In this document: in pieces, positions 1-64,000 of the stretch | Numbering within the stretch: position 1 is the stretch's first letter | How the letters are laid out: each line of letters starts with the position of its first letter | Origin: Candidatus Latescibacterota bacterium | Lineage (GTDB): Bacteria > Latescibacterota > UBA2968 > UBA8231 | Direction of reading: 5' to 3' | NCBI GenBank assembly: GCA_965208105.1 | Contig: OZ242318.1 | Span: 800,001 to 864,000 of the forward strand | DNA: 64,000 nt | The notes under the pieces: model-generated | The model's database searches: none | The model's input: the letters and a program-made list of their open reading frames with translations, nothing else | Told to the model about the DNA's origin: nothing | Made by a program: the position numbers and the translations under genes

Positions 1-267
1 ACAGCGGTAGCTGCTGTCGTGAACGAGTTTTCCGAACTTTCGGGCGAATACCGCATCGTGCTGAAGGACGCCGGGCCGTACGAACGGCTGCCCCTGGAAG
101 TGGAGCTGGCTTCCGGACAGGAGGCTACTCCAGTACTGGCAACCGCGCTGGTGGAATCGATCAGAGCCCGGCTTGGTGTCACCCCCCAGATCAGCCTGGT
201 TCCTCCTCACAGCCTGCCGCGCACCGCCGGCAAGACCAAACGGGTTATCCGCGAGGGATATACATGA
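1..267 (+). CDS. Phenylacetate-CoA ligase family protein, C-terminal part (5' end outside window)
   Basis: Open frame from base 1. C-terminus '...RLGVTPQISLVPPHSLPRTAGKTKRVIRE' matches the PaaK-type AMP-binding C-terminal domain. Overlaps the start of an enoyl-CoA hydratase. Confidence 0.75.
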   Translation, partial: TAVAAVVNEFSELSGEYRIVLKDAGPYERLPLEVELASGQEATPVLATALVESIRARLGVTPQISLVPPHSLPRTAGKTKRVIREGYT

Positions 268-1025
268 CCAACACGGTTGCAAGCAGCATCGACGGCGGCG
301 TATGCACCATCACGCTCAACCGTCCCGAGTGTCTGAACGCCATAAGCCGGGACCTGCTGGCGGAGCTCAAAACGATCCTCTGCGATGGAAACGCCGATCC
401 AGCCGTCAAAATCTTTATCTTGCGCGGAGCCGGACGCGCCTTCTGCGCCGGCCAGGACCTGAAAGAGTTCGATCAGTATGCGGGAGACGAGGCCGACAGC
501 CGGGCCTATCTCGAGTCCATCCAGGAAATCGCGCGCGAAATGATGTTGGGCGAGAAGATGATCGTCGGTGCCATACATGGCTGGGCCGTGGGCGGCGGTC
601 TGGAATGGCTGATCAACTGCGATCTGGCGATTGTAGCCAGCGGCACGCGCTGCTTTTTCCCGGAGACAACCCTCGGGGTGTTCGTAACCGGCGGGGTAAG
701 CACCTTACTGCCCAAGCTGGTCGGCTTGCAAAAGGCCCGGGAGCTGATTCTTTTCGGCGAACGGTTCGACGCACAGCAGGCGTTGGAAATGGGGTTGGCC
801 TGGAAGGTCGTGCCGGAAGCGGAGTTGTTCAGCGAAGCCGAGGCGGCGGCCAGTCGAATCGCGGCCTTGCCCGAAACGGCGGTGCGCGATTTCAAGCGGG
901 TGATGAACCGCGCCTGCCACATGGATATCGAAGGTGCCATGGCGCTGGAAACCGAGGCGGCCGTGCGTGGATTTCTCGACCCGACCACGCCCCAACGCAC
1001 TGCTCACTTTAAAAACGGGGAATAG
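264..1025 (+). CDS. Enoyl-CoA hydratase/isomerase (crotonase) family
   Basis: TITLNRPECLNAI, GRAFCAGQDLKE and HGWAVGGGLE crotonase motifs; ATGA overlap with the upstream gene. Confidence 0.93.
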   Translation: MTNTVASSIDGGVCTITLNRPECLNAISRDLLAELKTILCDGNADPAVKIFILRGAGRAFCAGQDLKEFDQYAGDEADSRAYLESIQEIAREMMLGEKMIVGAIHGWAVGGGLEWLINCDLAIVASGTRCFFPETTLGVFVTGGVSTLLPKLVGLQKARELILFGERFDAQQALEMGLAWKVVPEAELFSEAEAAASRIAALPETAVRDFKRVMNRACHMDIEGAMALETEAAVRGFLDPTTPQRTAHFKNGE

Positions 1026-1230
1026 ACTTCAGGTCACGGCGACTGAAACAGGCCCGCTCGGCACCGTTTTCCCCGACGACACCTCCAGTGGACGAAGCGC
1101 GCGTCACCGGTGGAGGTCGCCCCGGCCTTCGCACACTTGGACGCCAACCTCGTCATTGCCAGTCGCGACCGGCCCGAAAAGACGTCGCCCGGGGCCGGTT
1201 CGGATTAACATCACCGCTTGGCCGGGCATG

Positions 1231-2094
1231 TCACGCCGAGCCCCCAGTCTCCGCACCCCGGGGGCGGCGCGACAGCGACGGGTGGGTGCGGAGATAGGTC
1301 AGACTCTCCTCAATCCACGAGGCGTGTTCGGTGGAATTTGGCGGCAGCCGCAGCTTGATACAGGCGGTTGTCCCCTCCGGGTCGGACAGGAGGTCCTCCA
1401 TCAGCGGAAGGATGGCATCGAAATCCACCGAGCCCTTTCCCAACGGCGTCCCCCAGATGGTGACCTCGTTGGAGCGGTGGGGAAAGATCCGCACGTCCTT
1501 GAGAGCCACCGCCACCGCATGCGGAAGCGCGACCTCGGCCGCCCTCACCGGTTCTTCACAGACCGGAAAGGGATTGGCCGTATCGAACGCCATCTTCAAA
1601 GCGGGATGGCGCACCTGCTCCATTACCTGCACCATCTCTCCTGCGCGGTAGTCCAGGTGCGGCAACAGACCCAGTTGCAGGCCTCGCGCGCCAGCGGCCT
1701 CCGCCACCGGTCCCAGATGACCGGCTATTCGGCGCAGCTGTTCGTCCAGAGCGGGTTCCCGGGTAAACCGGTTGTGCTTGCCGCCCTCCCCAAAGGCCAC
1801 CACCGTCCTCACTCCACCCTCAACGGCCACGTCGAACGCCCGTTCTGACTGCTCCGTGAGTCCGCTTTCCCCCCCGTCCGGCGTCACGAAGTCGGCGCTC
1901 CAGTAGCCGATCCACTGGATCCCGGCATCCGCGGCCCGGCGGCCCAGTTCTCCGGGGTCCTCGCCTCCTTCCAAGGGAAGCGAGGCTTCCAGAGCACCGA
2001 GTTGGAACTCCACACAGCGATCCAAAAGCCAGCGCACAGGCTTCGCATCCGGCAGAACGCCCGCGTAGGTGGGCGAGGACAGTCCCAGTATCAT
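1231..2094 (-). CDS. Sugar phosphate isomerase/epimerase (xylose isomerase-like TIM barrel)
   Basis: PHLDY, FDTAN, LKD and GTPLGKGSVDF motifs; AGGAG RBS upstream. Confidence 0.8.
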   Translation of the reverse strand: MILGLSSPTYAGVLPDAKPVRWLLDRCVEFQLGALEASLPLEGGEDPGELGRRAADAGIQWIGYWSADFVTPDGGESGLTEQSERAFDVAVEGGVRTVVAFGEGGKHNRFTREPALDEQLRRIAGHLGPVAEAAGARGLQLGLLPHLDYRAGEMVQVMEQVRHPALKMAFDTANPFPVCEEPVRAAEVALPHAVAVALKDVRIFPHRSNEVTIWGTPLGKGSVDFDAILPLMEDLLSDPEGTTACIKLRLPPNSTEHASWIEESLTYLRTHPSLSRRPRGAETGGSA

Positions 2095-2213
2095 GCTCCT
2101 TCTCCCAGCATCGCAAATCTACCGCCGCGCTATCGAATTCGGGATTGCGCACTCGAGCGCCAGGTGCCGGCGTTGGCCAAGGTAGTGCTCAGAGAACAGG
2201 CCGGCGCTGATCA

Positions 2214-2663
2214 CTAGAAGCGATCCGCAACAATGTTCAGCTCAATGCCGTGTTCGAGGTACGCTTTCGCCGCCGCAAGCACAAGCGCAAAACCGCCCGT
2301 CGATTCGAGTGCTTGACACACGATCTCATCGCCGTCACCCGTGAAGCCTTTGTTGATGACGCTTAGATAAGTTGTGTCATCTGACCGAGGCGTAAAAATC
2401 CATTCTACAGTTGTAGGATTATCGGGGTCCCATTCGATGAGGATTCGTTTGTTTTCTTCGATCGCCTTCACTCGAACTTCGGTAGAAGCGTTGTACAGTT
2501 CCCAGTGCCATTGAACTGCCTTGCCGCATTCCAGCCGGCCAGTGCTTTTTTCAAACCAGAATTTCGTGATGACATCGGGATCGACAAAAGCCTCAAACAC
2601 CTCCGCGACAGGCCTGCGAATCAGCAATGCTGCTTTTGCAATCGGCTGGTTTTTCACTTCCAT
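2214..2663 (-). CDS. SRPBCC / AHSA1-like domain protein
   Basis: IRRPVAEVFEAFVDPDVITKFWF...KAYLEHGI. Start set at MEVKNQ, which follows a GGAGG RBS. Confidence 0.88.
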   Translation of the reverse strand: MEVKNQPIAKAALLIRRPVAEVFEAFVDPDVITKFWFEKSTGRLECGKAVQWHWELYNASTEVRVKAIEENKRILIEWDPDNPTTVEWIFTPRSDDTTYLSVINKGFTGDGDEIVCQALESTGGFALVLAAAKAYLEHGIELNIVADRF

Positions 2664-3002
2664 AATCCCTCCGTGTATCAACTTGCTCGGAACTTCCATT
2701 CTGGCCGTCCCGGCATGATACAGGATAGTAACGCCGGATTTGTAATGCAAAGTTTTCTGGCTTCTCTCACGTTGAACCCTGCCTGCAGGCCCGCCTTGGG
2801 TGTCGGACGCGGCGCGTTGGTCGCCTTCGGGATTGTCCAGGGTCTATGCAACGACCAGCGATTCGTCGGGGACCCTGCCGGACCCTTGACAACGGTTTCG
2901 GCGAATTGCATAGTACCGATATCGGTGCCTTTCGGTGCCTTATTGTTCCTATACATTCGGTGTGATTTTTTCTATACTTAACTCAGGATACGGAATTGAG
3001 AT

Positions 3003-3392
3003 ATGGACCGAGGCATTGCCGTGGATCTTAAGCAAGAGTGGACCGCCTGCCTGGAAGCGCTCAAGCGGGGAGAATTGACCCCCGAACGATTGCAAGCCGT
3101 GATCGACTCCGTGCCCGACGACAGTCCGGAGAAACGACAGAGTCTGCTCTTCGTTCAGACGTCTCACAACGGAATCAATGCCAAACTGGTTGGGTACCTC
3201 CTGGTGATCAACGGCGAAGCCCAACCGGGTTCTAACAACCCTGAGGAATGGCCCTATCGCACCGTCGCCGACGCGATCAAGGACGGCTGGCGGATCATCT
3301 CCTTCCCCAACACGGCTCTGCTGATGGATCCTGACAACACCTACGGAATCGGCCCCGAGTTCATTCTCGAAAAGATGGAGCCCATAAAATGA
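3003..3392 (+). CDS. Hypothetical protein, translationally coupled to a PhyH dioxygenase
   Basis: 129 aa with motif WPYRTVADAIKDGWRIISFP...EFILEK; ATGA overlap with the next gene. Confidence 0.75.
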   Translation: MDRGIAVDLKQEWTACLEALKRGELTPERLQAVIDSVPDDSPEKRQSLLFVQTSHNGINAKLVGYLLVINGEAQPGSNNPEEWPYRTVADAIKDGWRIISFPNTALLMDPDNTYGIGPEFILEKMEPIK

Positions 3393-4225
3393 AGGATTGG
3401 ACGCACGATTGCCCGCCAACACTCACCGACACACAGGTCATCGATTTCTGTCAGAACGGATTTGTGTTGCTCGAGGCGGTCGTCCCGGACGAGATCAATC
3501 GCCGCGTGTATGAGTTTCTCGATGAGCATCCGGAAGTGGAGCCCTCCAGCATTTTGCACGAAGAATGGTTCGTGAAGGAGGTGCTCTGCAATCCCGAGGC
3601 CGCCGGCGCCGTTCGCTCCCTGCTGGGCCGTGACTTTCACCTTCCCGTGCTGATGAGCAACCACCGCGAGCGAGGACCCTACCGGGAACCAACGGGCTGG
3701 CACATCGACGGAAACTATATACACGGATATAAATTGCCGTCCCTGCAGGTGTTCTATTATCCGCAGGACACCACTCCGGAGATGGGGCCCACGGAACTGG
3801 TGCCCGGATCTCATCAGCTCCGTTATAAGCGCCGCTACATGTCCAACTTCGAAAGCATCGCCACCGCCTTCAGCACGACCGCTCCCGCCGGCTCGATCTT
3901 CATCACCATCTACCACATCTGGCATCGCCGAGGCTACGCCACCAGCACGCGACTGCGCAACATGCTGAAGTATGTCTACTGGCGCACGACCGAGCCCACG
4001 CGGGACTGGATCATCGAGCCAGATTTCGACTTCGGCACCGCCAACTATGGTTCGCAAAAATATGGAGAGAAGATAAAGGTCGCCGTCGACACCGCGGAGA
4101 TGTTCTACTGGCTATGCGGAATGCATGACCGGTTTCAGGTGGTTGGCGGGCAGAGTTGGCCCAGTTTCAACCCGAGCCGCATCGACGCGCCCCATGGATT
4201 TCCCGGCCCGGTCGCCCCGGGCTGA
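3389..4225 (+). CDS. Phytanoyl-CoA dioxygenase (PhyH) family 2OG-Fe(II) dioxygenase
   Basis: WHIDG (HxD), YYPQDT..EMGPTELVPGSH and IWHRR motifs. Confidence 0.9.
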   Translation: MKDWTHDCPPTLTDTQVIDFCQNGFVLLEAVVPDEINRRVYEFLDEHPEVEPSSILHEEWFVKEVLCNPEAAGAVRSLLGRDFHLPVLMSNHRERGPYREPTGWHIDGNYIHGYKLPSLQVFYYPQDTTPEMGPTELVPGSHQLRYKRRYMSNFESIATAFSTTAPAGSIFITIYHIWHRRGYATSTRLRNMLKYVYWRTTEPTRDWIIEPDFDFGTANYGSQKYGEKIKVAVDTAEMFYWLCGMHDRFQVVGGQSWPSFNPSRIDAPHGFPGPVAPG

Positions 4226-4242
4226 GCTGAGGGCGCAAGGAA

Positions 4243-5139
4243 TCAGCGGAAATCGCTTTTGATCCGGCCCCAGCTTTCAGGCGGGACCGGGGATCGGATT
4301 TCCGGCCCCACCCTCAGCAGGCGAGCGCCGATGGCATAGGTATTGGTACCGGGAGGCTTCCAGATGCGGCTGGCCGACCGCACGTCCCGCGCGTCGGCGC
4401 CGAAGCAGCCCCCCCGCATGACGTAGCCGAAGCCCGCCGCCGGTCCGGGAGGATCGGTGCCGGGCGCGCGGCCATAGTAGTTCGCCCCGTACCAGTCCAG
4501 CACCCACTCGAACACATTGCCGTGCATGTCGTACAGGCCCCACGGGTTGGGCTTCCTGGTCCCCACAGGCTGCGCGTACTCCAACCCCGCACTCCAGGCA
4601 CTGGCCTCATACCAGGCGTAGTCCTGAAGTTGGTTCTCGTCGTCCCCGAACGACCACAAGGTCGTGGTGCCCGCCCGGCAGGCATACTCCCACTCGGCTT
4701 CCGTGGGCAGGCGGTAGAGTTCCTCGCCCGCTGCCTCGTTCGAGGTGCGGATGAACGCCTGCACGTCCTCCCGGGTGATATATACCGCCGGGTGGTCGGG
4801 ATTGGCCTGCACCAGCTGCAGCCCGGACCAGGGCTGCGCTCCCATCACGCGCTCCCATTGTCCCTGGGTTATTTCAAATTTCCCCAGGTAGAATCCCTGG
4901 CTGATGGTCACCTCTCGGGACGGATGTTCGTCTTTGAACACCTCGTTCCACATACCCTTGTCGCGCAACAACTGCTCCTGGTCGTCCGTGGACCCCATTG
5001 CGAAGGTCCCCGGCTCGATCCACACGAACTCGACCATCGCCCCGCCCGGCAGCTCCACGGTGATCTCCCCTTCCCTGGAAGAGAGGGGCAGGGCCGCAAA
5101 GGCTCCCAGAACCAGGTTGAACCACGCAAATCTCGCCAT
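4243..5139 (-). CDS. Secreted FGE-sulfatase (SUMF1-like) domain protein with C-terminal SWGRIK tail
   Basis: Signal peptide; RLPTEAEWEYACRAG, PNPWGLYDMHGNVFEW and RGG motifs. Lacks the CxxxxC of a true FGE. Confidence 0.9.
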   Translation of the reverse strand: MARFAWFNLVLGAFAALPLSSREGEITVELPGGAMVEFVWIEPGTFAMGSTDDQEQLLRDKGMWNEVFKDEHPSREVTISQGFYLGKFEITQGQWERVMGAQPWSGLQLVQANPDHPAVYITREDVQAFIRTSNEAAGEELYRLPTEAEWEYACRAGTTTLWSFGDDENQLQDYAWYEASAWSAGLEYAQPVGTRKPNPWGLYDMHGNVFEWVLDWYGANYYGRAPGTDPPGPAAGFGYVMRGGCFGADARDVRSASRIWKPPGTNTYAIGARLLRVGPEIRSPVPPESWGRIKSDFR

Positions 5140-5295
5140 CGAACCTTCCCCTCATTTCAACATTGATCTGCCCGGACATCAACGATACATTATTGGTTGA
5201 AAGCGATCAACCGGAAATCGCTGCGGATTTCCGGCCCGGGTCGCAAGCCCTCACCGGGCAGGACCTACCCTGATGCCTGCAACCTGGCTACGCTC

Positions 5296-8256
5296 ATGAG
5301 CCGGCGATCGACCTGCGGATACTGGTGTCTTGCGCTGATCGCGTGGGCAACCGCTGGCGCAGAGGAGTCGGCGCGCCCTGCGCTTTCCGAGGTTGTAGGG
5401 GGACGGCCGTTTCTCCTGTACGAGCGGCAGCCCTACCGCAACTTCGCCTTCGACAACTTCACCCAGTACCCGGATCACACCTGGGGCGCGCGCGCCGTCG
5501 GCGGGCAGATCGGGGTCAGCATGGGCCTCGACCGGCAGCAGGACCTGTACGACCCCATGGGAAACTACCTGGCGCAGGGCTTCGACCTGTTCTCCTGGAT
5601 CGAACGGCGGCAGCCGGAACAGCTCTACGGCAGCGAGCTCTTCAAGGACTGGTCCGCCTGGCAGCACGTGTTCACCAACGTGGTGGTGGGGCGCGACGGC
5701 TACGGCGGCTGGGGCTACAGCGCCTTCGTGGGCGACGGCCTGATGGCGCGCTTCACCCCGCTGACCCTGTCGAAGACGGATCTGAACGGACTGCGCCTGG
5801 ACCTGTCCCTTCCCCGGGTGAAGGTCACCGCCCTGGGCTCGCGCATCGCGCGGCCCAACAGGGAGTCGTACCTTTTCTCCGAAAACGTCGGCGAAATCGA
5901 AGTCAACCACTCCACCTTGCTCCTCGGCACCCGCATACTGGCCGATCTGGGGCATCTGCGCCTGGGCCTGAACGGGGTGAACCTGCACCCCTACGACAGC
6001 ACTCGGCCGGGCAATAGTATGAAGGGCCGCCTGCGCAATCATCCGCGTGCGAACCTTGCCCAGCCCCTCTACCAGTGGCTTCTGGTGCGCATAGCGGACG
6101 ACGCTCCGGAGGATGGCCGGGGCGGAGCCGTGGTCCAGGATGTCCGGCTGATCCTCAACGGCCGGGGGCGGCCCGACCTTCAGCCCCGGGTGGTGCGCCA
6201 TCGGGCGGCCACGCCGTCCCAAGTGGGCCGCACGCTCTCCTCGGGCGACTTTCTTCCCGTGTTCTACCAGACCATCTCCGGTCCCGGCGATTATTACCGG
6301 GAAAGCGAGATACCGCTCTACGCCGACTATCTCTACCTGCTGGAGCATACCGGGGGCGCGGACGTGGCCAAGGCAACCCATTTGCCGGGATTGCTGGAGA
6401 ATTTTTCCCTGGAAAACACCGGGACCATCCTGCGCGCCGACGGGGACGAACAACTGATCTACCTTTTCGATATCAGCCGGGAACCCCACGTCGAGTCGCT
6501 GGAAGTGGAGGCGGTCCTGGGCAACGACTACCGGGTGGAGTGGGCAGGCGTCTACCTGACCCCCGGCAACGAGAGCGCCGGCAATCTCGAGCAGAGATAC
6601 AGCAGTACCTTCTTTCGCCCCGCCCTGCGCGCCCGCGGAAGCGTGAAGGACGGGTCGAATCTAAGGCGAGTGCGCTTCAAGGTGGGCGAAAACACCGCCA
6701 TCTTCACCTACGGCGCGGACCTGAATCTGCAGCTCACCGGGCTGGAAGTTAGCGGCGAGTACGCGCGCTCGACCCTCTACCGGCGCTATCCCGCCCATCT
6801 GGAAGGAGATCCCCTTTTCGATTCGAGCCCGCGATTTACCCATCGTGGATCGGCCTGGTTCGTCAATGCCCTCCACTGGTTCGGGCATGGCCGGGTGGGT
6901 GCGGAGTACTTCTCCATGAATCCGGACTTCACAACCCGGATGGAGACCTATCTGCCCAGGGATTTCGGCTATCGATCAAGCCGCGGCTACAGCCCTCATG
7001 CGGGGCTGGCCAACTCCACCATCATCTGGCGCCTGGTGCAGGACAACGAGGACGGGGACCGCTACCCCGACATCCTTCTGGGCAATGTCCTCGGCAGCCC
7101 GCAGGCGGGAGCGAGAGACCTGGACGGGGTCTTCCTGGGGCAGGACGAGGACAACGACGGCATCGTTGACACGGACCGCAACTTCAACGGCATCCCCGAC
7201 TACGACGAGACCTTCATGATGTACCGGGTGGAGCCCAACGAGTACGTCTACGGGCTCGACCGCAACCACAACGACGAGCCCGACCAGCGCGAGGACGACT
7301 GGGTCGCCGACTATCCCTACGATCCGGACCAGCGCGGCTTCCATCTCTTCGGTCAGGTGGACCTGAGCAGGCACTGGTCCCTTGGTGCGGGACGTTTCGC
7401 GGTCAGGGAGCTGGCCGGCAGCGGGCGCAACCGCTCCACCTATGCGCTCCTTAGCTACCAGAGAGAGGCGGTGGCACGGCCGCAGCGCCTCCTGTTCGAG
7501 AATTACTTCCGCCGGGTCGAGGACGACATCCCCGATGAGTTCAACCAGTTCAGCAGAACCGTCCAGTTGGTCAGGATTAATGAATATTCCAGCGGTTTCT
7601 CAGGTGTCGTGCAGGAAGTCGCCGGCGGACTCCAGCGCCACCCGGACCAGCTCTTCTACCAGGACAGCTACGTAAACGAGACCTACCTCGAGGGTGAGCT
7701 CAACCCCTGGTCGACCCTGCGTCTGGTGCAGAAGCTGCGGCTGCGGCTCAACTGGCAGCAGAAGGGCCAACTGGCCAATGACCGCTTCCAGCGCGGGAGG
7801 CGGCTTGACTTCTGGGCGGTGACCAGCCGGGCGGACTACACCTGGCGCTGGGGCAAGCTGAGGGCAGTTCCCCAGTTCAAGTTCCTGCTCCTGCGACTGG
7901 CCGACCAGGATACCGACGTGGTCCTGCGCTCCGAGTACAGGGTGATTCCAATTCTCAAGCTGAGATATGCGCTGATGAGCCGGACCGTGCTGCAGGCCGG
8001 GGTCCAGGGCTGGGGGCCGCTGCCCTACCGGCTCGAAGACCACATCCGCCAGCGCGAGAGTCTCGAGCTGCGCACCGCGGTATTCACCCTGACCAACCGC
8101 TCGCGCTACTTCGGCTATGACATGCACACCATCATCGGCCTGAGGCGGGAAGAGCTGGACCTGGACAATCGGTTTCAGCGCTTCAGGAATTTCGACGGGT
8201 GGACGTTCTTCGTGCGCAACCTGGTGGGCTTCACCGAGTTCGGACAGTTGTTCTGA
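5296..8256 (+). CDS. Large secreted / outer-membrane protein of unknown function with Asp-rich Ca-binding-like loops
   Basis: Long ORF with high GC3; signal peptide (YWCLALIAWATAGA-EE); DNEDGDRYPD, DEDNDGIVD and DRNFNGIPD loops; alternating beta-strand pattern; terminal Phe. Start uncertain (track gives 5197). Confidence 0.75.
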   Translation: MSRRSTCGYWCLALIAWATAGAEESARPALSEVVGGRPFLLYERQPYRNFAFDNFTQYPDHTWGARAVGGQIGVSMGLDRQQDLYDPMGNYLAQGFDLFSWIERRQPEQLYGSELFKDWSAWQHVFTNVVVGRDGYGGWGYSAFVGDGLMARFTPLTLSKTDLNGLRLDLSLPRVKVTALGSRIARPNRESYLFSENVGEIEVNHSTLLLGTRILADLGHLRLGLNGVNLHPYDSTRPGNSMKGRLRNHPRANLAQPLYQWLLVRIADDAPEDGRGGAVVQDVRLILNGRGRPDLQPRVVRHRAATPSQVGRTLSSGDFLPVFYQTISGPGDYYRESEIPLYADYLYLLEHTGGADVAKATHLPGLLENFSLENTGTILRADGDEQLIYLFDISREPHVESLEVEAVLGNDYRVEWAGVYLTPGNESAGNLEQRYSSTFFRPALRARGSVKDGSNLRRVRFKVGENTAIFTYGADLNLQLTGLEVSGEYARSTLYRRYPAHLEGDPLFDSSPRFTHRGSAWFVNALHWFGHGRVGAEYFSMNPDFTTRMETYLPRDFGYRSSRGYSPHAGLANSTIIWRLVQDNEDGDRYPDILLGNVLGSPQAGARDLDGVFLGQDEDNDGIVDTDRNFNGIPDYDETFMMYRVEPNEYVYGLDRNHNDEPDQREDDWVADYPYDPDQRGFHLFGQVDLSRHWSLGAGRFAVRELAGSGRNRSTYALLSYQREAVARPQRLLFENYFRRVEDDIPDEFNQFSRTVQLVRINEYSSGFSGVVQEVAGGLQRHPDQLFYQDSYVNETYLEGELNPWSTLRLVQKLRLRLNWQQKGQLANDRFQRGRRLDFWAVTSRADYTWRWGKLRAVPQFKFLLLRLADQDTDVVLRSEYRVIPILKLRYALMSRTVLQAGVQGWGPLPYRLEDHIRQRESLELRTAVFTLTNRSRYFGYDMHTIIGLRREELDLDNRFQRFRNFDGWTFFVRNLVGFTEFGQLF

Positions 8257-8456
8257 ATGGATGCAGGTCCGCTGGCTCCGACTCGATGAGAAGATCCTCA
8301 CTGCAGCCTCAAGCGTAGCACAACCAAGTGCTCCGGCGCCGCGTCGTCCGCTGTGCTCTCGCGCCGGGTCCCCTCGATGTCCAGTTCCAGCCCCTCCTGA
8401 TTCGCATTCAGCAACAGGCCCCTGTCTGATGATTGGTCGAAATTCTTCACCAGCGT

Positions 8457-8720
8457 TCAGATCGGCGGATTGTATTCCTGGGCGAAGACGGTCGTGGCCA
8501 CCACCAGCATGACAGCCGCCGCCAGAATGACCGCATCCGACAGGCTCCAGCCCCATTGCGGTTCGGCCATCACCGGGTCCTGGCGGCGCCATAGCAGAAT
8601 CCTCCTGCGGATATTCAAGCTTGAGGGTGGGCGCGGGGTTTTCCCCCTCCCTTGTGAAGTCCCTCCCCCGGCCTCTCCCACTTTATCCCTGTTCAGGTCG
8701 CCTCCCTGCTCCATTTTCAT
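8457..8720 (-). CDS. Small protein with a signal-peptide-like hydrophobic segment (or 5' part of a nonsense-disrupted gene extending to 8298)
   Basis: AAGGAGAGGAAGG RBS region before ATG; sigma54 promoter ~60 nt upstream; AVILAAAVMLVVATTVFA-QE. The frame stays open for 52 codons after the TGA. Confidence 0.55.
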   Translation of the reverse strand: MKMEQGGDLNRDKVGEAGGGTSQGRGKTPRPPSSLNIRRRILLWRRQDPVMAEPQWGWSLSDAVILAAAVMLVVATTVFAQEYNPPI

Positions 8721-8781
8721 GATTATCCTTCCTCTCCTTGGTGTTCAACCACGACCGAAACCGTATCGTACACTGTCTATG

Positions 8782-8796
8782 GCATAAACTGTGCCA
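8782..8796 (-). promoter_or_regulatory. Sigma54 (-24/-12) promoter
   Basis: Minus strand reads TGGCACAGTTTATGC (GG-N10-GC), close to the TGGCAC-N5-TTGC consensus; lies directly downstream of a sigma54 activator gene. Confidence 0.8.
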
Positions 8797-8980
8797 GGCA
8801 CGGTCCGAAACAGAGCAAGTCTTTTATTCAAAAGGAGTTAGGAAATTTTCGCGGTGAGACGAGAGGACCCGGATTTGATGCGGAGGGCAACGGCTTGAAA
8901 GATTCGAAGGGGCGGAAAGAAGGGGATAACTCTCTGAAAACGTGCGATTTATGCCTGTATTTACGAGAAGGGCCGGCCAC

Positions 8981-9015
8981 TGTGGCGATTTGCCGCACCG
9001 TGGGATTCTGCCACA
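8981..9015. promoter_or_regulatory. Tandem palindromic enhancer (UAS) for a sigma54 activator
   Basis: TGTGGCGATTTGCCGCA (8981-8997) and CGTGGGATTCTGCCACA (8999-9015) both approximate TGTGG-N7-CCACA; ~200 bp upstream of the sigma54 promoter. Confidence 0.6.
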
Positions 9016-9086
9016 GCAGGCCCCTGCCAGACCGGGAGGACTAAGAGAGAGGAAGGGTCTGCTCCGTCTCGATGGCGGGACCTGAT

Positions 9087-11006
9087 TCAACTCTCCGGCA
9101 GCAAGTTGTACTTCTTCACCTTGCGGTGCAGGGTCGTGCGGTCGATGTTCAGCACCCGTGCGGCCCGGGTGATGTTGCTTCGTGAGAATTCGAGGGCGCG
9201 GACAATGGCCTGCCGCTCGGCTTCCTGCATCGAGAGGGGGTGATGGTCAGCGGCCTCGGGGCCGGTTGGAGGTGGAACCACCGCGGAGAGTTGGGGAGGA
9301 AGGCTGATTACCTGCAGGCGGTCGGTGGTCTCCAGCAACACGGCGCGTTCAATGGCGTTTCTCAGCTCGCGCACGTTTCCCGGCCAGTCGTAGGCCAGCA
9401 TTCTCTGCAGCGCCGCCGGGGAGATCCCGCGTATGTCTTCCCCGGAGCGATCGGCGTGTTCTTTCATAAAGTGTGCCGCCAACAAAGGGATGTCCTCACG
9501 GTGCTCTCTGAGCGGCGGTATGTCGAGGGGAAAGGCAGCCAGGCGGTAGAACAGGTCTGCGCGGAATCCGCCTTCATTCACCACGGTTTGCAGGTCCCGG
9601 TTGGTGGCCGCGATAACGCGGATGTCGATGGGAATCGTGGAGGTTCCACCCACCCGCTGGAGCTCCCGCTCTTCCAGGACACGCAGCAACTTGGCCTGCA
9701 GGGCCAGGGGCATGTCGCCGATTTCGTCGAGCAGAACGGTTCCTCCCTGGGCGCGCTCGAACTGCCCGATGCGCCGCGCCGACGCCCCCGTAAACGCCCC
9801 GCGTTCATGTCCGAACAGCTCGCTCTCGATCAGCGACTCGGGAATGGCGGCGCAATTGACCCCGATGAAGGGAGCCGCCTTCCTGCGGCTGTTATAGTGA
9901 ATCAGCCTGGCGACGAGCTCTTTGCCGGTTCCGCTTTCGCCTTGGATCAGCACCGTGATGTCGCTTTCGGCCGCCCGCCGCATCAAGGCGTAGAGGTCCT
10001 GCATGTTTTTGCTTTTGCCCACCATGCCGTCCATGGCGTAGGTCTTTCCCAGTTCCTCGCGCAAGCGCAGGACCTCGGATTTCATGCGCTCGCCCTCGAC
10101 CTCCCTGGACACGTCGCGGTAGATGACGACATGCCCCGTGGTGCCTTGCCGGCTGTCGTTTACGGGCGCGGTCGAGCGGAAGAACAGCCGGGGATTTGAG
10201 GTCCCGGCGGTGCTGACCTCCTCCTCCAGGTCGCCCGCGCCGTCGAGAAACAGCGTGCGCCACGATTCCGGAAGGACCGGCGGGCGGAGGCGGGCACAGA
10301 GGAGGGACCGGAGTTCACCGGGAGGCATCTGCCTGAGGTCGCCTTCCCCGGCATCGAGAAGTTCCTCGTATCCCCGGTTGGCCACCTGCAGGCGTCCATC
10401 GGCGCCGAACATGCCGATGGCATCTCCCGTGGCGTCGAGCACTGCCTGGAGTCTCCGGTTGCTGGCCTCGAGCCGCCGGTTGCTGGTTTCCAGGTCCCGC
10501 CTGTTGCGTGCCAGGTCCTGCTCGATGTTCCACTTCCCGGTGAGCGAAGCCGTGATCTGCTGGATCTCCTCCCGGGAAAATGGTTTTCGGATGAACAGCA
10601 GCTTGTGAAGAAACTCCATGTCGTCGACGATCTCGGGCAGGGTCCTGTCGGAGTACGCGGTCATGATCACGATTTCCATATCCGGCTCGAACTTGCGGAT
10701 CCTGCGCACTGTTTCTATTCCGTCAGCTCCCGGCGGCATCCTGACGTCCACATAGGCCATCGCAAAGGGACGCTTCGATTTCCTACCCGCCTTGACCATC
10801 TCCAGGGCTTCATCCCCGCTCACAGCATGGGCGAGCTCGAACTGCGGGAGAAATTGTTTTCCCGTATCCGGGACGAAGGTCGATGCCAGATCGTCGGTTG
10901 CCCTCCCTGTGGACCCGCTGGACAGCATCTCCTCGAAGTCGTTGTGGATTTCCTCCTGGTCGTCGACGACCAGGACTCGGTAGTTCCAGGATTGGTTCGA
11001 TTTCAT
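9087..11006 (-). CDS. Sigma54-dependent response regulator (REC-coiled coil-PAS-AAA+-Fis HTH)
   Basis: VLVVDD..DVRMPPG receiver; GESGTGKE; GAFTGA; LLDEIG; [10 protein letters not shown]; C-terminal HTH ([19 protein letters not shown]). Confidence 0.95.
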
Positions 11007-11123
11007 GAAGCAACCTTTACAGCCTCTTGACCATGGAGGCGGGCAGAAATTGGATGGTTTGGATTTCAGTCGAGATCGAAGGCTCAGGCGTGATCAGACG
11101 GGAATTTCCGGGGTGATGTATCC

Positions 11124-12401
11124 TCAGGGGAGGACGGAATCGAGCCGCAACTCGACGCGCATGGTGGTGCCCGTTCCGCGGCCGTTGCTCAATGGTTGGA
11201 TTTTTCCCCCGGAGCCAGTGACGAAGTTGGCCGCCGAATGGAGGCCCAGCCCGCTCCCCTCCCGCTTGGTCGTATAGCCTGCCCCGAAGATCGCTTTGAG
11301 GTTTTTCCGGTCGATGCCGATACCGTTGTCCTCTACCTCGAGGACGAGAAAATCCTGCCGCACATAGGCTCTGATCTCGATGCGGGGCTGTCCCCTGAGC
11401 CCGCCCGACCGGTTCAGCTCCTCGATGGCTTCCATCGCATTCTTGAGCAGGTTGACCAGCATCTGATTGAACTGGGATTCCTGAACGCGAATCTCTTTGG
11501 GAGCGCCTGCGCAGTCCACATGCGTCTGTATCCCTTTGCTGGCAAACGAGTCCCGCACGATCCTCATGGCGCCGGAGATGGCCTGGCGCAGGTTGACGTC
11601 CTTGCTGGTCATGGCCTTGCTGTCAAAGCCGCGTTGCGCGCGCACGATGTCCACGATGTGGCTCGTCTGGCTGTTGACGCGTTCGACCGTGCGGATCAGT
11701 TCCTGATTCTGCTCGACGAAGTCGCCGGCAAGGGCAAGCAGAAACGGCCGGACCTGCCGGCCTTGCGCATCATGCTGGACGTACTCACCCCAGTCCTCCG
11801 CGTGACCTTCGGCGGTCTCCGACAAGGCCGACAGGCGTTCGATCAGCGGATTCTTCTCCAACTCCTCTTTCAGGGTCCCGACGCCGATGGCCACGCTGGT
11901 GATGGCGTTGCCGATGTTGTGCAGGATGGTGTCCATGACCTCCAGGCGGCCTTGTGCGAAAGCCTGGGCAAGGGCCTCGTCCGCCCGCACCTTCTCCGTT
12001 ACGTCGCGGAATACGGTGACCCCGCCGCGGACGGCCCCGGGCATCCTGATGGGCCTGCCGCTGGCACTGATATGGACCCCCTCGGGCTTGGCCGCGGTGC
12101 GGATGAACATCTCCATCTCGTCGGTGGCCTCCCCGCGCATCGCCCGCACCAGCGGCAGTTCCTCGGTTGGAACGGGCGTGGCCTGGTCGGCGTAGAATAT
12201 GCTGTATTCCTCCGTCCATCGGTCGGGGAGGGCATCCAGAGTCGAGCCGATTATGCGTTCCGCACTGGGGTTGAAGGTGAGGCCGCCATTCTCGTCGGCG
12301 ACTATCACACCGTCGCTGATGCTGTCGAAAATGGCCTGCATGAGTTGGATCTGGTGCTGAAGCTGGTCGACCGTGCTATTCAACTGAGCTCTGTTTCCCA
12401 T
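11124..12401 (-). CDS. Cytoplasmic PAS-domain sensor histidine kinase
   Basis: PAS (IFDSISDGVIVAD..FNPSAERI); H-box LHNIGNA; NLLKNAMEA; DNGIGI; GSGLGL. No TM helix seen. Confidence 0.92.
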   Translation of the reverse strand: MGNRAQLNSTVDQLQHQIQLMQAIFDSISDGVIVADENGGLTFNPSAERIIGSTLDALPDRWTEEYSIFYADQATPVPTEELPLVRAMRGEATDEMEMFIRTAAKPEGVHISASGRPIRMPGAVRGGVTVFRDVTEKVRADEALAQAFAQGRLEVMDTILHNIGNAITSVAIGVGTLKEELEKNPLIERLSALSETAEGHAEDWGEYVQHDAQGRQVRPFLLALAGDFVEQNQELIRTVERVNSQTSHIVDIVRAQRGFDSKAMTSKDVNLRQAISGAMRIVRDSFASKGIQTHVDCAGAPKEIRVQESQFNQMLVNLLKNAMEAIEELNRSGGLRGQPRIEIRAYVRQDFLVLEVEDNGIGIDRKNLKAIFGAGYTTKREGSGLGLHSAANFVTGSGGKIQPLSNGRGTGTTMRVELRLDSVLP

Positions 12402-12432
12402 GGTGGATAATCAGGGGAAGGGGACGAATCAC

Positions 12433-13953
12433 TCAACCGCCGCGATATTCGTCCCGCGCCTGCACCATCGCCGCGAGCTTGGCCTCGGCGACGCGGGCGG
12501 ATGCCACCGGGTTGTCGGCGAAGGTGGCGAAGCCGCAGTCGGGTGTAAGCAGGACGCGCTCGGCCCCGAATAGATCGGCGGCGCGGGAGATGCTCCGGCG
12601 TATGTCGTCAACCTGCTCCACCGCGTCCAGCTTCTGGTTGACCACGCCTATGCCGATGCGCTTGTCGCCGGGGATGTCCCGCAGCACCTCCGCTTCGCCG
12701 GCGCGCTCGGTGCAGAGCTCGAGGAAGAGAGTGCCCACCTGCGCGCGCATCAGGACCTCCAGGAGAGGCCGGTAGTCTCCCGCCAGGGCGGCGGACTCGT
12801 CCCGGGTCCAGTTGCCCCGGCAGATGTGCAGTCCCAGGCGCTCCGGCGGCAGGCCCCGGACCACCTCGTTGAGAAGACCGGAGGCGAAGTCCAGCTCCGG
12901 AGCTGTCTCCAGCTTCTCGCCCAGGGCGCCGCACATGAAGGTGCGGTTCTGGCTGGAGGCGCCGAAGACCACTTCGCTCAACACCGGCTCGTCGAACTGC
13001 ACCAGGGAAACCCCTGCGGCAAGGAGAAAATGGAGCTCCTCGCGCAACACCCGGACCACGTCCCTGGAGAGGTCCTCGCGGGTGTCGTAGGGGCGCTCGG
13101 TGAGGCAGTCCATCCACATGGTGCGGGTGAGCAGGTAGGGACCGGGGAGGGCGACCTTGAGGGGAAGGTCGGCGCAGGAGCTGGCGAAATCAAACTCGTG
13201 GACGGTGAGGGGCCTGCTGCGCCCGAGGCTGGCGTAGACCACTGGATGCCGCACCTCCGCCGCCGGAACGTCCAGCGCGCGGAGCTCGCGCTCGAACTCC
13301 TCCGGATGGTCCACCATGGCGGTGAGGTCGCTGAGGGGGATGAGCTGGCAGTTGTCAAGCAACCCCCCGACGAAGCTGGCGTAGCTGTCGCGGCGCTGCT
13401 CGCCGTCGGTGAGCACGTCGGCCCCCGCCCGGACCTGGGCGTCGACACAGAGGCGCACCGCGTCGTCGGCGGTGGCCTGGAACTCCTCCTCCTCAAGCCT
13501 GCCCTCGAGGCGGTCGTGGATCGCCTGCAGCATCCAGCGCGGGCGGGGCCAGCTGCCGATGCCCATGACCGACAGCGGAGCGACCCCGGGAGCAGGGGCA
13601 GGGGCCGGCAGGGTCTCGGGAATGGAGACCTCCACCTTCAACTGCTGGCCGATGGCGGCGGTAGCCGGCCCGGCCTGCGACGGCGCCCGCTCCACCAGCG
13701 GGCCCTTGCTCACCAGGTAGCTGCGCTGCCCGCCTTCCCTGGTCCACGACACCAGCTCGTTCCTGGTCAGGCGGCACCAGGCCGGCAGCTCCACCTCGAC
13801 GGTGGAATCGGTGGACAGGATCTCCAGCAGACCTCCCTGGTTCATCGGGTCGATGTGCCTGCGGATGAGAAGCAACAGCCCCCCGCCGCAGTCCAGGTCG
13901 CCGCCGTCGAAGCTGACGTCCGGCTGGTATGGGTGTCGTTCCACCGGTTCCAT
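12433..13953 (-). CDS. Cobalamin-independent methionine synthase II (MetE catalytic barrel)-like protein with N-terminal TusA/SirA domain
   Basis: N-term FDGGDLDCGGG..LEILSTD..LPAWCR (TusA fold); GSWPRP, LTDGEQRR, VQFDEP; Zn ligands HIC, E (LFLEL) and PDCGF. Confidence 0.85.
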   Translation of the reverse strand: MEPVERHPYQPDVSFDGGDLDCGGGLLLLIRRHIDPMNQGGLLEILSTDSTVEVELPAWCRLTRNELVSWTREGGQRSYLVSKGPLVERAPSQAGPATAAIGQQLKVEVSIPETLPAPAPAPGVAPLSVMGIGSWPRPRWMLQAIHDRLEGRLEEEEFQATADDAVRLCVDAQVRAGADVLTDGEQRRDSYASFVGGLLDNCQLIPLSDLTAMVDHPEEFERELRALDVPAAEVRHPVVYASLGRSRPLTVHEFDFASSCADLPLKVALPGPYLLTRTMWMDCLTERPYDTREDLSRDVVRVLREELHFLLAAGVSLVQFDEPVLSEVVFGASSQNRTFMCGALGEKLETAPELDFASGLLNEVVRGLPPERLGLHICRGNWTRDESAALAGDYRPLLEVLMRAQVGTLFLELCTERAGEAEVLRDIPGDKRIGIGVVNQKLDAVEQVDDIRRSISRAADLFGAERVLLTPDCGFATFADNPVASARVAEAKLAAMVQARDEYRGG

Positions 13954-13986
13954 GCTGCCCCCTTCCATGGCAAGAGGATCACGACC

Positions 13987-14349
13987 CTAGTAGGTGATGC
14001 ACGGGGTGCCGTCGGACAGAAACTCGACCAGCACCGCTCCTCCTACGATGGTCGCGCCGTCCACCAGGTTGCCTTCGTCCAGGCCGCGCTTTTTGAAGCA
14101 GGGCGCACAGACCAGGATGGTCCCCCCGCCTTCGGAGAAATTGCCCATCAGCTCCTTCAGGGGCATAAATCCCTCTTCGTGCACGTCGTCGGCGTATCCC
14201 CTCTGGGAGAGGCGCACGCCCTCGGTGCTCAGAAAGACGACGGTCTCCTGCTCGGAACCGAGGGCTGCGTTGGCGACGACGAAGGCCACGGTCGCCTTGT
14301 CGGTATCGTCTTTTGCACAGGTGAGACTGACGCAGAATTTTCCCGCCAT
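13987..14349 (-). CDS. DsrE/DsrF-like sulfur relay protein
   Basis: ATVAFVVANAA, VFLSTEGVRL, VCAPCFKKRGL; AGGAGG RBS. Confidence 0.88.
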   Translation of the reverse strand: MAGKFCVSLTCAKDDTDKATVAFVVANAALGSEQETVVFLSTEGVRLSQRGYADDVHEEGFMPLKELMGNFSEGGGTILVCAPCFKKRGLDEGNLVDGATIVGGAVLVEFLSDGTPCITY

Positions 14350-14388
14350 TGCTGTTTTCCTCCTGAGTTTGGGTTGTAGGGGCGTTCT

Positions 14389-14652
14389 TCAGCCGCCCTT
14401 GGCTTCGATCCAGTAGTGGGGATGCTCGGCGCGGAGCAGGCGGCGGCCGGTCAGCCGGCACCACGCCGGCAGGTCCACCGGCGCGCCCAGGTCCTGGGAG
14501 GTGAGCTTGAGCACTTCTCCGGGGTCGAGCTTCTGCATCCTCAGCCGCAGCAGGATGATGACCTCTCCGCAGCCCATGTGGCCGGCGTCCCACTCGTCGG
14601 CGGGGACCGGCAGGTCGGCTTCGGGAGTGCCGTGCTGGTCCGGTTCAGACAT
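14389..14652 (-). CDS. Sulfurtransferase TusA/SirA family protein
   Basis: WDAGHMGCGEVII..GEVLKLTSQDLGAPVDLPAWCRLTG. Confidence 0.85.
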   Translation of the reverse strand: MSEPDQHGTPEADLPVPADEWDAGHMGCGEVIILLRLRMQKLDPGEVLKLTSQDLGAPVDLPAWCRLTGRRLLRAEHPHYWIEAKGG

Positions 14653-15030
14653 CTGCCTGCCTCAGGCTCCTCCTGCGGTGACGCGCAGGCTCGGGAATGA
14701 ATGCGATGATCATGTACATGGCCGCTGCCAGACTGCTGCTGTCGGCCGCCCCGGATCGTGAGGTCGCGGCCTGGAGATTGCGGGCGGCACCACCCTTGAT
14801 TCGGTGATGACCGGCCAGGGGTAAATAAATGCCCTTTTCCGGTCCCACTGTCAAGACGCCGGGTTCAACGGAGCATCGGTGGTGCCCTGGCGAAACCTGG
14901 ACAATGCTGCAGCACCGCCCTGGCCACGGTCCGGTCGCCCCAGGCACCTGTGGGGGCAACCCTGGAGGCAGACCTCCATAGATAAATGGTACTACCAGGT
15001 ACCGAAACGGCTGCTGTCGCGGCGGAGACC

Positions 15031-17541
15031 CTATTTCAACAGCAACATTCTCCGCTCCCGCACAGATTCCCCGTCTGCCAACCGGTAGAAGTAGAGGCCG
15101 TTGGCTGCCTGCCGCCCGTGCTCGTCGGTTCCATCCCAGGTCACCCGGTAGTGCCCCGGGTCCTGGTGCTCCTCTACCAGGACCCTGACCCGTTGTCCGG
15201 TCACGTTGTAGACGGCCAACCGTATTGCGGCCGGTGCGGGCAATGTGTAGCGGATGGTGGTGGCCGAGTTGAAAGGATTGGGATAGTTCTGCTGCAGCGC
15301 AAAGCGCAGCGGCCGGGCAGATTCCCCCTCCTCGGTGACCGCGGTCACCGACCCGGACTCTTCGAACTGGAACGAATACAGCTTGGCTGCGCGCATCTCG
15401 AACTTGAGCCGCACCGTCTCTCCCACCAGAGGCGAAAGGTCGGGGTTGCCGCCCCAGGTGACCACCTTCCTTATGCGGTTGCGGCCGATGGGGTCGCAGT
15501 CGTCCAGACCGAATCCCCTGTAGGGTTCGCCTTGCTCATCGAGGACGGCCACCCTGGCCGTGCCCGCTGCCGAGGCGTTGATATTCAGCACCAGCCTGTC
15601 CCCCGAGAAAGTAATCGGGGGCGTGGTGAATCCGCCCCCCCCGTAGGGCGCGTCGGCGGACATGAACCCGTCCAGGCGCTGAACCACGCGGCGGATGGCT
15701 CCTCGAGGCGGGTCCCCAGGCTCGCTCCTGCCGCCGACAGAGTGAGTGTAGTTGAAACCGCCGTAGTACTGGTAGATCTCGTTCCCGGACCTCAGCATGC
15801 CCACGCCCATATACATCGTGCCGCCGTCGCCGGTCCCGTCCAGTCCCAGAGCGCCATACGGTCTCCGGTCCGCGCGCTTCCAGCGGATGCCGTCGCGTGA
15901 GGTGGCCATCTGGATCTCCACCAGGTCGGAATCCACGGTGCGGGGATCGTCCGGGGATGCGAATCCCCAGGGCGTTTTTATCCAGACCATGACGGTGAAG
16001 TTCCGCCCGTTCAGGTCCAGCTCAGGCCCGCGGCCGCAGTCCACGTAGCCGTTGCCCCCCAGCTCCAGTGCGCCCCCGAGACCCTGCGACCAGCGAAAAC
16101 TTCCCTTCAAGGCAGCGGTATTGCCGTGTCCCGAGAAATCCTCCGCCACCTCTCCCTCGCCCTCGTCGAAGGTCCAGTATGCGGCCAGGGCCTCGTCCGA
16201 CCCCACTACTCCAGCTTCCTCCCCCCGCAGCAGCGCCGCGGTCTGCCGGTAGTAGGCCTCGACCTCCGCAGCAGACAGGCCCCGGTGATAGATCCTCACT
16301 TCGTCGATGGTTCCGCTGAAGCCGTTACGGAAGGTGCCTCCTCTGTTGGCGGCCGCTCCAATGTAGAGGCGGTTGGTGCCGGAATAGGGGGTGGCGGAGG
16401 ATCCGGGCTCCTTGCGGACGTGGTACACGGCTTCGGCGCCGTCGATGTACAAACGGTAGGACGCTCCATCATAGGTGGCGGCGAGATGGTACCAGCGCGA
16501 GGGCTGGAGGGAAGCCTCGGACATGAGGCTGGCCTGGTCCCTGGCCTTGTTGGCGGTCCAGAAGGCGGTGCTGACCCGCCCGTGCTCGTTGTGCAGCATC
16601 AGGCGGTACTCGGGGAAGTTCCTGCCGCCCAGCTCCTTGGTCAGGATGGCCGCGGTGGGCGTGCCGGAATAATGCCTGAAGAGGCTGGGAAAGGCGAGGT
16701 AGGCTTCCTGGGCCCAGGGGTATTTCACAACGGAGGGGTTGTAGAGGTCCGAGTCGGGCGGGTCGAGCCCGTCGGGAGCGAGCACGGTGGGAAGCTCGCC
16801 GCCGCGGATATAGCCGTAGGTGCGTCCTTCCCCTGGAGGTCCCGAGCTGCCGCGCGGCGGAGTATGGGGCCAGGGCTGGGTAATGTCATCCATCTCCACC
16901 CGGGCCACCGAGCGATTGTTGCTGGTCCAGGCGCGCAGGAAGGCCACGTACTTGCCGATCCGGTCGTCCCAGAATCCCTGGTTCTGGGTGTCGGCATTGA
17001 AGGGCAGCAACATTCCCCGGCACTCCCAGTGGATGCCGTCCGGCGAAGTCCCCACGGTCACGCCGCCGCCGCCGCAGCCGCGGCCGACGAACTTGAAGCG
17101 CTCTTCGGGCCTGCCGTGCTCGTCCAGGAACACCGCACCTACCGCGTTCTTGAGGACGATGTTGTTTTCCATCGAGCCTTCGAACTCGACCACGTTGCAC
17201 GGCGGGCGGCGCCAGTGCACCCCGTCGTCGGACTCGGCGTAGCATACGTTGCGGCTCTCGAACGACGACGCGTCGTACCACATCAAATACTTCCCTCCGT
17301 ACTCCACCACCGAGCTGTAGGCCCCGACTCTCTTGCTCTCCCAGGGTCTTTCCGGCCGCAGTACCGCTTCTTCCTTGCGCGGAGGATTGACCACCAGGGT
17401 TATGGCGTCGTTTTCGGCAAAGAAACGGTCGTCGATGAACAGCTGTTTCCTCGAACCTACGTCGATGGCCTCATCGGAGAAGGCGTCGAAGCCGGTGAAC
17501 AAACAGCCGGTGACCAGCGCCGCTATCATCGCGTTCTTCAC
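15031..17541 (-). CDS. Secreted glycosidase-like beta-propeller protein with inserted LamG domain and C-terminal FlgD/T9SS-like domain
   Basis: GTG start after AAGGAG; signal peptide; KQLFIDD; Asp-box-like SDDGVHW, SPDGIHW, SRDGIRW; RLDGF; LamG motifs; ALQQNYPNPFN..WDGTDEHG..GLYFYRL. Confidence 0.85.
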   Translation of the reverse strand: MKNAMIAALVTGCLFTGFDAFSDEAIDVGSRKQLFIDDRFFAENDAITLVVNPPRKEEAVLRPERPWESKRVGAYSSVVEYGGKYLMWYDASSFESRNVCYAESDDGVHWRRPPCNVVEFEGSMENNIVLKNAVGAVFLDEHGRPEERFKFVGRGCGGGGVTVGTSPDGIHWECRGMLLPFNADTQNQGFWDDRIGKYVAFLRAWTSNNRSVARVEMDDITQPWPHTPPRGSSGPPGEGRTYGYIRGGELPTVLAPDGLDPPDSDLYNPSVVKYPWAQEAYLAFPSLFRHYSGTPTAAILTKELGGRNFPEYRLMLHNEHGRVSTAFWTANKARDQASLMSEASLQPSRWYHLAATYDGASYRLYIDGAEAVYHVRKEPGSSATPYSGTNRLYIGAAANRGGTFRNGFSGTIDEVRIYHRGLSAAEVEAYYRQTAALLRGEEAGVVGSDEALAAYWTFDEGEGEVAEDFSGHGNTAALKGSFRWSQGLGGALELGGNGYVDCGRGPELDLNGRNFTVMVWIKTPWGFASPDDPRTVDSDLVEIQMATSRDGIRWKRADRRPYGALGLDGTGDGGTMYMGVGMLRSGNEIYQYYGGFNYTHSVGGRSEPGDPPRGAIRRVVQRLDGFMSADAPYGGGGFTTPPITFSGDRLVLNINASAAGTARVAVLDEQGEPYRGFGLDDCDPIGRNRIRKVVTWGGNPDLSPLVGETVRLKFEMRAAKLYSFQFEESGSVTAVTEEGESARPLRFALQQNYPNPFNSATTIRYTLPAPAAIRLAVYNVTGQRVRVLVEEHQDPGHYRVTWDGTDEHGRQAANGLYFYRLADGESVRERRMLLLK

Positions 17542-17605
17542 GGTCTTGACTCCTTGTAGTTCCGGTCCTTCCCGCCCGACTCCCGCCCGCGGCCAACCCT
17601 CCGGC

Positions 17606-19843
17606 TCATTCGTCCTCCACCTCCAGCACAAGCACCTCGTGGAGCTCCACCCTGGGCACGAGGACCGCATCCGAATCGATCTCCAGGTTTCGGCCCTGCA
17701 GCGGCAACCGCGCCGACTTCAGCTCGAGCCCGGTGAATCGCACCACGATGTCGCGCAAGGGAACCAGCTCGCGGGGTGCGTGGAAGGCGCCGTCGTCCCG
17801 ATGGTTGTCGAAGTCCTCTTCGTTGTAGATCCGCCACGGGATCAACGGATTGGGGTTGTTGACCAGGTGCACCATCAGCTCCCCCGAAGGCCTCACCGCA
17901 GCGGTGATCTCCAGCGCTTCCGGCGCCTCGATCTCGAAGGGTGCGGTGGTGCGGCGAACCAGGTGGACGACGAAGCTCTTCAGCATGGCATACGGGCTTT
18001 CCATGAAGGCACTGCCCACGTCTGCGGCGAGGTAATAGGCCCTGCCCCTGCCGAAGCGGTTCACAACCACCGCCGGCTCGCCGCTGTCGAAGGGCCGCTG
18101 CGGGTGAAAGCGGTCCAGCGGATTCACATCTTCCAGGTTGGACCGCGTGCACAATATCTCCACTCCCCCGCGGGTGCGAATCTCCGCTTCCCTGCCGTAC
18201 ATGCAGATGATGTCGCCCATCTCCTTCCTGAGCCGTTCCTCCTGCGGCACCAGGGCGATCGGTCCCTCCTCCCGCTTCTGCCCGTCCTCGCCCGTCCTCT
18301 CGCGGGTGCCGGCGTATTCGACCCCCAGCACCTTCTCGAGACCGAACCTCCCGCGATCGTACCCAAACTCGTCCAGCAGGGAGGTCTGGTAAGTTGCTAT
18401 CAGGGTGCCGCCTCCGTCGACGTATCCGGCTACCGCCTCGCACTGGGCGTCCGACAGGCAGGCGCTGTTGGAGAGAAAGAGGAGACCGTACTGCCCGAGG
18501 TGCCCTGGAACGATATGTTCGTCGAAGGCCAGGTCGAGGGGAAGATGGGAGCGGTTGAGCATCTCGTAGACGCCGTGGACGTAGCGCTGATGGAGCTGGC
18601 GCCATCCCGCGACGGTCGGCGGTCCCCGGTGGATCTCCCCGGGATTGAAGTCCCGGTTCCGGGTCGAGTAGTGCAGGGCGAGGTACTTGAGACTCTCCCC
18701 TTCCAGGTAGTCCTCCCTTTGCCTCATTCCGGCGAACACCCTCCTGTGGGCGTCGGCGTTGACGAAGATGTTGCCCCCCTTGATGACGCGGCCGGGGAGG
18801 GGCTCGCCGCAGGAGGCGCCGCCGTGAGCCATGGCCACCGCAGCGAAGACCGCCGCTTCGCGCCCCCGTGGGTACGGCGCCAGACCGAACCCCTTCAGCG
18901 GTTCCGAGGGAACGCGGAATAGCCCGAACGGGGTCCCCGAGGCGCGCAGCACCTTGGCCACGAATCCGGGCTCGCGCAGATAGCGGTGTGGAGCGGGAAA
19001 GGTTTCCACGAAGGAATGGCCGCCCACTTCGTGCAGGCGGAGGGAGGCGATGGGATGGCCCTGGGACCATTCCGCCGTGGGCCAGTAATAGGTGTTCAGG
19101 TCCAGGATGGCGTCGGGGTAGCGGGAACGCACCGAGCGAAAAAAATGATGGAGGAACTCGATGAGCTTGTCGTAGCGCCAGTTGACGAAGTGGCGGAAGG
19201 CCCTGGAGTCGAAGTCCACCTTCCGGGGGATATCGAAGCCCGTGTCCTCGTTGAACTGCCGGGCGCAGAACCGGCAGCAGCAGGACGGGACATAGGGCGA
19301 GTTGTCGTGGGAGCCCCAGTTGACGTCGTCGAAGTAGAACCCGTCGATGTCCAGGTTGTCCATGAAATCGCTCAGGCACTCGGGCAGCCAGTCGCGGAAG
19401 GGCGAATTGAAGCAGAACCAGCCCTGGTTCTCGGGAATCGGCCGGCCGTCGTCGACAAACTGCATGAGCCACTCCGGATGCAGGTCCCGCAGCGGTTTGG
19501 AGAAGTTGATCGGGTAGTAGGACAGCACGATGATGCCGCGCCGGTGACAGAGCTCGATGAAGCGGGGGTTCAGGTCCTGGTCCAGGTGGGGGTGAGGCGC
19601 GAAGATGCGCGAGGGGAAACGAGGCGTGCCGCGATTGAATGCGCCGGAGACGATGGCGACCTCGAAGCCGGCTGCGCTGATGGCGTCCACGTACTCCTCG
19701 GGCGTGGGACAATCCAACGGCTCCCCGGCGGGGGGAGGAGGATAGTGGGCCTCGATGCGGCATACCCGTTTTTCGTAGGGCTTTTCCGCCAGGCGCTGCG
19801 CGGTGCTTCCCACCCTTCTCAGCGGCGGAGGTCCGGAGTTCAT
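17606..19843 (-). CDS. Uncharacterised glycoside hydrolase-like protein (TIM barrel plus beta-galactosidase trimerisation-like domain)
   Basis: HPEW, CFNSPFRDW, DGFYFDD, CCCRFC; LSNSACLSD..YVDGGGTLIATYQTSLLDE. Confidence 0.8.
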   Translation of the reverse strand: MNSGPPPLRRVGSTAQRLAEKPYEKRVCRIEAHYPPPPAGEPLDCPTPEEYVDAISAAGFEVAIVSGAFNRGTPRFPSRIFAPHPHLDQDLNPRFIELCHRRGIIVLSYYPINFSKPLRDLHPEWLMQFVDDGRPIPENQGWFCFNSPFRDWLPECLSDFMDNLDIDGFYFDDVNWGSHDNSPYVPSCCCRFCARQFNEDTGFDIPRKVDFDSRAFRHFVNWRYDKLIEFLHHFFRSVRSRYPDAILDLNTYYWPTAEWSQGHPIASLRLHEVGGHSFVETFPAPHRYLREPGFVAKVLRASGTPFGLFRVPSEPLKGFGLAPYPRGREAAVFAAVAMAHGGASCGEPLPGRVIKGGNIFVNADAHRRVFAGMRQREDYLEGESLKYLALHYSTRNRDFNPGEIHRGPPTVAGWRQLHQRYVHGVYEMLNRSHLPLDLAFDEHIVPGHLGQYGLLFLSNSACLSDAQCEAVAGYVDGGGTLIATYQTSLLDEFGYDRGRFGLEKVLGVEYAGTRERTGEDGQKREEGPIALVPQEERLRKEMGDIICMYGREAEIRTRGGVEILCTRSNLEDVNPLDRFHPQRPFDSGEPAVVVNRFGRGRAYYLAADVGSAFMESPYAMLKSFVVHLVRRTTAPFEIEAPEALEITAAVRPSGELMVHLVNNPNPLIPWRIYNEEDFDNHRDDGAFHAPRELVPLRDIVVRFTGLELKSARLPLQGRNLEIDSDAVLVPRVELHEVLVLEVEDE

Positions 19844-20165
19844 CGACCCTTCCCTTCCTTGTTCCCTGCCAGGGGGTTGGGTTCAACTGGAGATTCTGTA
19901 GAAAAAATAAAATTTCTATTTTGGATTCTTTGTCAAGGAGCCCATCGCGGAGGCTGAGGATGGGGAACGACTCGAAGTCGTCATTGCCGACAACGGCATA
20001 AGCAAGGAGAACATGGAGAAGCTCTTCGACGAGCATCAATTAACGGGGGTGTTGCTCATCTCCACCGCCTCGGCCCAACCCGGGGCAGGCGCATTGAAGC
20101 TTGACAGAGTCCCCATCCTTCCAAATCTTTGTCAGGCACAAGATGCATCATTATGGAGGCACAAA

Positions 20166-20417
20166 ATGAGGCAGATTACCGTCCGGGGAATACCCGAGGA
20201 CCTCGAGCGAGAGATTGAAGCGCGTGCGCGAGCCCATGGCGAGAGTCTCAACAAATCGGTCATTCGATTGTTGAAGCAGGCGGTCGGGCTCGAGCGGCCA
20301 GAACGGAAAAAGCGAGACTTGTCCACTGTCGCGGGCAAATGGGGATCTCGCGAGGCGTCTGAATTCGAGCGCAACGCAGGCATTTTCGAGACCATCGACG
20401 AGGAGCTGTGGAGGTGA
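20166..20417 (+). CDS. vapB: Ribbon-helix-helix (FitA/VapB-like) antitoxin
   Basis: MRQITVRGIPEDL..ARAHGESLNKSVIRLL; GGAGG RBS; GTGA overlap with a PIN gene. Confidence 0.8.
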   Translation: MRQITVRGIPEDLEREIEARARAHGESLNKSVIRLLKQAVGLERPERKKRDLSTVAGKWGSREASEFERNAGIFETIDEELWR

Positions 20418-20806
20418 GTGCCGTCTGCGTCGACACCAGTGCCTACAGCCAGCTCATGCGTGGACGTCCGGCTCCCACAAGGCGCCTGGAGGAAGCGGAC
20501 ACCGTGTACGTGCCGGCCACGGTGTTGGGCGAGCTGTACGCTGGATTCGAAATGGGTTCTCGACCAGCCGACAACATAGCTGAATTGCGGGAATTTCTGG
20601 ATCAACCGGCTGTTTTTGTGGCCGAGACCGGAGAGAGCGTTGCCGAACGGTACGGCAAGCTGGTCCAGCAATTGCGGGCGCAGGGCACCCCGATTCCGAC
20701 GAACGACATCTGGATCGCCGCAGCCGCACTCGAAACGGGCTCTCGGTTGTTGGCTTACGACTCGCACTTCGAGCGGATACCTGGGCTCATCGTCGAGTCC
20801 CTCTGA
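20414..20806 (+). CDS. vapC: PIN-domain toxin VapC
   Basis: VDTSAYS, VLGELYAGF, GTPIPTNDIWIAA, YDSHF. Confidence 0.92.
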   Translation: MSAVCVDTSAYSQLMRGRPAPTRRLEEADTVYVPATVLGELYAGFEMGSRPADNIAELREFLDQPAVFVAETGESVAERYGKLVQQLRAQGTPIPTNDIWIAAAALETGSRLLAYDSHFERIPGLIVESL

Positions 20807-21018
20807 TGATTCGTGCCCCGCGCTGGACGATCCCCCGGGCCTTCCTCCTGCACCGCCCACCGAGCGATCCGCGCGGATCGGCTTGCGTCCCGTTCTTCGA
20901 GCAGGCACCACTTCAATCGCGAGCGCATAGCCTGTAGACGGCGGCGGATCGAACTGGGGTCGGTAATGCCTATATTGCCGGCCCGCATCACAGCGAAGCC
21001 ATTGGAAAGGGAGATTCC

Positions 21019-22023
21019 ATGAACAGCCCCCCGGAAGATTACGTCCTGGTCAAAGAAGAGAGGTTATTGGAGTTCTCGACCTCCTGCTTCCAGAAGGCCG
21101 GCCTCGACGCCGATCACGCCGCGCTCATCAGCCGACTCCTGGTGAACTCCGACCTGCGCGGGGTCCGCACCCACGGTACGGCTGCGATGAATCGGTACTG
21201 CGAGAGCTTCGAAAACGGTGCTCACAATCCGCATCCGAGTCTCTCCATTTTGAGTGAAACTCCGACAACGGTCGTCGTCGACGGCGACGGCTGCCTCGGC
21301 TATCTCCCGATGGTCAAGGCAACCGAGCTCGCCATTGCCAAAGCGAAAGAGCTGGGGTTGGGAATGGGAATCGCGCGCAACATCGGGCATTACGGATCGG
21401 CCAGGCACTACGCGCGCATGTGTATGGAAGAGGGATGTATAGGATTTTCGGTGCAGGGGTATCACGAGCTGGGCAACGCCCGCGACCGTGACGAGAAACC
21501 GCAGATCGGATATTTCGGCAATCCGCCGATCTGTTTCGCGATACCCGGAAAGGACGGGCCTCCCCTGGTACTGGACGCTGCAACGCGCATACTCGCCGAC
21601 TACCAGACCGGTCCAGAGTTCGACAAGCTGTTGGATTTCATTCCCGCCGCCTTCTTCAAGAGCATGGGGTATACGGCGGTGGCCGGTATACTGGGCGGTG
21701 CGCTTACAGGTTTCAACCTTCCGGAAGGGGACGCCATTCGCGCTCGATGGCCCAATGCGGCCAAAGGAGGAATGACGCTGGCCATTCGCATTGAAGCCGT
21801 GGTCCCGGAGGAGGTTTTTCGCGACGAGGTGGATAGAATGGTCCGCGACGTGCGCGAAACCTACGAGCCGATGCCGGGCACCGATCGACCGCTACTGCCG
21901 GGCGGGATCGAGGAGGAGCGCTTTGAGATGCATCGCCGCGATGGGATTCGGTACGGCGAAAACGAGCAGGCCGAAGCGCGCCTGGCCAGCGAGCGGCTCG
22001 GGGTGCCGCTGCCCTGGGATTGA
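21019..22023 (+). CDS. Ldh_2 family (malate/L-lactate/sulfolactate-type) oxidoreductase
   Basis: DLRGVRTHG, VDGDGCLG, RNIGHYG, GNPPICFAIP, LDAAT. Confidence 0.9.
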   Translation: MNSPPEDYVLVKEERLLEFSTSCFQKAGLDADHAALISRLLVNSDLRGVRTHGTAAMNRYCESFENGAHNPHPSLSILSETPTTVVVDGDGCLGYLPMVKATELAIAKAKELGLGMGIARNIGHYGSARHYARMCMEEGCIGFSVQGYHELGNARDRDEKPQIGYFGNPPICFAIPGKDGPPLVLDAATRILADYQTGPEFDKLLDFIPAAFFKSMGYTAVAGILGGALTGFNLPEGDAIRARWPNAAKGGMTLAIRIEAVVPEEVFRDEVDRMVRDVRETYEPMPGTDRPLLPGGIEEERFEMHRRDGIRYGENEQAEARLASERLGVPLPWD

Positions 22024-22110
22024 TGGTTTTCGCGGGGTGAATGTCGCGGCGTCCCAAAAGGCCGGCCGCGAACCTTGACGGTTGCGGAGCCCGGCGAGGT
22101 CAGGGCCGCG

Positions 22111-23739
22111 TCAGGAGCTGCAGGACAGCATGGAACAGCCCGGGCGGTGGCGCGCCCAGGCTGGCCGCCTGCCAGCGAATTCTTCCTTCTCCGGCTGCTC
22201 GTCGTACGGCCGGCGCAGCAACTCGAGCAACTCCACCACCAGTGAGTTGTCTCCCTCCTCCGCCTTGTCAATCGCCAACTGTGCCATGTAGTTTCGCAGC
22301 ACGTACTTCGGATTGACCGCGTTCATGCGCTCGGCGCGGAGCGCGTCCGGCGTGCCGTCCCGCCGTACCCGATCCTGATAGCTGCGGATCCAGTTGGCAA
22401 TGCGCGTACGTTTGTCGTCGGTGAGCTCGTCCGGAGTGTAGTACGCCTCCATCAAAGGGGCCATCAGTGCGGCGGCCGGCGTCTCCGTGGGTCTATCCTG
22501 TGCGCCGGTCGCCGATCCCCCCTCCGCCGACAGCTCGGCCAGCTTGCGGAAGAAGATGGTCATGTCTGTTTCAATTAACTGGAGGATCTCCAGCAGTTCG
22601 GAGACGAGCTCCGCATCCGTCACCCGATCAAAGACATCCAGACCCAGTTTCTGTGCCATCATCTCCTGCCAGGCGCTGTCGTACTCTTCGGGGTAACGGT
22701 CGAGTGCCGTTTGTAACGGCTCGACCTTTTCCATCAACGGGGCCAGGGCGTTGGCAAGTTGAAACAGGTTCCACAAAGCTATCTGCGACTGGTGTCCGAA
22801 GCGATAACGCCGCCCGCCCGCGTCCGTCGTGTTCGGCGTCCAGTTCGGATCGTAGTCCTCGAGCCAGCCGTAGGGACCGTAGTCAATGGTTAGACCCAGG
22901 ATCGACATGTTGTCGGTATTCATTACCCCGTGCACGAATCCGACCCGCATCCAGTGCACGATCATCTCGGCCGTCTTACGACAGACCTCTTCGAAGAGTG
23001 CGGCGTAGGTTTCGACCGACGGTTCGCCCAGATGGGGAAAATCGACCCTGACGGTGTAATCCAGCAGCTGTTTGAGCACGTCCAAATCGCGCCTGGCGGT
23101 GAAGATCTCGAAACTGCCAAAGCGGGTGAACGATGGGGAAACGCGACAGACGATGGCGCCGGGCTCGGACTTGGGGTTGCCGTCGTAAAACATGTCGCGT
23201 ATCACCTCGTCTCCGGAGGTAACGAGACACAGGGCGCGGGTGGTGGGCACGCCCAGGTGATACATCGCTTCGCTGCAGAGAAACTCCCGAACCGACGAGC
23301 GCAGAACTGCAAGGCCGTCAGCCGTGCGCGAGTAAGGGGTTGGTCCGGCGCCCTTCAGCTGCAACGCCCAACGACGGTTTTCACCGTTGACCGTTTCTCC
23401 CAGATTGATGGCACGGCCATCTCCAAGCTGTCCGGCCCAACTGCCGAACTGATGGCCGCCGTAGCAGGTGGAGTACGGATCCATTGCTTCGAGGACCCGG
23501 TTGCCGGCGAATACCTGCGCGAACTCTTCGCTGTGGCAGGTTTCTTCGTCCAGTCCCAGCTCGGAGGAGACCTCGCGGGCGAAGGCGACGAGTTTCGGAT
23601 TTGGCACCTGCACCGGCTGCACCCTGGAATAGCACGCTCCAGAGACCTGTCGCCGGTAATTCTCAGCGATAGGATCGGCGGGCAGGTCGCGGGTGAAACG
23701 ATTGTCGAACGGGAGGGTATCCAGCGTGTGGCCGATCAA
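22111..23739 (-). CDS. selO: Protein adenylyltransferase SelO (YdiU family)
   Basis: YGGHQFG..QLGDGRA, QLKGAGPTPYSRTADG, HGVMNTDNMS, C-terminal CSMLSCSS; TTG start after AGGAG. Confidence 0.95.
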   Translation of the reverse strand: MIGHTLDTLPFDNRFTRDLPADPIAENYRRQVSGACYSRVQPVQVPNPKLVAFAREVSSELGLDEETCHSEEFAQVFAGNRVLEAMDPYSTCYGGHQFGSWAGQLGDGRAINLGETVNGENRRWALQLKGAGPTPYSRTADGLAVLRSSVREFLCSEAMYHLGVPTTRALCLVTSGDEVIRDMFYDGNPKSEPGAIVCRVSPSFTRFGSFEIFTARRDLDVLKQLLDYTVRVDFPHLGEPSVETYAALFEEVCRKTAEMIVHWMRVGFVHGVMNTDNMSILGLTIDYGPYGWLEDYDPNWTPNTTDAGGRRYRFGHQSQIALWNLFQLANALAPLMEKVEPLQTALDRYPEEYDSAWQEMMAQKLGLDVFDRVTDAELVSELLEILQLIETDMTIFFRKLAELSAEGGSATGAQDRPTETPAAALMAPLMEAYYTPDELTDDKRTRIANWIRSYQDRVRRDGTPDALRAERMNAVNPKYVLRNYMAQLAIDKAEEGDNSLVVELLELLRRPYDEQPEKEEFAGRRPAWARHRPGCSMLSCSS

Positions 23740-23840
23740 GAAATTCGCTCCTATATTTGGTTGACAAAGGAGTATATGGAAGAGCGACCGACCGTCAAGG
23801 TTGCACCGCGCACACCTCAGCCCGGGAGTGAAACGAGGCC

Positions 23841-24809
23841 ATGCATTTGGGATTGAAGTTCAAGCAGGACTACCTGTCCGAGGACAATCTGCGATTCGCC
23901 AGACAGTTGGGAGTGACCCACATAGTCGTTCACAGCCCCCGCCTGCTGGAGGCCGGCGCTCTTGGGTTTTCCAAGCTGACTCAAACGCGGGAATTCATCG
24001 AGTCGTTCGACCTGAAGTGGGAGGCCATAGAAAATCTGACAACCGAACATTGGCCGGCGATTGTCCAGGCGGGACCGCAGCGAGACGAGGGGATCCGCAA
24101 CGTCTGCACCTCCATCGAGAACATGGGCAAGGCGGGGATACCGATCCTGGGGTATTATTTCTCGTTGCGCGGCGGAGGCCACTGGCGCGCTTACGACAAG
24201 GGTGGAGGAAGGGGAGATGCCGGCATCAAGAGCTTCGACTACGAAACCATCAAGGACGCGCCGCCGGGAAAAGGCGCTCCGGTGAGCGTCGAAGAAATGT
24301 GGGACCGCCTGGCGTATTTTCTGGAGCGCGTGGTCCCGGTCGCCGAGCAGCACGGGGTCAAGCTGGCCGCGCATCCGAACGATCCGCCGGCGGAAACGAT
24401 GATGGGCGTCGGTAACATGCTGACCAGCGACGAAGCGATGCAGCGCCATATAGACCTGGTACCGAGCCCCAACAACGGTCTGGAATTCTGCCAGGGTACT
24501 GTTGCGCAAATGGGTCCCGATAAGACCATCGATGCTATTCGACGGTTCGCATCACAAGAGAAGATCTTCTACGTACATTTCCGCAACGTGCGCGGCGCAT
24601 TTCCAAAGTTCGACGAGGTGTTTATCGACGAGGGCGACGTTAATATGATTGCCGCCCTCAAGGCCTACAAAGATGCCGGGTTCGATGGCATAATCACCCC
24701 CGACCACTCGCCCCGAGTGGTGGGAGACACGGACTATCATCACCGGGGGAAGGCGTTCGCCCTGGGTTACATTCGCGCCGCATTGCAGGCGTTGGACACA
24801 ATCGACTGA
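23841..24809 (+). CDS. Mannonate dehydratase (UxuA)-like protein
   Basis: RQLGVTH, NMGKAGIP, LAAHPNDPP, FCQGT, VHFRNVRG, PDH, AFALGYIRA. Confidence 0.88.
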   Translation: MHLGLKFKQDYLSEDNLRFARQLGVTHIVVHSPRLLEAGALGFSKLTQTREFIESFDLKWEAIENLTTEHWPAIVQAGPQRDEGIRNVCTSIENMGKAGIPILGYYFSLRGGGHWRAYDKGGGRGDAGIKSFDYETIKDAPPGKGAPVSVEEMWDRLAYFLERVVPVAEQHGVKLAAHPNDPPAETMMGVGNMLTSDEAMQRHIDLVPSPNNGLEFCQGTVAQMGPDKTIDAIRRFASQEKIFYVHFRNVRGAFPKFDEVFIDEGDVNMIAALKAYKDAGFDGIITPDHSPRVVGDTDYHHRGKAFALGYIRAALQALDTID

Positions 24810-24846
24810 CCCAGGTCCCCATTCGCCCGCCACGGCTCACCAAACG

Positions 24847-25025
24847 TCAGCGAATGTTGACCCACTTTTTCTCTCTGGCCGCCTTGTACACCGCATCGCC
24901 AAGCTTGCCCACCTGCAGAGCGAAGGCCGGTGACTCGTAGCCCCGGCCTCCGTTTCTCATCCAGCGCAACATCGCTTCGTCGGCGACCCGCGCGTGAAGG
25001 CAATCTGCCGAGTGGCCGTTGCTGA
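24847..25025 (-). pseudogene. Possible C-terminal relic of a Gfo/Idh/MocA-type oxidoreductase
   Basis: Minus-strand frame reads ..EAMLRWMRNGG..ALQVGKLGDAVYKAAREKKWVNIR*, resembling GFO C-termini; no N-terminal part found. Confidence 0.3.
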
Positions 25026-25132
25026 CATGCGTTCCACTAAAGCCGTCTTGTGTTCCGCGAAGCAGGTTGGCCGAAACGACAAAATGAACTATATTAGCAA
25101 TTCATAATAAATTATAAAAAGGAGGCAGTCTC

Positions 25133-25372
25133 TTGAAGTCTCTCACTATTCACATGGATGAGGCTCTCGACCAACGAATTCGCGAAAAGGCTGCCGCCGA
25201 GGGTCAAAGCCTGAACAAAACCATAACGCGTGCGCTCAGGCAGGCCCTTGGAATGGGGCCCGTGAGTCACCGAGCGGATTTTATGGACCAGTTTGGGGTG
25301 TGGAGCCCGGAAGAGCGGGCAGAGTTCGAAGATCTCGCGAGCCGCGAAATCGATCCGCGGGAATGGCAGTGA
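25133..25372 (+). CDS. vapB: Ribbon-helix-helix antitoxin
   Basis: KSLTIHMDEALDQRIREKAAAEGQSLNKTI; AGGAGG RBS; overlaps a PIN gene. Confidence 0.8.
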   Translation: MKSLTIHMDEALDQRIREKAAAEGQSLNKTITRALRQALGMGPVSHRADFMDQFGVWSPEERAEFEDLASREIDPREWQ

Positions 25373-25764
25373 AGATCCTGCTGGACACCAACGCCCTGGG
25401 TGCGCTGTGGGGCGGGGACCAGCGCGTGCTCGAGGCACTGGACCAGGCAGAGCAGGTATACATGTCTGTCATTGTTCTAGGAGAGTTGCACGCTGGTTTT
25501 AGGGGCGGAAGGCAGATGCGGGAGAACCGAAGGCGGCTCGGGGAGTTCCTGACCAAACCCACGGTACGCCTGCTTGAGTTGACGGCCGCAACGGCGGAGG
25601 TCTATGGCCAGATAAAGGATGAGTTGCGGAGGGCCGGCACCCCCATTCCTATAAACGATGTCTGGCTCTCGGCCAATGCCATCGAATCGGGCTCTGTTCT
25701 GGTTACGTTTGACCAGCATTTCAGCAAGGTTTCGGGAGTTCGGATCTGGGAACCCCAGTTCTAA
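25369..25764 (+). CDS. vapC: PIN-domain toxin VapC
   Basis: ILLDTNA, VLGELHAGF, GTPIPINDVW, TFDQHF; GTG start overlapping the antitoxin stop. Confidence 0.92.
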   Translation: MKILLDTNALGALWGGDQRVLEALDQAEQVYMSVIVLGELHAGFRGGRQMRENRRRLGEFLTKPTVRLLELTAATAEVYGQIKDELRRAGTPIPINDVWLSANAIESGSVLVTFDQHFSKVSGVRIWEPQF

Positions 25765-25901
25765 AGAGAGATGGCGAGCCGGGACCTCGTCAGACAATTC
25801 GTCAAGGTCACCATTCCCTCCATTCAACAGAGACCACCTCACACTGATTGTAGCCACCAAGGCGTTTTGAGAAAGCAACCTGAACAGATGATGGAATCGT
25901 C

Positions 25902-26471
25902 ATGAAGTCTCTGACGGCAGTACTCATTGCGGCTCTGGTCCTCCTCTTGCCAGCCGTGCATCCCGCCGCGGCCCAGGGTCCGGAGGTGAAGGCGGCCGAC
26001 GTGGTGGACCGGGAGACCCTGAGGGCCTTCGTGCACGCCGCCAGGGAGCGCGCGGACCAGGCCTCCACCCTTGCCGAGTACCAGAAGGTGCTGGAGGAGT
26101 TCAGGACCGAGGAAACCTGGAAGAAGGGATCCATCTATCTGTTTGTCCTTTCTCCCGGCGGAGTCATGCTCTTCCACGCGGAGGACAAGGACCTGGAGGG
26201 ACAGGACCTCATCGGCCTGGAGGACCCCAACGGAGTAAAGATAATCCAGGACCTCCTCGCCGCCGCGGCCGAGGGCGGCGGCTACGTCGAGTATCTCTGG
26301 CCCGATCCGGCGGTGGAAGGGGACGAAGAGTCCGGCTCGCCCAAAGTCAGCTACGCCATCCCCTACTCCGCCCTCGGCCAGGACTTGATTCTGGGCTCCG
26401 GCTTCTATCCGGAATCGGCCTCCACCGCGGTCAGGGTGCAATCCTGGGGACAGTTGAAAAGCCGCTTCTGA
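25902..26471 (+). CDS. Secreted stand-alone single Cache domain protein with SWGQLK tail
   Basis: Signal peptide; GSIYLFV, EDPNGVKII, GGGYVEYLWPDP, PKVSYA, GSGFY. Confidence 0.85.
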   Translation: MKSLTAVLIAALVLLLPAVHPAAAQGPEVKAADVVDRETLRAFVHAARERADQASTLAEYQKVLEEFRTEETWKKGSIYLFVLSPGGVMLFHAEDKDLEGQDLIGLEDPNGVKIIQDLLAAAAEGGGYVEYLWPDPAVEGDEESGSPKVSYAIPYSALGQDLILGSGFYPESASTAVRVQSWGQLKSRF

Positions 26472-26489
26472 GGGAGCACGGATACAGGC

Positions 26490-27125
26490 CTACGAAGGAC
26501 CCGGGCTGGTCATGGCCTCGAATACGAGATCGGCCAGAAGCTGGTTTCCCAGCTCCGCCAGATGGCAGCCGTCGGCGAAGACCTTGACCGGGTGTTCGGC
26601 GTCGGCATTGTAGTCGAGCAGTTTCTCGAACGGCGTCTTCACGTCGACGAAGCGGTTGCCGAACTCCCGGCAGCCGCGCTCGATAATCCGGTCGTACTGC
26701 GCCAGTACCCCGTTCTTCCGCGCTTCGCCAGGGTGCGGTGTGGTAGACAGCTGCAGGGTCGAGACCCCGGCGTTGCGCAGGATCTCCAGTACCTTGACAA
26801 GGTGGGACTCGAAGCTCTCCGGCGCGTACTTCTTGGCGTCGTTCTGACCCATGAAGAGCACCGCCCAGGTCGGTTTGAAACCATCCAGGTACTCCTGCAG
26901 ACGCTGCAGGAGGTGGGGAAGCATGATGCCTCCGACGCCGGCGTTGAGAGTCTCCAGCTCCAGGTGGGGGTAGTGGACCAGCAGCCGCTTGAGCAGAATG
27001 TCCACGTAGCTGCCCAGATAGGCGTGGCCGTAGCGGGCGGCCGGGTTGGTACTGGACAGCAGTCCCGTGCGCCGGGTCAAGCTGTCACCGAGGAAGACAA
27101 CGCGGTCTTTCTTCTGAAGTATCAT
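26490..27125 (-). CDS. SGNH/GDSL hydrolase
   Basis: VVFLGDSLT, NAGVGG, GQND, DGCH; ATGA overlap with the upstream gene. Confidence 0.9.
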   Translation of the reverse strand: MILQKKDRVVFLGDSLTRRTGLLSSTNPAARYGHAYLGSYVDILLKRLLVHYPHLELETLNAGVGGIMLPHLLQRLQEYLDGFKPTWAVLFMGQNDAKKYAPESFESHLVKVLEILRNAGVSTLQLSTTPHPGEARKNGVLAQYDRIIERGCREFGNRFVDVKTPFEKLLDYNADAEHPVKVFADGCHLAELGNQLLADLVFEAMTSPGPS

Positions 27126-27913
27126 CCGCACGTGGGCCTGGCCTGAATGGCGCCGAACTCGGCCGCGAAGGCATCGCGGGCAGCCTCGGCTCCCCCCTCG
27201 GCCAAACCCACCCTGCCGCGGCGCGACACCCGTTCCCCCGGTCCGATATCGCCGTAGAAGGGATTGGCGTGAATGCAGCCGAACGCGGAGGCCGCGTTGA
27301 CCTGCAGGTACTGCACCTCCTCCCAGCCCGTCCACACGGTCCTGGAACCATCCGCCGACGTCACGCAGATAAACCCGGTATCCGGGCTCTCCCTGGTAAA
27401 ACGCCACTTGGCTCCCTCGCGGTATGGGTCCCTGTGCCGCAGCGGAGCCCTGTGCCCATCCAGCATGGCGTAGCAGTAGTACGGCTTCCCCCTGCCGAAA
27501 TGCTCCATCTCGGCAAGCTTCACCACCCGGCCGTCGACCACGCAGTGGGTGCGCTTCCAGGTCAGGTCGAGGAAGGAGGCCGCCAAGGTCAGCTGCAGGC
27601 AAACGCAGGCGTGCACGCCTCCCCATTCCCCTGAGGTGAGATTGCCGATCTCCATCTCGAGCCCGAAGCCGGACTCGGCGGCCTGGATGCGGGCAGACAG
27701 GGTGAGAAGCCCGGGCAGCTCGAGGTCATAGGCCAGGCATCCATCCTCCCTTTCCACCCAGACCACGGGATGCTCCGGATTCCGGGCAAAAGGCAGCAGC
27801 CTGCCGCTGTCGCCGATCTCCACGATCTCCGGAATCCACAGGTTCGCCCGATCGATAAGGTGCTCGTCCAGACTCACGACGACCTGTGTGGGCCGCGTCT
27901 GCATGTGCAGCAT
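27122..27913 (-). CDS. Hypothetical protein (beta-sandwich-like)
   Basis: AGGAGAG RBS before MLHMQTRP; protein-like C-terminal 263 aa of the longer track ORF (..GCIHANPFYGDIGPGERVSRRGRV). Confidence 0.7.
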   Translation of the reverse strand: MLHMQTRPTQVVVSLDEHLIDRANLWIPEIVEIGDSGRLLPFARNPEHPVVWVEREDGCLAYDLELPGLLTLSARIQAAESGFGLEMEIGNLTSGEWGGVHACVCLQLTLAASFLDLTWKRTHCVVDGRVVKLAEMEHFGRGKPYYCYAMLDGHRAPLRHRDPYREGAKWRFTRESPDTGFICVTSADGSRTVWTGWEEVQYLQVNAASAFGCIHANPFYGDIGPGERVSRRGRVGLAEGGAEAARDAFAAEFGAIQARPTCG

Positions 27914-27927
27914 CCTCTCTCCTTTCC

Positions 27928-28986
27928 TCACGAAGTTTCCAGGAAGCGCCACAAGTCGTCGAAGCGCGTCCCTTCGATGGGCTCCCGCAGCACCGAATCG
28001 ATCCCTTTCTCCGCCATGTAGCGCGGCGCGAAGCCCAGCCCCCGGTGCAGGGCGGCTTGCTCCAACCCCATCTGCCCCGGCCGCCAGCGCACGCGGCAAC
28101 GGTCCAGCCGCTCGGCGAACCCCGCCGTATCCCCCGCGCAGCACCATGTTATGATCATCGCTCCCAGAGCCACCAGCTCTCCGTGGATCCAGGTGCGCTG
28201 GTTCGCCGTCTCCAGCGCGATCCAGAAAGGATGGTCGCCGCTTGCCGTGCCGGGCATCGACCTCTGGCTGTCGCGCTCCTTGATCCGCTGTGCGATGTTG
28301 GCCGCGCTCGCCGCGGTCATCCCTCCATTTGCATCCAGGGTCGCGGCGAAGGAACGGGCGATGCCCTCGTGCAGCTCCACCAGCTGTGCGGCCTGCGCCG
28401 GGTCGAACGCCGGCCCCTGCCCAAGCCCCGCCCTCCGCCTCCACTCCTCCAGCCCCGCATACCTGCAGAGGATGTCCCCCAGCCCCGCGGTGTGCAGGTG
28501 GTTCGCCGCCTTGAGGACCACTTCGAGGTCCACGAGCACGTACTGGCAGTCCACCCAGGGCCAGTCGTTCACCCCGCCGACGACCTGATAGCCGTCCCAC
28601 CGCGCCACGTGGCCGTGGATGATCGCCCCGGAGGAGAGAATCGTCGGCACCAGGATCAGCTCCGCGTCCTTGTCCAGAGCAACGAACTTCGACGCGTCCA
28701 GGGCCTTGCCCCCGCCCAGGCCGATGACCAGCTCGACCCCGCCGGGCAGCCGGTCGCTGAGTTCCTGCTGATGCCCCGAGTCCAGCCACTCGGCGAAGAC
28801 AACGCCCTCCGGTGCACGAGCGAGGTGGTCCCGGGAGGCGGCGTAGGCGCTGGGGGTGGTTACAATCGCATATGCCGGCCAGTTGGCGCTGTCTTCCCTC
28901 AACAACCCGTGGTCGACGCGGATGTCGTACTCGGCAGCCGGTTTGCAGCGGCTACCCATGTTCCAGCCCCTGTTCGTTTTCTGCAT
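27928..28986 (-). CDS. Glycerol-1-phosphate / glycerol dehydrogenase-like (DHQS-like NAD-binding) protein
   Basis: VIGLGGGKALDASK, VPTILS, AGLGDIL, SGDH..HGELVALG. Confidence 0.8.
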   Translation of the reverse strand: MQKTNRGWNMGSRCKPAAEYDIRVDHGLLREDSANWPAYAIVTTPSAYAASRDHLARAPEGVVFAEWLDSGHQQELSDRLPGGVELVIGLGGGKALDASKFVALDKDAELILVPTILSSGAIIHGHVARWDGYQVVGGVNDWPWVDCQYVLVDLEVVLKAANHLHTAGLGDILCRYAGLEEWRRRAGLGQGPAFDPAQAAQLVELHEGIARSFAATLDANGGMTAASAANIAQRIKERDSQRSMPGTASGDHPFWIALETANQRTWIHGELVALGAMIITWCCAGDTAGFAERLDRCRVRWRPGQMGLEQAALHRGLGFAPRYMAEKGIDSVLREPIEGTRFDDLWRFLETS

Positions 28987-29124
28987 TCGCTCTCCGTCAG
29001 GTAGCGGGTCGTGAGAATGGCCTGTTGCTGGCCGCCCCGGCGAGGTCATTCCACCGATCCCTGGCTCACCGCCGATCGGGGCTAGCAGCCCGGATGGATT
29101 TTTTCTATTTCGAGAGGCACAGCA

Positions 29125-29625
29125 CTAGAGCCGCAGCTCCCGCTGATGCTCGCGGATATGGCTTCGCGGCGCCGGATAGGAACCCGTAGCACCGTTGGGC
29201 TCGAAGCCCTTGCGGGAATAGAGGGCTATGGCCGGCTGGTTGTGGTCCCCCACGTCCAGCAACAGACGCCGCGCGCCGATGACCCGGGCCCAGGCGGCGA
29301 CCGCGTCGATGAGGGCTTCCCCAACTCCAAGCCCCCTGACCGCCGGAGCGACCCACATGGAGGCCAGCCAGGCCGCGTCGTGCAGCAGGTCATCGCGCTC
29401 GCCCCACACCATGCCCACGTCTTCTTCTTCCGCAACCGCTGCGAAGGCAGCGATCTCCTGGAGCTGCGCCGACCAGCTCTGCGGGGGCCGGGCAGCGGCC
29501 TCGTCATAGGTGCCGCAAAAGGCGTCAGGCGCATCGGCCAGGGCCCGCAGCAGGAGGGCGCGAAGACGGGGTCCCTCGTCGAAGGCGAGGCGTTTAACGC
29601 CAATGGTCCACTCGCGAGATATCAC
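29125..29625 (-). CDS. GNAT N-acetyltransferase
   Basis: SMWVAPAVRGLGVGEALI..NQPAIALYSRKGF. Confidence 0.88.
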   Translation of the reverse strand: MISREWTIGVKRLAFDEGPRLRALLLRALADAPDAFCGTYDEAAARPPQSWSAQLQEIAAFAAVAEEEDVGMVWGERDDLLHDAAWLASMWVAPAVRGLGVGEALIDAVAAWARVIGARRLLLDVGDHNQPAIALYSRKGFEPNGATGSYPAPRSHIREHQRELRL

Positions 29626-29637
29626 CCTTGGAGCCCC

Positions 29638-30033
29638 TCAAAGCGGCTTTCCAAAGCACAGGACATAACCGTCCAGGTCCTTGAGCTCGAATGCGCGAAG
29701 ACCGTCGCTTGTATCAGCCAAGGTTTCATGGAAATCCAGTGAGCGGGCCTGGAACTCGGCGAAAAGAGCGTCGGGATCGGAAGACAGAATGAATGCGTCC
29801 CATCTTGCCCACTCGTGCCGCGTGCAGTTGGGCACAGGAAGGATATCTTCAGAAATTTCCTTGAGAAAAATACTCACCCGGTCGCGACTCACAATTCCGA
29901 AAAACGGGTCTTCTTGGGGAATCAGGAGATCTGTCCCGAATCCAAGTTTTCGATTGTAGAAGTCAATCGACTCGGCAAGGGTCTTTACGATGAAAAATGG
30001 AGCGATCGCCCCAAGGGTCGAATTCTCCGCCAT
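29638..30033 (-). CDS. VOC (glyoxalase/bleomycin-resistance) family protein
   Basis: APFFIVKTLAESIDFYNRKLGF..GLRAFELKDLDGYVLCFG; AGGAGG RBS. Confidence 0.88.
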   Translation of the reverse strand: MAENSTLGAIAPFFIVKTLAESIDFYNRKLGFGTDLLIPQEDPFFGIVSRDRVSIFLKEISEDILPVPNCTRHEWARWDAFILSSDPDALFAEFQARSLDFHETLADTSDGLRAFELKDLDGYVLCFGKPL

Positions 30034-30116
30034 CGTGGATCCTCCTTGTGAACTCCTCATGGCATGGGAACCCGGATGGTTAAAATCAACGCCATTGGGG
30101 GCATTCCCTGTCAAGG

Positions 30117-30177
30117 CGCCGGATTTCACCTTATTTTCAAGCGGACATCCGGCGGTCCTCGAAAGGAGACCGCTCCC
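30117..30177 (+). promoter_or_regulatory. Putative RBS-occluding leader with two overlapping hairpins
   Basis: CGCCGGAT (30117-24) pairs with ATCCGGCG (30147-54); GCGGTC (30152-57) pairs with GACCGC (30168-73), enclosing GAAAGGAG. Confidence 0.45.
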
Positions 30178-31470
30178 ATGTATACCCTCCTTCCTTCTCC
30201 TTCCGATATAGATCAGCTTAAGCTGCAGGCGCGAGAGCTTCGAGATGCCTTCAGCGCCGGCGAAGAGGCAGCCGGACAGCGGGTGCGCCGGCATCGGGGT
30301 TCCGCCGCGCCGGAATTCGCCTGCCTTTCATTGCGCAGCTCCCGGGCAATCATCGCCCGCGAGCACGGATTCACCAGTTGGGACCGTCTCAGGCAGTACA
30401 TCGATTCCCCGGCCAAGCCAGCCGCAAGCGACCACGAAAGAGTGTTGGGGCAACCCCACAGCCGGGAGCGCCTGCGCCGCTTGAGCCGCGAGGAATACCC
30501 CATAACCAGGGGGCAGGTTCAGAATATTCTCGACAAAAACCGGCTTGGCGTTCTATCCAGGTTTGAAACCATCGGTGGAACGAACCTGCCCAACACGGTA
30601 ATCGACATTCGCACCACCTCCGGGGATGGCTTCGTCCTCAAGATTCAGACCCGCTCCCTGCCCGAGTGGTCGCTGCGCCAGGAGCATCAGGCCATTCGCG
30701 TTCTGCAAGGCGTCGACGAGGTGCCGGTGTCGGAGAAGTGTGAACTGGACGAGAGCGGCAAAATTATCCCCTTTCCATACCTGATTTCGAACAGGCTGCA
30801 GGGGCGGCAGGGCGAGCTCTTCTTTCAGCAAGCCGGTCACGAGTCGCGTCTTTCGCTGGCAGAGCAGTTGGGAGATATGACCGCCACAATCCACCAGCAG
30901 ACTCCACCACCGGGCCTGCCGAAGTTGCCCAAGGGCATGCGGAGCGTCGAAGAGGCCCTCCTGGGGAATGCGGCCCTCAAGCGGGAGCTGGAAGCCCAGG
31001 TCCCCGGGTTCGAGCGCCGCATAAAGCGAGCCATGGGCGCCCTGGAAGACACGGAGGAAACGGGCGGCGAGGTGCTGCTGAAGGTGGAGGCTGGCCTGCA
31101 CAATCTCCTCGTTGAGGAGAACGGCAGAAACGTGCGGATAAGCGGTCTCTTCGACTTCCAGGCAGCCCGCATCGGCCCCCGAATCACCGACCTGACCAAG
31201 GTCGAGGGCAGCATTGCCACCCACGCGGCGCGAGGCCCATCATGTCCGTCCCCTCACAGGGACCGCTACGTGGAAGCCATGCGCCAGGCTTACCGAGGCC
31301 GGTGTGGCTTCAATCCGGAGTTCGACGACGAAGCGCACCTGATGCTCGACCTGGTCGGACATGCCCGCCTGGTGCGCTACTGGTGGGACTGCTTCGAATA
31401 CCTGCACCCCAGGAACCCGCTGTGGATAGAGCGGGTGGTGCTCGGATTGATGCGGCTGGGAGGAGGCTAG
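30178..31470 (+). CDS. Aminoglycoside-phosphotransferase-like kinase fold with N-terminal helical 'LPxxP..REHGFxSW' module
   Basis: N-term LLPSPSDIDQLKLQARELR..IIAREHGFTSWDRL; FVLKI, PFPYLI, HNLLV, GLFDFQ. Confidence 0.8.
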   Translation: MYTLLPSPSDIDQLKLQARELRDAFSAGEEAAGQRVRRHRGSAAPEFACLSLRSSRAIIAREHGFTSWDRLRQYIDSPAKPAASDHERVLGQPHSRERLRRLSREEYPITRGQVQNILDKNRLGVLSRFETIGGTNLPNTVIDIRTTSGDGFVLKIQTRSLPEWSLRQEHQAIRVLQGVDEVPVSEKCELDESGKIIPFPYLISNRLQGRQGELFFQQAGHESRLSLAEQLGDMTATIHQQTPPPGLPKLPKGMRSVEEALLGNAALKRELEAQVPGFERRIKRAMGALEDTEETGGEVLLKVEAGLHNLLVEENGRNVRISGLFDFQAARIGPRITDLTKVEGSIATHAARGPSCPSPHRDRYVEAMRQAYRGRCGFNPEFDDEAHLMLDLVGHARLVRYWWDCFEYLHPRNPLWIERVVLGLMRLGGG

Positions 31471-31521
31471 CCCGGAGTTGGGGAAGCGATGCTGTTGCTT
31501 CGCCGCCAACAGGCCTGATTC

Positions 31522-33015
31522 TCAAGCTAGCCGGGATAACGCCTCTGCGCCGAATCGTTCGGCGACCTCCAGGGTCTGGTGAACGTCGTCCCAGGTGGTG
31601 GCGCTGTTGAGGATGCACAGCCTGAGACAGAATATCCCCTTGATGCTCGTCGACGAGATGATGGCACGATCATCCCAAAAGACACGGGCGAGCACGTTCC
31701 GGTTGATCTCTTCCAGAACTTCCCCTGAAAGGTCCGCACCCTCCGGGTGGATCCGGAAACACACGATCCCCAGAGTCACCGGATTCATTTTCTCGAGTAC
31801 CGAGCTCGCCCGAATGTACTCCTCCGCCCGGGAAGCAAATTGCATCCCCTGCAAAATTGCTCGCCGGAACGCGCCCAATCCGAAGGTCTGGATCGACATC
31901 CACACCTTCAAGGCGCGAAACGAGCGGCTCAGTTGCACGCTGCGGTCGGCGAAATTGGGATGATTCGCGCCCCATATGGTATCCTGGAGGACATCGTGAT
32001 GCACTGAGAAGACTTTCTCAAGGGTGCGCTCGTCCCGCACCAGCAGGCAGCCCGCTTCGTAGGGCTGAAAGAACCACTTGTGCGCGTCCATCCCGATCGA
32101 ATCGGCGCGCTCCATTCCGCGCAAGAGCTCTTTGCCCTGCTCGGTCACGACCGCGAATCCGCCATACGCTGCGTCAACATGCAGCCAGAAACCTTCCGCC
32201 TCGCAGAAGTCTGCCATGGCTTCGAGCGGATCGATGGCTCCGGTGCTGGCTGTCCCTGCGTTGGCGCACACCGCGATGGGATTGAAGCCGGCATCGCGGT
32301 CCGCGCTCACGGCGCGAGTCAGCGCCTCCATGTCCAGCCGGGTGTGCCCGTCGCTCGGAACCATGCGAATGCCCTCCGGCCGGACCCCGATGATCATCGC
32401 CGCACGGCTGAGCACGCTATGGCTCTGATCGCTCATGTATACGGTAGCGCGCTCAGGGTGGCCGGCGGCCTCCCGGGCGGCGACGAGGGCGTTGAGACTG
32501 GCAGCCGCGCCTCCGCTTGTGAAAAGCCCCCCCGCGCCCTCAGGGTAGCCGAGCCAGCGCCGAAACCAGTCGATGACCACCAATTCGAGCTGGCTCGGAC
32601 CGCTTGCCACCAGCCAGGAGGTTGTATTGATGTTATACCCGGACGCCATGAAGTCGGCCAGCACACTCGGCCAGGTTGCCGACGACGGGACAAACGCGAA
32701 GCATCGGGGATGATCCAGGCGCATCGCGAAAGGGAGGACCATGCGCGCGACCTGTTCAATGACCTCACCTGCCTCCCGGCCGTTTTCGGGCGGATCCTTC
32801 AGCAACTGATCCTCCAGCTCCTGCCTGAAATCACCCTCCCAGGAATCTTCTGCGGGCAAGCGCTCCATCCGCTCCACCAAGATCTCCGCGGCCTTGCCGG
32901 CGAGGTCAAGCATCTTTTCCGGCGTCATCCGGAGCTCACCGGCCGGACGCGGCTTTATCTCCCCTTCCTTTGAGGCAGAATGTGTCCCCCCACTTTTTCC
33001 CGAGATTTCCGTCAT
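31522..33015 (-). CDS. PLP-dependent group II amino-acid decarboxylase (aromatic-L-amino-acid decarboxylase-like)
   Basis: HPRCFAF, FTSGG, SDQSHS, GAIDPL, WLHVDAAYGG, DAHKW. Start uncertain. Confidence 0.92.
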   Translation of the reverse strand: MTEISGKSGGTHSASKEGEIKPRPAGELRMTPEKMLDLAGKAAEILVERMERLPAEDSWEGDFRQELEDQLLKDPPENGREAGEVIEQVARMVLPFAMRLDHPRCFAFVPSSATWPSVLADFMASGYNINTTSWLVASGPSQLELVVIDWFRRWLGYPEGAGGLFTSGGAAASLNALVAAREAAGHPERATVYMSDQSHSVLSRAAMIIGVRPEGIRMVPSDGHTRLDMEALTRAVSADRDAGFNPIAVCANAGTASTGAIDPLEAMADFCEAEGFWLHVDAAYGGFAVVTEQGKELLRGMERADSIGMDAHKWFFQPYEAGCLLVRDERTLEKVFSVHHDVLQDTIWGANHPNFADRSVQLSRSFRALKVWMSIQTFGLGAFRRAILQGMQFASRAEEYIRASSVLEKMNPVTLGIVCFRIHPEGADLSGEVLEEINRNVLARVFWDDRAIISSTSIKGIFCLRLCILNSATTWDDVHQTLEVAERFGAEALSRLA

Positions 33016-33132
33016 CGTTTTCTCTATTTCCACTCTTCCTGTTGCTGCGAATCCCAATGATTGAGAGTGCAGCTCTCCTGGAACGAACAGCGGCTGTTTT
33101 CGACGTGACGGAAGCACATCCCATGAATGTCT

Positions 33133-33741
33133 TCAAGGCTGCGACTTCTTCAGCTCGTCGATTATTCGATCCGAATCCAGACGAATATCGAACTTTTCGT
33201 CGATGAACTTCCATGAGATTTTCCCATTTTCATCAACAATGAAGGTGGCGGGCCGCGCTATGTCCGCATTACCCGGGTCGACCACGTTGTAGGCGGATAT
33301 GGCCTGTAGCTCCTGGTCGGAGAGCGTTGGATAGGTTATTTCCAGCAATTTCCTCGTCGAAGCCACCTCAGAAGTCGAATCAGCGCTGATGGCAATCAGT
33401 TCGGCGCCCTCCGCTTGAATCCCCTCGTATCCTTTTTGCAACTCCACGAGTTGCGACTTGCAGAAGCCTCAGGTCCCCATGCGATAGAAGACCAGTACCA
33501 CCCCCTTGCCCTCATGGTCGGCGAGAGCGTGGACCTTTCCATCGCCGTCAGGAAGGGAAAATGCCGGTGCGTCTGCCCCGATGGCCAACCCTTGACCTGG
33601 AGGGAGTTGTCCCGTCCGGACCTGTTGGGAATCGGCCGTTCCGGCCTCGGATACTCCATTTGCCCTGGCGCAGGCAAAGCACATGAGCGCCGCGGTGAAC
33701 AGCACGACGCTCGCCCGCTCGCTGATGAGTTTTGGCAGCAT
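33133..33741 (-). CDS. Selenocysteine-containing peroxiredoxin-like (AhpC/TSA) exported protein, UxxC
   Basis: Two track ORFs are in frame across the TGA at 33469-33471: APAFSLPDGDG..VVLVFYRMGT-U-GFCKSQLVELQ..LIAISAD..RPATFIVDENG; hydrophobic N-terminal signal. Confidence 0.88.
33438..33454 (-). promoter_or_regulatory. Putative bacterial SECIS element
   Basis: Perfect hairpin GCAACUC-GUG-GAGUUGC starting 14 nt 3' of the in-frame UGA. Confidence 0.7.
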
Positions 33742-34028
33742 TTCTCAAGACTCCTTTCGGGTGAATTTGATCGCATTCATGGGCTAACAAAGCTAAACGA
33801 CGATGGGAGGATGATAGAATCCATCCTGTGGGACTCCTCGATCCAGTTGAGTGTGATTTAGACCCTTTTTCATCCCTGCATCAAGCCACTGCCCAAGACA
33901 GGCCACCGACGCTGTGGGACAGGGGGTGAAATCAAACTTTCTCCCCGCACCACCAGCTTTACCCGAACTTGCGCCCCGGGCGGGGATTCCAGTCCTTTAT
34001 CCCCTTCCTTAAACGCAGAGGTCACGAC

Positions 34029-35159
34029 ATGTCCAGAACCTACAGCGCGGCGGTCATCGGGTCCACCGGCATGGGCGGCTACGGTCATCGCCTGGATGCC
34101 GCCTTCCTGGAGGTCGAAGGGGTCGAGCTGGTCGCCGTCGCCGACCACGACCCCGCAGGACTCGCGGCGGCCGGGGAGCGGCTGGGTGTCTCCCGGCTCT
34201 ACCGCGACTACCGGCGGATGCTCGAGACCGAATTGCCCGATTTCGTCTGCATCGCCCCGAGCTGGGTCACCGAGCGCGTCCCCATGGTCGAGTCGGCGGC
34301 GGCGGCGGGATGCCACATCTACTGCGAGAAGCCAGCGGCGGGCAGCCTCGCCGAGGCGGACAGGATCGAGGCCGCCTGCCGCAGGGCCGATGTCAGAATG
34401 GCGATTGCCCATCAGTGGAGGGCCATGCCCCCGGTGCAAAAGGCCATCGAGGACGTGAAGGCTGGAAAGTTCGGGAAGCTGCTTCGCATCCGTGTCCGCC
34501 CCAAGGATGACAGCCGCGGCGGCGGCGAGGAGCTGCTGCTGCACGGGACCCACATGTTCGACTTGATGATGGCATTTGCCGGTGAGCCGCGCTGGGCCAG
34601 CGGACATGTCACCGTCGGCGGTCGAGACGCCACCGGAGACGATGCCGGGCGGGGCACGGCTCCCGTTGGACCCGTCATGGGCGATTCCATCTCGGCCCTT
34701 TTCGGCTTCGACGGAGGTGTCCGGGGGTTCTTCGACTCCACCGCCAATCTGGCAGTCCCCGGAGAATCCAATTTCGACAACCTCTTCGGTCTTTCCATCG
34801 AGTGCGAGCGGGCATCACTGGAACTGCGCCAACCGGGCGATGTCTACACCTACCCGGCACCGCGGGTGCTGCCCGACCTTGAGGACCTTGCCTGGGAAAT
34901 GGTCGTCCTGCCGCAATGGCACGGCCTCATCGAAAACGCGCCCAGCCTCCTGCACGGGAACTGGCTGGACATCGGCAACAAAATCCTCGCCAGGGACCTG
35001 ATCGACGCGGTGGAATCAGGCCGAGAACCGCTCTCCAGCATCCAATCGGTGCGGTTCGTCAACGAGATGGTTCAAGGGGTCTACAGCTCCCATCTGAGCG
35101 CCGGCCGCCGAATCCCCATTCCCCTGACTGATCGCGCCCATCCGCTGACAGACCGCTGA
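34029..35159 (+). CDS. Gfo/Idh/MocA family oxidoreductase
   Basis: AAVIGSTGMGGYGH, HIYCEKP, LLHGTHMFD. Confidence 0.92.
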   Translation: MSRTYSAAVIGSTGMGGYGHRLDAAFLEVEGVELVAVADHDPAGLAAAGERLGVSRLYRDYRRMLETELPDFVCIAPSWVTERVPMVESAAAAGCHIYCEKPAAGSLAEADRIEAACRRADVRMAIAHQWRAMPPVQKAIEDVKAGKFGKLLRIRVRPKDDSRGGGEELLLHGTHMFDLMMAFAGEPRWASGHVTVGGRDATGDDAGRGTAPVGPVMGDSISALFGFDGGVRGFFDSTANLAVPGESNFDNLFGLSIECERASLELRQPGDVYTYPAPRVLPDLEDLAWEMVVLPQWHGLIENAPSLLHGNWLDIGNKILARDLIDAVESGREPLSSIQSVRFVNEMVQGVYSSHLSAGRRIPIPLTDRAHPLTDR

Positions 35160-35206
35160 ACCAGGATTCCAGGCGGTTTCTCCGGGGCAGAGCCGGCGTC
35201 CCTGGT

Positions 35207-36553
35207 TCAGTCAACAGACGCAGGACCGGGTGCCGTCCGGTAGAAGGCCATGCTGGCGTAGCTCACCAGCGAGCCGGTGTCCGGCTGCCGGTTCTGCCCG
35301 TAGCTGAGCAGAGAGCCGCGGCAGCGGGCCCCGGCCAGCAGGGTGTGGAGCGAGTAGAGTCCGGAGACGGCGTCCACGTTGCGGCTGTTGCGGTCGGCGT
35401 GGAGGATTTGGGTGAAGCCGGCCGCATCGAAGCGCTGGGCGCATCCCAGCAGATCGCGGTCGGCTTGCTCGCAGGAGGAGGCGGCGGCATCGTCCACCTG
35501 TTCCCGATGGCCGAACTTGGGGCCGATGTGAGCCAGGTCCACGCTGAGCAGGTAGAGGGCGCGCTTGCCGCTGGCAGCCACCGCCTGCCGCAGGGCATCC
35601 AGCTCGGTGGCCACCTCCGGAGCCTGCAGCGGGTCCTTGCAGTCGCGCAGGTAGGAATCGACGCTGCCCAGCAGGACCGGGACCACCTCGAAGGGGGGCA
35701 GGTCCTCCCGCGCCTGGATGTACTGCAGAAACAGCAGCGGAAACTCCACCGAGTGCTCGGTGCGGTGCATCCACTGCTTCCGGGTGAGGTCGCGCCCGGC
35801 GCGCCTCGACCAGTCCTCGATCACGCCGCCGCTGGTTGCCACCTGACCGAAGGGGGTCGCGTAGTGCTTGCCGGTGGCGATGGCGAAGCTCTTACCCGCT
35901 TCGGTGCCGCCGTTGTGGGCCACTCCGAGGATGACGAAGAGCTCGAAGGGCGGCGAGCCCGCGGCCGCCTCGGCCAGGGCGGTGAAGGCGGGCGGGTAGA
36001 TTTCGCCGCCGGCGCGAAGGTCGATGTGCGGACACATCAGGGCCGCAAGGTCTGCCGCGGAATTCCCCGGGCTTGCGCCGTCCCTTTCCGAGGCGGCCGG
36101 GGCGGCGGCGAAGAAGCGGTCGAGCATGGCGGCCAGCTCACCCGGTTCCTGCGGATAGGCGGTTCCGGCGTGCCACGGCGGGCGGACCTCCGCATGCTCG
36201 AACTCGGCGCACACCTGGTCCATGCGCTCCGCCGCCACCTGGTCGTCCAGGTAGCAAGCCTCGCTCAGCACCTTCAGCAGGCGGCGGATCTCCTCTTCTT
36301 CGACCTCGTTGTCCGGGAACCGCCGCCGCAGCGCGGCGCGCACCTGTTCGATGGAGTGGCGGCCATCGAGATGGGACAGAACGAGCAGCCCCGCCACGCC
36401 CAGAACCAGGGGCTGGGGTGCGAATTCCAGCGGGTCGCGCAGGCAGAATGCCTGATTGCCCTCCTGCTCAAGGGGGATCACCTCCACCTGGCGGAGGCGG
36501 GGCAGCGGTGAATCGCTGGCGGATTCCAGGGGTGGTGGAGAGGAGTTGCCCAT
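35207..36553 (-). CDS. MEMO1 / AmmeMemoRadiSam protein B-like with N-terminal extension
   Basis: PWHAGTAYP, CPHIDL, LGVAH, TPFG, EHSVE, SVDLAHIG, SLVSYAS. Confidence 0.85.
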   Translation of the reverse strand: MGNSSPPPLESASDSPLPRLRQVEVIPLEQEGNQAFCLRDPLEFAPQPLVLGVAGLLVLSHLDGRHSIEQVRAALRRRFPDNEVEEEEIRRLLKVLSEACYLDDQVAAERMDQVCAEFEHAEVRPPWHAGTAYPQEPGELAAMLDRFFAAAPAASERDGASPGNSAADLAALMCPHIDLRAGGEIYPPAFTALAEAAAGSPPFELFVILGVAHNGGTEAGKSFAIATGKHYATPFGQVATSGGVIEDWSRRAGRDLTRKQWMHRTEHSVEFPLLFLQYIQAREDLPPFEVVPVLLGSVDSYLRDCKDPLQAPEVATELDALRQAVAASGKRALYLLSVDLAHIGPKFGHREQVDDAAASSCEQADRDLLGCAQRFDAAGFTQILHADRNSRNVDAVSGLYSLHTLLAGARCRGSLLSYGQNRQPDTGSLVSYASMAFYRTAPGPASVD

Positions 36554-36561
36554 TCCCCGTC

Positions 36562-39036
36562 CTAATGCGCTATCCCCAATCGATGCATGCGGCGGTGAAT
36601 CGCCTCGCGGGCTTCGATGAAGGGACGCTCCAGGTAGGCGAGATGGTCGTCCTCGCCGTGGTGGTGGGTGGCGGTGCCCGATGGGTGCCGGGCGGCGGTC
36701 TGGCGGATGTAGCTCAGGTTGCCGTCGATGAGGGTGAGCATGTACTGGGCGGCCTCGCGGTCGAACATCCACCACTCTCCGCCGCAGGCCACGTAGATAG
36801 GCGAGGTGTGGGCGAATATCCCCCTTTCCCAGCCGTCGTGGTGAGGAATGCTGGTATAGCCTGGAGCGCCGCAGCGGGCGGCGATCCAGGTGTGCCCGTC
36901 CACCTCTACCTTTGCCTTCAACTCCAGCCTCCGCGCGCCATTGCCGTCTTCAGTGGAGGCAACGACGCGGCCGCCCTGCACGATTTCCAGGGTGTGGATG
37001 GGGAAGATGCTCTGCGCCCACGCTTCCACCTCCACCGTGCCGGCGCCCGGCAACTGCATGGTGTCGCCGATGTGGTGTCCGTCGGCGGTGAGGTGAATGA
37101 TGGGACCGCCGCTGTGAAATGTCCTTCCCCGGGACACGCTCCTGCACCAGTTGTCGTAGCTGAATTCCTCATCGGGCAGGTAGGCGTAGGTGCGGTAGAT
37201 GCCGACGGGGACGTCGCTGCTCATCTTGTCCGTTCCGCCGACCAGGGGCAGGCGGTAGCCGCAGTTCAGGTAGCGGTAGTATTCCAGGTGATTGAAGGGT
37301 GCGTGACGCAGCATCTCCACCCCGTCCACGCGCCCGGAGGCAATCAGAGCGGCCGGCTCGCCGTTGGGGTTGGGAAGGTGGGGGATGATGACCGTGCCGC
37401 CCTGGGCATGGCACTGGTCGGCCCAGTCGCTCATGGTGATCTCCAGGGTCCCGCCGAGCTCGGCTTCACCGGGCCCGTCGCTGCACCACGGCATCACCGG
37501 CTCCTTGAGGCCCCAGAGGATGAGATGCCCGAGAAAGTGCTGCCGGTTCTCCTGGCCGACGTAGACGATGTTGTTGCCGTCTTGGGAGACGCTTGGACCC
37601 CCGGTGAAGTCCTCGGCATTGGTGAAGAGGTTGCCCCACTGGGACGGAAGCAGGTTGACGATGTTGAGGTCTTCGCCCTGGGACTCGGTGTGGCTGCCCT
37701 GGGTGGAGAGGAAGTGGACGTGGGAGTCGCCGCTGTACCAACCTTCCGCGTTCATGTGAATCCAGCGTTTCAGGCGCAATGTCAGCTCCCGCTGCCCAGG
37801 TTCGATGTTCACCCTGGTGCGCAGGGGCTCGTACTCGAACCCCCGGGCAACGTCCACGATGACCTCGCCGCGCGGCAGCCACCCCTGGCAGCGGCCGTCG
37901 ATGTAGGCGTAGGTGATCTGTCCGAGGCGGAGATCGCCGCCGACGTCGATATGCCAGGTGCCGAGGTTGGAATTGACCTGGTTGTGGTGTCCGTGGGGCT
38001 GGTAGGGAATGCCTTCGGGGGAGCGGAAGTGGACGCGGCAGGGGACCGGTTCGCCGCTGTCGTCGTCGAGGACGGTGACGTGAACCCAGTTGCGCCCGCG
38101 GTCGAGAAGCTCCACCCGCATGCGCGGGGTCTCCACCGCCTCCTTCTCCTCCACGTCCCCCCACCTGACCTCACCCACCTCCTCCTCGCCCTGCTTCACC
38201 GTCACCGTCGCCGAGGGAATGGCGGCGACCTCGACGTAGGCGGGGCTCGACCGGGGATTCTGCGCCTCGCCCCAGCCGGCGAAATCATCGCCGACGAACT
38301 CGTCGGCCGACGCCGCGGGCAATGGATGGACGTAAGACGCCGTCCCCCGGTCCACCTCCACGCTGAGATCGAAGGGTTTCTCCGCGTCCTCGGCGCCGGT
38401 CAGGATCAGGCGCGCTTCGCGCTTCCCGTGTTGCACGAAGGGATGCTCGTCGAGGTGGGAAAGGGTGATTCCGGCGATGATGAAGCGCGGCCCGGCGGGG
38501 ATGACTTCCAGGGACTCGAGCGCACGGTCCGGATGGGGATTCTTCCAGGACCACAGGTAATAGCCCCGGGCGTTGCCTCGCGCTACCTCCGTCTGCCGTC
38601 TCCCCATATCCTCCCATCTCCCTTCATTCCGCGGCAGCAACTGGTCGTTCTGGTCCGGCAGGGCGAGGAAGGGCGAACCCCCTTCGGACAGGTGCGCAAT
38701 TTCAAAGCGCTCGCGGATGGGGACGCGGATTTCTTCGCCGCCCGCCAGGCGGAACACGTAGTCGGCCACGGGATTTCCCAGCGGGCCGCCATCCATCAGC
38801 TCGGATTCCAGCAGACGATGGGCGATGATCACCCTGCGCGCGGGCAGGCCGATGGGAACGGTCGCCCCTCCCGAAGCGTCATCAAAAGCCATGAAACACT
38901 TAGCACCGTTCCCGCCCACCTGAAAGGGCAGGCCGCGGAATGTCTGTCTGCCGGTGGGGGCATCCGCGTCCGGGCCCAACACTTCGAGCCCTGCATTGCA
39001 TATCCTCGACAAATCGAGAGGTTGATAGTCTGCCAT
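36562..39036 (-). CDS. CehA/McbA family (PHP-like) metallohydrolase
   Basis: RGFEY, GWYSGDSHVH, GQENR..GHL, YYRYLNCGYRLPLVGGTD, AHTSPIYV; AAGGGG RBS. Confidence 0.85.
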   Translation of the reverse strand: MADYQPLDLSRICNAGLEVLGPDADAPTGRQTFRGLPFQVGGNGAKCFMAFDDASGGATVPIGLPARRVIIAHRLLESELMDGGPLGNPVADYVFRLAGGEEIRVPIRERFEIAHLSEGGSPFLALPDQNDQLLPRNEGRWEDMGRRQTEVARGNARGYYLWSWKNPHPDRALESLEVIPAGPRFIIAGITLSHLDEHPFVQHGKREARLILTGAEDAEKPFDLSVEVDRGTASYVHPLPAASADEFVGDDFAGWGEAQNPRSSPAYVEVAAIPSATVTVKQGEEEVGEVRWGDVEEKEAVETPRMRVELLDRGRNWVHVTVLDDDSGEPVPCRVHFRSPEGIPYQPHGHHNQVNSNLGTWHIDVGGDLRLGQITYAYIDGRCQGWLPRGEVIVDVARGFEYEPLRTRVNIEPGQRELTLRLKRWIHMNAEGWYSGDSHVHFLSTQGSHTESQGEDLNIVNLLPSQWGNLFTNAEDFTGGPSVSQDGNNIVYVGQENRQHFLGHLILWGLKEPVMPWCSDGPGEAELGGTLEITMSDWADQCHAQGGTVIIPHLPNPNGEPAALIASGRVDGVEMLRHAPFNHLEYYRYLNCGYRLPLVGGTDKMSSDVPVGIYRTYAYLPDEEFSYDNWCRSVSRGRTFHSGGPIIHLTADGHHIGDTMQLPGAGTVEVEAWAQSIFPIHTLEIVQGGRVVASTEDGNGARRLELKAKVEVDGHTWIAARCGAPGYTSIPHHDGWERGIFAHTSPIYVACGGEWWMFDREAAQYMLTLIDGNLSYIRQTAARHPSGTATHHHGEDDHLAYLERPFIEAREAIHRRMHRLGIAH

Positions 39037-39193
39037 GAGAGGCGCCCCTTTCCGTTGCGAATAGCGGTGGCGGGTTTCGTGGTAGAGTTGTGGTGTATAA
39101 TATAGGCCCTCCATCGAGGTCTTTGTCAATGCGTTCACCTCACGCCCCGGCCGGACAGGACCACTTGCAAACCGGCTGCAGGAGAAACTGAAT

Positions 39194-40090
39194 ATGGTGC
39201 GCACGGCACCGCTGGATCGCTCCCATCTTCACCAGACACTGGCGCTGGTCAACAGTCATCTTGGCACCCTGGTTCCCGGGTGGAGCTTGACTCCAGATTA
39301 TTTCTGGGAGCGCCTGAAGAGCAATCCCGAGGAGTATGTCGTCGATCCCTGGGTTGTCGAAAGGAAGTCCATCGTCGGGATAGTCAGGGACCGCGTCTGT
39401 GCTGCGGCCCACCTCCTCCGCTACGGCGACGACACGCGCTGGAGCGGAGTTGGAGAAATTGCCTGGATCCTGTTCTTGCCCAAGGAGCGCGAAGCCGGCG
39501 CGGCGGTTCTGAGTGAGTGCCGGCGCCAGATCAAGGCCTGGCAGGTAACGAAGGAGCAGATTTCGGTTTCCCTGCCCGTTCCGGTGTGCGTGGGAATACC
39601 GGATGTCTGGCCCCACATCGGCGGTCTGATGGAACAATCCGGCTATTCGGCCAATGATGACATTGACGAATCCGTCTATGGTGGAAGCCTGGAAGGAATC
39701 TCCGGTCCGGATGGGTCGCCCATAAAAGGCGCAACGATCCAACGCGAGGTTGGGGATCTCAGTACTCGATTCGTCGCCCGGCTGGGGGGACGCGACATTG
39801 CCTGCTGTGAATGTATTTCAGACTTCACCGCAGGCGGCCAGTTGCCTGCATTTGCCGGATGGGCGGAGCTCTCGGAGCTGGAAACGTGCAAAACGATGCG
39901 CAATCGGGGAGTGGGTTCATGGATCGTCCGTCACGCAGTTGAATGGCTGCGGCTGGCAGGCTGCGAGCGGATTGTGATGGCTGTGGCACGAGAGGACGAA
40001 AGGGCGGGTGCGGGCAGGTTCTACAACCGGTTTGGCTGGATGCCTCTGGTACGAGAAAAAAAGCATTGGCGGAGGCAGAAAGGAAAATAA
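39194..40090 (+). CDS. GNAT family N-acetyltransferase
   Basis: C-terminal MRNRGVGSWIV..RFYNRFGW. Confidence 0.8.
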   Translation: MVRTAPLDRSHLHQTLALVNSHLGTLVPGWSLTPDYFWERLKSNPEEYVVDPWVVERKSIVGIVRDRVCAAAHLLRYGDDTRWSGVGEIAWILFLPKEREAGAAVLSECRRQIKAWQVTKEQISVSLPVPVCVGIPDVWPHIGGLMEQSGYSANDDIDESVYGGSLEGISGPDGSPIKGATIQREVGDLSTRFVARLGGRDIACCECISDFTAGGQLPAFAGWAELSELETCKTMRNRGVGSWIVRHAVEWLRLAGCERIVMAVAREDERAGAGRFYNRFGWMPLVREKKHWRRQKGK

Positions 40091-40219
40091 TCGCGCCCAG
40101 GATGGGTGTGCGTGCCTGGCCGTCGGCCCCAGACAGGTCAGCTGGGCTAACCTAACTGACCCCAAGGCGGATATTGCGGGAGGCCAGGCGCAGGTCCCCG
40201 CAGGATCCCGCACCCCGTG

Positions 40220-40416
40220 TCAGGCCCCCTCGAGGTCGTGGCGATGCGCCGCGACCATCAGGATCGAAGGCGGCTCCAGATCCAAAAGGTGGGCCGCGGT
40301 CTCGTAGACTTCCCGGTCGGCCTTGTAATGGCGCGCATTCCCTCCGCCCAGGCCGGGTTGGCGTTGGCGGCGAGTACCCGGCGGATATCGACCACAAGCT
40401 GCAGGTTCGATGTCAA
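40220..40416 (-). pseudogene. Chimeric relic: possible AlkD-like N-terminus joined to a haloacid dehalogenase type II fragment
   Basis: TTG overlapping the upstream stop gives LVVDIRRVLAANANPAWAEGMRA; another frame gives ARHYKADREVYETAAHLLDLEPPSILMVAAHRHDLEGA* (HAD-II motif YKP..VY..MVAAH..DL). Confidence 0.55.
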
Positions 40417-41291
40417 CGCTTCCTCGCGGCTTTCCTCAGCGCCCCTTTGAACGCCTTCTCGATCTCGCCGCGGGCGACGATCGCGTCCTTCCAGATGTCG
40501 GGGAAGCAGGCCAGGCCATAGCCCGAACCCTTCGGCCCCAGCTCGACCACGGCCCAGAGCACGGAGGCTCCACGCTGTCCCTTGACCCAGTGGAAAAGAA
40601 GGTGTTTGAGGAAGTTGTCGCGCCAGGTGATGAAATCCGGGTCCAGGGCTCCGCGGCCGTTGGTGACCGGCGTCTGGCAATGGCTCCCCGTGAAGGTGCG
40701 GAAGTGAATCAGCTCGCTCCTTTTGAGCAGGTCGGGGCGGTATTCGGAAATTCGCTCCCAGAAGTTTTCAGGGCGCAGCTGTTTGATGATCGCCGGGTGG
40801 GAGTGGTCGAAATTGGTGCTCAGCTTCTCCTTGTAGCGCTTCTCGTACTGCGCCGCCAGCGCCAGCCCCTTCTCCGGGGTCTCGGTGCAGGTGTCGCGGT
40901 GCCATTCGATGGCCGGCTTGAGCCTCAGCTTCCTGCCCTCCTTCATCACCGCCCGCGCCACGGTCACCGCCCTGGGAATGGGCGTATCGTGGTCGCAGAG
41001 CTGGACGTTGACGTGCCGGGCTCCCGCCTCCTTGAAAGCCGATAGCTTGGGACCGGCTTCATCCACCGTGGCAATATCGACCCCGCCCACGAGCTGCAGA
41101 CCGTGCCTGGCGCAGGCCTCGGCGATCTCCGGATCGGCCCCGGCGCTGAAGCCGTCGAAGCCGGCGTCCCTGGCGGCCCGGACCTTGGCGTCCATGGACC
41201 ACTGCCTGGCTTCCGAGGGATAATTCGTCAGGGTCCATGCCGCGGCACAGAGCTTGAGCTGCGGTCTTCTGACCTGCTTTTTCCTGGCCAT
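40413..41291 (-). CDS. Xylose isomerase-like TIM-barrel protein
   Basis: AGFDG, IEWHRDT, FDHSH, IHFR, ELGP; AGGAGAGG RBS. Confidence 0.8.
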   Translation of the reverse strand: MARKKQVRRPQLKLCAAAWTLTNYPSEARQWSMDAKVRAARDAGFDGFSAGADPEIAEACARHGLQLVGGVDIATVDEAGPKLSAFKEAGARHVNVQLCDHDTPIPRAVTVARAVMKEGRKLRLKPAIEWHRDTCTETPEKGLALAAQYEKRYKEKLSTNFDHSHPAIIKQLRPENFWERISEYRPDLLKRSELIHFRTFTGSHCQTPVTNGRGALDPDFITWRDNFLKHLLFHWVKGQRGASVLWAVVELGPKGSGYGLACFPDIWKDAIVARGEIEKAFKGALRKAARKR

Positions 41292-41368
41292 TGTCCTCTC
41301 CTTTGCATGGGATGATTTTGCCGTTGCGCGCAGAGCCGGCATCGGCGATGAGTACGTCGGATGTTCTC

Positions 41369-42442
41369 TCAGGGCACCAGTTGCACCTTTATCGAGTCCG
41401 CGCCTTTCCGAACCATCTCGAATCCTTCGAGATAGTCCTTCAACGGCAACTGGTGGGTCACGATCAGGCCCACGTCGATCAAACCGCGGTGGATATAGTC
41501 GATCGCCAGCGGATAGGCATGCGGACCCAGGTGCGAGCCGTGGATGTTGAGCTCCTTGGTGTCGCCGATGATGGTCCAATCAGCGGTCACCGGCTCCCGC
41601 ATGACGCTGAATTCGACGAAGGTGCCCGCCTTGCGGATCATGTGCAGCCCCTGCTCCACCGCCTGCGGATTTCCCGTCGCCTCCAGGTAGACGTCGCACC
41701 CGTAGCCTTCGGTCAGGTCCAGCACTTTCTGCACCGCATCCTCCTCCGCCGGGTTTACGGCGATGTCCGCTCCCAGCTTCCCGGCGACCTCCAGGCGTCC
41801 GGGCACCAGGTCGACGGCGACGAGCATGCCCGGGTTTTTCAGCTTCGCCGCGGCGATCATGCCGAGGCCGAGGGTGCCCGCCCCGGCGACCACGACGACG
41901 TCGCCGAACTCGATGTCGCCGCGCTGGACGGCGTGGATGGAGCAGGCCAGCGGCTCGATCATCGCCGCGTTCGCCGCGGGGATGTCGGACGGGACCTTGT
42001 AGACGAGGGAGCGCGCCGGGAACTTCATGAAGTCCGCCATGCCGCCGTTGACCGCCGCCTGAAAGCCGTAGATGTTGTGAACCTGGCAGAGCCAGTACTT
42101 CCCGGTGCGGCAGTAGCGGCACTCCCAGCAGGGGACTATCTGTTCGGCAATGGCGGTATCGCCGAGCTGGATGCCGTGCTTTTCACCGGCGCCGTCCCCG
42201 AGCTCAACCACCTCTCCGATGAACTCATGCCCGGCGATGACCGGCGCCTGCACGAAGGGCCGGCGGTGTTCGTCGCCCCAGAAAAGCGGGGCGCCGGTGT
42301 AGCACTTGATGTCGCTGGCGCAAATCCCGCAGGCTTTTACCTCGACGACCACCTCCCCCGCCTCCGCCCGGGGCACCGGCACCTCCTCGAGGCGGTAATC
42401 CAACGGTTCGCGGCAAATGACAGCGCGCATGGTTTCCGGCAT
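41369..42442 (-). CDS. Zn-dependent MDR polyol dehydrogenase (erythritol/L-threitol dehydrogenase-like)
   Basis: CGICASD, GHEF, CWECRYCRTGKYWLC, EPLAC, GAGTLG. Confidence 0.92.
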   Translation of the reverse strand: MPETMRAVICREPLDYRLEEVPVPRAEAGEVVVEVKACGICASDIKCYTGAPLFWGDEHRRPFVQAPVIAGHEFIGEVVELGDGAGEKHGIQLGDTAIAEQIVPCWECRYCRTGKYWLCQVHNIYGFQAAVNGGMADFMKFPARSLVYKVPSDIPAANAAMIEPLACSIHAVQRGDIEFGDVVVVAGAGTLGLGMIAAAKLKNPGMLVAVDLVPGRLEVAGKLGADIAVNPAEEDAVQKVLDLTEGYGCDVYLEATGNPQAVEQGLHMIRKAGTFVEFSVMREPVTADWTIIGDTKELNIHGSHLGPHAYPLAIDYIHRGLIDVGLIVTHQLPLKDYLEGFEMVRKGADSIKVQLVP

Positions 42443-42775
42443 TCAGAGCCTCCTTGAGAAGTTGGCGAGCCGGTGCCTGCGACCAATTGGTAAATAAAGA
42501 GCCCTTCTGGGGATCTCTGTCAAGAGGACAAAGTGAGGCCTGGCCTGGTGAGGACCACCCCGTCTCTGCAGGTTGGATTTGACCCGCAGGACCAGCCCAT
42601 GTTTACCGGATGGGGTGGTGAATTTCTTTTTCGGGTGTTGCAGGAGTCCAGGATTTTGGCGAACATAGACGGGCAGCAGCGGTCCTGGTGCATCAGCATG
42701 GGAACGCGGATACCTGGGCCGTGGAGCCATTTCAAGACCGATGCAGCCGCGACTATCGAAGATCGACCATTGACC

Positions 42776-43642
42776 ATGGCGAACCCGACCCAGTCCCCCT
42801 TGCCGTCCACCGCCCTGCAGGTCGAGCCGCTCACACCCGCCATCGGGGCCGAGGTCTCCGGCGTAGATCTTTCCCTGCCACTCGACGATCAGACCCTCTC
42901 CGGGCTGAAGGAGGCGTGGTCGCGCCACCTGGTCCTCTTCTTCCGCGATCAGGAGCTGACCTTCGAGCAGCACAAGGCGCTGGGCCGCCGCTTCGGTGAG
43001 CTCCACATCCACCCGGCCGCGCCCAAGGAGGCCGAGCACCCGGAGATTCTCGTCGTCCGCGGGGACGACAAGGTGGAGTTCGTGGCCGGGAACCTGTGGC
43101 ACTCCGACGTCTCCTGCGACGCCGAGCCGCCCATGGCGAGCATGCTGCGCGTCGTCCAGGTGCCCTCCTGCGGCGGCGACACCCTCTTCGCCAGCATGTA
43201 CGCCGCCTACGAGGGGCTTTCGGACCGAATGCAGCGCTTCCTCACCGGGCTCACCGCGGTGCACGACGGGGAGCAGTACTACCGCGGACGCTACGGCGGC
43301 GGCAACCTGCGGGACGGCCATTACCCCGCGGCCGAGCACCCGGTAGTCCGCACCCACCCGGTCACCGGCAAGCCCGCGCTCTACGTCAACGAAGGCTTCA
43401 CCACCCGCATCAAGGAACTGCCGCCGGCCGAAAGCGACGCAGTGCTCGCCTTCCTGTTCAAGCACAGTGCGCAACCAGACTACCAATGCCGCTTCCAGTG
43501 GCGCGAGAACTCCGTGGCCTTCTGGGACAACCGCTGCACCCAGCACCTGGCGATCTGGGACTACTACCCCGAGATTCGCCACGGCTTCCGGGTCACGATC
43601 AAGGGCGATGCGCCTTACTTCGACCCCGGAGGCGGGCAGTGA
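42776..43642 (+). CDS. TauD/TfdA family dioxygenase
   Basis: PLTPAIGAEVSGVDL, WHSDVS, GGDTLFAS, HPVVRTHP, WDNRCTQH. Confidence 0.94.
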   Translation: MANPTQSPLPSTALQVEPLTPAIGAEVSGVDLSLPLDDQTLSGLKEAWSRHLVLFFRDQELTFEQHKALGRRFGELHIHPAAPKEAEHPEILVVRGDDKVEFVAGNLWHSDVSCDAEPPMASMLRVVQVPSCGGDTLFASMYAAYEGLSDRMQRFLTGLTAVHDGEQYYRGRYGGGNLRDGHYPAAEHPVVRTHPVTGKPALYVNEGFTTRIKELPPAESDAVLAFLFKHSAQPDYQCRFQWRENSVAFWDNRCTQHLAIWDYYPEIRHGFRVTIKGDAPYFDPGGGQ

Positions 43643-43820
43643 CGGGTGCGGTCCCGCATGCGCTGGCCGCCCTTTCCGGCCCCCGCGAACGGGCAGGCTG
43701 GGACGGCGAAGTCATGGCCCGGGGTGCCGGCCTCCTGCCCACCTATGAGGGCACCGCCGAGCCCGTGGCCTGGAACCGGGTGCCGGGCGAGGCACTCACT
43801 CACTGAAAGAGACCTTAGCT

Positions 43821-45179
43821 ATGCACGCAGACCCGATATTGTTGAACGACAGGCGCATGCAGTCTTTCATCGCCGACGGCTATACAGTGGTCCAAACCGA
43901 TCTGAGCGCGGAATTCCATCACTCAATCTACCGACAAATCGAGGATCTTTTGGCCGCCGATGGCAACCCCGGCAACAACCTGCTGCCCCGCATCCCCGAC
44001 CTGCAGAAGATCTTCGACGAACCCCGGGTGGCGGGAGCTCTGACCAGTATCCTGGGGCCGGGCTACTATCTTCATCCGCACCGGTACTGCCATTTCAACC
44101 AGCCGGGTTCCGGGGGGCAGAAGCTGCACAAGGACTCCTGGAGCCGGCGGCACCACCGGCCGCGCTGGGCCATGGCCTTCTACTATCCGCAGGACACGCC
44201 GGCCGAGCGCGGCCCCTCCGGCGTGGTTCCCGGCAGCCACTACCACAACCGCCTGGACCAGGGGGCCGGCGAGCGGGAAATCGCGCTTACAGGAGAGGCC
44301 GGGACGGTCGCCATCGTCCACTATGACCTGTGGCATCGGGCGACCCCCAACAACACCGGACAGAATCGCTATATGGCCAAATTCCTCTTTGTCCGCCTCG
44401 AAGAGCCGGACGGGCCCGGTTGGAACGCGACGGGGGAGCCCTGGAGCATTAACGGACATGCCTCGGCGCACATGTGGCACAGCATTTGGGAATGGTACGG
44501 CGGGCGTTCCGAGGGTCCAGCCGCCGAGAAGGGTGAGCAGCCGGGCCTGCTGCAGGCCCTGATGGGCGATTCCGAGGAGGCAGGTCAAGCGGCGGCCTAT
44601 GCCCTCGGCCGCGCCCGAGAGCCGGCCGTGGGACCCCTCATGGACTGCCTGCGCCGGGGACCGGAACAGGTGCGACGCAACGCCGGCTACGGTCTGGCCG
44701 CGGCGGGTTCCGCGGCAGCGGATGCCCTGGCACAAGCCTGCGCCGACGGCGACCCGGAGGTGCGGCTGGCGGCCGTCGACAGCCTGGGCGATATGGGCCG
44801 GGCAGGCGCCCCGGCGGTGCCGGCACTGCAGAGGGCGCTGGGGGACCCGTCGAAGAAGGTGCGGGGCCACGCCGCCGAAGCCCTGGGAGCCATGGGGCCA
44901 CTGCCCTCGGCGCTACTGGAGGAGCTGGCCGCCGCCCTCGGCGACGACGACGAATGGGTTCGGCGCAACGCCGCCCTGGGTCTGGCGCGGCAGGGCCGGG
45001 CTGCCGAGGCCGTGCAGCCGGCGGTGGTGGCCGCCCTGAAGGATCCGAATCGCTACGTCAGCGCAAAGGCGGCCAAGATCCTGGAGCGCATCGGCACGCC
45101 GGAGGCCACCGAGGTTCTGTTCGACTACCTGTTCGCCGCGCGCTGGTGCCCCGCCACCTCCAAAGATACGCCGTTTTAA
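43821..45179 (+). CDS. PhyH-family dioxygenase fused to C-terminal HEAT repeats
   Basis: LHKDS, YYPQDT..GPSGVVPGSH, DLWHRA; repeated D..VR..AA.ALG. Confidence 0.9.
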   Translation: MHADPILLNDRRMQSFIADGYTVVQTDLSAEFHHSIYRQIEDLLAADGNPGNNLLPRIPDLQKIFDEPRVAGALTSILGPGYYLHPHRYCHFNQPGSGGQKLHKDSWSRRHHRPRWAMAFYYPQDTPAERGPSGVVPGSHYHNRLDQGAGEREIALTGEAGTVAIVHYDLWHRATPNNTGQNRYMAKFLFVRLEEPDGPGWNATGEPWSINGHASAHMWHSIWEWYGGRSEGPAAEKGEQPGLLQALMGDSEEAGQAAAYALGRAREPAVGPLMDCLRRGPEQVRRNAGYGLAAAGSAAADALAQACADGDPEVRLAAVDSLGDMGRAGAPAVPALQRALGDPSKKVRGHAAEALGAMGPLPSALLEELAAALGDDDEWVRRNAALGLARQGRAAEAVQPAVVAALKDPNRYVSAKAAKILERIGTPEATEVLFDYLFAARWCPATSKDTPF

Positions 45180-45266
45180 TCGGTCGCATTCCCCAAGTCC
45201 CGAGAGTGCCCCAATACAAAGGCCCCGCTCCTGGCGGAATGGGCGGCAGACCGGCCTCGGCGCCGA

Positions 45267-46247
45267 TCATCCCGCCCGGCGCCTGAGTATCTCGAGGGTA
45301 TCCGCCGCGCCGCTGTATTCCGCCCAGCTCGCGGGGGTGCCGCCGTGGGCGCCGTCGACGACGGTCGGATCGGCGCCGCGGTCGAGCAGCAGGTTGACGC
45401 ATCCCACGCAGTTGTGCTGGGCCGCCAGGTGCATGGCCACCGCATTTACCCCGTGACCTTCACCGCCCCAGTCGTGGCGCAGATCGGGATCGGCGCCATG
45501 GTCAAGCAGCCATTCCGCCGCTTTCACCTTGTCGCTGTAACATGCCCAGAGCAGCGGCGTGCCGCGAAAGGCGCTGGCGTTGACGTCGGCTCCGAGGGCC
45601 ACCAGCGCCTCCATCGAATCGCATTGATCGTTGCGCGCCGCCCAGGACAAGGCCTCGTCGAGGATTTCCTGGCGGCTGAAGCTACGATTCCATTCCGGAA
45701 AGAAGACGGGGGCAAAGAAGTCGAGCCCCCTGCAGGCGGCGGGGGTCAAGCTGCCCCCGTCGAAGAAGCGGTCCAGGTCACCGCCGAGGGCGGCGGCGGA
45801 CCGCAGATTGTCGGGATGGACCGGCGTCAGGACTTCGCCCATGCAGGTCTTGGCGTAGAACAAGGCGTAGGACAGGGGCGATCCGCCTTCCTTGCCGTAA
45901 GCGTTGGCGCGGACGGAGGCGCCGGCCTCGACAAGGCGTCTACCCAGGCCGGAATGACCGGCCATGCCGGCGGTGTGCAGCGGGGTCCAGCCGTCGTTGT
46001 CGGCGGCGGAAGGGTCGGCGCCGGCGGCGAGCAGCAGATCCACCGCGGCGTGCTGCTCGGGAGTTCCCGGATCCGGCGGAATGGCGATATCACCGGTAGC
46101 GGCGCGGCAGGCCAGGTCTAGCAGGGTGCGGCCGTCCTCGTCGCGGTCCGCCAGGACTTCCGGCGAACGGGCCAGTATTTCGCGCAGGTGGTCGAGGTCT
46201 CCGCCGCGGGCGGCAGCGGCGGCCTGCGTTGGTTCGCTTCCTGTCAT
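45267..46247 (-). CDS. Ankyrin repeat protein
   Basis: DGRTLLDLA, DGWTPLHTA, GTPLLWA, LLDHGADP, LLDRGADP. Confidence 0.92.
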   Translation of the reverse strand: MTGSEPTQAAAAARGGDLDHLREILARSPEVLADRDEDGRTLLDLACRAATGDIAIPPDPGTPEQHAAVDLLLAAGADPSAADNDGWTPLHTAGMAGHSGLGRRLVEAGASVRANAYGKEGGSPLSYALFYAKTCMGEVLTPVHPDNLRSAAALGGDLDRFFDGGSLTPAACRGLDFFAPVFFPEWNRSFSRQEILDEALSWAARNDQCDSMEALVALGADVNASAFRGTPLLWACYSDKVKAAEWLLDHGADPDLRHDWGGEGHGVNAVAMHLAAQHNCVGCVNLLLDRGADPTVVDGAHGGTPASWAEYSGAADTLEILRRRAG

Positions 46248-46514
46248 GTCAGCTTTCCTCCCAGATCTGAAACACAGGTCGTGGATACAAGGGCCTCAGC
46301 GGTCCCGGACCCATTTCACCCTCTTCCAGGGGATTCAAAAGGAGATGCGACCGGGAAACCCAGGGGCTCAGCAGGCGCGCAATTCTATCACCCGCTTCCC
46401 GGAAATTAATATTTGCCGGACCGTTAAACCTGCTTACAACCGCAAAATCAAGCAGGCAATGCGGGGTCAGAAGTCCCGGTGTCTCCCAATCCGGCAGAGA
46501 CTGCCTGCAATCGC

Positions 46515-48749
46515 TCATTCCGTCCAGAAGGAGAACAGGTCGGCGTTGCGCAACTGGAACCGCAGCCGCACGGTCTGGCCGCGCAGCTCTCCCAGGTCCT
46601 CCGCCCCAGACCAGCGCAGCGGAATACGGACACCATCCCGTGAAACCGGCGCGGACCTGTCGAGACTCAGACCGGGGCGCAGCAGGTTTCCCTCTCCATC
46701 CAGAATCTCGGCTCTCAACTCGCCTCCCCTGGCGTCGGCGTTGACCCACAGGGTGGAACCGCGCCACAGGAGGGGCCTGGTCAGCACGGTGCCGGGTTCG
46801 GACCCTGCCTGCACCGAGACGAATCCGTCCAGGCGCAGGACCGCCGCGTGAATGGCGAAGGAACCGGACGAGGATATGCTGCGGAATTTGGCGCCGGTGT
46901 AGTAGAAGAATAGCTCGTCGCCGATGCGGACCGGCCGCGACGGGGGTTCGATCTGGGCGTTGTCGAACACGCCCTCGCCGAGCGGCGAGAGGGGCAGGAA
47001 GTCGGGCCGTTCGTCATGCAGCGCGTACTTCCAGTCGCGAAGGTTGGGGCTAACCGCCAGGCCCGGCACCGAATACCCGTCCCCCCACGGCACCCGCCTG
47101 CTGCTGCCCGAGGTGCGGAACATGGTGGGCATGCCGAGGTAGATGCCTTCGTAGGGGAATACCGCCATGTTGTAGACCTGGGTGTTGTACTGCTCCGGGT
47201 CGTTGACCAGCGGCTGGCGATAGGCGCGATCGGCCGTGATTCGGCGCAGCCACTGGGCACCCAGCTCCTGATCGCGGGCGTCGGCGGCGAACATGAGGAC
47301 CGGATCGGTCCACTCCACGAAGTCCCTGCTGGTGGAGATGTTCACCGCGCGCTGCCCCCCGAATCCGGCGTCGTGGATCGTCCTGAGGGAGAAAACGAAG
47401 CTGCCGCTGAGCTCGTCGTAGATGAGGAAGCCTTCCTCGCCGGCGGGAATCCGGTCCTCGGAGAGGAAGGTCCAGTTGATCCCGTCCGGAGAAGCGGCGG
47501 GCCGCGGATTGGTATCGCCGATCAGCGCCTTCCAGCGGCGCATTGGGTCAGGGTCGCGCTCGTCGTAGAGCACGTGATAGAGGAAAAGATCGTACGGCGA
47601 CATGGGGGTCAGCAGGTTGTTTTCCTTCGAACCCTTGAACTCGAATTCACCGACGATCGGCTTTTCCCAGTGCAGACCGTCATCGGAGACCGCCAGAAAG
47701 GTGCCGATCCCATCCACCCCGATGCCCCGCCCCCAATACCGCAACTCCCAGCGCTTCTCCACAGGGTTCCACAGGGGAGCGTCGCGCATCTGGATGTAGA
47801 GGCTCTCCCAGTCGAATTCGGAGCGGATTACCGGATTGCCCGCGAATTTTACCGGCTGATGCTGGACCCTGCGTGCACCGGCAAGTTCATCGACCACGTA
47901 GGCGTCGGCGAAGAGCTGCTTGCGGCCCTCGCGCAGGTAGACCAACCCTTCCCGGCGGTCGAGGGCAACCGTGAACTGCAGATGGGCACTCTCTTCGATT
48001 GGCACCTCGCGCTGTTCGAAGGGAACGATGTCGAAGCGGTCGATGAATATGGTATAAGTGCGGGCAGTGGCCATCTTGTAAGCGCGGGCGGCCGACCCAA
48101 CCCTTCCAGGAGCCGGCGTCACCGGGGCGGCGCTCTTGCGGGCGCCCGGGACCGGTGCAACAGCCCCTCCTGCCTGCGGCGCTGCGGCGGCGCCGTCCAA
48201 GAGGACCATCTTGCGCACCTGCCTGCCGCCGGCGGTGGTCAGGCGGTAGAAGTAGACCCCCGCGGCGACTGGGCGTCCGGCGTCGTCGCGGCCGTTCCAG
48301 GTTGCCCGGTACTCCCCGGACGGCTGGGGCCGATCAACCAGGGTTTGAACCCGCTGGCCCAGGCTGTTGTAGATGACCAGCCTGACATGGCTGTCCTCGG
48401 CCAGTTGGTAGGGAATATGGGTGGACGGATTGAACGGATTGGGATAGTTCTGGCCCAGGTGGAATCGGTCGGGGGTTGCTCCCCCGTTTCCGCCAACGGC
48501 GGTAGGTCCGGCAAGGTCGATGGAAAAATCGCCGTTGTCGTCGGTCAGGGCGCGGAAGATCTGGATCGGCTGGGCCTCGCTGGTCACCGTCACCGCGGCA
48601 TGCTCGACCGGCCGTGTCTGCGGGAACCTTCCCTCGGAGATAGGGGTGACGACGGTGCCCGAGATCACCTGCGCACCCGCGGAAAAAGGAAAAAATCCGG
48701 CAAGCAGCAATCGAATGATCCACCTGGAGCGGCTGATGGAAATCTTCAT
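46515..48749 (-). CDS. Secreted protein: carboxypeptidase-regulatory-like domain, internal FlgD/T9SS-like domain and glycosidase-like beta-propeller
   Basis: Signal peptide; TDDNGDF; LGQNYPNPFN..WNGRDDAG; KQLFAD; SDDGLHWEKP; SRDFVEW; LRLDGF. Confidence 0.82.
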   Translation of the reverse strand: MKISISRSRWIIRLLLAGFFPFSAGAQVISGTVVTPISEGRFPQTRPVEHAAVTVTSEAQPIQIFRALTDDNGDFSIDLAGPTAVGGNGGATPDRFHLGQNYPNPFNPSTHIPYQLAEDSHVRLVIYNSLGQRVQTLVDRPQPSGEYRATWNGRDDAGRPVAAGVYFYRLTTAGGRQVRKMVLLDGAAAAPQAGGAVAPVPGARKSAAPVTPAPGRVGSAARAYKMATARTYTIFIDRFDIVPFEQREVPIEESAHLQFTVALDRREGLVYLREGRKQLFADAYVVDELAGARRVQHQPVKFAGNPVIRSEFDWESLYIQMRDAPLWNPVEKRWELRYWGRGIGVDGIGTFLAVSDDGLHWEKPIVGEFEFKGSKENNLLTPMSPYDLFLYHVLYDERDPDPMRRWKALIGDTNPRPAASPDGINWTFLSEDRIPAGEEGFLIYDELSGSFVFSLRTIHDAGFGGQRAVNISTSRDFVEWTDPVLMFAADARDQELGAQWLRRITADRAYRQPLVNDPEQYNTQVYNMAVFPYEGIYLGMPTMFRTSGSSRRVPWGDGYSVPGLAVSPNLRDWKYALHDERPDFLPLSPLGEGVFDNAQIEPPSRPVRIGDELFFYYTGAKFRSISSSGSFAIHAAVLRLDGFVSVQAGSEPGTVLTRPLLWRGSTLWVNADARGGELRAEILDGEGNLLRPGLSLDRSAPVSRDGVRIPLRWSGAEDLGELRGQTVRLRFQLRNADLFSFWTE

Positions 48750-48826
48750 TTCACCCACTTTCCTTTTGTCCGGCCCCTCCATCGTGCATCCCGCCCGGAT
48801 CGGCCAAAACGTGGAGATGATCCCCT

Positions 48827-49429
48827 TCAGTACCAGAGATAGCCGGCGCTGAAGACGGCAATCAGACCCGTGACCTCGGCCTCCACCTCTTGGGCGCCTA
48901 CGGTGGCCTCGGCGTTCGGCGTACCCCAGCCGAAGGTCCCTTTCACCATCCAGTTTTTCCTCACCTCGTAGCCTATGCTCGCGGCCAGCCCGGGGCCGTC
49001 GAAGGCGTTGTCCCCACCGTCGTCCCAGCGCGCCGTGCCGATGACCGCTTCGACAAAGGGAGAAGGGGCGCGCTGGTTGAAGAAATAGGCCGCGCCGAAG
49101 CCGTTGATCTTGAAGCTGGTGCTGCCCCTGGTGACGGAAGTGCCGAGAAGCTTGGTCTCGTCGTCGTCGGTGTCGCTGCCCAGACCCCAGACCCAGCCCA
49201 ACACGAGCCGGTCGGTGAGGCCATAGCCGAACTGAATGGTTGTCCCGAATGCCGAGTCGCTGTCGTCGCGGCTGGAGGACTCGCCAGCGATGAGCCACTC
49301 CTGCTCGACGGACTGGTAGATTGGTCCGAGGCCGAAACCCAGCAGAAAGCCCGCCCTTCGTCCGTCAAAGGCGTGTGCGGCCATGGGCAGGGTCAGCAGA
49401 AGGGCGGTCAGGGTCAAGACGCGTGGCAT
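48827..49429 (-). CDS. Outer-membrane beta-barrel protein
   Basis: Signal peptide (AAHA-FDG); alternating Gly/aromatic strands; terminal GYLWY; GGAG RBS. Confidence 0.8.
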   Translation of the reverse strand: MPRVLTLTALLLTLPMAAHAFDGRRAGFLLGFGLGPIYQSVEQEWLIAGESSSRDDSDSAFGTTIQFGYGLTDRLVLGWVWGLGSDTDDDETKLLGTSVTRGSTSFKINGFGAAYFFNQRAPSPFVEAVIGTARWDDGGDNAFDGPGLAASIGYEVRKNWMVKGTFGWGTPNAEATVGAQEVEAEVTGLIAVFSAGYLWY

Positions 49430-49504
49430 GAAGGAGCTCCATTCTACGGGGTCAGGGACGCGCAGGTCTTCCTTCTCGTTATTCATAATCCCGATCTCCC
49501 GGAT

Positions 49505-50299
49505 CTAATCATCGGGGTCCATCCCCACCCGGTCCAGGCGCCCCATCTCCTCTTCCCCCAGTGTCCAGTCGAACAAATCCAGGTTGTCGCGCAAGTGGGC
49601 GGTGGAGCTGGCCTTGGGGATGACGATCATGTCCTTTTGCAGCAACCACCTCAGGGCCACCTGGGCGGGGGTCTTGCCGTGACCGGCGGCCACCTGCGCC
49701 AGGGCCTCGTCCCGCGCCAGGTCGCCGCGCGCCAGGGGGCGGTGCGCCGTCAGCACCACGTCGAGGCCGTGGCAATGGCGCCGCAGCTTCTCGCGGTTGC
49801 AGCGCAGGTGGTACTCCACCTGATTGGTGCAGATGGGCAGGCCGGTGGCGGCCCTGGCGCGGTCGGTCTGCTCGATGCTGAAATTGCTGATACCGAAGCT
49901 CCTGGCCTGGCCGGCGGCGTGGATTTTCTCGAAAGTGGCCAGGGTGCGCTCAAACGGCACCCCCGGAGCGGGGCGGTGGATGAGCAGGAGATCGACGTAG
50001 TCGGTCTGCAGATCGCGCAGAATCTCCTCCATCTGCCCCTGGGTCTCCTCGTCCTCCAGCTGCGAATCATAGACCTTCGAGGTGATGAAGAGGCGGCCGC
50101 GGTCGGCGCCCACCTCCTTGAGGGCCTGGCCAATGGCTTCCTGATTCCGGTACCTCCAGGCCGAATCCAGGTGGGAATAGCCCAGCTCCAGGGCCTCCTT
50201 GACCACCGCCTTGCACTGCTCGCAGCGCAACTGCCAGGTGCCCAGCCCCAGTTGCGGAATGGCTTTGCCCGAGGCCAGGGTGATGTTCGGCGTGCTCAT
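49505..50299 (-). CDS. Aldo/keto reductase (DkgB-like)
   Basis: IPQLGLGTW, DSAWRY, DYVDLLLIH, GISNF, NQVEYH, IPKASS. Confidence 0.93.
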   Translation of the reverse strand: MSTPNITLASGKAIPQLGLGTWQLRCEQCKAVVKEALELGYSHLDSAWRYRNQEAIGQALKEVGADRGRLFITSKVYDSQLEDEETQGQMEEILRDLQTDYVDLLLIHRPAPGVPFERTLATFEKIHAAGQARSFGISNFSIEQTDRARAATGLPICTNQVEYHLRCNREKLRRHCHGLDVVLTAHRPLARGDLARDEALAQVAAGHGKTPAQVALRWLLQKDMIVIPKASSTAHLRDNLDLFDWTLGEEEMGRLDRVGMDPDD

Positions 50300-50429
50300 G
50301 TGACTTCTCCTCTTCTGGAAAGCTATACCTGCCGATCATGGAAGAAAAGATAAGGGGAAAGGAGCCTGATCACCCTTCCCCTCCTTGTTGCGCTCCCCGG
50401 GATTTCGTCAGCCTGCCCTGCACCAGGGC

Positions 50430-51464
50430 TCAAGGGACCGGGGCTCCGGCATCGACAAGCCCTTCCTGTTTGAGCTCGGCCCAGAAGTCGGCCGGGATCT
50501 CCCGCTCCAGGCAGTCCACGTTGGCGGCCACTTCGGCGACGCTCCGCGCCCCGGGAACGACGGTTGCCACGGCCGGATGCCCCAGGGGAAACTGCAGGGC
50601 GGCCGCCGGCAGGGGCACCTGGTGCCGGGCGCAGACCGACTCGATGCGGCGCACCCTGGCCAGCACCTCTTCGGGCGCCGGCGCGTAGTTGTAGTAAGCC
50701 CCTTCCACCGCGCCGCCTGCTAGTATCCCCGAGTTGTAGGGCCCGCCGATGATGATCCGCACCCCTTTCTCCAGGCACAGGGGCAGCAACACGCGCAGCG
50801 ACTCCTGCTCCAGCAGGGTGTAGCGGCCGGCCAGCAGAAATGCGTCGAAGTCTCCGGCGCGGGCGAAATCGGCCAGCATCTGCCACTGGTTCATGCCCAG
50901 GCCGACGGCCTTGACCACCCGCTGCCGGCGCAGCTCGTCGAGGGCGGGATAGGCTTCCTCCATTACCTGGTCGAAGTAGCCCCGTCCCCCCGGTTTCCAG
51001 TCCGGCTCGATGCTCTTCGCCTCGTCGGGATCGTGGATCAGCACCATGTCGAGGCGATCGGTCTGGAGCCGCTCCAGACTCCCCTCGATGGAGCGCAGCA
51101 CCGCGTCGCGGGAGTAGTCGAAGTAGCTGGTCAGCTTGGGGGCGTCGATGAAGAGATCGACGTAGTCGTCGCCGGGCTTCCGCTCCACCAGGGTATAGCC
51201 CACCTTGGAGGAGATGGCGATCTCGTTGCGGGGGTAGCGCGCCAGCCCCGGCCCCAGGCGCGTCTCGCTGAGGCCGTAGCCGTAGAGCGGCGCCGTGTCG
51301 AAGTAGCGCACCCCGGCAGCGAAGGAGGCTTCGATCACCTCCAGCCCCTCCTGCTCGCTCAACGCGGAATACATGTTGCCGAAGGTCGTTCCCCCCAGTC
51401 CGAGGCGCGTCACTTCCAGGCCGTGCGGCCCGATTCTTTCCCTGTCTCCCGCACGCATAGGCAT
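50430..51464 (-). CDS. Aldo/keto reductase (D-threo-aldose 1-dehydrogenase-like)
   Basis: FDTAPLYGYGLSE, SSKVG, FDYS, LIHDPD, LLAGRYTLLEQ. Start uncertain. Confidence 0.92.
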   Translation of the reverse strand: MPMRAGDRERIGPHGLEVTRLGLGGTTFGNMYSALSEQEGLEVIEASFAAGVRYFDTAPLYGYGLSETRLGPGLARYPRNEIAISSKVGYTLVERKPGDDYVDLFIDAPKLTSYFDYSRDAVLRSIEGSLERLQTDRLDMVLIHDPDEAKSIEPDWKPGGRGYFDQVMEEAYPALDELRRQRVVKAVGLGMNQWQMLADFARAGDFDAFLLAGRYTLLEQESLRVLLPLCLEKGVRIIIGGPYNSGILAGGAVEGAYYNYAPAPEEVLARVRRIESVCARHQVPLPAAALQFPLGHPAVATVVPGARSVAEVAANVDCLEREIPADFWAELKQEGLVDAGAPVP

Positions 51465-51596
51465 GTGCAAAAAGAGCCTTTCGGGGGTTCTCTGTCAAGA
51501 CGATGATCTTGGCAAGGGGTGCCAGAGGGTTGCGAAGCAGTTTGGAAGACAGGACCGAGGCTGGGGACCAGAGCGGCCTGAGGCTGCGAAGGTGAA

Positions 51597-53000
51597 TCAG
51601 GAGGCGCCATAGCCTTCCCAGAAGGCCTTGCCCCATTCGCTGCGGGCGTCGTCCCAGTCGTCCCGCCATCGATATAGCTGGTTCCTGAGCTCCTGAAGCC
51701 TGTCCGCATAGGACCCGTCGCCGGCCAGGTTGTGACATTCCTCCGGGTCCTCCGCCAGATCGAACAACTGCGTGGTACGCTGCCCGTTCACCACGTACTC
51801 GATCAGCTTGTAGCGCTCGTCCTTCACCATGCGCTGCCACTGGCGGTAGGCGCCGAACAGCGAATCCCGCGGACCCACGCCGGGACCTTCCAGCGCCGGG
51901 ACCAGGCTCGACCCTTGCACCGAAGCAGGCGTATCGATCCCGGTCAGTTCACACAGGGTGGGAAAGATGTCGAGCAGGTAGGCGCAGGCGTTGCGGCGGA
52001 CGCCGCGGGGCACGCCCGGTCCGGCGAAGACCAGGGGCACGCGCACGCTGTGCTCGTAGAGGTTCTGCTTGCCGAAGAGACCGTGCTGTCCCAGGGCCAG
52101 GCCGTTGTCTCCGGCGAAGACCACGATGGTGTCCTCCGCCCTGCCGCAGGCCTGGAGCGCATCCATCACCCGGCCCATCTGGGCGTCCACGTGGGTTATC
52201 ATGGCGTAGTACTCGGCGAGGTGCCGACGCACCTCGGCCGGGCCGCGCGGGAAGTCCTCGAGCAGTTCGTCGCGCCCCTTCAGATCGCCGTTGTCGAAGG
52301 GGTGGCCCCCCATGAAATTGCCCGGCAAGGGGATGTCCTCCGGATCGTAGAGGTCCAGGTACTCCCGGGGCATGGTGCGGGGATCGTGCGGCGCCAGGAA
52401 CGAGACGTAGATGAAGAAGGGGTCGCCGGAGTCGTAGCGCTGCAGCCACTCGACCGCGGCGTCTGCGAACAACTCGCTGGAATGCCTGCCCGCACTCAAG
52501 TGGTCCCCTTTGCGCAGCATCAATGCGTTGGAGCGCCGCGGGTCCACACACTGGGGCCAGGTGGCAGCATATCTACCTTCGGGGTCGTAGTCGAAGACAG
52601 GTACGTTCCAGTGGTCGGCCATTCCTCCGAAGAAAATCTCGCCCCCATCGCAGAAACTGCGGGTGAACGACGATATTCCGTTGTGCCATTTCCCCGTGCC
52701 CCATGTGCGATAGCCGTGTGCCCTCAGATGCTCTCCCATCAGCACGTGGTCCAGGGGGATATCCTCGCCGGCCCCGCGCAGGTGAAAGAGGGTGCGTCCG
52801 GTGTGCAGCATTGCCCGGCTGGGCATGCACACCGCCGCCGACGTGCCTCCCGGAATATGGGCGTGGGTGAAGGCAGTTCCCGCGGCCACCAGCCGGTCCA
52901 TGGTCGGGGTGATGACGCCCGGATTCCCCAGCGTCCGAATGGTGTCGAAGCGCTGGTCGTCGGTGAAGAAGAAGAGAATGTTGGGCGGTCTGCGGCTCAA
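51597..53000 (-). CDS. Formylglycine-dependent sulfatase
   Basis: PNILFFFTDDQR, CMPSRAMLHTG (CxPxR), GKWH, APHDP, GDNG, KQNLYE; TTG start after GAGGAG. Confidence 0.95.
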   Translation of the reverse strand: MSRRPPNILFFFTDDQRFDTIRTLGNPGVITPTMDRLVAAGTAFTHAHIPGGTSAAVCMPSRAMLHTGRTLFHLRGAGEDIPLDHVLMGEHLRAHGYRTWGTGKWHNGISSFTRSFCDGGEIFFGGMADHWNVPVFDYDPEGRYAATWPQCVDPRRSNALMLRKGDHLSAGRHSSELFADAAVEWLQRYDSGDPFFIYVSFLAPHDPRTMPREYLDLYDPEDIPLPGNFMGGHPFDNGDLKGRDELLEDFPRGPAEVRRHLAEYYAMITHVDAQMGRVMDALQACGRAEDTIVVFAGDNGLALGQHGLFGKQNLYEHSVRVPLVFAGPGVPRGVRRNACAYLLDIFPTLCELTGIDTPASVQGSSLVPALEGPGVGPRDSLFGAYRQWQRMVKDERYKLIEYVVNGQRTTQLFDLAEDPEECHNLAGDGSYADRLQELRNQLYRWRDDWDDARSEWGKAFWEGYGAS

Positions 53001-53082
53001 AATAACTCCTCAAGCATTTGCGATGTGGGGACTGGTTTTGCGGAGAGTTGGGGGTTGGTGGCTCGCTCAAAATCGCAATCTG

Positions 53083-53703
53083 TCAGTCCTTCTTGTCGCC
53101 GTAGGTCTCTCGGTAAATTTCCTGGAGAAGCCGCCCTTCGAACCTCCAGTGAGGGGTAGGAGCAACACTATGGTCAATTTCTAGGATATTTCGTGTTGCC
53201 CGGGTCAGCGACATCTCCTCTCCCCTGAACGTTACAAGCCTATCCCCGCTCACGGTCGCTTCCTCATCAGTCTTATCGGATACAAGCGTCGATCCGATCG
53301 GGATTCCCATCTCGACGAAATTCAGGTTTGGCCTGCGACTCTTAAACTTCTTCACCGCTTCGCGCTCCCCTGCTTCCAGTTTGTCGGTCTCCTTATTTAC
53401 CAGTGGAGTCACATCATCACCGGGCAACACTTTGAGGAGCGACTCGACTTGGTATGTTTCAATTTCAAAAAATTCCCTGTAGGGGTTTAACCGGTATGGC
53501 TCAAATGCCTTGTGGAGGGCCTTCTCAAATTCTTCTGCCTTTGAGTCGTCAGTTTGAGTTGCAATGGCACATTCAAACGGTAGCGGAACACCTGTAGTGT
53601 AGAGCTCATTCATTCTGACCTGGGGGTTCTCCCGTGTCGTTGTTCCGATTTTGACGACACCCGGCATAGCTGGGTTGGTCAGCACATACACGATTTTGGA
53701 CAT
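53083..53703 (-). CDS. GIY-YIG nuclease family protein (T5orf172-like)
   Basis: IVYVLTNPAMPGVVKIG, TGVPLPF, EKALH, REFF; lower GC than its neighbours. Confidence 0.88.
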   Translation of the reverse strand: MSKIVYVLTNPAMPGVVKIGTTTRENPQVRMNELYTTGVPLPFECAIATQTDDSKAEEFEKALHKAFEPYRLNPYREFFEIETYQVESLLKVLPGDDVTPLVNKETDKLEAGEREAVKKFKSRRPNLNFVEMGIPIGSTLVSDKTDEEATVSGDRLVTFRGEEMSLTRATRNILEIDHSVAPTPHWRFEGRLLQEIYRETYGDKKD

Positions 53704-54026
53704 GTAAGAATTTTCCTTAAGCGAAAAGACCTTGCGGTCGGTTGTTCAAGAGGTGTGATTCTGATGCTCCACAAGCCTGAAGGGCTAGGCAATGGCCTTG
53801 GGCCTGAGCAAATCGTCAGCGTTCATTTTAGGATAGTCGCGGACGGGATAGCGATTACCCGAGTGTCACGTAAAACTAACATAAAGACCTTTTTCAATTC
53901 TCCGTCAAGTTGTTAAACCCAGGCTCAGGGCGCCGGGACATCCTGATAGTGCAGGAGATTTCACCAGGACCGGGAATCAGAGTTTCTGAATTCTGACCAG
54001 GCTTAGTCCGGCCTCGCAAAACCCAA

Positions 54027-54560
54027 TCAGGCCTTTGCCCCCACCTGACTGAAGTCCAATAACGCGTTTATATATGCAGCAGCGGATTCACGCATGAGTC
54101 CAAGTCCCTCTTCGGAGATTGGACCCTGGTCTTCAGCCACACACAAGTCGGATAAAATGCGGACGCCGACGTAGTTGATCTCGTTGATCGCACAGACATC
54201 CACGATTGCCGCGGATTCCCAATTAACCGCTATGGCTCCGCTCTTTTGGGCGATTCTGTCTCGTTCTGCACGGTCGTAGATGTCCATATCGCCGCAGATC
54301 ACGGAAGATTGCCACAGCCTCGCCCCCCGAGTTATCTGATAGACAGGTTGCAAAGCTGCCGATGGAGACAGAAGAGGCATGGAAGACACGCGCTCTACCG
54401 GCATCCTGGTCGCTGCGGATATCCGGCCTGTTTGGGATATCGTGCTCCGAGACGCCGGTAGTTACGACCATATCGCCGATGCTTAGGGAATCTACCAGGC
54501 CACCCGCAAATCCAAACTCGAAAGCTGAAATTTTTCCCGCGAATCGGCGGGCGCACCAAG
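54027..54560 (-). pseudogene. Frameshifted, 5'-truncated MTA/SAH nucleosidase (PNP/UDP family)
   Basis: FGFAGGL..LSIGDMVV..EHD in one frame; ICGD..AIAVNWESAAI..VRILSD in another; frameshift near 54400. Confidence 0.7.
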
Positions 54561-54636
54561 CCCTGCGGCCAGGCAAACGCCGACATGGCCATGGGCCGAG
54601 CTAGGCGAAACAGCGGAAGAATGGTCAGGCGTGTGA

Positions 54637-55410
54637 CTAGGCTTGCTCCTCGGGCGACTTGAAGAGGGAAATCCGGTTGCCGGCAATGTCGTTGAATATC
54701 GCCATGGAACCGAAGCCGCCGGGGATCTCACTGGGCTGCATCAGGGCGGTTGCGCCGAGGCTCACCGCCTTGTCGAGGTAAGCCTGCAGGTCGTCAACCT
54801 CGACCGCAACCGAAGGGGCGTTGGGGGGCATGCCTTCCATGTGCTGAAATATGCCGCCGCCGATGCCGTCCGGCGCCCTCTCTACGAGGCGGTAGGTCAT
54901 GCCGTTTCCCATGTCCACGGCATTTACCTGCCAGCCGAACATTTTGGTGTAGAAGTCTTCGAGCGCCGCGGCGTCGCTGCCGCCGAGCTCGAAATGGACT
55001 ACGCGGGGATGATCGGCCAATGGAGGCATCTCACCGTCCCAATCGGGGGGAAGCGAGTACAGGCCGATGGTGTTTTGGGCGGGATCCTGGAACATGGCGA
55101 TGGAGCCCATGCCGGGGGCAATCTCCATGGGCGGCAACACGCCGGCGCCACCCATGGCGGACAGCTTGTCCAGGGCCTCCTGAAGGTCGTTTACCTGGAT
55201 GTAGAAGGTCACGTAGCTGCGGACGGGCATGTCCTCGGTGGTTCCCATGATGCCGCCGCCGATCCCGCCCACGGTGGACTGCACCAGGCCGTAGTTGCCC
55301 ATCTCCTCGCCCTGTACCTGCACCTGCCAGCCGAAGAGGTCCTGGTAGAATTTCTGCAAGGCGGGACCGTCGGGGCCCCCGATTTCAAAGTGGACTACTG
55401 GATTTCCCAT
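54637..55410 (-). CDS. Tandem-domain VOC/glyoxalase family protein
   Basis: Two copies of VVHFE.GG.D..AL..FY...FGW..GIGGGI..V.DL..A.F.D.A.N.I; GAGGAGG RBS. Confidence 0.92.
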   Translation of the reverse strand: MGNPVVHFEIGGPDGPALQKFYQDLFGWQVQVQGEEMGNYGLVQSTVGGIGGGIMGTTEDMPVRSYVTFYIQVNDLQEALDKLSAMGGAGVLPPMEIAPGMGSIAMFQDPAQNTIGLYSLPPDWDGEMPPLADHPRVVHFELGGSDAAALEDFYTKMFGWQVNAVDMGNGMTYRLVERAPDGIGGGIFQHMEGMPPNAPSVAVEVDDLQAYLDKAVSLGATALMQPSEIPGGFGSMAIFNDIAGNRISLFKSPEEQA

Positions 55411-55545
55411 TGCTCCTCCTCAGGTTTATGGAAAGTCTGAGAAAATGGACCCAAACTCCAAAATTATCAATACAAAAATGGAGTTGGGTCCCGAATTATC
55501 AGATATCGGTCTGGTTGCCCCTGCAGCCTATTCTGCCCGTATCAG

Positions 55546-55582
55546 GATCAACCTGGAGACGTGGATTCCCTGTCCACTGCAC
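55546..55582. repeat. 37-bp direct repeat, copy 1
   Basis: gatcaacctggagacgtggattccctgtccactgcac; 34/37 identical to 56277-56313. Confidence 0.85.
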
Positions 55583-55658
55583 GCGCCTCATCTACGGCAT
55601 ATCCAAGCACGCTTTTGACGGAATGTGCGAATGAGACACCCCTGCTCTGCCTGGAGCT

Positions 55659-56126
55659 TCAACTGGACATGGACCGCTCTAACGCGCGCCGCACCTCATC
55701 GGGCCTGACTCCCAATTCCTCCAGCAAGGGGCCGACAACGGGCCGCATCACCTTTCCCACCAGGGCGAGCAGCAGATGCTCGAAGCCCACTTCCCAGTTG
55801 CCCCGACTAAAAGCTTCTTCGTGCGGCAACTCGAGGACCCTTTTGACTGGGGCGGCAACGCGGGGCTGTTTGGCTGCTTTTTCGACGAAGGCAATCATTT
55901 TCGGCCAGCTCTCAAAGCCGTAATCGCGAGAAAGCGCGAATTGAGCCTCCTGCACCGTAATTCTGTTGTGCCAGCCCCCGTCACGGGGTTGACCGGCCAA
56001 GCGCGGAAGGTGCGCGCGCAGGAGCCTTCTGGCAGACTCCTGGCCGTCGTGACAGGCTTTCTGCAGTTGCCTTGCCTCTTTCTTGAGGTGCTCTTTGCTT
56101 GGTCGAAATGGAAGTGAACGGGACAT
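55659..56126 (-). CDS. Small protein: N-terminal 'LPxRPSxEHLKK..RDYGFESW' module plus Clp N-terminal repeat
   Basis: SLPFRPSKEHLKKEARQL..AQFALSRDYGFESWPK; KRVLEL..EEA..EVGFEHLLLAL..LLEELGV. Confidence 0.8.
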   Translation of the reverse strand: MSRSLPFRPSKEHLKKEARQLQKACHDGQESARRLLRAHLPRLAGQPRDGGWHNRITVQEAQFALSRDYGFESWPKMIAFVEKAAKQPRVAAPVKRVLELPHEEAFSRGNWEVGFEHLLLALVGKVMRPVVGPLLEELGVRPDEVRRALERSMSS

Positions 56127-56240
56127 AAGTACCCTCTTTCCGAAGTGCCGGATCGTCCGCCAGGACCGGCAGAAAGAAGGTGGATTGTACAGCGAGGTGG
56201 GGTGGGCTGTGCCCTGACCGCGAACGTGGGCGCTCCCCCG
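56127..56240 (-). ncRNA. Putative structured cis-regulatory leader RNA
   Basis: Stems GCCC/GGGC, ACAGC/GCUGU and CCUUCUUUC/GAAAGAGGG (hides the RBS) enclosing UGCCG/CGGCA and GUCC-UGGC-GGAC; AT-rich -10-like sequence just upstream. Confidence 0.55.
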
Positions 56241-56276
56241 AAAGCACTATTCTAAATATACTAGAACAAAGTCTGC

Positions 56277-56313
56277 GATCAACCTGGAGACGTAGATCCC
56301 CTGTCAACTGCAC
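56277..56313. repeat. 37-bp direct repeat, copy 2 (contains minus-strand TTGACA)
   Basis: gatcaacctggagacgtagatcccctgtcaactgcac. Confidence 0.85.
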
Positions 56314-56390
56314 CTGCTGTCCCCGGGCGAGAACAAGGCTTGGCAACCCGCTGAAGCACTCACTCGTGAGGTCTGTTGCCCATCAAATCC

Positions 56391-56406
56391 CAAAATAGCT
56401 ATTTTG
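56391..56406. promoter_or_regulatory. Palindromic operator of the Phd/YefM TA locus
   Basis: Perfect 16-bp palindrome CAAAATAGCTATTTTG, 5 nt before the antitoxin ATG. Confidence 0.65.
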
Positions 56407-56411
56407 AATCC

Positions 56412-56663
56412 ATGAAAAAGATTGCTGCAAGAGAGGCGAAGAATCGCTTCGGCCGATTGCTCGATGCCGCCCAAAGCGCACCTGTCTGCGTGACCAAGAA
56501 AGGCAGGGCAGTCGGGGTGGTTATGTCCATGGAGCAGTACCAACGGCTGCGGGGCGCCGCATGGGCGCGCTTGACGGCAACCATGGGCAGCCTAGGTGCC
56601 GAGGCGGCCTCAAAGGGATTAACCGAGGCCAAGCTCGAAGCGCTCCTGGCCGATGGGAGTTGA
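56412..56663 (+). CDS. Phd/YefM family antitoxin
   Basis: MKKIAAREAKNRFGRLLDAAQSAPVCVTKKGRAVGVVMS. Confidence 0.92.
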   Translation: MKKIAAREAKNRFGRLLDAAQSAPVCVTKKGRAVGVVMSMEQYQRLRGAAWARLTATMGSLGAEAASKGLTEAKLEALLADGS

Positions 56664-56830
56664 ACGCCTCGGGCGGTTGTGGACAGGATACAAAAGGCCA
56701 ACGGAGTCCTTTCTGTTCTCCGACGAGACCTTCGATGAGCTGCGGACCCGGCTCCAATATTCCAAATTTGACAAGTATGTCGGCCGCGATGGCCGCAGGT
56801 TGTACCTGTCTCAGCTCGAAGCCGCGAGCG
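56653..56830 (+). pseudogene. Degenerate PIN-family toxin
   Basis: FLFSDETFDELRTRL..SKFDKYV..RRLYLSQL resembles an internal PIN segment; the N-terminal DTN motif and C-terminal acidic motifs are missing. Confidence 0.6.
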
Positions 56831-56912
56831 CGGCGAAGTGGACGCCATCAAGTGTCGGACCCTTTCCGACACAGTCACATGCAGTCCTTCCAGGACAACT
56901 CCGCACGCTCCG

Positions 56913-57320
56913 TCATTTTTCCATTCTGTAGACGCCGATGCGAAAGCCGTACTCCTTGTAGAAGGCAACCGCGTCCTTGTTGTGGGCGAACACGTCCAAC
57001 CTGACCTTCTTGTCCGTCCACGCCTTCTCGTACAGCCAATCCAGCAACCGCGTAGCGATGCCCTTCCGGCGGTATGCTTTGCGTACGTACAATTGCCTCA
57101 TGTAGTAGTACGAACCCTCATCCCTGAACAAGCAGTAGGCGATGATGCGGCTGTTTTCTTTCACCAGGTAGCAGATGTATCCGCCTGCCAGCCATTCCTT
57201 CATCCGTCGGGTGAGCTGGGCAACGTCCATGGGATTGGGGTGCCGTTCGTCCTCGATGAGACCCTTGTTCAGCTCGGCGAGTCCTTCGACATCCACAAGC
57301 TCTGCTCTGACAATCTCCAT
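56913..57320 (-). CDS. GNAT N-acetyltransferase
   Basis: RQLYVRKAYRRKGIATRLL..NKDAVAFYKEYGF. Confidence 0.88.
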   Translation of the reverse strand: MEIVRAELVDVEGLAELNKGLIEDERHPNPMDVAQLTRRMKEWLAGGYICYLVKENSRIIAYCLFRDEGSYYYMRQLYVRKAYRRKGIATRLLDWLYEKAWTDKKVRLDVFAHNKDAVAFYKEYGFRIGVYRMEK

Positions 57321-57479
57321 TTGAACGGGCCTCAAGCGCTTCGGCCGGCGCGTGGCAAGGAGGGTCAACCATATGTTGCGGGGCCATCTCGGTCAGTCGT
57401 CCATTCATCGCGCGCTGTTCGGGTGAGGTCCGACAATGCCCGGCGTTGATTGCCCGCGGAATCGAAGTTTTCCGGTGCC

Positions 57480-57618
57480 AGCCATGGCGCGCGGGATCCA
57501 CCGGTTCAACCCGGCAAGTTCTCCCATCCATCAGCGCTCGCGGCGGCGGCAATGCCGGGCGCCACTCCCCCAGGGGGGCACCCGGCGATCGACCGGGTTC
57601 CTTCAAATTTCCGCTCAT
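57480..57618 (-). pseudogene. N-terminal relic of a RimJ-like GNAT
   Basis: GAPLGEWRPALPPPRALMDGRTCRVEPVDPARH is a typical N-terminus, after which similarity is lost; GGAG RBS. Confidence 0.5.
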
Positions 57619-57705
57619 TAACGCGCTCCGTGCCCTCCAATTGCAGCGGCCGCCGCCATACCTGCCAGGTTTCCGTCCCTCGCATTCATCCGCGAGTTCT
57701 GGAAT

Positions 57706-58449
57706 TCAGTCCCCACCGAGCCCTTCGGTATACCCGTTTTCCACCATAGCCTGGCGGAAGAAGTCGAACATATGCGGCAGGCGGTCCGTTCTCCAGCGTC
57801 CGACGGGATCGGGCCGCACGATTACCCGCCCCAGTTTCATCCCGAGGAAATCCTCCAGCCGCTCCAGGGACTCGCTTTGCCTGAGCACGAAGTCTTCGTA
57901 GCGCACCGTCAGCCAGTGCTCGGGTTTGGGGGTGGCCTGCACCAGGTCGTACTGGTATTTCCACGATATGGCCCGGCGTTCGCGCTCGTTGTCCGGGTGC
58001 GGATAGGCAATCCCGAAATCGCTCAGGTCGTCGGTCTTGTGGCGCCCGATGATGCAATCGCGCGGATCGCGGATCCAGTAGATGTACCGGGCCCGGGGAA
58101 AAAGACGGACGATCCAAGGAGAAACGAGCGTGGTCTCGGGCAATTTCCAGCCCCGGAGTCCTTCGTGTTCCAGTACGTCCTTTAAATAGGACTCGACCAG
58201 GGAGGTGAATTCCGCCGCCACGGGGCCCTGGTGCAATGCGCTGAAGTCCCAGTGCAAACCACCCTGCCACCGCACCTGCCTGGCCATGACCCGGCAGGCC
58301 TCGTACAAATCCTGCGCTGGAACCTTGTCCCCCGAGCGATTGATGGCGGCGCCCATGAAGACACCGCTGGCGTACAGGGTATGGGCGATGACCCTGGTGC
58401 CGGAATGACCCCGACCGATAATGGCAATCATCCCGCTTCCGTCAGACAT
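57706..58449 (-). CDS. Sulfotransferase family protein
   Basis: IGRGHSGTR (5'-PSB loop), WKLP, IRDPRD (3'-PB), VRYEDF. Confidence 0.88.
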   Translation of the reverse strand: MSDGSGMIAIIGRGHSGTRVIAHTLYASGVFMGAAINRSGDKVPAQDLYEACRVMARQVRWQGGLHWDFSALHQGPVAAEFTSLVESYLKDVLEHEGLRGWKLPETTLVSPWIVRLFPRARYIYWIRDPRDCIIGRHKTDDLSDFGIAYPHPDNERERRAISWKYQYDLVQATPKPEHWLTVRYEDFVLRQSESLERLEDFLGMKLGRVIVRPDPVGRWRTDRLPHMFDFFRQAMVENGYTEGLGGD

Positions 58450-58690
58450 AACTTTCCCCGCCGCGCTCCGACCGATCGATCACTTCGCCAAGCCGCTACG
58501 CCTGACCTCTGCCGGATGAAACTGAAATTCCATATGCATCACCTATTCCCTCCAGCCAAGCTCGTGATGAGTTTGCCCGCCGCTGCATCGATGACGAGAT
58601 TTTCCCCGTGGTTGAACGATGGGCCTCTAAAGATAGAAAACGCCGATAAGCTCCGCCTCACTTCCTACATTCGGAGATAATTGGACCAAT

Positions 58691-59239
58691 ATGGATATGC
58701 CGGAATTCATCGATACAGAGAGATTGAAGCTCAGGCTGTTCAGTATCGAGGACGTCGAAGATGTTTTTTCGTACGCATCAGATCCGCAATGGGCGCGCTT
58801 TCTTCCGGTTCCGCAGCCATACACGAAAGCAGATGCTGAAGAATTTGTAGCAGGTCAAGTGTCCGGGGATCGCAAAACAGACGCGGTCTGGGCGATTGAA
58901 CACGCTGGATCGGTAATTGGTGGAGTCGGCATCAGATTTGATTTTGAAAACCGCGTCGGCGAAATGGGTTACAGCCTTGCCCGCCGCTTTTGGGGAAGAG
59001 GGTTGACCACCGAAGCTGTGGGTGCCGTTATCGACGCGGCGTTCTCGGCCTACCCGGAGTTGAATCGCATCCAGGCTTCCGCCGACCAGAGAAACGTCGG
59101 CTCCCTCCGGGTAATGGAGAAGCTCGGAATGGTCCGTGAAGGCGTCCTGCGCCAGGACAAATTCCTGAGGGGTGAATTCAGCAACTCGGTGTGGTGCGGT
59201 TTATTGCGCAGCGAATGGGAGGCAGGAACCAGGAAGTGA
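58691..59239 (+). CDS. GNAT RimJ/RimL family N-acetyltransferase
   Basis: TERLKLR, EMGYSL..FWGRGLTTEA, NVGSLRVMEKLGM..EG.LR. Confidence 0.92.
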   Translation: MDMPEFIDTERLKLRLFSIEDVEDVFSYASDPQWARFLPVPQPYTKADAEEFVAGQVSGDRKTDAVWAIEHAGSVIGGVGIRFDFENRVGEMGYSLARRFWGRGLTTEAVGAVIDAAFSAYPELNRIQASADQRNVGSLRVMEKLGMVREGVLRQDKFLRGEFSNSVWCGLLRSEWEAGTRK

Positions 59240-59367
59240 GCTCAAAAATGCCGCCGCCCGGGCTTTTGTTGCGGCGCCGGGAGCCTCCTGGGCCGCGCAT
59301 CACGAGCATTAGGCCGATGCCATGGCCGATGAGGTTGCACTTCATGGTGGGGAAGGCCAGGGCGGCC

Positions 59368-61566
59368 TCAGAAGAAAACCTTGTGCAGCAGGCGCAGGTT
59401 GCGGCCGGGCTCGGGCAGGATTTCCTTGACCCGGTTGAGGTGATTGCGGTAGACCGCGTCGGTGGCGTTCTCCATGGTCAGGGCAAAGGTGTGCAGATGT
59501 CCGCGCCAATGCACGTAGTACTTGCCCGAAAGGTCCAGCACGGCGTAGCCCTCGGTGGGCTCCTCGAACTCGCCGGGGCGGTTCTGGTCCGCCGCCAGGC
59601 GCAGGGCCCCGCCGGCGCTCAGAGCCTCGGTGGGCTCCCAGGCCAGGCTGATGCGGCTCTGCACCGGCGGCAGGCGCGGCAGGGGTTCGCCGCCGCGGTC
59701 GGCCAGGTGTCCGCGCACGTAGCTGAGCGAGGAGACCGTTTTCCAGTTCCGCCCCAGGCGCCAGTCGGCGGTGGCTTCGGCGCCGTGCATGAGGACGCGC
59801 TCCCCCACCATCTGGTAGAGGTAGAGGTCGGCGCGCCGCAGGCTGGGCTGGCCGCTGTTCTTCGGGAAGATGTAGCCGTCTATGACATTGCGGAACAGGG
59901 CCAGGTGGAGATGGCCTCTCTCGTGGTGGCAGTCGGCGAACAGCTCCAGTCCAAGTCCGCGCTCGGTGTTCAGGTCGCCGCTGCCCACCTCGTAGGAGTA
60001 GGCGGCCAGGTGAGGTCCCTCGGAGAACAGCTCTTCGATGCCGGGGGCGCGAAAGGTGCGCATCAAGGTGGCGCCCAGGGTCAGGCCGCGGCCGCTGCGG
60101 TAGAGGCCGGAGAGACCGGCGGAGAGGCCGGCGAAATCCCGGGTGCGGATGCGGCCCACGGTGCGCGAGTCACGCTCCTCGCGCGGCTCGACCCGGCGGG
60201 CGTCGGCGCGCAGGGCGGCGTTGGCCGACCAGGAGCCGCGCTCGATCTCCTGGTAGGTGAACAGAGCGCCGGCGTATTCCTCCGCCGGTGGGGTGAAGTC
60301 CAGACCGGCGGCGGCGTAGTTGCGGTACTCGTACCACAGTCCCGCAACCCCGTTGCGAAAGGGCCCCAGAGGTTCGAGGTGGGCCAGGGCGCTGCTGTGG
60401 TGGGACAACACCCCGAACTCCAGCCCCAGAACGTGATTGACCTCGAACTCGCCGTGCTGGTAGCGCGAGAACGCGTGGGTCAGTTCCAGGCGCTGCAGCC
60501 AGTCCGGTCCGCCGAGGAGCTCGCCGCGTCCTTCGAAATGCTGGCGTTCAAGTTCGATGGACACGCCGTGCGGATGGCCCCCGAGCGGATCGGGAGGGAT
60601 GCCGTAGTCGGAGTCGTAGACGCTGCCGGACACCCCCGCGTGGCCCCAGGGCCGCACCAGGCTGATACCCACCGAGGCATTGCCGGTGCGAATGTCCGTA
60701 TTGGGCAGTACTCCCCGGGGAGTGGCGATGTCGCTGGCGTTGCGCCAGCTTCCGTCGGCCCGCAGGGACATGGGCCCGAGGGGGTGTTCGAGGCTGAGGC
60801 CGGCCCCCAGGGCGCCGTTGACGCTCTCCCCCTGCCAGGTGAAGGAGCCCCCCAGGCCTTCGGGATGCGCAGAGGGAACGTAGCCGCGCACCACGTTGAC
60901 CACTCCGGCCAGGGCGTTGGAGCCGTAGAGCAGGGTCCTGGGACCGCGCACAACCTCGATGCGCTCGGTGGTAAGGGGCTCGATGGCCACGGCGTGGTCC
61001 GAGGAGGAGGACGAGAGATCGCCGGTGCGCTCTCCGTCTTCGAGCACCAGGAGACGGTCGCCGCCCAGCCCGCGCAGCACCGGCCGCGCCGGCGCCGGAC
61101 CCATTGAACGCTGGGCGATGCCCGGCTCGAAGTCTATGGTCTCGGCGATGGTGCGGCTCAGGTTCTGGCGCAGGGTGCTGCCGCTGAAGACCACTGCGGG
61201 GGTCTCCAGGGGCGAGAGTGGCCTGCCGCTCCGGGCCTCGATGAGGACGCTCTGCAGCTCCAGGTGATGGTGGCCGATGGCCAGGTCCACGTGGTTGGTG
61301 TCGCCGGCGACCACCTCGACCTCGAAGCGGGCTTCGTGGTACCCCACGTGGAGAGTTTGCAGAAGGTGAGTGCCCGAAGGCAGATTGGCGAAGAAGAAGT
61401 AGCCTTCGGCGTCGCTGATCCGGGCCCGTTCGAGCCCCTCGACCACCACGGTGGTCCATCCCACCGCTTCGCCGCTTTCGGCATCGACCACGTGGCCGGC
61501 CAGGGCGCCGGTCTCAGTGCCCCGGACAGGGGCCGCCCCGAGAAGTAGAAGAAGGAGGAAGATCAT
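59368..61566 (-). CDS. TonB-dependent receptor (ZnuD-like metal transporter) with N-terminal carboxypeptidase-regulatory domain
   Basis: RPVLRGLGGDR, DHAV, ERIEVVRGP..LLYGSNALAGVVNV, EELFSEGPH, YRNHL..PGRN. Confidence 0.92.
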   Translation of the reverse strand: MIFLLLLLLGAAPVRGTETGALAGHVVDAESGEAVGWTTVVVEGLERARISDAEGYFFFANLPSGTHLLQTLHVGYHEARFEVEVVAGDTNHVDLAIGHHHLELQSVLIEARSGRPLSPLETPAVVFSGSTLRQNLSRTIAETIDFEPGIAQRSMGPAPARPVLRGLGGDRLLVLEDGERTGDLSSSSSDHAVAIEPLTTERIEVVRGPRTLLYGSNALAGVVNVVRGYVPSAHPEGLGGSFTWQGESVNGALGAGLSLEHPLGPMSLRADGSWRNASDIATPRGVLPNTDIRTGNASVGISLVRPWGHAGVSGSVYDSDYGIPPDPLGGHPHGVSIELERQHFEGRGELLGGPDWLQRLELTHAFSRYQHGEFEVNHVLGLEFGVLSHHSSALAHLEPLGPFRNGVAGLWYEYRNYAAAGLDFTPPAEEYAGALFTYQEIERGSWSANAALRADARRVEPREERDSRTVGRIRTRDFAGLSAGLSGLYRSGRGLTLGATLMRTFRAPGIEELFSEGPHLAAYSYEVGSGDLNTERGLGLELFADCHHERGHLHLALFRNVIDGYIFPKNSGQPSLRRADLYLYQMVGERVLMHGAEATADWRLGRNWKTVSSLSYVRGHLADRGGEPLPRLPPVQSRISLAWEPTEALSAGGALRLAADQNRPGEFEEPTEGYAVLDLSGKYYVHWRGHLHTFALTMENATDAVYRNHLNRVKEILPEPGRNLRLLHKVFF

Positions 61567-62008
61567 GCGCTAGAATTCGGGTTCAGGGGTACTCGAGCTG
61601 AACGGTAGGTGCAATGGCGGACCATCGGGAGCCTCAATATATCCGCCCTTCAACGGGCGGGCAATGGGCGGCAAGACGCAACAGGCGCCGCCGGCCCCTG
61701 AGCTGGTGGAACATTGCGGTCCCGGCCGGTCCGTCCGCCGAATTGATTTTGCCTCCTCCCGGACCCTTGCGCAAGGACCCTCCCGGCGGCCGTACCGCGG
61801 CTTTCGCTGCCCTCCTTTGATGCACCGATTCGCCATTGACAACTGGAGGCACAATGGCTAAGGTGGGGAAACAGCTTGCGCGATAACCAATCGCGCCGGC
61901 CGATTCGAATCAGCTGGGGGAATGGGCGCGTCCCTGTTTTCCATGCAGATCGAAAACCCGCGGCCACATCCCCTTCAACCCTGTTCTCCGGGGGAAAGGC
62001 AAGAGGCC

Positions 62009-64000
62009 ATGGCGACATTGAAAAGGGTCGGCTCCATCGCAGCGCGCCTGCGGGAGCTGCCGTACGAAAAGCGGGTCTGCCGCGTCGAGCAGTACCCCTC
62101 GTTCTGCCGCGATCCGGATGACCGCACCCCGGACCACGTCATTCAGGAGTACGTAGACCTGATTCACGAGGCCGGAGTCGAAGCCCACATCGTTCAGTCC
62201 ACCCACAACCGCGGCACCCCCCTCTTTCCTTCCAGCATGTTGCCGCCGCACCCGGACCACGAGGGGTTCCGGCTGCCGAAATTCCTCGCCGCCGCCCACG
62301 AGAAGGGCATCATCGTCCTCTCCTATTACGCCATCATGTACAACAAGCCTCTCAAGGAGCTGCACCCAGAGTGGATGATGGAGTTCATCGACTTCGGCCG
62401 GCCGGCGCCGGAAAACGAGGGCTGGCCCTGTTTCAACTCCCCCCACAGGGACTGGCTCGGCGACTACCTCATCGACATCATGGATCATTTGGACCTGGAC
62501 GGGTTCTACTTCGACGACACCAACTGGGGCTCGCACGAGGGCAGGCCCTTCTACCCCAGTTGCATCTGCAGGTACTGCGAGGAGCTTTTCCGCAAGGACA
62601 CCGGCCGGCGCATACCGGGCAAGGTGAATTTCGACGACCCCGACTTCCGCCACTTCGTCAACTGGCGCTACGACAAGCTGCTGGACTTCAACCGGCACGT
62701 TTTCAAGCGGGTCAAGGAGAAGTACCCCGATGTCATCTTCGACTTTCACTACTACGCCAGGCCCACCACCGACTGGGTCGACGGCCACCAGCTCAACCCC
62801 CTGACCTTCGGCGACGACGGCGACCACTACTTCATCGAGACCCACCGGACGGTCCGCGAGACCGGATTCACCGCCAAGGTCGCCCGCTCCATGGGATCCC
62901 CGTTCTGCGTCTGGCGCAACCCGGTGCAGATACTGGAGCAGTGCACCTCGGCCTACGCCCCGTACCTGGAACCGCACACCCCGGTGATCCACGGGCTGCA
63001 GGGAATCATCAACGGGGGCTGCGCCGTCTTCGGCAGCTTCGGAGGCCCCATCCACTTGCACAAGAAATCGATGCGGGAGGTGTTCTCGCAGATGAAGAAG
63101 CGGGTCGAGTTCATGGGCGGAGAGACGGTCAAGTACGTGGGACTGCACTACTCCCAGCAGAGCCGCGATTTCCGCCCCAGCGAGCTGCCCAAGAACATGG
63201 CGCTTACGGAGAACTTCCACATCTCGCAGAAGGACGTGAACGGCAGCTACGAGATGCTCAACCGGTCCCACCACCTCGTCGACATCGTTCTCGACCGCCA
63301 GCTCACTCTCGAGCATCTCTCCGCCTATCCCGTTCTCATGCTGGCCAACAGCTGCCTCTCCGAGGCCCAATGCGACCAGATCCGCCAGTACGTGCACCAA
63401 GGCGGCACTCTCATCGGCAACCACGAGACCTCGCTGCGGGACGAGTTCGGCCAGGCGCGCGGCAACTTCGCCCTGGCAGACCTCTTCGGGGTGGATTTCG
63501 CCGGCCACATCGGCGGCGAGGAACCCTACGGGGTCGTCTACGTCCCCCATGACACCGCGCTGAAGTCCGCCTGCGAGCAGGTTATCTGCTTCGCCTCCAC
63601 CGAGACCGCGGTCCGGTTGAGGGAGGGCTCCACCGCCGAGGTACTCTGCACCCGCGCGAACCTTGGCCCCGATCTTCCCCTGGACAGCTTTCACCCCGGA
63701 TCCACCTTCGATTCCGGCGAGCCGGCGGTGGTGGCCAACAGCTTCGGCGCCGGACAGGTGATCTACATCAACAGCGACGTGGGCGACGGATTCATGCACA
63801 ACCCCTACCCCCCGCTGCAGCGCTTCATATCCCACCTGGTGGGACGCACGAAGTCTCCCGTGGTGGTGGACGCCCCCGAGGCCATCGAGGTGACCGCGTC
63901 CAGGCGCGGAGCAGGGGAACTGATGGTCCACCTGCTCAACGATCCCACCCCCATCGTTCCCATGGACATGCTGGAAAAGGGGGAAGGTCTCAGCACCCAC
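62009..64000 (+). CDS. Glycoside hydrolase-like protein, paralogue of 17606-19843 (3' end outside window; absent from the ORF track)
   Basis: ATG at 62009 after GAGG. My translation MATLKRVGSIAARLRELPYEKRVCRVE..HPEW..CFNSPHRDW..DGFYFDDTNWGSH..CICRYC..FRHFVNWRYDKL stays open to the window end. Confidence 0.88.
   Translation, partial: MATLKRVGSIAARLRELPYEKRVCRVEQYPSFCRDPDDRTPDHVIQEYVDLIHEAGVEAHIVQSTHNRGTPLFPSSMLPPHPDHEGFRLPKFLAAAHEKGIIVLSYYAIMYNKPLKELHPEWMMEFIDFGRPAPENEGWPCFNSPHRDWLGDYLIDIMDHLDLDGFYFDDTNWGSHEGRPFYPSCICRYCEELFRKDTGRRIPGKVNFDDPDFRHFVNWRYDKLLDFNRHVFKRVKEKYPDVIFDFHYYARPTTDWVDGHQLNPLTFGDDGDHYFIETHRTVRETGFTAKVARSMGSPFCVWRNPVQILEQCTSAYAPYLEPHTPVIHGLQGIINGGCAVFGSFGGPIHLHKKSMREVFSQMKKRVEFMGGETVKYVGLHYSQQSRDFRPSELPKNMALTENFHISQKDVNGSYEMLNRSHHLVDIVLDRQLTLEHLSAYPVLMLANSCLSEAQCDQIRQYVHQGGTLIGNHETSLRDEFGQARGNFALADLFGVDFAGHIGGEEPYGVVYVPHDTALKSACEQVICFASTETAVRLREGSTAEVLCTRANLGPDLPLDSFHPGSTFDSGEPAVVANSFGAGQVIYINSDVGDGFMHNPYPPLQRFISHLVGRTKSPVVVDAPEAIEVTASRRGAGELMVHLLNDPTPIVPMDMLEKGEGLSTH

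What the first reader, a model, noticed from the sequence alone, without database searches (positions are those of the whole stretch)
12433..14652. TusA - DsrE - TusA::MetE-like operon: candidate undescribed sulfur-relay thiol-alkylation system
Seen: three co-oriented genes, a TusA, a DsrE (CAPC) and a single-barrel MetE-like Zn enzyme (HxC/E/C intact, no folate-binding N-terminal barrel) fused to a second TusA. Both TusA domains replace the usual CPxP with D.G...CG and share a second Cys in LPAWCRLT. The free TusA ends in GG. Established: TusA and DsrE relay persulfide or thiosulfonate sulfur, and MetE-fold Zn sites activate thiols for alkylation (methionine synthases, epoxyalkane:CoM transferase). 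Inferred: the relay delivers protein-bound sulfur to the Zn site, or removes it, for C-S bond formation or cleavage on a substrate other than homocysteine plus methyl-THF. I know of no characterised enzyme with this architecture.
Basis: partly seen in the sequence, partly recalled or inferred. Interest (0 to 1): 0.78.

Follow-up and report, generated by a model that had tools for sequence, protein, structure and literature searches.

The report
TusA-tethered MetE-like enzyme with DsrE
A small three-gene unit found in many uncultured soil, sediment and sponge bacteria joins a sulfur-carrier relay to a zinc enzyme built like methionine synthase, a combination nobody seems to have studied and which may be a new way of handling the sulfur of homocysteine.

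Summary
Three tightly packed minus-strand genes encode a free TusA (14389-14652), a DsrE with an invariant C-x-x-C (13987-14349), and a TusA domain joined by a linker to a single MetE-type barrel (12433-13968).

The unit is strongly conserved. The one genome-collection scan found 176 loci, of which 80 were kept. DsrE lies beside the fusion in 78 of 80 and a free TusA in 59 of 80. They come from Dehalococcoidia, Latescibacterota, Binatia, Methylomirabilota, Planctomycetota and Verrucomicrobiota. No other neighbour is shared across phyla, and the distribution is patchy, as gene transfer would give.

The barrel keeps all four zinc ligands and all three homocysteine-anchoring residues of MetE. Its methyl-donor face has gained three invariant cysteines.

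In the window's genome these are the only TusA and DsrE genes. In Binatia the unit sits beside metY-metX-metW.

Two details fall. The C-terminal GG is not conserved, and the second TusA cysteine is ordinary.

Function is untested. I favour (0.4) transfer of sulfane sulfur from the tethered TusA to the zinc/homocysteine pocket, over a folate-free methionine synthase (0.3). None of my five full-text searches on this architecture found it described.

The parts
14389..14652 (-). Free TusA, 87 aa. Invariant C28 aligns with E. coli TusA Cys19; invariant C65 aligns with E. coli Cys56. The usual C-P-x-P is replaced by C-G.
   Evidence: Present upstream of DsrE in 59 of 80 loci. Missing in all 19 Binatia loci.
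13987..14349 (-). DsrE-family protein, 120 aa, with invariant C6, C81 and C84 (the V-C-A-P-C motif).
   Evidence: 78 of 78. The best solved relative, 3mc3, shares the first cysteine of the motif but not the second. Beside the fusion in 78 of 80 loci. It is the only DsrE in the genome.
13699..13926 (-). TusA domain of the fusion, about residues 15-90, with invariant C27 and C65.
   Evidence: pLDDT 77-93 in the model.
13573..13698 (-). Pro/Ala-rich linker, about residues 91-132. Residues 97-109 are predicted disordered; from about residue 111 the pLDDT is above 90.
   Evidence: the segment with pLDDT under 50 is 97-109, and the blocks 111-140 score 91-97.
12433..13572 (-). Single MetE-type (beta/alpha)8 barrel, residues 133-511 plus the stop codon.
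- Zinc ligands: H381, C383, E417, C478.
- Homocysteine anchors: S139, E190, D326.
- Family-specific invariant residues: C207, H241, C288, C346.
14653..14987 (-). Upstream leader and promoter region. It is partly conserved with the Dehalococcoidia copies. No known RNA family matches it.
   Evidence: RNA-library contigs reach up to 14839.

Best explanation
This is a self-contained, horizontally mobile three-gene enzyme system.

**What is shown.**
- A free TusA, a DsrE with an extra resolving-type cysteine (C81-x-x-C84), and a MetE-type zinc barrel that carries its own TusA domain on a linker whose middle part is predicted disordered.
- The barrel keeps the complete zinc site and the complete L-homocysteine-anchoring set of MetE. 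It therefore holds homocysteine, or a four-carbon amino acid of the same shape, with the side-chain end on zinc.
- The face where MetE binds methyl-folate carries three invariant cysteines and an invariant histidine instead.

**What I infer.**
1. The tethered TusA acts as a swinging arm.
2. Its Cys27 is loaded with sulfane sulfur through DsrE Cys81/Cys84 and, where present, through the free TusA. The ultimate source would be a housekeeping cysteine desulfurase.
3. It docks on the rebuilt donor face and passes the sulfur, through the barrel's own cysteines, to the amino acid on zinc.
4. So the group moved is sulfur, not a methyl group.
5. The most useful net reaction would be formation of homocysteine from protein-bound persulfide, with homocysteine as the zinc-bound product. 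Persulfidation or de-persulfidation of homocysteine is the simpler alternative.
6. The many cysteines would resolve the mixed disulfide that such a reaction leaves.
For: **Anatomy.**
- All zinc ligands and homocysteine anchors are invariant (residue roles from passages of PMC539065).
- C288 lies three residues after W285, which aligns with the pterin-stacking Trp539. H241 follows R240, which aligns with the folate-tail Arg496. So the new cysteines and histidine sit on elements that form the donor face in MetE.
- C207 and C288 are absent from the nearest unfused relative, P0134.

**A dedicated relay.**
- The genome holds only these two TusA domains and this one DsrE.
- Every relay cysteine is invariant.
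- By my recalled knowledge, the only established cargo of TusA and DsrE is sulfane or thiosulfonate sulfur.

**A carrier-like tether.** The Pro/Ala linker is disordered at residues 97-109.

**Context.**
- In 18 of 19 Binatia loci, DsrE lies divergently next to metY, metX and metW. These are the genes that make homocysteine. The metY product scores 647.5 bits on TIGR01326 against a cut-off of 495.1, and metW is PF07021.
- The window's genome shows no MetX, MetA or HcyBio.
- No module-bearing genome has MetX or MetA: 0 of 31 Dehalococcoidia, and MetX in 0 of 11 Latescibacterota.

**Not merely a replacement methionine synthase.** Of 31 module-bearing Dehalococcoidia, 21 also have MetH, as do 4 of 5 other module genomes.
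Against: - No MetE-fold enzyme is known to make homocysteine or to take sulfur from a carrier. Every characterised homocysteine-binding MetE barrel is a methyl acceptor.
- The lack of MetX and MetA is not specific to module carriers. 238 of 270 module-free Dehalococcoidia lack both. All 31 genomes of Latescibacterota family f4 lack MetX, yet only 9 of them carry the module.
- Binatia have the full MetX/MetW/MetY route beside the module, so there the module would be redundant.
- The window's genome has two Cys/Met PLP enzymes that could make homocysteine by transsulfuration.
- The Binatia synteny is a single lineage, hence a single event.
- I have no coordinates, so the closeness of Cys27, C207, C288 and C346 to the zinc is inferred from alignment only.
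Confidence: 0.4

Rival explanations
1. It is a folate-free 'core' methionine synthase. The barrel methylates homocysteine from an unknown donor. TusA and DsrE present, regenerate or protect something needed for that step. One example would be keeping the zinc-site and donor-face cysteines reduced in oxic habitats.
For: - Family precedent: the homocysteine and zinc residues are intact, and Trp285 and Arg240 of the donor face are kept.
- The barrel's best family hits are all 'methionine synthase' models.
- In Binatia the gene sits in a met cluster, where a metE would be expected.
- Other core MetE enzymes all rely on a separate donor-presenting partner (abstract and passages of PMC7857596).
- The algal MetE-fusion also joins a thiol-arm carrier domain and an oxidoreductase to a core MetE (passages of PMC10861871).
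- The window's genome and its closest relative lack full-length MetH, and the window's genome lacks two-barrel MetE.
- 9 of 31 module-bearing Dehalococcoidia have neither.
Against: - A cysteine or persulfide sulfur is a poor carrier of a transferable methyl group. This is chemical reasoning, not tested.
- Nothing in the module could make a methyl donor.
- Most carriers already have MetH.
- The score is far below every curated methionine-synthase cut-off: 154.5 bits against 406.
- No cobalamin or SAM riboswitch was found in the window or in 10 loci.
- The window's genome has eight other single-barrel paralogues and split MetH-like modules that could do this job.
Confidence: 0.3
2. It is a zinc-dependent thiol alkyltransferase acting on a thiol other than homocysteine. 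An example would be methylation or other alkylation of the TusA persulfide itself, or of a small thiol.
For: - By my recalled knowledge, MetE-fold enzymes include a non-methionine case, epoxyalkane:CoM transferase.
- The module's flanking genes differ between lineages. A PhnCDE-type transporter lies directly upstream in 5 of 7 Methylomirabilota loci. A sulfatase lies directly upstream in 7 of 7 loci of one Latescibacterota genus.
Against: The three side chains that bind the alpha-amino and carboxylate groups of homocysteine are invariant across all 57 aligned sequences. That is hard to explain if the substrate is not an amino acid.
Confidence: 0.1
3. It is a redox or sulfur-status switch. The TusA domain and DsrE do not take part in catalysis. 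They switch the barrel on or off by reversible persulfidation or disulfide formation.
For: - There are many invariant cysteines, including a C-x-x-C.
- E. coli MetE is known to be inactivated by oxidation (mentioned in a passage of PMC12366255).
- A PAS histidine kinase and a sigma-54 regulator follow on the same strand in the window.
Against: - The kinase and regulator are conserved only in the closest relative, L005.
- Two or three dedicated proteins in a tight operon kept across six phyla is a heavy cost for a switch.
- The relay has no other client in the genome.
Confidence: 0.1

Closest known systems
Core (single-barrel) methionine synthases MesA-MesD / core-MetE (Price et al. 2021, PMC7857596; Deobald et al. 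2020, seen only as a citation)
   Same: A single MetE C-terminal barrel with no folate-binding barrel. The zinc site and homocysteine pocket are intact. It depends on a separate partner at the donor face.
   Different: - The known partners are corrinoid proteins or MesX. Here they are TusA (fused and free) and DsrE.
- The scores are below all curated cut-offs.
- There are three extra invariant cysteines.
- A term search of that paper returned no occurrence of TusA or DsrE.
MetE C-terminal barrel (T. maritima 1xdj/1xpg; N. crassa 4ztx)
   Same: The fold matches: Foldseek E about 1e-19 to 1e-20, probability 1.00. His/Cys/Glu/Cys zinc ligands, and Ser/Glu/Asp homocysteine anchors.
   Different: About 19% identity. 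No N-terminal barrel. The hairpin and the Trp-loop of the donor face carry C207, H241 and C288.
TusA-DsrE(FH) sulfur relays (E. coli Tus, Allochromatium Dsr, archaeal DsrE3A/TusA; recalled, not read here)
   Same: A TusA with the active cysteine at the helix start, and a DsrE with the active-loop cysteine. Adjacent genes.
   Different: - C-G replaces C-P-x-P in both TusA copies.
- DsrE has a second and a third invariant cysteine.
- The client is a MetE-fold enzyme, not tRNA thiolation, Dsr or Hdr.
- No other relay part is present in the genome.
Algal 'MetE-fusion' (PP-binding carrier + core MetE + CzcO/Pyr_redox_2; PMC10861871, passages read)
   Same: A core MetE barrel fused to a small carrier domain with a thiol arm, plus a redox partner. 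The donor is unknown.
   Different: The carrier there is an acyl-carrier-type domain with phosphopantetheine, the partner is a flavoprotein, and the organisms are eukaryotes. That paper reports no prokaryotic form with those extra domains.
Protein-bound-sulfur routes to homocysteine or cysteine (HcyS/MetY, CysO/CysM, the archaeal HcyBio route; recalled, not read here)
   Same: Sulfur enters the amino acid from a protein carrier rather than from free sulfide. They work like what I propose.
   Different: Those use thiocarboxylate carriers with PLP enzymes, or an Fe-S-dependent enzyme. None uses TusA/DsrE or a MetE fold. HcyBio was not found in the window's genome.

Membership tests
Meth_synt_2 / MetE catalytic barrel superfamily | Pfam PF01717 above the gathering score, and a MetE-like fold | tested here: met
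   95.6 bits against 21. Foldseek top hits are MetE barrels, E about 1e-19 to 1e-20.
Meth_synt_2 / MetE catalytic barrel superfamily | Zinc ligands His-x-Cys ... Glu ... Cys | tested here: met
   H381, C383 and C478 are 97-100% conserved. H381 is invariant and C383, E417 and C478 are at least 90% conserved across 57 sequences. E417 aligns with Glu642 and C478 with Cys704; H381-x-C383 aligns with the H-I-C of 3rpd.
Meth_synt_2 / MetE catalytic barrel superfamily | Homocysteine-anchoring Ser, Glu and Asp | tested here: met
   S139, E190 and D326 are invariant in 57 of 57 sequences. They align with Ser411, Glu462 and Asp577.
Canonical two-barrel MetE (EC 2.1.1.14) | N-terminal folate-binding barrel; TIGR01371 above its cut-off | tested here: not met
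   64.2 bits against 929.95. Only model positions 517-607 match.
Curated core methionine synthase equivalogs (NCBIfam PRK04326, PRK09121, PRK00957, PRK06233, PRK06520 and others) | Score above the curated cut-off | tested here: not met
   The best is PRK04326, 154.5 bits against 406.
MesD/MesX system | A MesX (PF08908) partner in the genome | tested here: inconclusive
   No match in the window's genome. However, the control search matched in none of the 14 control genomes, so the answer does not show absence.
MesB/MesC (CoFeSP-linked) | AcsC/AcsD corrinoid iron-sulfur protein in the genome | not tested
   I did not search for AcsC or AcsD.
TusA family | Pfam PF01206 above its cut-off; active cysteine at the start of helix 1 | tested here: met
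   Free copy 30.0 bits against 28.6. Fused copy 29.5 bits in the genome search but 26.2 bits. C28 aligns with Cys19 of E. coli TusA.
TusA family | The C-P-x-P motif. I recall this as typical of the family; the only tool evidence is the E. coli sequence. | tested here: not met
   C-G-E-V and C-G-G-G here. Every free-TusA row visible in the truncated printout of the alignment shows C-G.
DsrE/DsrF-like family | Pfam PF02635 above its cut-off; active-loop cysteine | tested here: met
   50.6 bits against 22.7. C81 aligns with the cysteine of 3mc3.
Ubiquitin-like thiocarboxylate sulfur carriers (ThiS/MoaD type) | A conserved C-terminal Gly-Gly | tested here: not met
   GG is present in 7 of 59 free TusA homologues and in 8 of the 80 fusion rows.

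The most novel reading that the evidence does not exclude
The MetE fold has been turned round. Instead of methylating homocysteine, the barrel would make homocysteine. It would join sulfane sulfur, brought by a tethered TusA persulfide carrier, to a four-carbon amino-acid precursor held on the zinc. That would be a PLP-independent, free-sulfide-independent route for sulfur into the methionine branch. It would be spread by gene transfer among uncultured soil, sediment and sponge bacteria.
Probability: 0.2. Interest if true: 0.9.

Novelty: new variant of a known kind. Interest (0 to 1): 0.68.

Why it matters
- **How sulfur and methyl groups enter methionine** is still open for large parts of the uncultured bacterial world. 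In my sample, 238 of 270 module-free and all 31 module-bearing Dehalococcoidia show neither MetX nor MetA.
- **The partner proteins of 'core' MetE enzymes** are a recognised open question: the methyl source of MesD/MesX, and that of the algal MetE-fusion.
- **This unit is small, self-contained, widespread and easy to express.** It makes the question directly testable: does a MetE barrel take something from a cysteine-based carrier arm, and if so what?
- **Either outcome would be new enzymology.** That holds for a sulfur-carrier-fed homocysteine enzyme and for a methionine synthase that depends on TusA and DsrE.
- **Annotation would improve.** These genes are now called 'methionine synthase' or 'TusA family protein' by automatic names only.

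Tried and rejected
- **Docking of the TusA domain on the barrel with zinc.** Score 0.00, no verdict. I use it neither for nor against.
- **Model coordinates.** They are not given to the script box, so I could measure no Cys-to-zinc distance.
- **C-terminal GG as a thiocarboxylate carrier.** Rejected: 7 of 59.
- **Second TusA cysteine as special.** Rejected: it aligns with the E. coli TusA cysteine.
- **Selenocysteine at a conserved cysteine.** The only in-frame stop seen, in L012, falls at the Q163 position and not at a cysteine.
- **A naturally split form (G407).** The gene is simply cut by the contig end.
- **Other fusions of the same barrel.** The longer hits P0176, P0185 and P0261 show no added carrier domain and look chimeric.
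- **Riboswitches or known RNAs.** None in the window, in 10 loci, or in the leader at a relaxed threshold.
- **Sigma-54 promoter.** 59 matches in the window against 65 expected, with nothing convincing upstream. The sigma-70 and terminator scan was not above chance.
- **A 23-24-codon upstream ORF overlapping the TusA start.** It appears only in 7 close loci and its peptide is not conserved, so I do not claim it.
- **Phylogenetic profiles against MetH, MetE, MetX and MetA.** They do not discriminate.
- **Tree against MesA-D and XecA.** Not built, because I had no tool-derived sequences of those proteins.
Full report
**What is there**

The minus strand of the window carries three close-packed genes.
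- A free TusA of 87 aa at 14389-14652.
- A DsrE-family protein of 120 aa at 13987-14349.
- A 511-aa protein at 12433-13968.
- The gaps between them are 39 and 18 nt.

Pfam confirms the families.
- TusA scores 30.0 bits against a cut-off of 28.6.
- DsrE scores 50.6 bits against 22.7.
- Meth_synt_2 scores 95.6 bits against 21.
- The fused TusA domain scores 26.2 bits in this scan and 29.5 bits, over the cut-off, in the six-frame genome search.

NCBIfam places the barrel near several 'methionine synthase' models, but far below every curated cut-off. The best is PRK04326 at 154.5 bits against 406. Two-barrel MetE (TIGR01371) scores 64 bits against 930.

An AlphaFold2 model built on a 57-row alignment is confident: mean pLDDT 86.6, pTM 0.84.
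- It shows a TusA-like alpha/beta domain at residues 18-87.
- A segment at residues 97-109 is predicted disordered.
- An ordered N-terminal extension follows, and then the barrel.
- Foldseek puts MetE C-terminal barrels first: 4ztx, 1xpg, 1t7l and 3rpd, with E about 1e-19 to 1e-20.

**The active site**

I combined two sources. One is the HMMER alignments to T. maritima MetE and to the Shewanella single-barrel protein 3rpd. The other is the residue roles stated in passages of Pejchal and Ludwig (PMC539065).
- S139, E190 and D326 correspond to Ser411, Glu462 and Asp577. These hold the carboxylate and amino group of homocysteine.
- H381, C383, E417 and C478 correspond to the zinc ligands His618, Cys620, Glu642 and Cys704.
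- S139, E190, D326 and H381 are invariant in all 57 aligned sequences, which include 13 unfused relatives.

So the amino-acid pocket of a methionine synthase is intact.

The other side of the pocket differs.
- C207, C288 and C346 are conserved in 80 of 80 fused homologues, as is H241.
- C288 lies three residues after W285, which aligns with the pterin-stacking Trp539.
- H241 follows R240, which aligns with Arg496 of the folate-tail groove.
- C207 and H241 lie on the two strands (205-211 and 240-249) that correspond to the extra-barrel hairpin covering the active site in MetE.
- The closest unfused relative, P0134 (40% identity), lacks C207 and C288.

**The relay proteins**

- *Free TusA.* It aligns with E. 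coli TusA (3lvj, 1dcj). Its invariant C28 is the E. coli active Cys19, and its second invariant cysteine is the E. coli G-F-C cysteine. The second cysteine is therefore an ordinary family trait.
- *The TusA motif.* Both TusA copies have C-G where E. coli has C-P-E-P.
- *The C-terminal GG.* It is found in only 7 of 59 free TusA homologues. It is not a carrier signature.
- *DsrE.* C6, C81 and C84 are invariant in 78 of 78. The best solved relative, 3mc3, shares only C81. The C-x-x-C is thus a feature of this subfamily.

**Conservation and spread**

*Protein searches.* The protein search gave 4738 hits at E up to 0.001 among the 8000 candidates scored.
- The 120 best clusters are all 470-702 aa, mostly about 506 aa, and 73-94% identical.
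- All 120 carry a precomputed PF01717 hit. 23 of the 120 carry a precomputed TusA hit, because the domain scores near Pfam's threshold.
- At 50% clustering, only 182 representatives reach E 1e-30. The family is tight in sequence.

*Genome-collection scan.* It matched 199 stretches. Of these, 176 encode a relative, and 80 loci were kept. By record title they come from:
- Dehalococcoidia and Chloroflexi, 36;
- Binatia, 19 (one of them titled Thermodesulfobacteriota);
- Latescibacterota, 8;
- Methylomirabilota/Rokubacteria, 7;
- Planctomycetota, 5;
- Verrucomicrobiota, 3;
- Eisenbacteria, 1;
- a betaproteobacterium, 1.

*Gene order.*
- DsrE lies just upstream of the fusion in 78 of 80 loci. The exceptions are L054, which is cut by its contig end, and L065, where it is not adjacent.
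- A free TusA lies upstream of DsrE in 59 of 80. It is missing in all 19 Binatia loci. It cannot be judged in L039 and L054, which are cut by contig ends.
- Clustering all ORFs of the 80 loci found no other gene shared across phyla. The remaining multi-phylum clusters are antisense or extended frames over the module itself.

*Distribution within phyla.* It is patchy.
- 11 of 168 Latescibacterota species genomes carry the full-length gene: two genomes of the window's own genus and nine of one other genus.
- 31 of 301 sampled Dehalococcoidia carry it.

*Signs of gene transfer.*
- The window's copy is 83% identical to Dehalococcoidia copies but 79% identical to those of the other Latescibacterota genus.
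- In four Dehalococcoidia loci a tRNA gene lies directly upstream.

*The window's own genome.* It is one contig of 4.85 Mb, 93.9% complete. These are its only two TusA domains and its only DsrE. The relay has no other client there.

**Context clues**

*Binatia.* 18 of 19 loci have, divergently next to DsrE:
- an O-acetylhomoserine sulfhydrylase (TIGR01326, 647.5 bits against 495.1);
- a probable MetX, inferred from its position beside metW and a 404-aa Abhydrolase_1 hit;
- MetW (PF07021);
- a PNP_UDP_1 phosphorylase in 16 of the 18.

None of the other 61 loci has these genes. This ties the module to the homocysteine/methionine branch, but it counts as one lineage.

*Other lineages.*
- In 5 of 7 Methylomirabilota loci, phnD, phnE and phnC lie directly upstream on the same strand. 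They score 160 bits on TIGR01098 (cut-off 112), 253 on TIGR01097 (cut-off 217) and 291 on TIGR02315 (cut-off 266). In L052 and L074 the phnC stop overlaps the TusA start.
- In 7 of 7 loci of one Latescibacterota genus, a sulfatase lies directly upstream.

*This window.*
- A PAS histidine kinase and a sigma-54 response regulator follow 31 nt downstream. They are shared only with the closest relative, L005.

*Regulatory signals.*
- No riboswitch or other known RNA was found.

**Is it the cell's methionine synthase?**

*The window's genome.*
- It has no full-length MetH (best 137 bits against 1011). Separate B12-binding, pterin-binding and homocysteine-binding pieces do exist.
- It has no two-barrel MetE.
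- It has eight further single-barrel MetE-like paralogues, none reaching a curated cut-off.

*Other carriers.*
- 4 of 5 other module genomes have a full MetH.
- Among the 31 module-bearing Dehalococcoidia, 21 have MetH at E up to 1e-150, and 20 of those are above the cut-off.
- One (G382) has two-barrel MetE. Nine have neither.
- The background is 106 of 301 for MetH and 26 of 301 for MetE.
- One of the 106, G388, is flagged unpublished. It is not a module carrier.

So the module is not simply a stand-in for MetH, and the profile does not settle the matter.

**Homocysteine supply**

- *The window's genome.* It shows no MetX, no MetA and no HcyBio. It has two Cys/Met PLP enzymes of unclear type.
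- *MetX in module carriers.* MetX was found in 0 of 31 module-bearing Dehalococcoidia and 0 of 11 module-bearing Latescibacterota.
- *MetA in module carriers.* MetA was found in 0 of those 31 Dehalococcoidia. I did not search for it across the phylum.
- *Background.* Most non-carriers lack these genes too: 30 of 301 Dehalococcoidia have MetX, 2 of 301 have MetA, and 34 of 168 Latescibacterota have MetX.

This fits my reading but is not specific to it.

**Expression and habitat**

- Using coded run ids only, runs labelled sponge metagenome from four studies hold 38-57% of the sampled words of the three genes. Two runs of a further study, labelled only 'metagenome', hold 35-36%.
- All 4 RNA-library runs that I laid, from 3 studies, carry contig pieces at 90-99% identity over all three genes.
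- In three of those runs a contig bridges the DsrE/fusion junction.
- The tool warns that DNA can be present in RNA libraries, and that contigs do not prove a single transcript. I take this as a weak hint of expression.

**Reasoning to a mechanism**

Shown:
- a homocysteine-shaped zinc pocket;
- a rebuilt, cysteine-rich donor face;
- a TusA domain on a linker;
- a dedicated DsrE with a C-x-x-C;
- co-inheritance of all of these.

Established for the families, from recall and not tested here:
- TusA and DsrE carry sulfane or thiosulfonate sulfur on cysteine and pass it on.
- MetE zinc sites activate a thiolate.

Inference:
1. The partner of a MetE-type barrel always serves the donor face.
2. Here the partner is a sulfur carrier, and a cysteine or persulfide sulfur is a poor holder of a transferable methyl group.
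3. So the group brought to the zinc-bound amino acid is most likely sulfur.

Net reactions, in order of preference:
1. Formation of homocysteine from a four-carbon precursor and TusA persulfide. Homocysteine is then the zinc-bound product, and the extra cysteines and the DsrE C-x-x-C resolve the disulfide left behind.
2. Persulfidation or de-persulfidation of homocysteine.

I give the sulfur-transfer reading 0.4. The main rival is a folate-free methionine synthase whose TusA/DsrE partner has an auxiliary role. It rests on family precedent and on the Binatia met cluster, and I give it 0.3.

**Comparison with what is known**

- It is a member of the MetE-barrel superfamily and of the TusA and DsrE families by score and by key residues.
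- It is not a canonical MetE, and it is not a member of any curated core methionine synthase family.
- The nearest ideas in print are the partner-dependent core methionine synthases (PMC7857596, abstract and passages) and the algal MetE-fusion with a carrier domain and an oxidoreductase (PMC10861871, passages).
- Searches for TusA in the text of those two papers and of PMC12366255 found no occurrence.
- Full-text searches for TusA with DsrE and methionine synthase, with MetE and fusion, with DsrE and homocysteine, and with cobalamin-independent found nothing relevant. A fifth search, on core methionine synthase terms, returned the three papers above and nothing else on this architecture.
- The library does not hold most subscription journals, and I saw no supplements. 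A mention elsewhere cannot be excluded.

**Verdict**

The feature is real, conserved and undescribed in what I could search. It is a new variant that combines two known kinds of system. Its reaction is unknown but directly testable.

Noticed in passing
Window's genome G000:C1, loci L081-L088 (for example 765129-766112, 235256-236230, 2072445-2073374): The genome carries eight further single-barrel MetE-like paralogues, each with an H-x-C and a D-C-G motif visible in its translation. None reaches any curated NCBIfam cut-off. There is no full-length MetH or two-barrel MetE. Separate B12-binding, pterin-binding and homocysteine-binding genes exist at about 1166593-1171943 and 4404516-4405409.
   Followed up: partly
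L098:7366-8184 (-) with L098:6218-7666 (-); L099:7414-8385 (-) with L099:6272-7414 (-): The closest unfused relatives of the barrel (45% identity, in two Latescibacterota genomes) are each preceded on the same strand by a PhnD-like, 'Rv1680-family-like' binding-protein gene. It has no obvious signal-peptide-like N-terminus by eye, and its end abuts or overlaps the start of the MetE-like gene. This looks like a second, different two-part core-MetE system.
   Followed up: partly
L052:3717-5980, L074, L011, L014, L010 (Methylomirabilota): A PhnD/PhnE/PhnC-type ABC transporter lies directly upstream of the free TusA on the same strand. In L052 and L074 the phnC stop overlaps the TusA start. A PhnD-like gene with a hydrophobic, signal-peptide-like N-terminal stretch also lies divergently next to the module in the planctomycete locus L012 (4991-5983).
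   Followed up: partly
L020:4580-5953 and the same place in L022, L023, L024, L026, L027, L029: In one Latescibacterota genus a sulfatase (PF00884 plus SGSH_C) lies directly upstream of the free TusA on the same strand, in 7 of 7 loci.
   Followed up: partly
L003:5723-5796; the same place in L002, L008, L046: A tRNA gene lies directly upstream of the module in four Dehalococcoidia genomes. That fits insertion at a tRNA site. Part of the roughly 110-nt leader between the tRNA and TusA resembles the leader in the window (14653-14760).
   Followed up: partly
window 14645-14719 (-): A 24-codon upstream ORF ends in a TGA that overlaps the TusA start. ORFs of the same length (23-24 codons) occur in 6 close relatives, but the peptides are not conserved. 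It may be a leader element or chance.
   Followed up: partly
window 9087-12401 (-): A PAS histidine kinase and a sigma-54-dependent response regulator start 31 nt after the fusion gene on the same strand. They are shared only with the closest relative, L005.
   Followed up: partly
P0129 (503 aa; representative): A divergent fused homologue (46% identity) keeps both TusA cysteines. In the alignment it has lost the zinc-ligand His and the last zinc Cys (D-A-G instead of D-C-G). It may be a non-catalytic paralogue.
   Followed up: no
L012:6598-8124: The fusion gene of this planctomycete MAG has one in-frame stop at the position of Q163. It is either a pseudogene or an assembly error.
   Followed up: yes
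L075:4094-5986: In the betaproteobacterial locus, a 631-aa ORF with no Pfam match sits between DsrE and the fusion gene.
   Followed up: no
window 15031-17670 (-) and 17606-19843 (-): The upstream neighbours are a large LamG/FlgD-Ig protein with a weak, sub-threshold match to a Por-type secretion tail, and, in L005, a glycoside-hydrolase-like protein (GHL6 / Glyco_hydro_42M); I assume the window ORF 17606-19843 is its counterpart but did not scan it. These look like polysaccharide-degradation genes. Close copies of the three module genes occur in runs labelled sponge metagenome.
   Followed up: no

Follow-up and report, generated by a model that had tools for sequence, protein, structure and literature searches.

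Gene and leader at the locus

In the analyzed window (64,000 nucleotides of a Candidatus Latescibacterota contig), a coding sequence for a protein of 155 aa occupies positions 55659..56126 of the minus strand, with its start codon at 56126-56124. Residues 1-85 (55872..56126, minus strand) constitute a helical, basic N-terminal module with a pI of 10.4 and a net charge of +8, for which AF2 modeled five helices (pLDDT 81.5). A Clp_N repeat follows at residues 102-153 (55668..55823, minus strand); it is the sole domain match of the protein in Pfam (PF02861, E = 8.8e-6), and the gathering cutoff was passed for one repeat only (26.2 bits versus 20.7). The first-pass annotation had described a basic helical module of ~75 aa joined to a Clp-N repeat, and this architecture was borne out, with the module now set at 85 residues. 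The full Clp_N domain consists of two repeats, both of which are present in homologues of ~231 aa, whereas the 155-aa copy ends after repeat 1 and has no AAA+ ATPase part. When the 231-aa homologue P0003 was aligned by tblastn, the match crossed the stop codon and reached residue 186, and translation of the same region showed that part of a second Clp_N repeat persists, still in frame, 3′ of the stop codon (55569..55655, minus strand). Judged from the sequence, the second Clp_N repeat is lost from this gene.

The remnant contains one copy of a 37-nt direct repeat (55546..55582, plus strand), which is 92% identical to a second copy at 56277..56313 (plus strand) that overlaps the −35 box of the leader promoter. 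No further copies occur in the genome, and both lie in the window. An integron is defined by a repeated recombination site that bounds many arrayed cassettes; with only two genomic copies, one of them within a gene remnant, a reading of these repeats as attC sites, as part of an integron, or as borders of a mobile cassette was rejected.

A promoter scan of positions 55400-56450 detected a single promoter-like site, a sigma-70-type promoter on the minus strand (56255..56282) with the boxes TTGATC (56282-56277) and TATATT (56260-56255) separated by 16 nt. Transcription is predicted to start at ~56248, at the foot of the first hairpin (H1), and the 5′ untranslated region (UTR) would therefore be ~121 nt long. 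The leader RNA motif (56127..56248, minus strand) makes up this entire 5′ UTR. It was matched by CM R1 (window 56124-56253, 78.7 bits, E = 2e-13) as well as by nhmmer (E = 1.3e-25). A leader with several stems had been noted before; its structured nature held, while its length of ~115 nt was revised to the ~121 nt given by the predicted start.

The motif is composed of four helices (H1 to H4) and two pseudoknots (PK1 and PK2), all encoded on the minus strand. H1 (56230..56247) pairs GUGCU (56247-56243) with AGCGC (56234-56230) around the loop UUCGGGGG, as indicated by folding and covariation. The GGGG in this loop (56236..56239) is the 5′ strand of PK1, and its covarying partner CCCC (56199..56202) directly follows H2, a hairpin with the strands GGGC and GCCC and the loop ACA (56204..56214). 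Between H1 and H2 lies the 5′ strand of PK2, GUUCGC (56220..56225; consensus GUCCGC), whose partner GCGGAC (56155-56160) is held in the loop of H4, a hairpin of 6 bp formed by UGCCGG and CCGGCA (56146..56171). H4 is in turn enclosed by H3, a helix of 9 bp in which the anti-Shine-Dalgarno (anti-SD) strand CCUUCUUUC (56172..56180) pairs with the Shine-Dalgarno (SD) region GAAAGAGGG (56132..56140), so that the SD is covered. No terminator-like U tract was found 3′ of H3 at this locus. The fold of this leader as a single sequence was no better than that of shuffled sequences (z = −0.13; 87 of 200 shuffles were equally good) and therefore carries no evidential weight; its significance rests solely on comparison with other leaders. 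All features described in the first-pass annotation were confirmed to be present, on the minus strand.

Conservation and covariation of the leader motif

Across 100 aligned leaders, 95.4% of all cells were able to pair, compared to 85.9% in shuffled alignments and 36 to 48% when the partners were slid against each other. The first-pass annotation had staked its proposal on covariation among such leaders, and covariation is what the alignment revealed: compensatory changes on both sides occurred in 26 of the 31 pairs, and none of 500 shuffles matched the real alignment on any of five measures. Support extended to each of the six helices (numbered 1 to 6 in the order H1, PK1, PK2, H2, H3, and H4). 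Paired cells and pairs with compensatory changes amounted to 95.3% and 2/3 for H1, 92.3% and 3/4 for PK1, 99.8% and 4/6 for PK2, 99.0% and 4/4 for H2, 90.1% and 8/9 for H3, and 99.2% and 5/5 for H4 (100 leaders in each case). The numbers for H3 substantiate the previously proposed 9-bp helix that buries the ribosome binding site. PK1 appeared as CAGG:CCUG, AAGG:CCUU, GAGG:CCUC, UCGG:CCGA, and GGGG:CCCC, and PK2 was recovered independently by RNAalifold. Both pseudoknots were absent from the CM that produced the alignment, and their support is therefore independent of this model.

A −10-like TANNNT box was located 4 to 9 nt upstream of model position 1 in 83 of the 100 leaders, whereas a control window had such a box in 6 of 100. 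At the other end of the motif, 86 of 99 leaders had the SD tetramer wholly paired in the MFE structure of the 3′ domain, and H3 and H4 together had a median predicted energy of −22.6 kcal/mol; by this modeling, the RNA should be firmly closed on its own. H3 is rich in U-G and U-A pairs (columns 143/218 were UG in 48 and UA in 13 sequences, and columns 146/216 were UG in 26). The aligned leaders revealed no alternative "open" pairing that is conserved. One candidate, in which the anti-SD strand would pair with GGrAAGG of the 5′ domain, was rejected: it showed no covariation, with A44 facing C143 in 17 and U143 in 11 cases.

The two subdomains of the RNA are joined by a linker that varies from 14 to 65 nt. 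In contrast to the module, which has a mean column identity of 20%, the RNA core (e.g., GCGG and AAGG) is near-invariant across the approximately 10 phyla named in the record titles and is thus far better conserved. Near-invariant unpaired nucleotides (CC, GGrAA, and A) are located at the multihelix junction.

The first-pass annotation could not match the RNA to a named Rfam family, and no family of Rfam 15 matched either. Permissive-filter cmscan of positions 55000-57000 of the window (E ≤ 10) yielded no match overlapping the leader, nor were leader-overlapping matches obtained for L002-4, L006, and L007 (E ≤ 5) or for 12 further strong leaders (E ≤ 1). No similarity to rRNA was found, as nhmmer on the own genome matched only the four leaders. 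Literature search listings likewise showed no such motif, and the main-text passages retrieved from PMC11109978 and PMC8632094 contain neither the word "ankyrin" nor a matching motif, although supplementary lists may hold unnamed candidates. By comparison with its homologues, the leader at 56127..56248 is best described as one copy of a widespread, putatively cis-acting RNA class without an Rfam 15 family.

The leader RNA is nearly exclusive to genes for a basic N-terminal module

The linkage between RNA and module was approached from both sides. Among loci seeded by the protein, an HMM built from the four leaders of the own genome detected the RNA in 78 of 80. Conversely, a pattern scan of species genomes for the RNA only, which used no protein information, provided 80 loci, 77 of which gave a full CM match; in 72 of these 77, the next open reading frame (ORF) started with the ~85-aa N-terminal module. 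Of the 42 RNA copies in 21 whole genomes, 37 stood before intact module ORFs and 4 before broken ones, and the remaining copy stood before a module-less FliG-like ORF. The own genome contains exactly four RNA copies, all in front of module genes. A putative fifth copy (2738198-2738346, minus strand), with no module start in its next ORF, was not significant (CM E = 0.86; nhmmer E = 0.1) and was discarded. The leader RNA is thereby shown to be nearly exclusive to ORFs starting with the ~85-aa basic helical module. Two RNA copies preceded module-less ORFs, which encode an ankyrin (L115) and a FliG-like protein (L223). In neither sample did the RNA precede transporter genes, biosynthetic genes, or another unrelated family (72/77; 41/42).

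The reverse does not hold, as 25 of 62 module matches in the 21 genomes, some of them partial or internal copies, and 4 of 8 in the own genome were without RNA. It follows that the module also functions independently of its own leader. Within the phylum, the RNA was broadly but patchily distributed (57 of 151 sampled genomes, with 1 to 16 copies each), and the motif was also present in Acidobacteriota, Actinomycetota (including Streptomyces), Planctomycetota, Verrucomicrobiota, Gemmatimonadota, Myxococcota, and others. Paralogues within one genome had both leader and module in common, and tandem copies occurred (L049). No upstream neighbor family recurred among 40 Pfam-searched ORFs of 68 upstream ORFs; exceptions were ankyrin paralogues arranged in tandem and an HNH gene that accompanies two Clp_N orthologues.

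A second module gene in the window (30178..31470, plus strand) encodes the module (30178-30432; profile E = 9e-22) followed by an APH-type kinase domain (E = 3e-17), as the first-pass annotation had recognized in calling it a kinase-like protein headed by the same module. Its leader had been considered akin to that at 56127..56248. The two indeed share the words GCGGAC and CGAAAGGAG, and the 30178 leader folds well (z = −3.09) with its own SD paired, but it does not belong to the motif (CM 5.1 bits, E = 2.3, filters off). Similarly, no CM match was obtained for the leaders of L005, L006, and L008.

The modules follow the consensus LPxxPxLEQLKKQAKxLL...LxDAQLVLARxYGFxSWPKL and are divergent, with ~20 to 40% identity between them. 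Their median pI was 9.64, and 82% had a net positive charge. Lysine or arginine was conserved at positions 15, 16, 19 (100%), 23, 26, 67, 76, and 78, some of which lie along helix 1, and the aromatic loop YGFxSW was also conserved. Pfam searches of 57 module proteins identified the C-terminal partners as ankyrin (43), LRR (6), FHA plus GGDEF (2), FliG_N (1), DHBP synthase (RibB; 1), and APH (1), with no family in 3; together with the Clp_N repeat of the 155-aa protein, this agrees with the ankyrin, Clp-N, and enzyme partners named in the first-pass annotation. Judging from the sequences alone, the module is the sole feature common to the RNA-led genes.

The module family comprises ~11,449 representative clusters at 50% identity. 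It has no Pfam family of its own, and a search of NCBIfam yielded none. Sequence profile searches against the PDB gave a designed protein as the best match (E = 0.007), Foldseek found nothing in the PDB at E ≤ 0.001, a wide VIA-align search reached a Z score of 3.8 at best, and the ESM Atlas returned only unnamed clusters; no RNA-binding fold was recognized by PDB profile, Foldseek, or VIA-align. Among curated models, Glyoxalase_8 (PF20066) alone overlaps the module, with matches at E ≤ 0.01 to 12 of 147 modules. The overlap concerns its N-terminal ~70 profile positions; the definition of PF20066 rests, however, on the glyoxalase part, and the family does not recognize the module as a separate domain. 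The 30178 protein matched profile positions 7-70 below the cutoff (14.4 versus 23.7 bits), and the 155-aa Clp_N protein did not match. By its composition and conserved residues, the module could bind nucleic acids.

Possible modes of control

The interpretation of the first-pass annotation is partly supported: RNA and protein domain form a real unit and occur together across many phyla and C-terminal domains. As to how this unit works, our best guess, with a probability of roughly 40%, is binding of the module to its own leader, which would exert feedback control on translation. Transcripts are predicted to start at H1, whose loop pairs with the strand just past H2 (PK1), and the conserved GUCCGC between H1 and H2 pairs with GCGGAC in the H4 loop (PK2). 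H4 is nested in H3, in which a pyrimidine-rich anti-SD strand pairs with the SD, in many members as far as the start codon. Since the six helices are mutually compatible, the resting fold is compact and, by prediction, closed to translation. The module, either in cis or supplied in trans by paralogues, might recognize the docked junction of H1, PK1, PK2, and H2, and its binding might set how frequently H3 opens, resulting in translational feedback. By analogy with ribosomal-protein leaders, the sign of this feedback is most likely negative. Leader and module would then represent a self-contained control cassette that was fused to many C-terminal domains during evolution. For an autogenous leader, an RNA is expected before one protein family and essentially nowhere else, and this is the distribution we found (72/77; 41/42; 4/4 in the own genome).

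Autoregulatory leaders of ribosomal proteins, such as the pseudoknot of rpsO (S15) and the long-range pseudoknot of infC-rpmI-rplT (L20), resemble the present motif in that a pseudoknotted 5′ UTR involving the ribosome binding site directly precedes the gene for a small, basic, helical protein, and in that the RNA is confined to genes of one protein family. In contrast to these, the protein part here is not a ribosomal protein but a portable N-terminal domain on many unrelated C-terminal domains, its binding is putative, several paralogous RNA-gene pairs (up to 16) occur per genome, and no similarity of the RNA to rRNA was found in the own genome.

The main rival is a new riboswitch class, in which the H1/PK1/PK2/H2 junction would be the aptamer for a small molecule or ion, and the ligand would alter PK2 docking and access to H3 and the SD. 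The module proteins would then be the regulon, with new fusions arising downstream and keeping the module attached. Translational riboswitches such as SAM-II/V, preQ1-II/III, and guanidine-III place the SD inside a pseudoknotted fold, and the ZTP riboswitch consists of two subdomains with a variable linker and a long-range pseudoknot between them. The leader motif shares with them its pseudoknots, conserved junction nucleotides, SD sequestration without a terminator, and two linked subdomains. A covarying aptamer-like fold is indeed present in the 5′ UTR, with two pseudoknots around near-invariant unpaired nucleotides, and the stable helix over the SD would serve as the expression platform of an ON switch. 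The variable linker recalls ZTP riboswitches, and the broad, patchy spread and the two RNA copies without a module also fit a riboswitch. Since the RNA appears closed unaided, there seems to be little need for a repressor, and activation by some signal is equally plausible; together with the better conservation of the RNA core, this would fit a small, invariant ligand no less well than the module. The genes behind the RNA, however, show no metabolic or transport theme and no common pathway or ligand-related function (varied C-terminal domains, unrelated neighbors) and share only a protein domain. No unrelated gene family was found behind the RNA in the two samples, no Rfam riboswitch model matched, and the gene context suggests no candidate ligand, so that we regard a riboswitch as somewhat unlikely.

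Alternatively, the leader might be read by something else: a trans-acting RNA-binding protein or small RNA, an RNase that frees the SD, the ribosome, or temperature. It might also simply keep translation constitutively low and shield the mRNA at its 5′ end; 5′ structures at the transcription start are known to stabilize mRNAs, and this RNA begins at the predicted start. The high stability of H3 and H4 and the lack of a conserved open fold among the aligned leaders would be in line with such explanations. In fourU and ROSE thermometers, a U-rich strand pairs with the SD via many A-U and G-U pairs, and the U-rich anti-SD strand of H3, with its G-U pairs, is similar to them. Yet a plain attenuator or thermometer needs H3 alone, which leaves the compensatory changes in H1, H2, PK1, and PK2 unexplained; the motif has an additional 5′ domain of ~60 nt and two pseudoknots, all conserved and covarying. 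With a general trans factor, the restriction of the RNA to module genes would be left without an explanation, and no conserved neighbor gene that might encode one was found among the 40 upstream ORFs searched. We regard this group of readings as rather improbable. Least probable by far appears mere hitchhiking, in which RNA and module would be linked by adjacency and coduplication without any functional tie. Paralogues with common leaders and modules, tandem copies, and fusions that arise 3′ of the module and so retain the 5′ leader in any case would be expected from it. Against it stand the persistence of the pair across approximately 10 phyla (as named in record titles) despite divergence of the module to ~20 to 40% identity and many compensated base pairs, and the fact that modules survive loss of the RNA, whereas the reverse is rare (two intact cases), an asymmetry not expected under neutral linkage.

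If the module does act on its leader, it would tentatively be a new structure-specific RNA-binding domain that is cognate to its own double-pseudoknotted 5′ UTR, the two being carried as a portable cassette on at least 7 kinds of C-terminal domains, in ~10 phyla (by record titles), and in up to 16 copies per genome. In a bolder version, the leader may even stay on the protein as an RNA cofactor, such that the working unit would be a ribonucleoprotein.

If the RNA is as it appears, it represents a large, phylogenetically broad, and structurally complex class absent from Rfam 15, which would control proteins headed by a domain family of ~11,449 clusters that has no name in curated libraries. As a riboswitch, it would be a new one with an unexplained regulon of repeat proteins; as an autoregulatory element, it would form with the module the first such RNA-protein pair to act as a movable cassette. 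The motif would also be a compact candidate component for use in synthetic gene control and an annotation handle for thousands of proteins now listed as "ankyrin repeat" or "hypothetical."

The window gene and its leader

The 155-aa protein encoded at 55659..56126 (-) carries one Clp_N repeat at residues 102-153 (Pfam PF02861, E 8.8e-6, 26.2 bits, the cut-off being 20.7) and has no Pfam match over residues 1-85, the basic helical module, so that the first-pass annotation of an N-terminal module followed by a Clp-N repeat was borne out. The ribosome-binding-site-burying helix that it described was also present: CCUUCUUUC (56180-56172) pairs with GAAAGAGGG (56140-56132), the latter being the Shine-Dalgarno (SD) region, and the helix encloses a UGCCGG/CCGGCA hairpin. 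The sole sigma-70-like promoter in 55400-56450, TTGATC-16-TATATT at 56282..56255 (-), puts the predicted transcription start near 56248; the leader, previously judged to be structured and ~115 nt long, would therefore measure ~121 nt. On its own (MFE -44.2 kcal/mol), it showed no folding advantage over shuffles (z -0.13), so that the folding of a single leader proves nothing.

The gene is a shortened form. Its stop codon (55659-55661) follows the first Clp_N repeat, and the same frame past the stop still encodes a remnant of a second one (stop and remnant together, 55569-55661). Its ~26 close homologues of the Clp_N type are mostly ~231 aa long with two repeats. Since two 155-aa relatives (P0001 and P0002, 94% and 84% identical) share the end point of the window protein, the short form is inherited and not an assembly error. 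Gene and leader are bracketed by two 37-nt direct repeats, 92% identical, 731 nt apart and the only two copies genome-wide; the downstream copy (55546-55582) ends the remnant of the second Clp_N repeat, and the upstream copy (56277-56313) overlaps the -35 box of the promoter. This pair hints that the locus once underwent a duplication or a deletion. In the stretch 56412-56931, an antitoxin gene of the Phd/YefM type (PF02604, E 2.4e-12) diverges from the promoter; its end overlaps a 92-aa ORF without Pfam match that may be its toxin partner or a toxin remnant.

The kinase-like protein at 30178..31470 (+) is headed by the same module, as had been noticed (module profile E 9e-22; APH domain E 3e-17). 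Its leader (30050-30190) folded far better than shuffles (z -3.09). Of the likeness claimed for the two leaders, the shared words GCGGAC and CGAAAGGAG and the paired SD were found, but the 5' domain is absent; this leader is no member of the motif and may have arisen from it by decay or as a separate derivative. Both window module genes adjoin genes for a GNAT acetyltransferase and a protein of the glyoxalase/bleomycin-resistance type (29125-30033; 54637-57368), which gives the appearance of small "resistance-like" enzymes clustered locally.

A widespread, covarying RNA motif

In the 4.85-Mb genome of this bacterium, the module stands at the N terminus of 8 proteins (9 matches by profile). When 200 nt upstream were compared, ~130 nt up to the ATG proved common to four module genes, namely the window gene and the ankyrin-repeat genes L002-L004. 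RNAalifold on these four leaders gave helices H1 and H2 and a long-range GUCCGC:GCGGAC helix, with compensatory changes. An nhmmer profile made from them returned only those four at E < 0.01 in the same genome, and matched the plus strand in 78 of 80 protein-seeded loci (protein-alignment search of one-genome-per-species contigs; 343 stretches, 322 confirmed relatives, 80 kept), all except L057 and L093. In L090 the RNA match precedes the module match by ~580 nt, in L056 it is split by a ~195-nt insertion in the linker, and in L045 it lacks the H4/PK2 portion. A covariance model, R1, was built with H1-H4 only on 74 aligned leaders (A4), and found exactly four copies in the genome plus one weak match. 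The latter (L098, G000:C1:2738198-2738346 (-); R1 E 0.86, nhmmer E 0.1) has some words of the 5' domain and the anti-SD in common with the motif, and the next ORF is not module initiated; it was not accepted as a fifth copy because the match is not significant.

An RNA-seeded sample was drawn with a 25-letter degenerate 5'-domain pattern over species genomes, using no protein information. It yielded at least 120 stretches, and 77 of the 80 loci taken had a full-length R1 match (all but L099, L123 and L178). Titles of model-positive records named Acidobacteriota, Verrucomicrobiota, Planctomycetota, Gemmatimonadota, Latescibacterota, Myxococcota, Actinomycetota (Streptomyces, Amycolatopsis, Nonomuraea, and others), Armatimonadota, Bdellovibrionota, Candidatus Eiseniibacteriota, and two alphaproteobacterial metagenome-assembled genomes (MAGs). 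Within Latescibacterota, 57 of 151 sampled genomes carried the motif at E <= 1e-5, in numbers between 1 and 16 per genome.

Covariation among leaders, which the first-pass annotation had set as a test, was evident in A6, a set of 100 matches realigned to R1 (99 of 100 sources matched, L049 twice). Pairs were counted for H1-H4 and for two pseudoknots absent from R1. In PK1, four nucleotides of the H1 loop pair with the four directly after H2 (GGGG:CCCC in the window; elsewhere, e.g., CAGG:CCUG, AAGG:CCUU, GAGG:CCUC, and UCGG:CCGA). In PK2, GUCCGC between H1 and H2 pairs with GCGGAC of the H4 loop (variants GUUCGC:GCGAAC, GCCUGC:GCAGGC, GUCUGC:GCAGAC, and ACCCGC:GCGGGU). All six helices are mutually compatible. 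Standard pairs filled 95.4% of cells in the 100 leaders, versus 85.9% +/- 0.3 in shuffles, and fell to 35.6-48.1% when the 3' partners were slid by 1-3 columns. Changes on both sides occurred in 26 of 31 pairs, and on each of five measures none of 500 shuffles matched the observed value. R1 itself had fitted the nested helices, and relatedness among sequences inflates tests against shuffles; the slid controls and the unmodelled pseudoknots are the stronger evidence: PK1 was 92.3% paired with compensatory changes in 3 of 4 pairs, and PK2 was 99.8% paired with such changes in 4 of 6. The abundance of U-G pairs in H3 agrees with this strand being the one read as RNA. Near-invariant unpaired junction nucleotides are CC ahead of PK2, GGrAA ahead of H2, and an A that follows H2. 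Between 14 and 65 nt of linker connect the 5' domain to H3, and in 20 of 100 leaders a GC-rich insert of at least 8 nt (8-23 nt; A6 columns 189-211; e.g., L038, L053, and L066), which looks like a hairpin, separates H4 from the SD.

A TANNNT box starts 4-9 nt before R1 position 1 in 83 of 100 leaders (90 for -15 to +6, compared with 6 in an upstream control window), 46 of 100 have TTGnnn at 16-18 nt spacing as well, and in all full matches the end of R1 coincides with the start codon. In predicted folds of the 3' domain (H3+H4; median -22.6 kcal/mol), the SD tetramer was fully paired in 86 of 99 leaders. Judged by these predictions, the motif is the whole 5' UTR and would close the ribosome-binding site. 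Since no terminator-like U tract was found downstream of the window leader, control would act at initiation of translation; the leader alignment held no conserved alternative pairing that opens H3.

The first-pass annotation could match the RNA to no named Rfam family, and permissive scans of the window region and other leaders against Rfam 15 matched none either; the RNA is a member of no named family. Full-text searches of the main text of non-subscription papers found no description of such a motif, and passages in the main text of PMC11109978 and PMC8632094 describe none.

The tie between RNA and module

Of the 77 RNA-seeded loci with an R1 match, 72 gave a module HMM match in the ORF that begins where the RNA ends; these include L125, in which the RNA is reduced to its 5' half and the module to its C-terminal half. 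The exceptions were a contig end (L161), a locus without ORF (L100), a module-like start that then diverges (L173), a 30-bit match that is probably due to chance (L139), and a good RNA copy before an ankyrin ORF without module (L115). Module genes also occur in tandem: L049 has a second leader (3142-3237), which starts ~1.6 kb further downstream than the first, and an ankyrin ORF sits immediately upstream in L060 and L026.

Across 21 whole genomes (this one and 20 relatives), the module occurred in 10 and the RNA in 9. Directly downstream of 37 of the 42 RNA copies was a module match; four further strong copies (L219-L222, in G004, G010, G005, and G001) precede module-like ORF starts broken by a frameshift or early stop, which could be pseudogenes or MAG assembly errors, and one good copy (L223, G005:C68:46974-47109) precedes a 96-aa FliG-like ORF without module. 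Conversely, 25 of 62 module matches stood without the RNA; these include partial or internal copies and also four full-length genes of this genome, L005-L008, whose leaders gave no R1 match even with filters off. As the RNA is nearly confined to module genes and modules often lack the RNA, the dependence is one-way: the RNA appears to depend on a module gene, and modules can do without the RNA. L115 and L223 are natural test cases of an RNA requirement for the module in cis.

The module and candidate readers of the leader

The first-pass annotation placed the module on varied ankyrin, Clp-N, and enzyme proteins, which agrees with Clp_N in the window and with Pfam results for 57 module proteins, four of them leaderless genes of this genome (ankyrin L006 and L008 and both APH proteins). 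C-terminal parts were ankyrin repeats (43), LRR (6), FHA plus GGDEF (2), FliG_N, DHBP synthase, and APH (1 each), or no family (3). No recurrent upstream partner emerged from the longest upstream ORFs of 68 loci, 40 of which were run through Pfam. At E <= 1e-3, a profile search of 1.84 billion representatives gave 11,449 clusters, and a limit of E <= 1e-10 left 6,726; among the 150 matches listed, the module almost always lay at residues 1-100, sometimes in tandem. Curated libraries scarcely cover it: NCBIfam gave no match, a PDB profile search gave nothing below E 0.007, and 12 of 147 modules touched the N-terminal part of PF20066 (Glyoxalase_8). AF2 on 147 sequences predicted five helices (pLDDT 81.5, pTM 0.66), for which Foldseek found no fold relatives at E <= 0.001 (best VIA-align Z 3.8). 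The module is basic (median pI 9.64; 82% net positive), with conserved K/R at positions 15, 16, 19 (100%), 23, 26, 67, 76, and 78 and a conserved loop, ARxYGFxSWPKL.

The leader is a compact, double-pseudoknotted, SD-burying 5' UTR confined to module-initiated genes. Some effector would read the docked junction and alter how often H3 opens. We rank the module itself first as the putative effector, at a probability of roughly 0.4, because it is the sole constant among the controlled genes, the RNA depends one-way on module genes, the domain is basic, and ribosomal-protein leaders offer a precedent for a protein acting on its own leader. Ranked second is a possible, less probable reading, a small-ligand riboswitch: the junction is aptamer-like, conservation is much stronger in the RNA than in the module, whose mean column identity is 20%, and the RNA alone looks closed already, which would be more in keeping with an activating ligand than with a repressor. 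Other readers, among them a trans factor, RNA processing, temperature, and a constitutive attenuator, are unlikely even when taken jointly, and pure hitch-hiking is very improbable. The element would work like an SD-sequestering riboswitch or an autogenous leader; what is unusual is a structured leader and a protein domain as one movable unit.
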